Virus record (IMG/VR): IMGVR_UViG_3300044275_000090
Coordinates: 1 to 5,824 of that record
Source: a virus
DNA: 5,824 bases
Direction: 5' to 3' (one strand)
Part shown: one piece after another, positions 1-5,824 of the stretch
How the letters are laid out: every line of letters starts with the position of its first letter
Position numbering within the stretch: the first letter of the stretch is position 1
Program-made: the position numbers and the translations under genes
Notes under the pieces: generated by a model
The model's database searches: none
What the model was told of the DNA's origin: nothing
The model's input: the letters and a program-made list of their open reading frames with translations, nothing else

Positions 1-127
1 CTCCTGCTAGTGGTGTCGCTAAAGTTCTTGCTCGTGGTGGTGCAGGTTATGCTTTGTCTGTTGCAGTTGAACAGTTACTTGGTGCTGTAGATTGGGTTCT
101 AGATCCTGCTAATAATCAGATTAAGTA
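1..127. repeat. Left copy of an exact 127-nt direct terminal repeat (circular-closure overlap)
   Basis: Bases 1-127 match 5698-5824 at every position in a base-by-base comparison (offset 5697). The repeat lies inside a single reading frame that stays open across the junction. Confidence 0.95.
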
Positions 128-1145
128 TTGGGAAACAGATGCTGCTTTGCCCCCTAACACTTGTTCTGCCCCTTATACGCTTAAATATGGTTCTCAAACT
201 TTAACTACTTCACAAGTCATATCAAAAATTAAAGCCGATATTGAAATACGTAATCCTTCCAATTTTGCACAGGATTTTAACGGTGTTAAATCAATTTCTT
301 GTACTGGTTCGCAAGTTACTATTGTTGTCGGTGTAAAGTGGTGTTCAACTAATTGTGCACCCGGTATTGTTTATACTTATGGCGGTGGTGCTGGTGATCG
401 TGTTTCAACTTTCACTATTGTAGGTGAAGCCGAAAAAGAAGAACCTAAAACAATTCCCCTAGAAACTGTTGCCCAACAGGTTATTTCTAATGCCGAATCA
501 GGCGATACAAATGCTCAAGTTGCAACAACTGCAGCTGCTGCTGATATTGTTGCAGAAGCTGAAAAAGATGATGCTAAAGCTCGTCCTATTGCTCAACAAT
601 TAGAATCTTCCGCACAAACTAAGCCTGCCGACGAAGCTGCTGCTGAAAAAGCAAATGAAGCTCAAGGACAATCAAAGCCAAATACTCAAAATCCCGAAGC
701 AATGGATTTGTCTTTAGAATTTCCTGTTTTTTGTGGTTGGGCGCCTTTAGTTTGTGAAGCTGCTCAAGTTGTTATCTCTTTTCCTCAAACAATTACAAAT
801 TGGTGGGAAACAGGAAAATCAAAAGCTGAAGAATGGGCTACATCAATTTCCGAAGCTTGGACAAAAGTAAAAGAAGAATATGCTGATAAACCTGAAGAAA
901 ACACTGATACAGAATTAGATATTCCTGATCTGTCAGATGAATCCATTGATAGTGATATTTCTTTTGGTGGTTCTTGTCCTGCTCCTCTCTCCAGTGACAT
1001 AAATTTTATGGGTCTAAACAAAACTATTGAGTTTTCTTTCGACCCTGTTTGTCAGATTGCTGAATTTATTAAGCCTGTTGTTATTTCTATTTCTGCTTTT
1101 TCTGCTGCCTTAATTGTTGCAGGTATTAGAACGGAGGATGATTAA
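1..1145 (+). CDS. pIII-like adsorption/minor coat protein, 3' part (joined gene 5490..5697+1..1145 = 1353 nt, 450 aa)
   Basis: The frame is open from base 3 to the TAA at 1143-1145. The TTG start at 54 in the track is an artefact of linearisation. The architecture is pIII-like: a Cys-rich N-terminal region with Gly-rich stretches (GGWTLGGG, YGGGAGD), an Ala/Glu/Gln-rich low-complexity linker (about 500-700), and a Cys-containing C-terminal domain ending in a hydrophobic anchor (IKPVVISISAFSAALIVAGI) plus a short charged tail (RTEDD). It sits between the coat gene and the pVI-like gene. Confidence 0.8.
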   Translation, partial: PASGVAKVLARGGAGYALSVAVEQLLGAVDWVLDPANNQIKYWETDAALPPNTCSAPYTLKYGSQTLTTSQVISKIKADIEIRNPSNFAQDFNGVKSISCTGSQVTIVVGVKWCSTNCAPGIVYTYGGGAGDRVSTFTIVGEAEKEEPKTIPLETVAQQVISNAESGDTNAQVATTAAAADIVAEAEKDDAKARPIAQQLESSAQTKPADEAAAEKANEAQGQSKPNTQNPEAMDLSLEFPVFCGWAPLVCEAAQVVISFPQTITNWWETGKSKAEEWATSISEAWTKVKEEYADKPEENTDTELDIPDLSDESIDSDISFGGSCPAPLSSDINFMGLNKTIEFSFDPVCQIAEFIKPVVISISAFSAALIVAGIRTEDD

Positions 1146-1147
1146 AA

Positions 1148-1426
1148 ATGTGGTCTAAGCTTTCCGATCTGTTCACATCACTACAGAAAGGCACATTAAA
1201 AAACGTTCTTACTGGTGCAGGTCTTATGTTGGGTAGTAATGCCATTTTTCTTACTGCCTTTTCTGCTGCCGTTAATGTCTTAAAAAATTCTGTTGGCTCT
1301 GTTTCTGCCGATGTTCTTGGACTTGCTCATTTAGCAGGTTTTGACATTGCAATGTCTTTAATTCTTGGCGCTATCGTCACACGTTTAACCCTAAATTCGC
1401 AAAAGCTAATGTTGAAAAAAGCATAG
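1148..1426 (+). CDS. pVI-like minor coat / virion-cap membrane protein (92 aa; resembles the DUF2523 type found next to zot in many inoviruses)
   Basis: GGAGG at 1133-1137 and an ATG 2 nt after the upstream stop suggest translational coupling. The protein is small with two or three hydrophobic segments (GAGLMLGSNAIFLTAFSAAV; LGLAHLAGFDIAMSLILGAIV). Its position between the pIII-like and pI/Zot-like genes is the canonical gVI slot. The family assignment comes from memory of the sequence pattern, not from a search. Confidence 0.65.
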   Translation: MWSKLSDLFTSLQKGTLKNVLTGAGLMLGSNAIFLTAFSAAVNVLKNSVGSVSADVLGLAHLAGFDIAMSLILGAIVTRLTLNSQKLMLKKA

Positions 1427-1494
1427 CGACCAAAAGACATCCGCATCCGTCATCCCGTCGGCTCGCGCGGGTGCGGTGCGGTGTCTATGGTCGC
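1426..1494 (+). other. GC-rich imperfect hairpin with periodic single-T bulges; candidate packaging signal, complementary-strand origin or mRNA attenuator
   Basis: GCGACCA (1426-1432) pairs with TGGTCGC (1488-1494). The inner stem segments AGACA/CCGCA/CCG/CA/CCCG/CG pair with the 3' arm, giving about 28 bp in total. Unpaired T residues sit at 1440, 1446, 1450, 1453 and 1458, all on the 5' arm, and the loop is 1461-1465. By my count 46 of 69 bases are G+C, in an otherwise AT-rich genome. Confidence 0.6.
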
Positions 1495-1510
1495 AAAAGG
1501 AGAATAAATA

Positions 1511-2920
1511 ATGTTGCATTTGATTACTGGTACACCTGGTGCAGGAAAAACCCTTTATGCCGTTTCACTCATTGTTAAATATGAAGATGCTAACGAACGT
1601 GCTTTGATTTATAACGCTGCTGCGCTTAAACATAATAAAGAATTAATCGAGAAACATAATCTTGCTGACTATTTTGCTTCGTACTCTTACTTTAGTAAAA
1701 AGACTAAGGAACAAGAAACCGTTTTATTTGAGCCTGATCATTTTGATTATCTCAATGATCAATTACGTACTGAAAACATATTTTTAGACATTCAGTTTTA
1801 TAACGGTATTTGTAAGATTATTAAAAATGATCTTGATCTTGATCTTAAAACCCTCAAAGACGTTCGCCATATCTACGCCAATATCGACGGTTTAAAAGTT
1901 CCTAATGTTCGACCTATTGAAATTGATTGGCGCAAATGTCCTGATGGTTCAATTATTTTCTATGATGAAATTCAGCTCATCTATGAATATTCAACCGACA
2001 ATAAACAAGACAAAGAAAATATTGTTAAAGAATTAACTATTCACCGACATAGAGCATTTGATATTTATGGAATTACTCAATTTCCTTCACTGGTCCATAC
2101 CAATTATAGGGCTGTTGTTGGGTTACATTATCACTTGCATCGTGGGTGGGGTGCGCCTTCTGCCACCGTTTACGTTTGGGCAAACTGTCGAGATAAGCCT
2201 AATAGCTTGGGGAACAAGCTTACTGCTGAACGTGATTTTCGATTTAACTATCCTAAACGATTGTATCAATACTACGAGTCTGCAACAGCCAACACAGTTA
2301 AGCTGCGTGTACCTCTTAAATTATTCGCAATCCTTATTATTCCATTACTCGGATTATTTATGGTTGGTAATATGCTCTTTGGCGGTGGTAATAATTTCTT
2401 GGGTACAATCTTTGGCTCTAAAGAAAAAACAGAACAGGTAACAAAAAATGAAACTACTTCTAATCCATCCGTTAATAATTCTAGCTCTAATCTTTCTCCT
2501 TCCAGTGATCAAAAGGCTATGGATTTATCGTTAGAATGTCGAAAGGCAGTTAATTTAGAAAAGCCTGAATGTATTAAATGGTTTGATGATCTTTCTAAAA
2601 ATGGTTCTTCCGTTACTTCTACTGGTCAAGTTGTTCAAACTGTTTCTTATAATCCCAACAAGCCTTATGATTTTGAATATCAGCCACAAGTACAACCAAC
2701 AGATTTCCCCCGCATGTCAGGTGTGATTAAGCTCTCCAGTGGCAAACTTGTTGCCATTGATCAGCAGGGCAACTATATGACAGGTATTTCACAACAAGAT
2801 TGTCTAAGATGGTTAGATGGTTATCGTCCTTTTAATTATTTTGCTTCATCACCACAGCAACAGAGGGAGCGGAGTGCTCCCGAACAATCACAATTGAATC
2901 CTGAAACTTCTTCTCTCTGA
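1511..2920 (+). CDS. zot: Zot / pI-family filamentous-phage assembly ATPase (469 aa)
   Basis: AAGGAG at 1498-1503 lies 7 nt before the ATG. Walker A is GTPGAGKT (1529-1552) and Walker B is IIFYDEIQ. The Zot-typical block HRHRAFDIYGITQ is present. A single TM segment (LKLFAILIIPLLGLFMVGNMLF, about aa 269-290) is followed by a Ser/Asn-rich linker and a periplasmic C-terminal domain. It lies directly downstream of the pVI-like gene. Confidence 0.9.
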   Translation: MLHLITGTPGAGKTLYAVSLIVKYEDANERALIYNAAALKHNKELIEKHNLADYFASYSYFSKKTKEQETVLFEPDHFDYLNDQLRTENIFLDIQFYNGICKIIKNDLDLDLKTLKDVRHIYANIDGLKVPNVRPIEIDWRKCPDGSIIFYDEIQLIYEYSTDNKQDKENIVKELTIHRHRAFDIYGITQFPSLVHTNYRAVVGLHYHLHRGWGAPSATVYVWANCRDKPNSLGNKLTAERDFRFNYPKRLYQYYESATANTVKLRVPLKLFAILIIPLLGLFMVGNMLFGGGNNFLGTIFGSKEKTEQVTKNETTSNPSVNNSSSNLSPSSDQKAMDLSLECRKAVNLEKPECIKWFDDLSKNGSSVTSTGQVVQTVSYNPNKPYDFEYQPQVQPTDFPRMSGVIKLSSGKLVAIDQQGNYMTGISQQDCLRWLDGYRPFNYFASSPQQQRERSAPEQSQLNPETSSL

Positions 2921-2944
2921 TTACAAGCTCCCTTATGATCTCAA

Positions 2945-2967
2945 GCGGGATTTACAGAGCGTCCCGC
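2945..2967 (+). other. GC-rich stem-loop in the large intergenic region (origin or recombination-site candidate)
   Basis: GCGGGA (2945-2950) and TCCCGC (2962-2967) flank an 11-nt loop. A further GC-rich stretch GGGCGCG follows. It stands out compositionally in AT-rich non-coding DNA. Confidence 0.4.
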
Positions 2968-2988
2968 ATGGGCGCGAACTGAGGGAAT

Positions 2989-3078
2989 ATGGATTTTATT
3001 AAATGGTGCCTTAAATTTTTCATTATGCTGTTAGTTTTTGGCTTTCTTATTAGATTTTTTTACAGCTTTGTTTTATAG
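2989..3078 (+). CDS. Hypothetical 29-aa hydrophobic mini-protein (pVII/pIX-size candidate), absent from the ORF track
   Basis: The ATG at 2989 runs to the TAG at 3076-3078 and encodes MDFIKWCLKFFIMLLVFGFLIRFFYSFVL. GAGGGA lies just upstream at short spacing. The initiation context GGGAATATGGA resembles that of the other mini-ORF at 5443 (GGGATATATGGA). Caveat: a T-rich strand readily gives hydrophobic ORFs by chance. Confidence 0.35.
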   Translation: MDFIKWCLKFFIMLLVFGFLIRFFYSFVL

Positions 3079-3084
3079 TTAATC

Positions 3085-3112
3085 AAAATGTTTACATGAC
3101 AACAAACATTTT
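3085..3112. promoter_or_regulatory. Inverted repeat holding a 14/16 copy of the 4600-4615 operator palindrome, upstream of rep
   Basis: AAAATGTTT (3085-3093) and AAACATTTT (3104-3112) are exact reverse complements around a 10-nt loop. TGTTTACATGACAACA (3089-3104) differs at 2 of 16 positions from TGTTGTCATGACAACA (4600-4615). Confidence 0.5.
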
Positions 3113-3120
3113 TAAGGACG

Positions 3121-3152
3121 AAAAAAAACCTGAACGGCAATTCAGGCTTTTT
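3121..3152 (+). terminator. Weak bidirectional-looking intrinsic terminator or attenuator between the structural operon and rep
   Basis: The element reads A8 (3121-3128), CCTGAA (3129-3134), a 6-nt loop, TTCAGG (3141-3146), C, then T5 (3148-3152). The stem is only 6 bp, so strength is doubtful. Confidence 0.35.
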
Positions 3153-3190
3153 CGGTGAATTTGTGCTTGCGACACTGGATATATTAAACA

Positions 3191-4360
3191 ATGGATTCCT
3201 CTTTAAGTCAAATCAATACCCCAAAAATCGACGCCCTTGGTATATTTACGAAATCTCAGTCCACGCCCGAAAACAAAGGCTTTCAGAGGGTTCATGATTT
3301 TTTATTACAAGATCAATCAGCAAAGCTTTTGCCCCTTGAAAGAGTCACTAATTGTTTAAAAAGACGCATTGATAAATCTAAAGGTCGTTTCGTTAAATAC
3401 AATGAAGAAAGATGTAAAGCTCACTGGAGTAATGTTCAACGATGCGGTTCTATTTGGACTTGCCCTGTCTGTGCTAAACAAATTACTGAAAAACGTCGTG
3501 AAGAATTAAAGCAAGGTGTTAAAACTTGGAAAGATCGTTTTCAGGGTGGAATTCTTCTTTTAACTCTTACAAATAGTCATTCTGCTAGTCATTCTCTCCG
3601 TTCTCTTATTGCAGGACAAAAAAAGGCCTTAGGCTATTTCTTTGGTGATCGGAAAGGTAAGTTTCTTTTAGATGATTGTCTAGGTCGTGAATATCAAGTA
3701 CGTGCTTTTGAAGTTACTCACGGTAAAAATGGTTGGCATCCTCATTATCATATTTTGATTTTTACAAATGGTCAGCCTGTTGAAAATTTCTTTGAATTAA
3801 AACAATCCCTTTCTAAACACTGGATTAACTGCTGTCAAAAAGCAAATCTCCCCCTTCCATCCCTTCAACATGGTTTAGATATTCGTGATGGTTCTTATGC
3901 TGAACAATATGTCTCTAAATGGGGTGTTGAAAGTGAATTAACAAAAGGTCATATCAAAAAAGGTCGTGAAGGTGGTTTAACTCCTTTCGATCTGCTTCAA
4001 TCTTCTATGCTTGAACATGAATTATCTGAACAACATGGAAAGCTTTATCAGGAATTTGGTGTTGCTTTTAAAGGTGCTCGTCAATTGGTTTGGTCACGTG
4101 GTCTTAAAAAGCTTTTAGAAATTGAAGAAAAAACAGATGAAGAACTAGCAGAAGAAACAGAAAACATGGGTATTACTTTAGAAGAAGTACCACAATTAAT
4201 TTTTTCATTGTTATGTAAATATCAAAAACGTCATACATATTTAACTGCACTGGAGAATGATTACAGCTCAGGGAACTACGGCACAATCACCAGTGAAGCC
4301 TATTTATTAATAGAGGATTTAGCAAAAAGAGAAATTGCTTTTATTGAATCACACTATTAA
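3191..4360 (+). CDS. Rolling-circle replication initiator, HUH endonuclease of the pC194/pUB110 (Rep_1-like) type (389 aa)
   Basis: The motif order matches pC194-family Rep proteins as I recall them. The motifs are CGSIWTCPVCAKQITEKRR (compare RFCPVCAWRKARK), ILLLTLTNSH (compare FIFLTLTTPN), the HUH motif WHPHYHILIF (3737-3763; compare NPHFHVLIAV), the Tyr motif AEQYVSKWG (compare EMAKYSGKD) and RQLVWSRGLKK (compare RLLVYSGLFKE). Confidence 0.85.
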   Translation: MDSSLSQINTPKIDALGIFTKSQSTPENKGFQRVHDFLLQDQSAKLLPLERVTNCLKRRIDKSKGRFVKYNEERCKAHWSNVQRCGSIWTCPVCAKQITEKRREELKQGVKTWKDRFQGGILLLTLTNSHSASHSLRSLIAGQKKALGYFFGDRKGKFLLDDCLGREYQVRAFEVTHGKNGWHPHYHILIFTNGQPVENFFELKQSLSKHWINCCQKANLPLPSLQHGLDIRDGSYAEQYVSKWGVESELTKGHIKKGREGGLTPFDLLQSSMLEHELSEQHGKLYQEFGVAFKGARQLVWSRGLKKLLEIEEKTDEELAEETENMGITLEEVPQLIFSLLCKYQKRHTYLTALENDYSSGNYGTITSEAYLLIEDLAKREIAFIESHY

Positions 4361-4531
4361 TTCTCCTTTCTCAACTTTGCATTTTTCCAAAGCTTTTATT
4401 AGTACGTCGTGAAGGATTTCACTATCTTTCATGACGTTCTTTCCTAGGTCTAAACGTTGCCTATTTAGTTCTTCGCTTATCTTTTTTAGAAGCTCATCTT
4501 CTATCTTCTTTACTCGTAAATACGCCATCAT
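4349..4531 (-). CDS. Small transcriptional regulator, ribbon-helix-helix (Arc/CopG-like) candidate (60 aa)
   Basis: This is the only credible - strand gene. It is transcribed divergently from the structural operon, out of the operator-rich region. The pattern is a beta-strand-like N-terminus (AYLRVKKI), helix A (EDELLKKISEELNRQRL), a G-containing turn (DLGKNVMKDSE) and helix B (ILHDVLIKALEK). This resembles Arc (ENGRSVNSEIYQRVMESF). The fold call is by eye only. Confidence 0.55.
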   Translation of the reverse strand: MMAYLRVKKIEDELLKKISEELNRQRLDLGKNVMKDSEILHDVLIKALEKCKVEKGELIV

Positions 4532-4568
4532 TTTGAAATCTCTTAAAAAAAACTCAGTTTTTTAGTGT

Positions 4569-4619
4569 AATTTATTGTTGTCATTTCGTCTTGACAACTT
4601 GTTGTCATGACAACATAAT
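4569..4619. promoter_or_regulatory. Divergent sigma70-type promoters with overlapping -35 boxes and four operator half-sites
   Basis: The + promoter is TTGACA (4591-4596), a 17-nt spacer, then CATAAT (4614-4619). The - promoter is TTGTCA (complement of 4592-4597), a 17-nt spacer, then TAAATT (complement of 4569-4574). TGTTGTCA half-sites lie at 4576-4583 and 4600-4607. TGACAAC(A) half-sites lie at 4592-4598 and 4608-4615. Positions 4600-4615 form a perfect 16-bp palindrome filling the + promoter spacer, and 4576-4583 sits in the - promoter spacer. Confidence 0.65.
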
Positions 4620-4665
4620 ATTTCGTACAAACTTTGTGATAACAGACAAACAGAAGGGTAAAGAA

Positions 4666-4908
4666 ATGGACGGAATTAAAGTTTTAGTAGAAGGCGTTAA
4701 ATTAAATACATTCACATCAAAAAAAGGTAATGACCTCTTTACTTTTGAAGTTGTCGAGCCTGTAACTAAGTTTGTTGCATATACAAACAATTCTGAAAAA
4801 GGTCAGTTGGCTGATCTTGCGGAAAGTGGTGAATTTGTCGATTTACAACTGATTCTAAAAGGTGATCGTTTGTATTTTGCTAATGCTCAAATTTCTAATG
4901 CTCAGTAA
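4666..4908 (+). CDS. pV-like ssDNA-binding protein (80 aa)
   Basis: The ATG at 4666 is preceded by AGAAGGG 7-8 nt upstream. The tracked TTG start at 4591 coincides with the promoter -35 box and is rejected. The size (80 aa) and the slot (first gene of the structural operon, before the coat genes) fit gene V. The N-terminus MDGIKVLVEGVKLNTFTSKKGNDLF resembles M13 gVp MIKVEIKPSQAQFTTRSGVSRQGKPY. Confidence 0.6.
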   Translation: MDGIKVLVEGVKLNTFTSKKGNDLFTFEVVEPVTKFVAYTNNSEKGQLADLAESGEFVDLQLILKGDRLYFANAQISNAQ

Positions 4909-4929
4909 TTTTTACTGAGCGTTTTTTTT
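4900..4929 (+). terminator. Rho-independent terminator/attenuator overlapping the ssb stop codon
   Basis: GCTCAGTAA (4900-4908) and TTACTGAGC (4912-4920) are perfect 9-nt complements around TTT. They are followed by G and then T8 (4922-4929). Confidence 0.7.
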
Positions 4930-4941
4930 GGATTTTAAAAA

Positions 4942-5130
4942 ATGGCAAAGGTCTGTGAAATCGTTAATGAACTTACAAACCAATGCGATCTATGGATTGA
5001 TCAAGTTTCTTTGATTGATCAAATGGCAATAACAAAAGCGCAAATGATTATGTTGGGGACTCCCATTATTGGGATTTATGGCTTGATCATCGCTTTTGCT
5101 CTTTTCAATAACTTTTCCAAGAGGGCTTAA
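4942..5130 (+). CDS. Small membrane protein (62 aa) in the gVII/gIX slot; possible minor coat or assembly protein
   Basis: The ORF lies between the ssb-like and major coat genes. It has a C-terminal TM segment (MLGTPIIGIYGLIIAFALF) followed by the basic tail NNFSKRA. No clear Shine-Dalgarno element is present. An internal ATG (M28) would give a 35-aa product of pVII/pIX size. Confidence 0.5.
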   Translation: MAKVCEIVNELTNQCDLWIDQVSLIDQMAITKAQMIMLGTPIIGIYGLIIAFALFNNFSKRA

Positions 5131-5132
5131 TC

Positions 5133-5396
5133 ATGGAAAACAATCAAACTGCAATTGAGTTGCAAAAAAAACCTACTTTTGTTTCTCGCGTTAAAGATGC
5201 TGCATTTGTAGGTGCTGTTACTGGTTCTGCATTGATGCTTACTTCAGGTGCTAATGCTGCTGCTTCTTTGGACTTCACAGGTGCAACAGAAGAATTAACA
5301 GGCGTACAAACTGCCGTTGTTGGCATTATCGGTACTCTTGTTGTCTTGATCGGTATCGGCATTGCTTGGTCATACTTCAAACGTACAGCCAAGTAA
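5133..5396 (+). CDS. pVIII-like major coat protein precursor (87 aa; predicted 45-aa mature protein)
   Basis: GAGGG at 5121-5125 lies 7 nt before the ATG. The leader ends in the signal-peptidase motif SGANA/AAS. The mature part AASLDFTGATEELTGVQTAVVGIIGTLVVLIGIGIAWSYFKRTAK has the classic layout: an acidic N-terminus (D, E, E), a hydrophobic helix and a basic C-terminus (K, R, K). A strong terminator follows immediately. Confidence 0.85.
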   Translation: MENNQTAIELQKKPTFVSRVKDAAFVGAVTGSALMLTSGANAAASLDFTGATEELTGVQTAVVGIIGTLVVLIGIGIAWSYFKRTAK

Positions 5397-5404
5397 TTGG
5401 TATT

Positions 5405-5433
5405 AACGCCTCCGCTTGGGGGCGTTTTTATTT
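5405..5433 (+). terminator. Strong rho-independent terminator after the major coat gene
   Basis: AACGCCTCC (5405-5413) pairs with GGGGGCGTT (5418-5426), giving 8 Watson-Crick pairs plus one G-T, around the loop GCTT. The trailing sequence is TTTATTT. The placement matches the terminator after gene VIII in Ff phages. Confidence 0.8.
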
Positions 5434-5442
5434 GGGGGATAT

Positions 5443-5526
5443 ATGGAAGAACAAGCATCAATTTTATACTGGATTCCTTTGGTGGTCACATGGGTCGCAT
5501 TACATCTTTTAGCAAGCAAGTTATAG
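5443..5526 (+). CDS. Hypothetical 27-aa hydrophobic mini-protein (pVII/pIX-size candidate), absent from the ORF track; overlaps the pIII-like start out of frame
   Basis: The ATG at 5443 runs to the TAG at 5524-5526 and encodes MEEQASILYWIPLVVTWVALHLLASKL, with an acidic N-terminus, a single hydrophobic helix and a basic end. GGGGGA lies at 5434-5439, just upstream. Its stop lies 34 nt inside the pIII-like ORF, which would allow coupled translation. Confidence 0.4.
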   Translation: MEEQASILYWIPLVVTWVALHLLASKL

Positions 5527-5824
5527 TTTTTTTTCTTGTTACAGCCTTAATTATTCGTCCTACTTTTGCTGCCAATGTTGGCGGTTGGACTTTGGGCGGT
5601 GGTGTTGCTCAAGGTGCTTCTACTGTTTATGAGGGTACAAAAAAAGTCGTTATTGATGGTGTTGATTATATAAAAAAAGGCACTGCAAAAATTACACCTC
5701 CTGCTAGTGGTGTCGCTAAAGTTCTTGCTCGTGGTGGTGCAGGTTATGCTTTGTCTGTTGCAGTTGAACAGTTACTTGGTGCTGTAGATTGGGTTCTAGA
5801 TCCTGCTAATAATCAGATTAAGTA
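5490..5824 (+). CDS. pIII-like adsorption/minor coat protein, 5' part (signal peptide and N-terminus); continues across the circular junction into 1-1145
   Basis: The ATG at 5490 is in the same frame as tracked ORF 54..1145 (5490 and 5751=54+5697 are both 0 mod 3), with no stop through 5824. The N-terminus MGRITSFSKQVIVFFLVTALIIRPTFA/ANVGG has a basic n-region, a hydrophobic core and an A-x-A-like cleavage site. A GGTGG Shine-Dalgarno-like element lies 4 nt upstream. The ORF track missed it because the ORF runs off the window end. Confidence 0.75.
   Translation, partial: MGRITSFSKQVIVFFLVTALIIRPTFAANVGGWTLGGGVAQGASTVYEGTKKVVIDGVDYIKKGTAKITPPASGVAKVLARGGAGYALSVAVEQLLGAVDWVLDPANNQIK
5698..5824. 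repeat. Right copy of the exact 127-nt direct terminal repeat
   Basis: Identical to 1-127. An exact end overlap of this kind is what a circular molecule yields when written out as a linear contig. Confidence 0.95.

Follow-up and report, generated by a model that had tools for sequence, protein, structure and literature searches.

The stretch of DNA analysed here (the window, 5,824 nt) is, with high confidence, the complete genome of an uncultivated filamentous (M13-like) inovirus (Tubulavirales), probably of Acinetobacter and most likely episomal. It is a new, previously undeposited lineage member that leaves the inovirus concept unchanged, and it adds a closed reference genome for a compact inovirus lineage without secretin or integrase, which turns up repeatedly in metagenomes but not among the phage records of GenBank.

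Closure of the circle

End comparison of the 5,824-nt window showed that positions 1-127 are identical to 5698-5824, with 127 nt as the longest exact match between prefix and suffix. The two copies are located as follows.

1..127, no strand: 127-nt overlap, copy 1, inside the pIII-like gene (exact identity; internal and single-copy in contig L012)
5698..5824, no strand: 127-nt overlap, copy 2, redundant (exact identity and L012 rotation)

Since the second copy is redundant, the true genome is 1-5697, and the collapsed circle has 5,697 nt with a GC content of 37%. On this circle, the frame of ORF 54..1145 is open upstream over the 5697/1 junction, up to a stop at 5394-5396, and the junction-spanning pIII-like gene runs from the first ATG at 5490 to the stop at 1145 (450 aa). 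The Logan contig L012 (SRR35899594; 5,727 nt, k=31 assembly, 30-nt end overlap) contains a 5,697-nt unit that is an exact rotation of the window circle, starting at position 2952. Therefore, the window junction is internal in L012 (L012 position 2746), where the 450-aa gene was called intact, while the break point of L012 is internal in the window. The complete 5,697-bp circle written with a 127-nt overlap, and the single ORF through its junction, both proposed in an earlier note made from the letters alone, were thus confirmed by the exact ends and this independent rotation.

In addition, the IMG/VR relatives L005 and L006 are collinear with the window straight through the junction. L021 and L022 both close to 6,233 nt and L023 and L024 both to 5,647 nt (two assemblies each), and L048 closes to 5,631 nt, the length of L006. 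The overlaps among related contigs (127, 141, 77, 55 and 30 nt) resemble the k or k-1 settings of assemblers and so support the earlier suggestion of a k=127 assembler origin.

A linear molecule bearing genuine 127-nt direct terminal repeats would also have two identical ends, and nothing beyond that identity favors it. It would split an essential gene between its ends, the break points differ among relatives, and the overlap lengths look unlike a biological repeat. With the second assembler breaking the same sequence elsewhere and reading through the junction, the linear form was effectively refuted and retains virtually no probability. The circular genome is small, as first proposed, but inside the range of its group: circular inovirus genomes have 5.5-10.6 kb and 7-15 proteins in the ICTV profile (PMC8491893), sister circles have 5,631 and 5,647 nt, and the 5,697 nt and 8 genes found here, with closure reproduced by two assemblers, are within these limits.

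Gene content and inovirus assignment

Eight genes were identified on the circle, arranged in the canonical order of inoviruses: Rep_1, a divergent 60-aa ORF, the 80-aa protein, the 62-aa membrane protein, the major coat protein, the pIII-like protein, the pVI-like protein and Zot/pI. Seven of the eight proteins are encoded on the packaged-sense strand.

3191..4360, + strand: Rep_1-family rolling-circle initiator, 389 aa (PF01446; 15-sequence alignment)
4349..4531, - strand: conserved 60-aa divergent ORF, putative regulator (phrog_5642, E = 2e-15)
4666..4908, + strand: 80-aa protein with a predicted OB fold (model and Foldseek)
4942..5130, + strand: 62-aa single-TM protein in the pVII/pIX position, TM 36-54 (gene order; weak PHROG support)
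5133..5396, + strand: major coat protein precursor, 87 aa, TM 60-78 (PF05356 via homologues)
5490..5697, continuing at base 1, + strand: pIII-like adsorption/minor coat gene, 5' part, with signal peptide MGRITSFSKQVIVFFLVTALIIRPTFA (ORF tracing)
1..1145, + strand: pIII-like gene, 3' part, with Ala/Glu-rich linker, TspB-type C-terminal domain and C-terminal membrane anchor (profiles)
1148..1426, + strand: pVI-like minor coat protein, 92 aa, DUF2523 (PF10734, phrog_1242)
1511..2920, + strand: Zot/pI morphogenesis ATPase, 469 aa (PF05707, phrog_197, TM segment)

The ORF map presents the one-strand module order of replication, ssDNA-binding, small coat, major coat, pIII, pVI and pI, and the order rep-ssb-small-MCP-pIII-pVI-pI is that of the genes called in more than 20 relatives. 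No secretin gene was found on the circle.

The profile searches that had been suggested for PF05707 and PF01446, as well as DUF2523, all scored above cutoff. Zot reached 55.3 bits against PF05707 (cutoff 20.3) and E = 4e-63 against phrog_197. It has a Walker A motif (GTPGAGKT) followed by an insertion of about 80 aa, a single TM segment (267-285) and a C-terminal domain in the periplasm. Over its C-terminal ~130 aa, it is about 90% identical to Zot of the Acinetobacter isolate episome L013. A pI/Zot-type ATPase with a P-loop and a single TM segment is the inovirus marker of Roux et al. 2019 (PMC6813254), and both elements are present here. The pIII-like protein has a hydrophobic, signal-like segment at the N-terminus and a TM segment (425-443) at the C-terminal anchor; it scored 67 bits against NCBIfam NF041109 VF_TspB_C_term (cutoff 24) and E = 1e-83 against phrog_7568. 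The pVI-like protein scored 38.6 bits against DUF2523 (PF10734, cutoff 22.1) and E = 1e-16 against phrog_1242.

The coat precursor shows a leader ending in SGANA, an acidic N-terminus, a hydrophobic core spanned by its TM segment and a basic C-terminus (KRTAK). Its own match to PF05356 was sub-threshold (E = 0.035); eight of its ten positional homologues match that family, with a best E of 1e-16. The 80-aa protein had no sequence match in Pfam, NCBIfam or PDB searches. Its AlphaFold model (pLDDT 85.9, b-b-b-a-b-b topology) matched SSB, RPA and LEF-3 OB folds in Foldseek at TM scores of 0.55-0.65, weak matches with E of 0.0016 or worse that also take in toxin B subunits and SilF, which are OB proteins that do not bind DNA. 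From this model, it is presumed to be the ssDNA-binding protein, a gene V analogue.

Topology and gene set agree with the inovirus-like assignment made earlier. As for the module set then listed, six of the assignments are backed by profiles or structure, and the regulator is not. The 60-aa ORF (77-100% identity among relatives) gave no HTH/RHH profile in Pfam or NCBIfam and a best E of 0.096 in the PDB sequence search, and its confident two-helix model (pLDDT 94.7) had no Foldseek match with E < 0.07 in PDB or BFVD. As no DNA-binding fold was recognizable, the label is no more than putative, and it is the position of the ORF and the nearby palindromes that suggest a regulatory role.

Replication module, candidate origin and proposed life cycle

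Rep scored 45.1 bits against PF01446 (gathering score 33.2). It contains a Cys cluster (C55/C85/C91/C94), motif 1 (LLTLT), the HUH motif WHPHYH and a catalytic-type Y240xxK243; T125, T127, H183, H185, H187, Y240 and K243 were invariant in the 15-sequence alignment. It is 55-60% identical to the Reps of 1.6-2.7 kb Acinetobacter plasmids. The non-coding elements are as follows.

2913..2932, + strand: candidate double-strand origin CTCTCTGATTACAAGCTCCC, straddling the zot stop codon (motif conservation, pC194 alignment)
2921..3190, + strand: main intergenic region (alignment of 8 relatives; terminator scan)
2945-2967, + strand: hairpin GCGGGA...TCCCGC, in the main intergenic region
3085-3103, + strand: invariant box AAAATGTTTACATGACAAC (alignment of 8 relatives)
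3129-3146, + strand: terminator-like hairpin (terminator scan)
4569..4622, no strand: divergent promoter/operator region (promoter scan, inverted repeats, 9 relatives)
4897..4923, + strand: terminator-like hairpin with T-run, overlapping the end of the ssb-like gene (terminator scan)
5405..5426, + strand: strong terminator-like hairpin directly 3' of the coat gene (9-bp stem, 6 GC pairs, T-run)

The plus strand has no copy of the canonical Rep_1 nick heptamer CTTGATA, which would be expected on the rep strand 5' of rep, and the origin was therefore assigned from a variant motif. The sole CTTGATA, no more than chance would give, lies within rep on the minus strand and is not conserved in relatives. 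The motif CyCTGATTACAAGCTCCC, upstream of rep and on the rep strand, occurs in the phage relatives and in six of eight small Acinetobacter Rep_1 plasmids, and is probably the nick site. Aligned locally to the pC194 origin (sequence from PMC7072734), the window motif beat 497 of 500 shuffles, with 3 of 500 scoring as well; the stretch that aligns is the variant CTCTGATTACAAG, conserved with this Rep subfamily. By comparison with pC194 CTTG/ATA, the nick is predicted between G2919 and A2920. The replicon would function as Rep_1 replicons do, its divergent nick motif being cleaved at this predicted position, and provides a candidate divergent Rep_1 origin that is biochemically testable. The motif also occurs in L013, where no Rep_1 gene was detected and where the adjoining zot 3' coding sequence is shared with the window.

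In the main intergenic region, pairing of the 3129-3146 stem is kept by compensatory changes in L018 and L021, while the fold of the whole region was no better than shuffles (z = -0.11). The promoter scan gave an 11/12 match, TTGACA-17-CATAAT, at 4591-4619 on the + strand. Several GTTGTCA/TGACAAC half-sites lie across this promoter (inverted repeats I10 and I25), among them the perfect palindrome TGTTGTCATGACAACA at 4600-4615, and the promoter/operator region is conserved in 9 relatives.

Beyond the gene content itself, the steps of the proposed life cycle derive from that content and from the established biology of Ff, Pf and CTXphi. The phage would enter through the pIII-like protein, and host enzymes would then make the double-stranded replicative form. 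The Rep_1 HUH initiator is expected to nick the plus strand at the pC194-like origin over the zot stop, CTCTG/ATTACAAG, at 2919/2920, starting rolling-circle synthesis, and the 80-aa OB-fold protein would coat the progeny ssDNA. The main promoter at 4591-4619 would drive ssb, orf62 and the coat gene, with the hairpin terminators 3' of ssb and coat grading downstream gene expression, and the 60-aa protein probably binds the repeats over the promoter and a related box upstream of rep. Finally, the Zot/pI ATPase would assemble virions at the inner membrane and extrude them via a host secretin, because a pIV gene is absent.

The Rep and origin motif type is otherwise found mostly on 1.6-2.7 kb Acinetobacter plasmids, as would fit a rolling-circle plasmid whose inovirus morphogenesis block no longer functions, so that virions are not made any more. 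This is highly improbable: none of the eight genes is broken, they lie close together on the strands where they would be expected, and many relatives, coming from different samples, conserve the structural genes. Moreover, the mosaic pattern, with a variable pIII N-terminus and conserved Zot and coat protein, is that of active inoviruses.

Relatives, probable host and probable episomal state

About 28 related contigs were found, several of them sewage-labelled, which are 1.5-6.5 kb long or exact or mixed multimers; the three clade contigs above 6.5 kb are all multimers. Multimers in the clade include L035, an exact dimer, and L037 and L018, both hetero-multimers. There was no DNA-level match in GenBank phages. 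The closest relative is the 5,647-nt circle L023/L024 (ENA ERZ28641130 'SUKU23-1' scaffold_3471; Logan ERR9968928), with identical architecture and about 79% of window bases identical genome-wide, below the 95% that is the usual phage species level in ICTV practice. Zot is 97% identical, the 60-aa ORF 100%, the ssb-like protein 96%, the 62-aa protein 98% and the coat protein 90%, whereas Rep (67%), pIII (61%) and pVI (73%) differ more, the divergence lying only in the core of Rep and at the N-terminus of pIII.

IMG/VR UViG_3300027710_000677 (L006, 5,631 nt) and UViG_3300011892_000013 (L005) share the intergenic region, Rep and the 60-aa ORF with the window at 94-100% DNA identity, as L006 does the ssb-like gene. 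Their Rep protein is 99% identical, but their structural and assembly proteins are just 40-61% identical; they carry the same replication module on a different virion module. The window genome is a mosaic of an L023-like backbone and an L006-like Rep gene. Inovirus mosaicism and gene exchange with plasmids have already been described (Roux et al. 2019, PMC6813254).

Acinetobacter phage M02 (OQ693633, 6,243 nt) and L013 have the same gene order, with TspB-type pIII, DUF2523 pVI and Zot and without a secretin, but their Rep is different and unrelated, and overall DNA similarity to the window is below 7%. M02 pIII is 30% and Zot 34-42% identical to those of the window. The plasmids pM131-9, pSRM3.2 and pIC001D (Acinetobacter R1-type Rep_1) have Reps 52-60% identical over the full length, with the motif on the same strand upstream of rep; Acinetobacter Rep_1 plasmids are 1.6-2.7 kb without virion genes, and no window protein other than Rep had a match in them. 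The pTS236, Sphinx 2.36 and BMMF2 circles are more distant Rep_1 relatives. In pTS236 and BMMF2, the nick site is the canonical CTTGATA (PMC10378824, PMC3715749); this heptamer is not conserved in the window clade. Propionibacterium phage B5 (5.8 kb), Pseudomonas phage PMBT54 and phage blackswan219-6 are similar in size, module order and initiator family, with Rep identities of 28-38%, and Pf3 (5,833 nt) is a comparably small inovirus with a 34% identical Zot. None of these four has DNA-level similarity to the window; they belong to different genera, and the host of B5 is Gram-positive.

Indirect evidence makes Acinetobacter, or a close relative within the Moraxellaceae, the probable host. The best plasmid Rep matches are all from Acinetobacter, L013 with its ~90% identical Zot C-terminal domain is a 5,674-nt circle from the Acinetobacter sp. 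LH3_13 assembly (~1,442x coverage in the contig name), and the window Zot and pIII resemble those of phage M02. The GC content of 37% was a further line of evidence. To our knowledge, Acinetobacter filamentous phages were first characterised only in 2024, and the host lead concerns a priority pathogen genus.

The phage most likely persists as an episome, judging from the sequences. An integrated prophage in a chromosomal tandem array (CTXphi/Ypf-like), whose head-to-tail copies collapse into a 'circle', would give an identical end-overlap signature that assemblies alone cannot tell apart. The multimeric L035, L037 and L018 are compatible with such an array, and it has been reported (PMC11209303) that filamentous prophages of Acinetobacter with no transposase may rely on the XerCD of the host and be present in tandem. 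This alternative is nevertheless quite unlikely. No integrase, transposase or tRNA was found on the circle, nor, allowing as many as 3 mismatches, a dif/pdif-like site of the Acinetobacter type (XerC arm, 6-nt spacer, XerD arm); a more divergent site may exist. None of the 28 clade contigs, from many samples, has chromosomal (non-phage) flanks, and two probes had no matches in GTDB representative genomes. The coverage of the related L013 circle also fits a multicopy episome.

The CTGATTACAAG origin and the Rep_1 gene are common to this inovirus clade and the abundant 1.6-2.7 kb 'cryptic' Acinetobacter plasmids. In this way, the genome is a record of filamentous phages exchanging replication modules with small cryptic plasmids, which are the dominant kind in the plasmidomes of Acinetobacter. 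Its practical value is modest, and the Rep module common with these tiny plasmids is its most interesting trait. It is conceivable, though unlikely, that the cryptic mini-circles, as natural phagemid-like satellites or as deletion derivatives, depend on such phages for replication in trans or for packaging. If so, Rep-mediated origin-to-origin joining would yield the L018 and L037 hetero-multimers and drive module swapping.

Circle closure and gene content

The window (5,824 nt, GC 37.2%) starts and ends with the same sequence: positions 1-127 recur without change at 5698-5824, and no longer exact match between prefix and suffix exists. Collapsing this overlap leaves a unit of 5,697 nt. The frame of ORF 54..1145 is open upstream over the junction as far as a stop at 5394-5396, and its first ATG, at 5490, gives a 450-aa protein. 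This protein has a signal-peptide-like hydrophobic segment at its start and a membrane anchor at its end. Both window ends thus lie in a single gene.

In an exact-protein look-up, the window Zot and Rep proteins were found in just one other contig, Logan SRR35899594_1824012 (L012, 5,727 nt), with an end overlap of 30 nt, the length that the k=31 assembler of Logan leaves. Rotated to start at 2952, the window circle equals the 5,697-nt unit of L012 exactly; the window junction is internal in L012, and the L012 break is internal in the window. The two contigs may come from the same reads, with a different assembler and a different break point. Among the related contigs, L021 and L022 come from different samples, have overlaps of 127 and 55 nt, respectively, and each give a circle of 6,233 nt; the two contigs of a metagenomic sister, L023 (overlap 55) and L024 (overlap 30), each collapse to 5,647 nt; and L048 (overlap 127) closes to 5,631 nt, the length of the IMG/VR relative L006, whose zot is split across the contig ends. 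The overlap lengths in the window and its relatives (127, 141, 77, 55 and 30) resemble the k or k-1 settings of assemblers, lending support to the suggestion of the earlier note that the overlap comes from a k=127 assembler. A tandem array of the 5,697-nt unit would also be compatible with the assemblies. The circle of 5,697 nt with a 127-nt overlap, as first read from the sequence, is borne out by the exact ends, the through-reading ORF and the L012 rotation.

Eight genes fill the circle.

Genes of the 5,697-nt circle (window coordinates, strand, product and basis of assignment; bit scores are given against the profile cut-off)
3191-4360, + strand: Rep_1 initiator, 389 aa; PF01446, 45.1 bits against 33.2
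4349-4531, - strand: conserved 60-aa ORF; phrog_5642, E = 2e-15
4666-4908, + strand: 80-aa protein with predicted OB fold; model and Foldseek
4942-5130, + strand: 62-aa single-TM protein; TM segment and position
5133-5396, + strand: major coat precursor, 87 aa; positional homologues match PF05356
5490-1145 (over the junction), + strand: pIII-like, 450 aa; phrog_7568, E = 1e-83; NF041109, 67 bits
1148-1426, + strand: pVI-like, DUF2523; PF10734, 38.6 bits against 22.1
1511-2920, + strand: Zot/pI ATPase, 469 aa; PF05707, 55.3 bits against 20.3

The profile searches recommended earlier placed Rep_1, Zot and the pVI-like protein above their cut-offs. The pIII C-terminal domain was the sole feature named by the NCBIfam search. 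The coat protein alone was sub-threshold for PF05356 (E = 0.035); its layout of leader, acidic, hydrophobic and basic segments is plain from the sequence, and the proposed major coat protein is upheld by 8 of its 10 positional homologues, which match the family with a best E of 1e-16.

Zot has a Walker A motif (GTPGAGKT) and a single TM segment (267-285). Compared with the 382-aa Zot of L013, a 5,674-nt circle from Acinetobacter sp. LH3_13, it contains an insertion of about 80 aa straight after the Walker A helix (residues 33-109, window 1607-1837), and the Pfam Zot profile covers residues 140-259 only. The internal Met of its MDLSLE segment was considered as a pXI-like start and rejected, as it is located past the TM segment and is not Met in L013. 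This segment belongs to a 20-nt direct repeat, AAxCxATGGATTxxTCxTTA (697-716, 2514-2533 and 3186-3205), which encodes (A)MDLSLE inside the pIII and Zot genes and, where Rep begins, MDSSL. The repeat marks the C-terminal-domain boundary in pIII and Zot and, in Zot, the point where near-identity to the L013 protein begins; it could be recombination microhomology or a coincidence.

The single-stranded DNA-binding protein claimed earlier was retained as a presumed one. The 80-aa protein gave no profile match (Pfam, NCBIfam) and nothing in the PDB sequence search. Its AlphaFold model (pLDDT 85.9) has a beta-beta-beta-alpha-beta-beta OB topology, and Foldseek retrieved SSB, RPA and LEF-3 OB folds at TM 0.55-0.65, with weak E-values and other OB proteins intermixed. 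From fold plus position, it is a predicted ssDNA-binding protein.

No secretin, integrase, transposase, tRNA or tmRNA genes were found in the window, Rfam at the gathering threshold returned nothing, and a search of the window for a dif/pdif-like site was negative.

The ICTV range for inoviruses is 5.5-10.6 kb with 7-15 proteins (PMC8491893), and the window circle, at 5,697 nt and 8 genes, lies near the lower bound, as the earlier note had remarked. It is not an outlier, given sister genomes of 5,631 and 5,647 nt and Pf3 at 5,833 nt. The observation of the earlier note is correct and well put. The window holds the whole genome of an uncultivated inovirus, a new species in an unclassified lineage. 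Its unusual aspects are mild: a candidate divergent Rep_1 origin shared with cryptic Acinetobacter mini-plasmids, and hetero-multimeric contigs in its clade.

Rep and the candidate replication origin

In an alignment of 15 sequences, the invariant residues of Rep comprise a Cys cluster (C55, C85, C91, C94), T125 and T127 of motif 1, the HUH motif W182-H183-P184-H185-x-H187, and Y240-x-x-K243, which correspond to the classical superfamily-I rolling-circle signature (Ilyina and Koonin 1992). The PDB sequence search with Rep gave nothing useful. The canonical Rep_1 nick heptamer is CTTGATA (PMC10378824); in the window it has a single occurrence, on the minus strand inside rep, at chance frequency and unconserved in the relatives.

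A candidate double-strand origin was located at CTCTCTGATTACAAGCTCCC (2913-2932), which straddles the zot stop codon, with a predicted nick at G2919/A2920 in CTCTGATTACAAGCTCCC. The proposal is based on sequence comparison: the motif is kept in phage relatives, 6 of the 8 small Acinetobacter Rep_1 plasmids examined carry it, with up to 3 mismatches, ahead of rep and on the same strand as rep, and it aligns with the pC194 origin, TTCTTTCTTATCTTGATAATAAGGG (PMC7072734), with a score equalled by 3 of 500 shuffles. The motif is also present at the zot end of L013, though Rep differs there, which makes a strict coupling of Rep_1 to the motif less likely. The position of the motif in L013, at the 3' edge of the Zot C-terminal block shared with the window, fits recombination at or near the origin. 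Window 2881-2932 and L013 3206-3257 are 94% identical over 52 nt, in genomes otherwise unalignable (<7% overall). The match breaks off where the proposed origin motif ends, 12 nt beyond the zot stop codon, and looks like a sharp recombination boundary. Folded as ssDNA, the 270-nt intergenic region was no better than shuffles (z = -0.11), and no packaging signal or minus-strand origin of unusual structure is claimed for it.

The small Acinetobacter plasmids (1.6-2.7 kb) encode Rep proteins 52-60% identical to that of the window. A tblastn search of 11 small plasmids with every window protein except Rep gave no matches, so only Rep and the origin motif are shared. Two larger Acinetobacter "plasmids" (5.9 and 7.2 kb), whose Rep is related, were considered as possible mis-annotated phages; they carry T4SS/Mob or RepM genes and are true plasmids. 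Separately, L001 (1-2314; Thiomicrospira sp. MAG, NZ_DATCSL010000129) has a 141-nt end overlap, giving a 2,173-nt circle, and a Rep 49% identical to the window Rep as the sole similarity detected. It resembles a miniature rolling-circle replicon, from a bin outside the Moraxellaceae.

Putative operator region and predicted transcription layout

The 60-aa ORF is 77-100% identical across relatives and diverges from region 4569-4622, which contains a near-consensus promoter on the + strand (TTGACA-17-CATAAT). Four GTTGTCA/TGACAAC half-sites overlap this promoter, including the perfect palindrome TGTTGTCATGACAACA (4600-4615), and these promoter and half-site elements are kept across nine relatives. 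A related invariant box, AAAATGTTTACATGACAAC, is found upstream of rep (3085-3103). In its model (pLDDT 94.7) the ORF product forms two helices plus a small hairpin. A ribbon-helix-helix fold was considered and rejected, as the N-terminus is a helix and not a strand. The ORF has no Pfam or NCBIfam match, the PDB sequence search gave nothing useful, and Foldseek against PDB and BFVD gave no significant match. The regulator proposed earlier is retained as a putative one, a reasonable inference from a conserved divergent ORF beside the promoter and palindromes, with neither fold nor profile indicating DNA binding.

Terminator-like hairpins (window coordinates)
4897-4923: overlaps the end of the ssb-like gene
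5405-5426: 3' of the coat gene
3129-3146: between zot and rep; pairing kept by compensatory changes in the clade contigs L018 and L021

The predicted layout of the window, in which a strong promoter would give high ssb and coat expression and the genes further downstream would be attenuated, parallels that of Ff phages. In the region inspected ahead of rep (3147-3193), there is no Shine-Dalgarno sequence and a -10-like TATATT ends 5 nt ahead of the ATG, suggesting a possibly leaderless rep mRNA. RepA of pTS236 has an unusual UUG start, and a putative promoter -10 has been placed within its DSO (PMC3715749).

Relatives, mosaicism and host

In a sensitive blastn search, the full circle matched no INPHARED phage. 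The best phage Rep matches were blackswan219-6 (38%), PMBT54 and Propionibacterium B5, and the best for Zot were Dulem virus 65 and Acinetobacter phage M02. The clade is common in metagenomes, with 28 contigs collected, of 1.5-6.5 kb save three multimers. Chromosomal flanks were found in none of the 28. A 40-mer from the variable part of pIII had no exact match in JGI metagenomes, in IMG/VR or among GTDB genomes, and a conserved 33-mer from the operator region retrieved three further metagenome contigs (≤5.8 kb) and no genome matches.

The nearest genome, L023, has about 79% of bases in common with the window, at 92-98% identity outside the Rep core and the pIII N-terminus. The IMG/VR relatives L006 and L005 match the window at 94-100% identity over the stretch between the origin and the end of rep, which in L006 extends to include ssb; elsewhere their identity is about 50%. 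These segments indicate that the window is a recombinant of known-type modules, and module recombination has been described for inoviruses generally (PMC6813254).

An Acinetobacter/Moraxellaceae host is somewhat favoured by indirect but consistent evidence: Rep, Zot and pIII similarity, a GC of 37%, and scaffold labels. Among plasmid Rep matches, the top 24 listed were all from Acinetobacter, followed by Psychrobacter (48%). L013 (coverage about 1,442x, per its contig name) has a Zot whose periplasmic C-terminal domain shares about 90% identity with that of the window, and A. baumannii phage M02 has a pIII and a Zot similar to those of the window. Several relatives bear the scaffold labels MUNK22-1 and SUKU23-1, assemblies which, reading from the labels only, appear to come from sewage-metagenome studies. 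A separate inovirus-like contig, L014 (1-6213; NZ_JBMOSL010000023, labelled Brevundimonas sp. NPDC058933), has a Zot 45% identical to that of the window. Since its GC of 37% is far below that of Brevundimonas (~67%), it is probably a contaminant or another organism's episome.

Multimeric contigs were also observed. In L018 (1-8295; JGI 3300076574), the zot 3' end and CTGATTACA motif occur twice, at 191 and 6272, with left flanks 97% identical over 190 nt and right flanks matching for about 57 nt before diverging. Copy 1 leads into genes for an HTH_3 repressor and a Phage_CRI Rep and into a complete virion module, and copy 2 into a Rep_1/60-aa ORF/ssb module whose Rep is 86% identical to that of the window. 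It looks like a head-to-tail hetero-dimer of two different inoviruses joined at their shared zot-end/origin, or an assembly chimera. L037 (1-11687; JGI 3300057063) contains two different, related phage genomes in tandem, its halves sharing 354 of 5,386 15-mers, and L035 (1-12956; ENA ERZ28615135) consists of two exact copies in tandem, repeating every 6,750 nt, with 6,206 nt compared at 100% identity.

Follow-up and report, generated by a model that had tools for sequence, protein, structure and literature searches.

The junction between the pVI-like and zot genes of a circular Acinetobacter inovirus of 5,697 nt carries a 69-nt hairpin (1426..1494, + strand; positions are those of the window, the whole 5,824-nt stretch of DNA analysed), which is most likely a signal for packaging rather than for copying of the viral single strand, and not a brake on zot. 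By analogy with characterized filamentous phages we assign a probability of roughly 0.45 to its being the packaging (morphogenetic) signal of the + strand. To our knowledge, the filamentous phages of Acinetobacter have no defined cis-acting signal to date, be it for packaging or for minus-strand initiation. In the first characterization paper of these phages the words hairpin, stem-loop, intergenic, attP and packaging signal are absent (PMC11209303).

Structure and genomic position of the hairpin

Folding of positions 1420-1500 as ssDNA and as RNA yielded one common minimum-energy structure, which reproduces exactly the element described in an earlier note on this sequence, with 28 bp and five single-T bulges confined to the 5' arm. 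A basal helix joining GCGACCA (1426-1432) to TGGTCGC (1488-1494) is followed by an AA/A internal loop, above which helices of 5, 5, 3, 2, 4 and 2 bp are split by the single bulged Ts at 1440, 1446, 1450, 1453 and 1458. These bulges lie in the C-rich 5' arm with its CA[T]CCG modules (1435..1460, +), and the G/T-rich 3' arm (1466..1486, +), which holds CGGGTGCGGTG at 1468-1478, has none; the pentaloop GCTCG (1461..1465, +), seen both in the fold and in the family alignment, is closed by a C-G pair. The proposal that a 6-mer repeat pairs with a 5-mer repeat holds for three modules, in which CA[T]CC(C)G faces CGG(G)TG, but not for two of the T bulges, which fall between modules.

The hairpin is the most stable structure of the genome by a wide margin. 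Its ssDNA folding energy is -27.9 kcal/mol against a mean of -12.0 (sd 2.1) for shuffled sequences, none of 200 of which equalled it (z = -7.7), and that of the RNA is -43.7 kcal/mol (z = -6.6). The minus strand of the hairpin reaches -27.3 kcal/mol, so that in this genome it is nearly equally stable on both strands. When the circular genome was folded throughout in sliding 90-nt segments, the hairpin ranked first, at -27.9 versus -13.7 for the runner-up, over a genomic background with a mean of -6.0 (sd 3.3). It is also, as had been remarked, a G+C-rich element in an AT-rich genome, with ~63% G+C over the 70 nt at the hairpin as against ~27-46% over most other 70-nt segments. Its placement between the two genes is equally precise: it starts at the last base of the TAG stop codon (1424-1426) of the pVI-like minor coat gene (DUF2523; 1148..1426, +) and ends immediately 5' of the Shine-Dalgarno sequence AAAGGAG (1495-1501) of the gene for the Zot/pI-like assembly ATPase (1511..2920, +). 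A scan of the window with Rfam covariance models at E up to 1 gave no match at the hairpin, and no GenBank phage was matched by megablast with the whole window as query. A resemblance to the Haemophilus-type uptake sequence (GTGCGGT versus AAGTGCGGT) was dropped as the host is Acinetobacter.

Conservation and covariation of the hairpin family

A covariance model of the hairpin gave 22 matches, all on the + strand, with a score of 91.5 bits for the hairpin of this genome, and the family comprises 18 distinct sequences. Exact and degenerate pattern scans of IMG/VR recovered close relatives only. Compensatory changes are present at 12 of the 26 pairs, and 92% of the alignment cells are paired as against 21-61% when the partners are slid; in a shuffle test with 500 replicates the observed value was reached by none for four of the five measures and by 13 for the fifth, further pair types. 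Identity in the core is 83-98%, versus 35-78% at the flanking third codon positions, and the loop is near-invariant (GCTCG or TCTCG). The bulge columns of the 5' arm are filled in almost all 18 members, with any of the four bases at the first three positions and a near-constant T at the two apical ones (17/18 and 12/13). This pattern of substitution indicates that the hairpin structure is under selection, and the occupied bulge columns support the earlier supposition that the regular bulges are selected, with T itself held only at the apical two.

The basal helix is variable or degenerate in relatives; in L002 and L130 its place is taken by GCGACC/GGGAGC, aligned as a tandem G.A mismatch. A second hairpin family, GAGGGC[T/A]CGCA, shares the apical core GGCTCGC, which also recurs in hairpin types of divergent phage clades. 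When hairpins of all types are taken together, 25 of 30 are more stable on the + strand (Wilcoxon p = 5e-4).

Hairpins of related phages and small circles

Among related contigs with a gap between pVI and zot the junction hairpin ranked first or second in 14 of 17, and the top hairpin of A. baumannii phage M02 also lies in the DUF2523-zot gap; in relatives without a gap the two genes are coupled by a TAATG overlap. The hairpin stays beside pVI and zot whichever replication module is present, be it Rep_1, Rep_trans or Rep_trans plus an integrase. A signal housed inside the morphogenesis cluster would in this way stay linked to the proteins reading it when replication modules are exchanged. Each phage genome has a single G+C-rich hairpin at one of two places, the pVI-zot junction or the vicinity of the (+) origin; in L009, whose pVI and zot genes overlap, the hairpin is of a different type, with apex GAGGGCTCGCAG, and adjoins the (+) origin. 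The remaining strong hairpins of these genomes are A+T-rich, terminator-like stems, or forked and dif-like. Within this single host genus there are at least six unrelated types of hairpin, and each of them follows one clade of the phage morphogenesis module.

The hairpin is also portable. Two zot-less Acinetobacter circles, the Rep-only L151 (1.6 kb) and the Rep-less L152 (1.4 kb), bear the same hairpin adjoining the origin, and in L159, a deletion derivative with the order pVI-hairpin-[zot deleted]-origin, the slot is filled by a hairpin of another type. Because the family is carried without zot in L151 and L152, and other types occupy the sites in L159 and L009, the hairpin is independent of zot. 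Among the Rep-less circles L152, L153 and L154 the (+) origins are 92-97% identical, but the hairpins are of three kinds, that of L153 belonging to the same family as the junction hairpin of phage L005; apart from this large hairpin, the Rep-less circles have two small hairpins only. In most of the Rep-only rolling-circle plasmids examined, the stretch just before the origin carries a hairpin of this type or of a related one: such a hairpin is found in rep orientation just 5' of the origin in the Rep-only L151, L155, L162, L163 and L165, as it is in the Rep-less L152-L154, and in circles with an Ff-type (+) origin it lies directly upstream of the nick hairpin, which is the slot of the f1/IKe minus-origin hairpins. 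The plasmid collection yielded no co-resident phage for the mini-circles.

A second conserved cis block, outside the hairpin (2866..2979, +), travels with it in the mini-replicons. It consists of three pieces: a small hairpin a, GGGAGC-GGAGT-GCTCCC (2866-2882, +), CTGATTACAA overlapping the zot stop codon (2917-2926, +), and a small hairpin c', GCGTCCC-GCAT-GGGCGC (about 2958-2976, +); the block may also be written a-CTGATTACA-c'. The Rep_1 plasmid L160 has this block and no such hairpin, and the hairpin is hence not indispensable for rolling-circle replication. The probable double-strand (+) origin of the Rep_1 protein, predicted from its motifs, is the region 3040..3110 (+), with CTTTCTTATTAGAT, which we take to resemble the pC194-type nick region, and an iteron-like CATGACAAC at 3095. 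In this genome the hairpin is ~1.55 kb from this putative origin.

The hairpin as a candidate packaging signal

The genomes of f1 and IKe served as a positive control for the sliding fold: the single outliers of the scan, with z about -5.7 and -5.8, are their experimentally defined packaging signals, the position of that of IKe being taken from its annotation. A motif of the form CGGGT..GGTG is attributed to the packaging signals of f1 and IKe (Russel & Model 1989, via bioRxiv 10.1101/2023.12.30.573655). The pattern CGGGT N0-3 GGTG has one match each in the window, f1 and IKe, always inside the top hairpin, with ~0.07-0.10 matches expected per genome; the sole match of the window is CGGGTGCGGTG, on the descending limb, whereas the motif of f1 and IKe is on the ascending limb. 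The single hairpin per genome, always on the + strand, with a covarying stem, a place kept beside the origins of zot-less mini-replicons and a counterpart in the f1 and IKe scans, favours one of the two functions entertained in the earlier note, a + strand ssDNA signal for packaging or complementary-strand initiation, over the other, a throttle on zot as the main role.

In Ff phages pV must not coat the packaging signal but must be able to mask the (-) origin for the switch to ssDNA production. By extension, we propose that in the Acinetobacter phages progeny + strands would be coated by the phage single-strand-binding protein and that the long G+C-rich hairpin would remain duplex, protruding from one end of the coated complex. 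The GCTCG loop, the 3' G/T-rich arm and the regularly bulged 5' arm would then be read by the proteins that initiate assembly, predicted to be small tip proteins and the product of the adjacent gene, the Zot/pI ATPase. Such recognition, which like the packaging function itself we infer from the Ff analogy, would trigger extrusion and determine which way round the DNA lies in the filament, and small rolling-circle circles with a copy of the hairpin might be packaged by a helper phage. More tentatively, the large G+C-rich hairpins of Acinetobacter inoviruses could be exchangeable, lineage-specific packaging signals, and the tiny "non-mobilizable" Rep-only and Rep-less circles could be inovirus satellites or miniphages that spread because they carry a copy of the helper's hairpin. 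Helper switching or a phage-parasite arms race would then account for the cassette swaps on the near-identical backbones of L152, L153 and L154 and for the diversity of hairpin types, among them bulged and G.A-mismatched ones.

Weighing against packaging is the position of the hairpin outside the usual packaging-signal location of Ff, IKe and Xanthomonas phages; the Ff/IKe-type location, which separates the origin from the last morphogenesis gene, is occupied in L009 and the mini-circles, and not in the window. The descending-limb placement of the CGGGT..GGTG motif, opposite to that in f1 and IKe, also counts against it. Under packaging the Rep-only plasmids with the hairpin at the classical single-strand-origin place would all have to be satellites. 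The GGCTCGC core in divergent clades would be just as compatible with a shared host factor as with an assembly protein that is conserved, and the linkage to pVI and zot follows trivially from physical adjacency.

Alternative functions

A rather less likely function is that of a complementary-strand (minus) origin, i.e. a single-strand origin, in which the exposed hairpin on the SSB-coated + strand would recruit host priming by primase, a primosome or RNA polymerase. A primer begun at or near the loop would copy the 5' arm, and bulges restricted to that arm would make the primer-template duplex more favourable than a re-zipped hairpin. The position of the hairpin in the small circles, just 5' of the origin in rep orientation, is the classical site of single-strand origins, and in the circles with an Ff-type (+) origin it takes the minus-origin slot of f1 and IKe; the + strand specificity fits this function too, as does the GGCTCGC core across hairpin types, which is what reading by a host factor would lead one to expect. 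Single-strand origins of rolling-circle plasmids are exchangeable as cassettes, as these hairpins appear to be. A CS-6-like TAGCGA is present at the hairpin base, and this motif has been reported for group 2 SPHINX/BMMF circles, in their putative sso regions, by a paper that aligns these circles with an A. baumannii plasmid (PMC10378824). However, in this hairpin the motif is confined to the base and absent from the loop, where CS-6 of ssoA resides, and the hairpin has no RSB, no -35/-10-like elements such as the Ff mimic, and no G4-type 5'-CTG primase site (none in 1400-1530). Moreover, L160 replicates without such a hairpin; at least six unrelated types in a genus, tracking morphogenesis clades, would be odd for conserved host enzymes; and in the phages the element lies inside the assembly operon and stays there through swaps of the replication module. 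The top hairpin of f1 and IKe is the packaging signal instead, and, judged by Ff, a minus origin resistant to the phage ssDNA-binding protein would hinder the switch to ssDNA production. The literature on small Rep_1 Acinetobacter plasmids and on pTS236/SPHINX defines no single-strand origin or hairpin. That one hairpin serves for packaging at one stage of the cycle and as minus origin at another we regard as improbable: there is one strong G+C-rich hairpin per genome and both functions are needed, also in the Rep-less circles with their one large and two small hairpins, but such a combination is unprecedented in Ff, whose two signals are separate, and the second function could fall to the conserved small hairpins a and c'.

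An mRNA element tuning zot (pI), through translational uncoupling, a barrier to RNase III or 3'-exonucleases, or read-through attenuation, is decidedly improbable as the main role. The hairpin does fold equally well as RNA and in most relatives is placed exactly in the interval from the stop codon of pVI to the Shine-Dalgarno sequence of zot, with gapless relatives coupling the two genes by overlap. The zot-less carriers nevertheless largely refute this role, along with the other hairpin types at the L159 and L009 sites, and the sequence of the loop and upper stem is conserved far beyond the needs of a mere stability element. There are also no terminator or promoter features: the hairpin is not among the five terminator-like sites called, being followed by AAAAGGAG and no T tract, and no promoter-like site coincides with it. 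A secondary effect on the pVI-zot mRNA may exist. Least probable by far is a selfish or host repeat (REP/MITE-like) or a recombination site such as a CTX-type attP or an integron attC, even though the element is G+C-rich in an A+T-rich genome and the unpaired bases of its one arm are reminiscent of attC sites. When 185,579 species genomes were scanned for the pattern, the 103 matches returned were chance ones, single and in G+C-rich genomes, of at most about 21 nt and none near phage genes or in a prophage. The window has no dif-like site above chance, tandem prophages keep pVI, hairpin and zot contiguous, and relatives have their forked dif-like hairpins at other places; the GTTRRRY/RYYYAAC ends (R''/R' consensus) of attC are absent from the sequence.

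Comparison with known signals and implications

Like the packaging signals of Ff (f1/M13/fd) and IKe, the element is an imperfect G+C-rich + strand hairpin within the range of 55-80 nt, the most stable fold of its genome, present once in a fixed orientation and bearing the CGGGT..GGTG motif. It differs in lying between pVI and pI rather than after the last morphogenesis gene beside the origin, in having its G/T-rich limb descending rather than ascending, and in its five regularly spaced 5'-arm bulges and conserved GCTCG loop; in f1, changes in the loop are tolerated (Russel & Model 1989, as cited in bioRxiv 10.1101/2023.12.30.573655). With the known short hairpin signals of 20-26 nt it has in common the G+C-richness, the importance of both stem and loop bases, a position inside or between genes and "mirror" orientations among relatives, but those have stems of 7-8 bp, are mostly inside the replication gene and follow another consensus. 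The ssoA/U/T/W origins, minus origins and ssi signals are similarly orientation-specific imperfect hairpins on the displaced strand that undergo cassette exchange and lie just upstream of the (+) origin in small circles; the phage hairpin, with none of their RSB, loop CS-6, promoter-like or CTG elements, lies 1.5 kb from the origin inside an assembly operon, and ssoA and ssoU are much longer than 69 nt.

The comparative data provide a precise candidate signal for Acinetobacter phages, with a covariance model, loop and bulge determinants and natural "minimal constructs" in the form of circles of 1.4-2.1 kb. If the hairpin is the packaging signal, it is the missing part for Acinetobacter phagemids, such a signal can live in an assembly operon beside the gene of the presumed reader ATPase, and abundant small Acinetobacter plasmids typed as non-mobilizable would have a route of transmission. 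If it is instead a minus origin, it would represent a new single-strand-origin type for Gram-negative rolling-circle replicons. Inovirus satellites and miniphages, such as the Ff miniphages and pDolos of Shewanella, are comparable tiny circles with an origin and cis signals, sometimes rep, and no structural genes. The authors of the pDolos study propose that a short packaging signal suffices for a rolling-circle plasmid (bioRxiv 10.1101/2023.11.28.569023). The putative Acinetobacter satellite circles L151-L155 and L159 are linked to phages by shared hairpin sequence, unlike pDolos, for which no such link is reported. Some of the tiny circles are close to a rolling-circle backbone related to SPHINX/BMMF group 2.

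The window genome and its host

The window spans one small inovirus genome, a circle of 5,697 nt whose first 127 nt are read again at the end (1-127 = 5698-5824). All of its genes except one lie on the + strand, namely those for a TspB-like adsorption protein (54-1145), a DUF2523 pVI-like protein (1148-1426), the Zot/pI assembly ATPase (1511-2920), a Rep_1 rolling-circle initiator (3191-4360) and several small proteins including a pVIII-like protein (5133-5396); the exception is a small divergent gene on the minus strand (4349-4531). Sequence comparisons identify Acinetobacter as the host genus; Zot homologues are 93% identical in A. junii, 90% in Acinetobacter sp. BSP-53, 73% in Acinetobacter sp. 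WCHAc060025 and 64% in A. baumannii. The sequence TTGTCATGACAAC occurs in inverted and direct copies at 4569-4622 and 3088-3105. The copies at 4569-4622 flank the strongest promoter-like site of the window (TTGACA-17-CATAAT, 4591-4619), which lies between the minus-strand small gene and the + strand operon, and the copies around this site probably constitute an operator. A word within them, CATGACAAC, is repeated four times beside rep in the Rep-only circle L151 (897-925). Three terminator-like hairpins with T tracts are found 3' of the pVIII-like gene (5405-5426), as in Ff phages, 3' of an 80-aa ORF (4897-4923) and in the zot-rep intergenic region (3129-3146).

Structure and conservation of the junction hairpin

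The earlier note described a hairpin with five single-T bulges at 1426-1494, and this description proved exact to the base: folding as ssDNA and as RNA yields the same 28-bp structure, with single bulged Ts at 1440, 1446, 1450, 1453 and 1458, all on the 5' arm, and a GCTCG pentaloop at 1461-1465. The impression of a 6-mer pairing against a 5-mer is accounted for by three modules in which CA[T]CC(C)G pairs with CGG(G)TG. The predicted energy is -27.9 kcal/mol as DNA (z = -7.7; 0 of 200 shuffles equally stable) and -43.7 kcal/mol as RNA. When the whole genome is folded in sliding 90-nt segments (mean -6.0, sd 3.3), the hairpin is the sole outlier, at -27.9 versus -13.7 for the next.

Using Zot we retrieved relatives from IMG/VR, metagenomes and assemblies; all those examined, down to ~61% Zot identity, carry the same hairpin at the junction of the pVI stop and the zot SD. 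A covariance model of 17 sequences recovered 22 matches (18 distinct), every one on the + strand, and no further matches in 364 kb of related phages, plasmids, f1, IKe and Pf3. Compensatory changes are seen at 12 of the 26 pairs of the family alignment, and 92% of alignment cells are paired versus 21-61% with the partners slid. For four of five measures none of 500 shuffles reaches the observed value; for the remaining one, further pair types, 13 do. The loop is GCTCG or TCTCG in all family members with the apical part, and the bulge columns are filled in nearly all members, with a gap at one column in 2 of 18. At the three basal bulges the base is variable (T/A/G/C); the two apical ones are T in 17/18 and 12/13 members. 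A double change in the relatives L003 and L174 (A to G in one arm, T to A in the other) has moved a bulge by one base without closing it. Further, the hairpin core is 83-98% identical among relatives, versus 35-78% at flanking third codon positions. Since the pairs covary, the bulge columns are kept and the core is more identical than its flanks, the architecture, bulges included, is on this comparative evidence under selection, in agreement with the earlier view that the bulge pattern is not accidental. Sequence constraint extends to the loop and upper stem, suggesting protein recognition instead of stability alone.

Hairpins of other clades

In distant inoviruses (Zot 36-55% identical) the pVI-zot gap is mostly retained, at 65-98 nt, with other G+C-rich hairpins inside; for 14 of the 17 contigs of this kind, the gap hairpin ranks first or second in its contig. 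Likewise, the top hairpin of the A. baumannii phage isolate M02 is in this gap (2399-2457, -30.8 kcal/mol). Genomes with overlapping pVI and zot have no junction hairpin; in one such phage, L009, a hairpin with the apex GAGGGCTCGCAG lies in the intergenic region, immediately 5' of the Ff-like (+) origin hairpin. Because the remaining strong hairpins of related genomes are A+T-rich hairpins, terminator-like stems or forked dif-like structures (CTX-type attP), one G+C-rich hairpin per genome, in either of two places, is the rule. Of the 30 hairpins compared, whatever their type, 25 are more stable on the + strand (Wilcoxon p = 5e-4), and the hairpins are selected as single strands, not duplex palindromes.

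In the pVI-zot gap of other clades a (CGA)n arm stands opposite a (GGA)n arm (L012 773-830, L014, L019-L021, L135-L144; e.g. L136 3890-3985). Antiparallel pairing of these arms gives a C-G pair and then tandem G.A/A.G mismatches with a period of three bases, and the loops include GCA and TTT; such arms hardly register in standard energy models, and the minus strand would have C.T mismatches. A CGAC/GGAG arrangement is also present in the basal helix of L002/L130. In a Moraxella sp. prophage (L179, Zot 56% identical) the gap is 34 nt, A+T-rich and without any hairpin, and hence the junction hairpin may be an exclusive feature of Acinetobacter phages. In f1, the hairpin that ranks second in + strand stability (3301-3390, -19.5 kcal/mol) is within the 5' part of gene I, outside the intergenic region.

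Small circles without zot

A PLSDB blastn search with the 69 nt of the hairpin found matches in two tiny Acinetobacter circles. The first, L151 (p94-2-p5, 1,601 bp), has Rep as its sole product, from a rep 72-82% identical to that of the window at the DNA level; its hairpin core is 95% identical and lies just 5' of CATGACAACTTGTGATCTTGAT. The other, L152 (p4_010005, 1,398 bp), has no rep gene, and its hairpin is directly upstream of GTCCACTTATTTAATAGTGGACTCT, which agrees with the f1 and IKe (+) origin core at 24/26 positions and with the origin of phage L007 at 28/28. The Rep-less circles L153 and L154 have origins 92-97% identical to that of L152 and share with it two small conserved hairpins; the slot of its large hairpin is occupied by a large hairpin that differs in each circle. 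That of L153 belongs to a second family, with the invariant apex GAGGGC[T/A]CGCA; phage L005 has a member at its junction and phage L009 one in its intergenic region, and the family also extends to Rep_1 plasmids. A further circle, L159 (pCZH-5-5, 2,121 bp), has the order pVI-like gene, junction hairpin, 8 nt, (+) origin hairpin; here a natural deletion has eliminated zot and left the hairpin in place.

On the evidence of these circles the hairpin is portable, is retained on zot loss and moves with origins. Therefore zot-specific expression is not its main role, and the proposal that it chiefly throttles zot is not supported; a main function in mRNA of any kind is very unlikely. That this portable structure is a selfish or recombination element appears highly improbable.

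In circles L152-L154 (NZ_CP032130.1, NZ_CP048018.1 and NZ_CP029395.2; 1.38-1.42 kb, three Acinetobacter species) the (+) origin hairpin, GTCCAC..TTTAATAGTGGACTCT, is of the Ff/IKe type; each circle also has an RHH-like ORF (73-80 aa) and a conserved hairpin of 88 nt (854-941 in L152) that is more stable on the opposite strand. Such circles must need a pII-type Rep in trans. A. towneri strain 205 has an additional Rep-only circle, L155.

Packaging signal or minus origin

For this covarying, zot-independent hairpin there remain two candidate cis functions, both proposed earlier: packaging and minus-strand initiation. We favor a packaging signal, with a probability of roughly 45%, and several lines of analysis argue for it. 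The same scan on f1 and IKe picked out the experimentally defined packaging signal and not the minus-origin hairpins. The f1 and IKe packaging signals are said, in a passage of bioRxiv 10.1101/2023.12.30.573655 citing Russel & Model 1989, to share CGGGT followed closely by GGTG; this motif occurs once each in the window, f1 and IKe, always within the top hairpin, against an expected 0.07-0.10 per genome. The hairpin remains in the morphogenesis cluster through exchange of replication modules: it is accompanied by Rep_1 in the window and L174, A. junii, A. baumannii, L173 and L177 have Rep_trans, L176 has both Rep_trans and an integrase, and L178 has an integrase. Unrelated hairpin types in Acinetobacter number at least six, each following a phage clade, which fits diversifying phage proteins as readers better than conserved host enzymes. 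The large hairpin is missing from the Rep_1 plasmid L160, in which the small conserved ones are present. Finally, in Ff the packaging signal must resist the phage ssDNA-binding protein and the minus origin must be maskable.

That the hairpin instead initiates the complementary strand is the less likely possibility. In most Rep-only rolling-circle plasmids examined it has the classical position of a single-strand origin, which a minimal plasmid requires, whereas it can do without a packaging signal; the hairpin takes the Ff minus-origin slot in circles whose origin is of the Ff type, and the two hairpin families have the apical core GGCTCGC in common. However, the hairpin has neither a promoter mimic nor a CTG primase site, and a CS-6-like TAGCGA is at its base, outside the loop. 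A dual role as packaging signal and minus origin is very unlikely. The bulges might be read either way. In a packaging signal they would be specificity determinants: the three near-identical CA[T]CC/GGTG modules place bulges 1440, 1446 and 1453, spaced six and seven nt on the 5' arm, on what would be alternate helix faces, and the two T-specific bulges are close to the loop. In an origin, bulges on the 5' arm only would help a nascent complementary strand, copied downward starting at the loop, to outcompete re-zipping of the hairpin.

Structural signals in the inovirus + strand are already known as a kind of element. The present family appears undescribed in the literature and libraries searched; new are its location between pVI and pI, the conserved one-sided bulge architecture with a GCTCG loop, and its sharing by phages and both Rep-only and Rep-less Acinetobacter mini-circles.

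Other elements

The hairpin was flagged as neither terminator nor promoter on either strand, and matched no Rfam family. A scan of 185,579 species, one genome each, gave only chance matches in G+C-rich taxa, arguing against a host repeat. An attP role is countered by the A. junii prophage, whose tandem array (period 7,658 bp) keeps pVI-hairpin-zot intact and whose dif-like forked hairpin is located elsewhere. Relatives have two inverted dif-like sites, ATTTCG[C/T]ATAATG ... CATTAT[G/A]CGAAAT, which fold as a forked hairpin like CTXphi attP(+) (L167 ~2740-2850 and 10400-10500; L009 4058-4222; M02 3891-3980; L016 2610-2705). In the window no dif-like site rises above chance; as its phage has neither these inverted sites nor an integrase, it may be purely episomal.

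A composite block of ~110 nt with fixed spacing is found at 2866-2979 of the window, in L151 (983-1060) and L152 (591-702), and in L153, L154, L155, L160, L162, L164 and the RepM plasmids L157 and L158. It comprises a hairpin GGG(N)GC-GGAGT-GC(N)CCC, whose stem covaries, ~48 nt further on CTGATTACAA, and ~45 nt beyond this a hairpin (G)TCCCG-NAT-GGG. The block may act in priming, as a terminator region or as a site of recombination. Among Acinetobacter plasmids, small rolling-circle and RepM ones have the block, often followed 3' of CTGATTACAA by a terminator hairpin; in phages with Zot identity down to 40%, the stop codon of zot is overlapped by CTGATTACA.

Follow-up and report, generated by a model that had tools for sequence, protein, structure and literature searches.

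It seems rather likely that the 60-aa protein encoded opposite to the main operon of this phage is a small oligomeric repressor, most plausibly RHH-like, that would read arrays of an 8-bp unit, TGACAACA, and occlude the main promoter. The window (the whole stretch of DNA analysed, 5,824 nucleotides) corresponds to a complete circular inovirus genome of 5,697 bp, and its features are collected in Table 1. An operator-repressor pair had already been proposed in an earlier note on this DNA, and it is still the best reading on comparative data, because the array is invariant at the main promoter across regulators that are 45-100% identical; the RHH and palindrome logic of that note fared less well. 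The locus resembles an on/off switch of a type well known from phages, in an apparently new form.

Table 1. Coordinates of the genes, promoter elements and 8-bp units in the window (arrows give unit orientation).
Feature	Position	Strand	Details
Secondary two-unit site TGTTTACA-TGACAACA	3089-3104		Between orf29 and Rep; 14/16 palindrome positions
Rep (rolling-circle replication protein, Rep_1 family)	3191-4360	+	Pfam Rep_1 1.1e-11; phrog_11698 1.9e-112
Candidate repressor gene, 60 aa	4349-4531	-	ORF; dN/dS; family matches
Candidate regulator promoter TTGTCA-17-TAAATT	4569-4597	-	9/12; -35 overlaps the main-promoter -35
Distal exact unit TGTTGTCA (4576-4583) and degenerate in-phase frame TTTCGTCT (4584-4591)	4576-4591		Phasing
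Main promoter TTGACA-17-CATAAT	4591-4619	+	11/12; reads into ssb-like, coat and assembly genes
Candidate core operator array, three contiguous 8-bp units	4592-4615		TGACAACT (→), TGTTGTCA (←), TGACAACA (→)
GTAC	4625-4628	+	About 6-9 nt 3' of the -10; alignment A5 columns G97, T98, A99, C100 invariant
First gene 3' of the main promoter, 80 aa	4666-4908	+	phrog_21135 match, function unknown

The plus-strand promoter described in the earlier note is indeed present (TTGACA at 4591-4596, a spacer of 17 nt and CATAAT at 4614-4619), and with 11/12 positions it outscores every other sigma-70 match of the window. It recurs at 10-11/12 in L003, L019, L020 and L021, and as a predicted promoter it is strong and conserved across all relatives. 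In alignment A5 the -35 TGACAA and the CAT that opens the -10 are invariant, and the equally invariant GTAC probably lies in the region of transcription start. The elements of the minus-strand promoter were also found where they had been claimed (TTGTCA at 4597-4592, 17 nt, TAAATT at 4574-4569, 9/12), and the -35 hexamers of the two promoters overlap on opposite strands at 4591-4597, but the layout, which had been called face-to-face, is divergent (back-to-back). Taken alone, the candidate regulator promoter is weak, because promoter matches at the 9/12 level are not enriched over shuffles (10 found, 16.2 expected). It is kept in L019 despite a changed spacer; a regulator promoter sharing its -35 in this form was not found in L003, L020 or L021 and occurs only in the clade of the window and in L019.

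The core array fills the -35 to -10 interval of the main promoter. The perfect 16-bp palindrome TGTTGTCATGACAACA at 4600-4615 and the exact half-site TGTTGTCA at 4576-4583 are present as first described, and the inverted unit over the shared -35 is a 7/8 copy at 4592-4599. Positions 4576-4615 make up five in-phase 8-bp frames (← 8/8, ← 5/8, → 7/8, ← 8/8, → 8/8), of which the units at 4576-4591 fall between the -35 and the -10 of the candidate regulator promoter; TTGTTGTCAT is repeated directly with a distance of 24 bp, at 4575 and at 4599. The octamer array is far beyond chance and highly non-random. Exact TGTTGTCA has four occurrences on both strands against 0.32 expected, a number reached in 0/200 shuffles, and when units were counted with at most one mismatch each in either orientation, three contiguous in-phase units appeared in 0/3,000 Markov-simulated genomes and doublets in 20/3,000. 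The unit itself is not palindromic, and only the outer TG..CA of TGACAACA is symmetric. A unit with one mismatch at 4637-4644 was rejected as a part of the system, being out of phase and not conserved in L001 or L018.

Contiguous phased units fill the same promoter interval in all relatives, and the array is the most conserved intergenic part across regulators that are 45-98% identical. Several orientations (→←→, →→→, →→→→ and →→←) are found at the same promoter position and in the same 8-bp register. In alignment A5 the TGACAA, the CATG where units meet and the CAT at the end do not vary, and units 2 and 3 have either ACAA or TTGT as their inner tetranucleotide, depending on the relative. Of the palindromic operator of four half-sites put forward earlier, the repeated octamers in the promoter core stand, but the palindrome and its inverted logic proved to be clade-specific, as relatives carry all-direct or other mixed arrays instead. 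The unit at 4576 is specific to the clade of the window; in L019, with a regulator 90% identical, only 5/8 of it remains. The relatives with all-direct arrays also led us to reject two other uses of the 16-bp palindrome, one as a hairpin or origin, which such arrays cannot form, and the other as the target of a palindrome-binding host factor.

The inverted TGTTGTCA in the spacer cannot serve as a -35, and spacer sequence is normally not conserved, which makes it unlikely that the array belongs to the promoter as such (a reiterated -35-like TGACA) and that the 60-aa protein has nothing to do with it, even though unit 1 supplies the TTGACA -35, the repeats of ATGACA look like additional -35 boxes and no DNA-binding signature can be recognised in the 60-aa protein. 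The same low probability is given to a host-factor site, since a palindrome-reading dimer would not tolerate the →→→, →←→ and →→← variants. Furthermore, both of these explanations have to account for the units being missing in related phages without the 60-aa family, and for the slot of the gene holding repressor-type genes in related phages.

By their distribution among the genomes compared, the octamers track the 60-aa protein family and not the Rep family, as indicated by L012, L018, blackswan219-6, PMBT54 and a distant homologue with a gene II-type Rep. In L012, where Rep is 49% identical and a CopG-like gene replaces the 60-aa family, there are zero units, and no units in a promoter role were found in PMBT54 or in blackswan219-6, which has a Cro/C1-type HTH ORF in the same slot. 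Beside the gene II-type Rep, the distant family member has TGTCGACA octamers 24 bp apart, one of them inside the spacer of its main promoter. These data bear on the possibility that the octamers are binding sites of Rep (iterons or origin elements) and overlap the promoters only incidentally. Units do lie close to Rep on either side of the module formed by Rep and the regulator, they are found where the modules of mosaic relatives adjoin, and rolling-circle origins often carry short repeats. However, Rep iterons were judged unlikely on the evidence of L012, of L018 (Rep 99% identical, without the Rep-side site) and of the unit-like octamers that accompany the distant regulator homologue beside an unrelated Rep. 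The arrays, moreover, always lie at promoters and are aligned exactly with their -35 and -10, a conserved hairpin is impossible because unit orientation varies, and a better origin candidate, a conserved TGTG..ACAC element with an AT-rich stretch, lies just upstream of the Rep start, so that we consider Rep sites quite improbable. In L003-L008 the regulator and Rep both diverge and the unit is constant, and this subset alone cannot separate the two binders.

A second site, absent from the description in the earlier note, lies in the intergenic region upstream of Rep, where a fourth exact copy of the octamer at 3097-3104 forms TGTTTACATGACAACA together with positions 3089-3096. TTTACA at 3091-3096 resembles a -35, and no recognisable -10 was seen at this site in the window. 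A hairpin follows at 3123-3152. The syntenic site is a Rep-ward promoter in L003 (TTGACA-17-TACAAT, 11/12) and in L048 (TTTACA-17-CATAAT, 10/12), with two exact units in the spacer of each. A unit-filled spacer of 17 nt is found at two independent promoters, on the ssb side everywhere and Rep-ward in L003 and L048.

The 60-aa ORF, which is convergent with Rep and overlaps its 3' end by 12 nt with its own, is by its substitution pattern a real gene under strong purifying selection, because dN/dS is 0.03-0.09 in comparisons with L001, L018 and L019. The exact protein sequence is indexed in 99 collection blocks, and its family of 160 members is confined to small inoviruses. The protein matches phrog_5642 (function unknown, 2e-15), a precomputed Pfam domain was found in 0/160 homologues, and a scan of the genome collection for the regulator gave no match. 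Its net charge is only about +1. In every relative the family gene is antisense to and divergent from the main operon, a placement that holds beside four different Rep families, and an opposite-strand gene facing the main operon promoter as in the window is also found in L009-L011, L035 and L037.

The RHH fold that the earlier note assigned to the protein gained no link from profile or fold searches. Profile searches of Pfam, NCBIfam and PDB found no family, and with 25 diverse members they gave no RHH match at E<=10. The hhalign probabilities against Arc, omega and CopG were 0.1-0.3%, all below 1% and not significant, and the comparison with PMBT54 ORF2 was not significant either. Three Foldseek searches against PDB and BFVD returned nothing at E<=0.001, with Arc (1b28) at rank 20 (E=9.2, TM 0.38), in a test that is low-powered for a 60-residue monomer model as the query. 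Neither profile nor fold searches linked the protein to any DNA-binding fold; no HTH family matched, and the predicted topology is not that of an HTH domain. Structure prediction was divided on the RHH claim, as an extended N-terminus with two helices is compatible with it but a shallow alignment gave an N-terminal helix instead. In single-chain AF2 predictions with a deep alignment, residues 1-8 are extended and are followed by helices at 9-28 and 36-50 and a beta-hairpin at 52-59, with the same topology in all five models (pLDDT 80-91, top 91.5), whereas with the shallow alignment residues 2-28 form one helix, so that the N-terminus changes with alignment depth. The modelled topology is at most compatible with RHH. 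Within the family, L5 and V/I7 are hydrophobic, R6 is invariant and positions 4 and 8 are variable, a pattern that would be compatible with an RHH N-terminal strand.

The omega (ω2) repressor/ParB of pSM19035 (RHH; PDB 1irq, 2bnw) is a similarly small protein, and its operators are gapless short non-palindromic repeats, direct or inverted, that overlap promoters (PMC9499535). It binds contiguous 7-bp repeats in mixed orientations, and arrays of 3-4 repeats are bound more than 50-fold better than one repeat (PMC9499535). Contiguous gapless units over promoter elements and natural orientation variants are found here as well. In contrast to omega, to which no sequence similarity is detectable (hhalign probability 0.3%), the unit here is 8 bp, there is no ParA partner, the 60-aa protein has a longer helix A and an extra C-terminal beta-hairpin in the AF2 models, and the context is an inovirus.

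As ω2 represses through such arrays and also binds them as a ParB-type centromere protein (PMC9499535), the 60-aa protein could bind the array but act mainly as an activator, an architectural factor or a partition-type (centromere-binding) factor of the episome. The host of the phage is probably an Acinetobacter-like bacterium, and the phage appears episomal because A. baumannii isolate assemblies, such as GCA_001420405.1, contain relatives as contigs of about 5.9 kb and no integrase or integration module was seen; the second site, moreover, has no recognisable promoter in the window. However, ORFs and Pfam revealed no ParA-type partner gene in the 5.7-kb genome, and repression is the normal effect of sites filling a promoter spacer. 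Such a role is hardly likely, and repression remains the preferred reading.

MetJ, also an RHH protein, binds tandem 8-bp metbox units with one dimer per unit and cooperative contacts between neighbouring dimers, and S-adenosylmethionine is its corepressor. The 8-bp period is shared with the array described here, but each metbox is a palindrome and TGACAACA has symmetry in its outer bases only, and there is no homology. In the immI region of phage P22, Arc and Mnt act at the overlapping divergent promoters Pant and Pmnt; there the operator of a small repressor occupies the interval that separates the -35 from the -10 of a strong promoter, and this promoter stands back-to-back with a weak divergent one. 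The window has the same promoter geometry, although the overlap of divergent promoters is specific to its clade. The Arc operator is 21 bp long and bound by two dimers, in contrast to an array of 8-bp units, and hhalign puts YLRVKKIEDELL on the strand and helix A of Arc with a probability of only 0.3%.

In filamentous phages, the repressor genes of CTXphi (RstR) and Pf4 (Pf4r) lie opposite to the replication/structural operon with operators at the main promoter, and this strand arrangement is found in the window and in the distant homologues. RstR and Pf4r are, however, HTH proteins (Xre or CI-like) with longer operators, whereas the 60-aa protein has no HTH signature, its gene is downstream of Rep and faces the ssb-side promoter, and no integration module was seen in the phage. 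ORF2 of Pseudomonas phage PMBT54, an antisense 64-aa ORF after Rep, has the same slot and size and adjoins a 4 x 8-bp tandem TCGTGTTN array, which continues into a TTGACG -35 ahead of the ssb genes, but it has no detectable homology to the protein of the window and the unit sequence is another one. An RHH domain in ORF2 was not confirmed by Pfam; the authors report MatP and SeqA matches and call its function elusive (PMC10534721).

In the operator-repressor reading, the 60-aa protein would be a sequence-specific repressor, most plausibly RHH-like and dimeric, from a family that is divergent and carries no annotation, and would bind contiguous 8-bp TGACAACA units cooperatively in either orientation. 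The bound three-unit array would exclude RNA polymerase from 4591-4619, so that the genes for the ssb-like, coat and assembly proteins would be silenced. In the clade of the window the array overlaps the -35 of the divergent promoter of the regulator and two further in-phase frames lie in the spacer, which may result in negative autoregulation, and the weaker two-unit site at 3089-3104 would probably couple Rep-side expression to the same regulator. That the units are bound by the 60-aa protein, which fold it has and how it oligomerises, that it represses and does not activate, and that a physiological switch results are all inferences; that this would be a switch between carrier state and production is a plausible conjecture.

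A more tentative and somewhat doubtful extension is that the 60-aa family is a previously unrecognised, inovirus-restricted class of array-reading repressors with a shared operator code, cross-immunity and arrays used as swap junctions, and the family may then be a structurally distinct RHH derivative in which helix A is long and a hairpin forms the C-terminus. If true, an asymmetric 8-bp unit would be read whatever its orientation, an operator code kept across regulators only 45% identical would lead to family-wide cross-immunity among Acinetobacter-type filamentous phages, and the arrays would be homologous junctions for swaps of replication-regulator modules between structural modules.

Small episomal inoviruses are common in metagenomes, but the control of their virion production is essentially uncharacterised, and no paper was found that describes a regulator for inoviruses of this phage group. 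The locus provides a compact candidate regulator-operator pair, and the natural orientation variants serve, in effect, as a set of mutants already at hand for the way in which so small a protein could read arrays of asymmetric 8-bp units. If the repressor reading is true, it would give a function to the phrog_5642 family, now without one, provide a portable part consisting of a 24-bp operator and a 60-aa repressor, and hint at the way in which filamentous phages of Acinetobacter-type hosts set the carrier state of infection.

A whole-genome nucleotide search against 50,697 phage records gave no match, the Rfam search gave sub-threshold noise only, and the octamer in the literature yielded only unrelated primer matches. 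The putative 'ssb' (ssDNA-binding) label of the gene at 4666-4908 comes from gene position only, as its product had no Pfam or PDB match. A terminator-like hairpin at 4897-4923 follows this gene.

The elements that the earlier note had listed around the regulator of 60 aa are all present in the window at the positions it gave, although the two promoters, described as face-to-face, are arranged back-to-back. The main promoter, TTGACA-17-CATAAT (11/12), is the top sigma-70 match genome-wide, and the minus-strand promoter TTGTCA-17-TAAATT reaches 9/12, a score common by chance. The exact octamer occurs four times against 0.32 expected, which none of 200 shuffles reached, and the array comprises five in-phase 8-bp frames; three in-phase units in a row were found in none of 3,000 simulated genomes. 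The fourth exact copy had been missed earlier and forms with its neighbour TGTTTACATGACAACA, identical to the 16-bp palindrome of the array at 14 of 16 positions.

About 40 related loci (individual ones designated by L numbers) were gathered for comparison, and all have the same promoter beyond the regulator, its -35 being the first of at least three contiguous units that extend exactly to the -10. In the alignment of the regulator-ssb intergenic regions, the invariant positions are TGACAA, CATG where units join, the CAT at the end and a GTAC close to the start site; units 2 and 3 alternate in their four inner bases between ACAA and TTGT. The window and L019 share the unit order →←→; L003, L020, L028 and the A. 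baumannii contigs have →→→, L008 has →→→→, and L021, L029, L031 and L048 have →→←. Because orientation varies in this way, the palindrome is an accident of one arrangement. Of the four-half-site operator proposed earlier the units are thus real, but the constraint acts on unit phase and identity and not on the palindrome. The regulator promoter with a shared -35 was likewise found, but only in the window's clade and in L019, where the unit at 4576 is degraded. L004-L006 form a sub-clade in which the intergenic region is longer. At roughly 60-170 nt upstream of the regulator they have an extra repeated element (TTGTCTTGTTGTC), in which GACAAC cores lie 7 bp apart as inverted copies around an AT-rich centre, with TGACAACA arrays farther upstream.

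In the best-supported model, the 60-aa protein would be a small repressor binding cooperatively to contiguous 8-bp units, one oligomer on each, and the bound array would block the main promoter and, in the window's clade, also the regulator's own promoter. Repression, autoregulation and a role in production versus the carrier state are inferred. HTH dimers require far longer sites, and contiguous units of 7-8 bp are a signature of RHH proteins, as in MetJ and likewise in omega. Omega2 binds heptad arrays of mixed orientation, and arrays of 3-4 repeats are bound >50-fold more strongly than one repeat alone (PMC9499535). Both systems have contiguous short units of mixed orientation, of 7 bp in omega2 but 8 bp here. 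The switch would be of a familiar kind; what is new is an unannotated protein family and an orientation-free 8-bp array in a poorly studied phage group.

Comparison of the loci indicates that the units track the 60-aa family, not Rep. The Rep of L012 is 49% identical, nearer than that of many unit-bearing relatives, and this locus lacks units and carries a CopG-like gene; the Rep of L018 is 99% identical, yet the Rep-side site is missing. Distant members of the family adjoin gene II-type, CRI-type and other Rep genes, and in one of them palindromic TGTCGACA octamers occur at a distance of 24 bp, one within the main-promoter spacer. In related phages the regulator slot is occupied by other genes: a Cro/C1-like HTH ORF in phage blackswan219-6 and the antisense ORF2 in Pseudomonas phage PMBT54, for which MatP and SeqA matches have been reported (PMC10534721). 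In blackswan219-6 (MZ474488.1), an unannotated 129-aa ORF on the minus strand (863-1252) overlaps the 3' part of the Rep gene and carries a Cro/C1-type helix-turn-helix signature (YKLAEVLGVTRQAISQQRTG). In PMBT54, a four-copy 8-bp tandem array, TCGTGTTT/A/T/G (1764-1795), adjoins ORF2 and leads into a TTGACG -35-like hexamer before the ssb genes; it is absent from the published description of the phage (PMC10534721). An RHH_9 (omega-like) domain is found in PMBT54 ORF13 (7127-7318; 1.4e-06) and, as a weak match, in an extra small protein upstream of Rep in A. baumannii contig LMBM01000079.1 (3480-3677). Since some relatives add such a protein upstream of Rep, these phages may encode two small regulators.

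The 60-aa ORF is a genuine gene, with dN/dS of 0.03-0.09 at dS of up to 1.1. Its family is small and without annotation: 23 representatives among 1.84 billion clusters and 160 matches among 5.8 billion proteins, none with a Pfam domain, and one matching PHROG of unknown function. Neither RHH nor any other DNA-binding family came up when Pfam, NCBIfam and PDB sequences were searched by profile, hhalign of the family against Arc, omega and CopG (sequences checked against PDB beforehand) was not significant, and Foldseek with the model gave no significant match. AlphaFold2 with 25 close homologues predicted a long N-terminal helix, with one of five models confident. With 40 diverse sequences all five were confident and agreed on an extended N-terminus (1-8), helices 9-28 and 36-50 and a C-terminal beta-hairpin, an order that would fit an RHH monomer modelled without its partner. 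The family pattern (hydrophobic L5 and V/I7, invariant R6, variable positions 4 and 8) also appears to fit. The RHH-like fold claimed for the regulator is thus only compatible with the predicted order and residue pattern, as profiles, hhalign and Foldseek find nothing significant.

One or two units also lie between the 29-aa ORF and Rep in nearly all relatives. In L003 and L048 this site is a strong Rep-ward promoter (11/12 and 10/12, respectively) whose spacer is taken up by two exact units; the window retains TTTACA and the units, with no recognisable -10. Beyond the site, between an A-run and a T-run, lies a hairpin, AAAAAAAACCTGAA-CGGCAA-TTCAGGCTTTTT (z=-3.2), whose form is kept across relatives, with a compensatory double change in L041 (CCTGAT...ATCAGG); possible roles are those of a bidirectional terminator, attenuator or origin element. 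Directly before the Rep start, a TGTG(N7-9)ACAC inverted repeat is followed by an AT-rich ATAT/TTATAA stretch. The element is syntenic in L003-L008, L022-L024 and L048, highly conserved even at 42% Rep identity, and may be the plus-strand origin with its nick site. No Shine-Dalgarno sequence precedes the Rep ATG. By gene calls Rep has 410 aa in L039-L044, which have an identical regulator, versus 389 aa in the window, which suggests that the Rep genes differ internally by 63 nt in length.

The Rep-regulator-operator module is 97-100% identical across contigs that differ in the ssb-like (81%) and Zot (49%) genes, and homology with L001, L018 and L039-L044 breaks directly beside octamer sites (window ~3097-3110 and ~4616). 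The genome is thus a mosaic, and the position of the breaks suggests that the conserved arrays act as recombination junctions.

Features of the window and their positions
Feature	Coordinates	Remark
TspB-like adsorption protein	spans window ends	
DUF2523 minor coat protein	1148-1426	
GC-rich imperfect hairpin	1427-1493	
Zot/pI ATPase	1511-2920	
29-aa membrane ORF	2989-3078	
TGTTTACATGACAACA	3089-3104	
Hairpin upstream of Rep	3123-3152	
TGTG(N7-9)ACAC and AT-rich stretch	3161-3190	
Rep_1-family rolling-circle Rep	3191-4360	
60-aa ORF	4349-4531	opposite strand
Octamer array	4576-4615	
Candidate regulator promoter	4597-4569	minus strand
Main promoter	4591-4619	
16-bp palindrome	4600-4615	
80-aa ORF	4666-4908	
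62-aa ORF		between 80-aa ORF and major coat protein
Major coat protein	5133-5396	

The first 127 nt of the window recur at its end, so the genome is circular and complete, at 5,697 bp and 37% GC, and its genes are ordered as in a small filamentous phage. No nucleotide relatives were found among 50,697 deposited phage genomes. Relatives are present in three A. baumannii assemblies, and these, together with the agreement in GC, point to a host in Acinetobacter or elsewhere in the Moraxellaceae. The hydrophobic 29-aa ORF (MDFIKWCLKFFIMLLVFGFLIRFFYSFVL) shows 68-100% identity in L001-L003 and L007 and probably encodes a genuine small membrane protein that belongs to the assembly module. The GC-rich hairpin that separates the DUF2523 and Zot genes (54% versus 37% for the genome) has a folding energy of -24.9 kcal/mol as ssDNA (z=-6.4; 0 of 200 shuffles equally stable) and may serve as a packaging signal or as the minus-strand origin.
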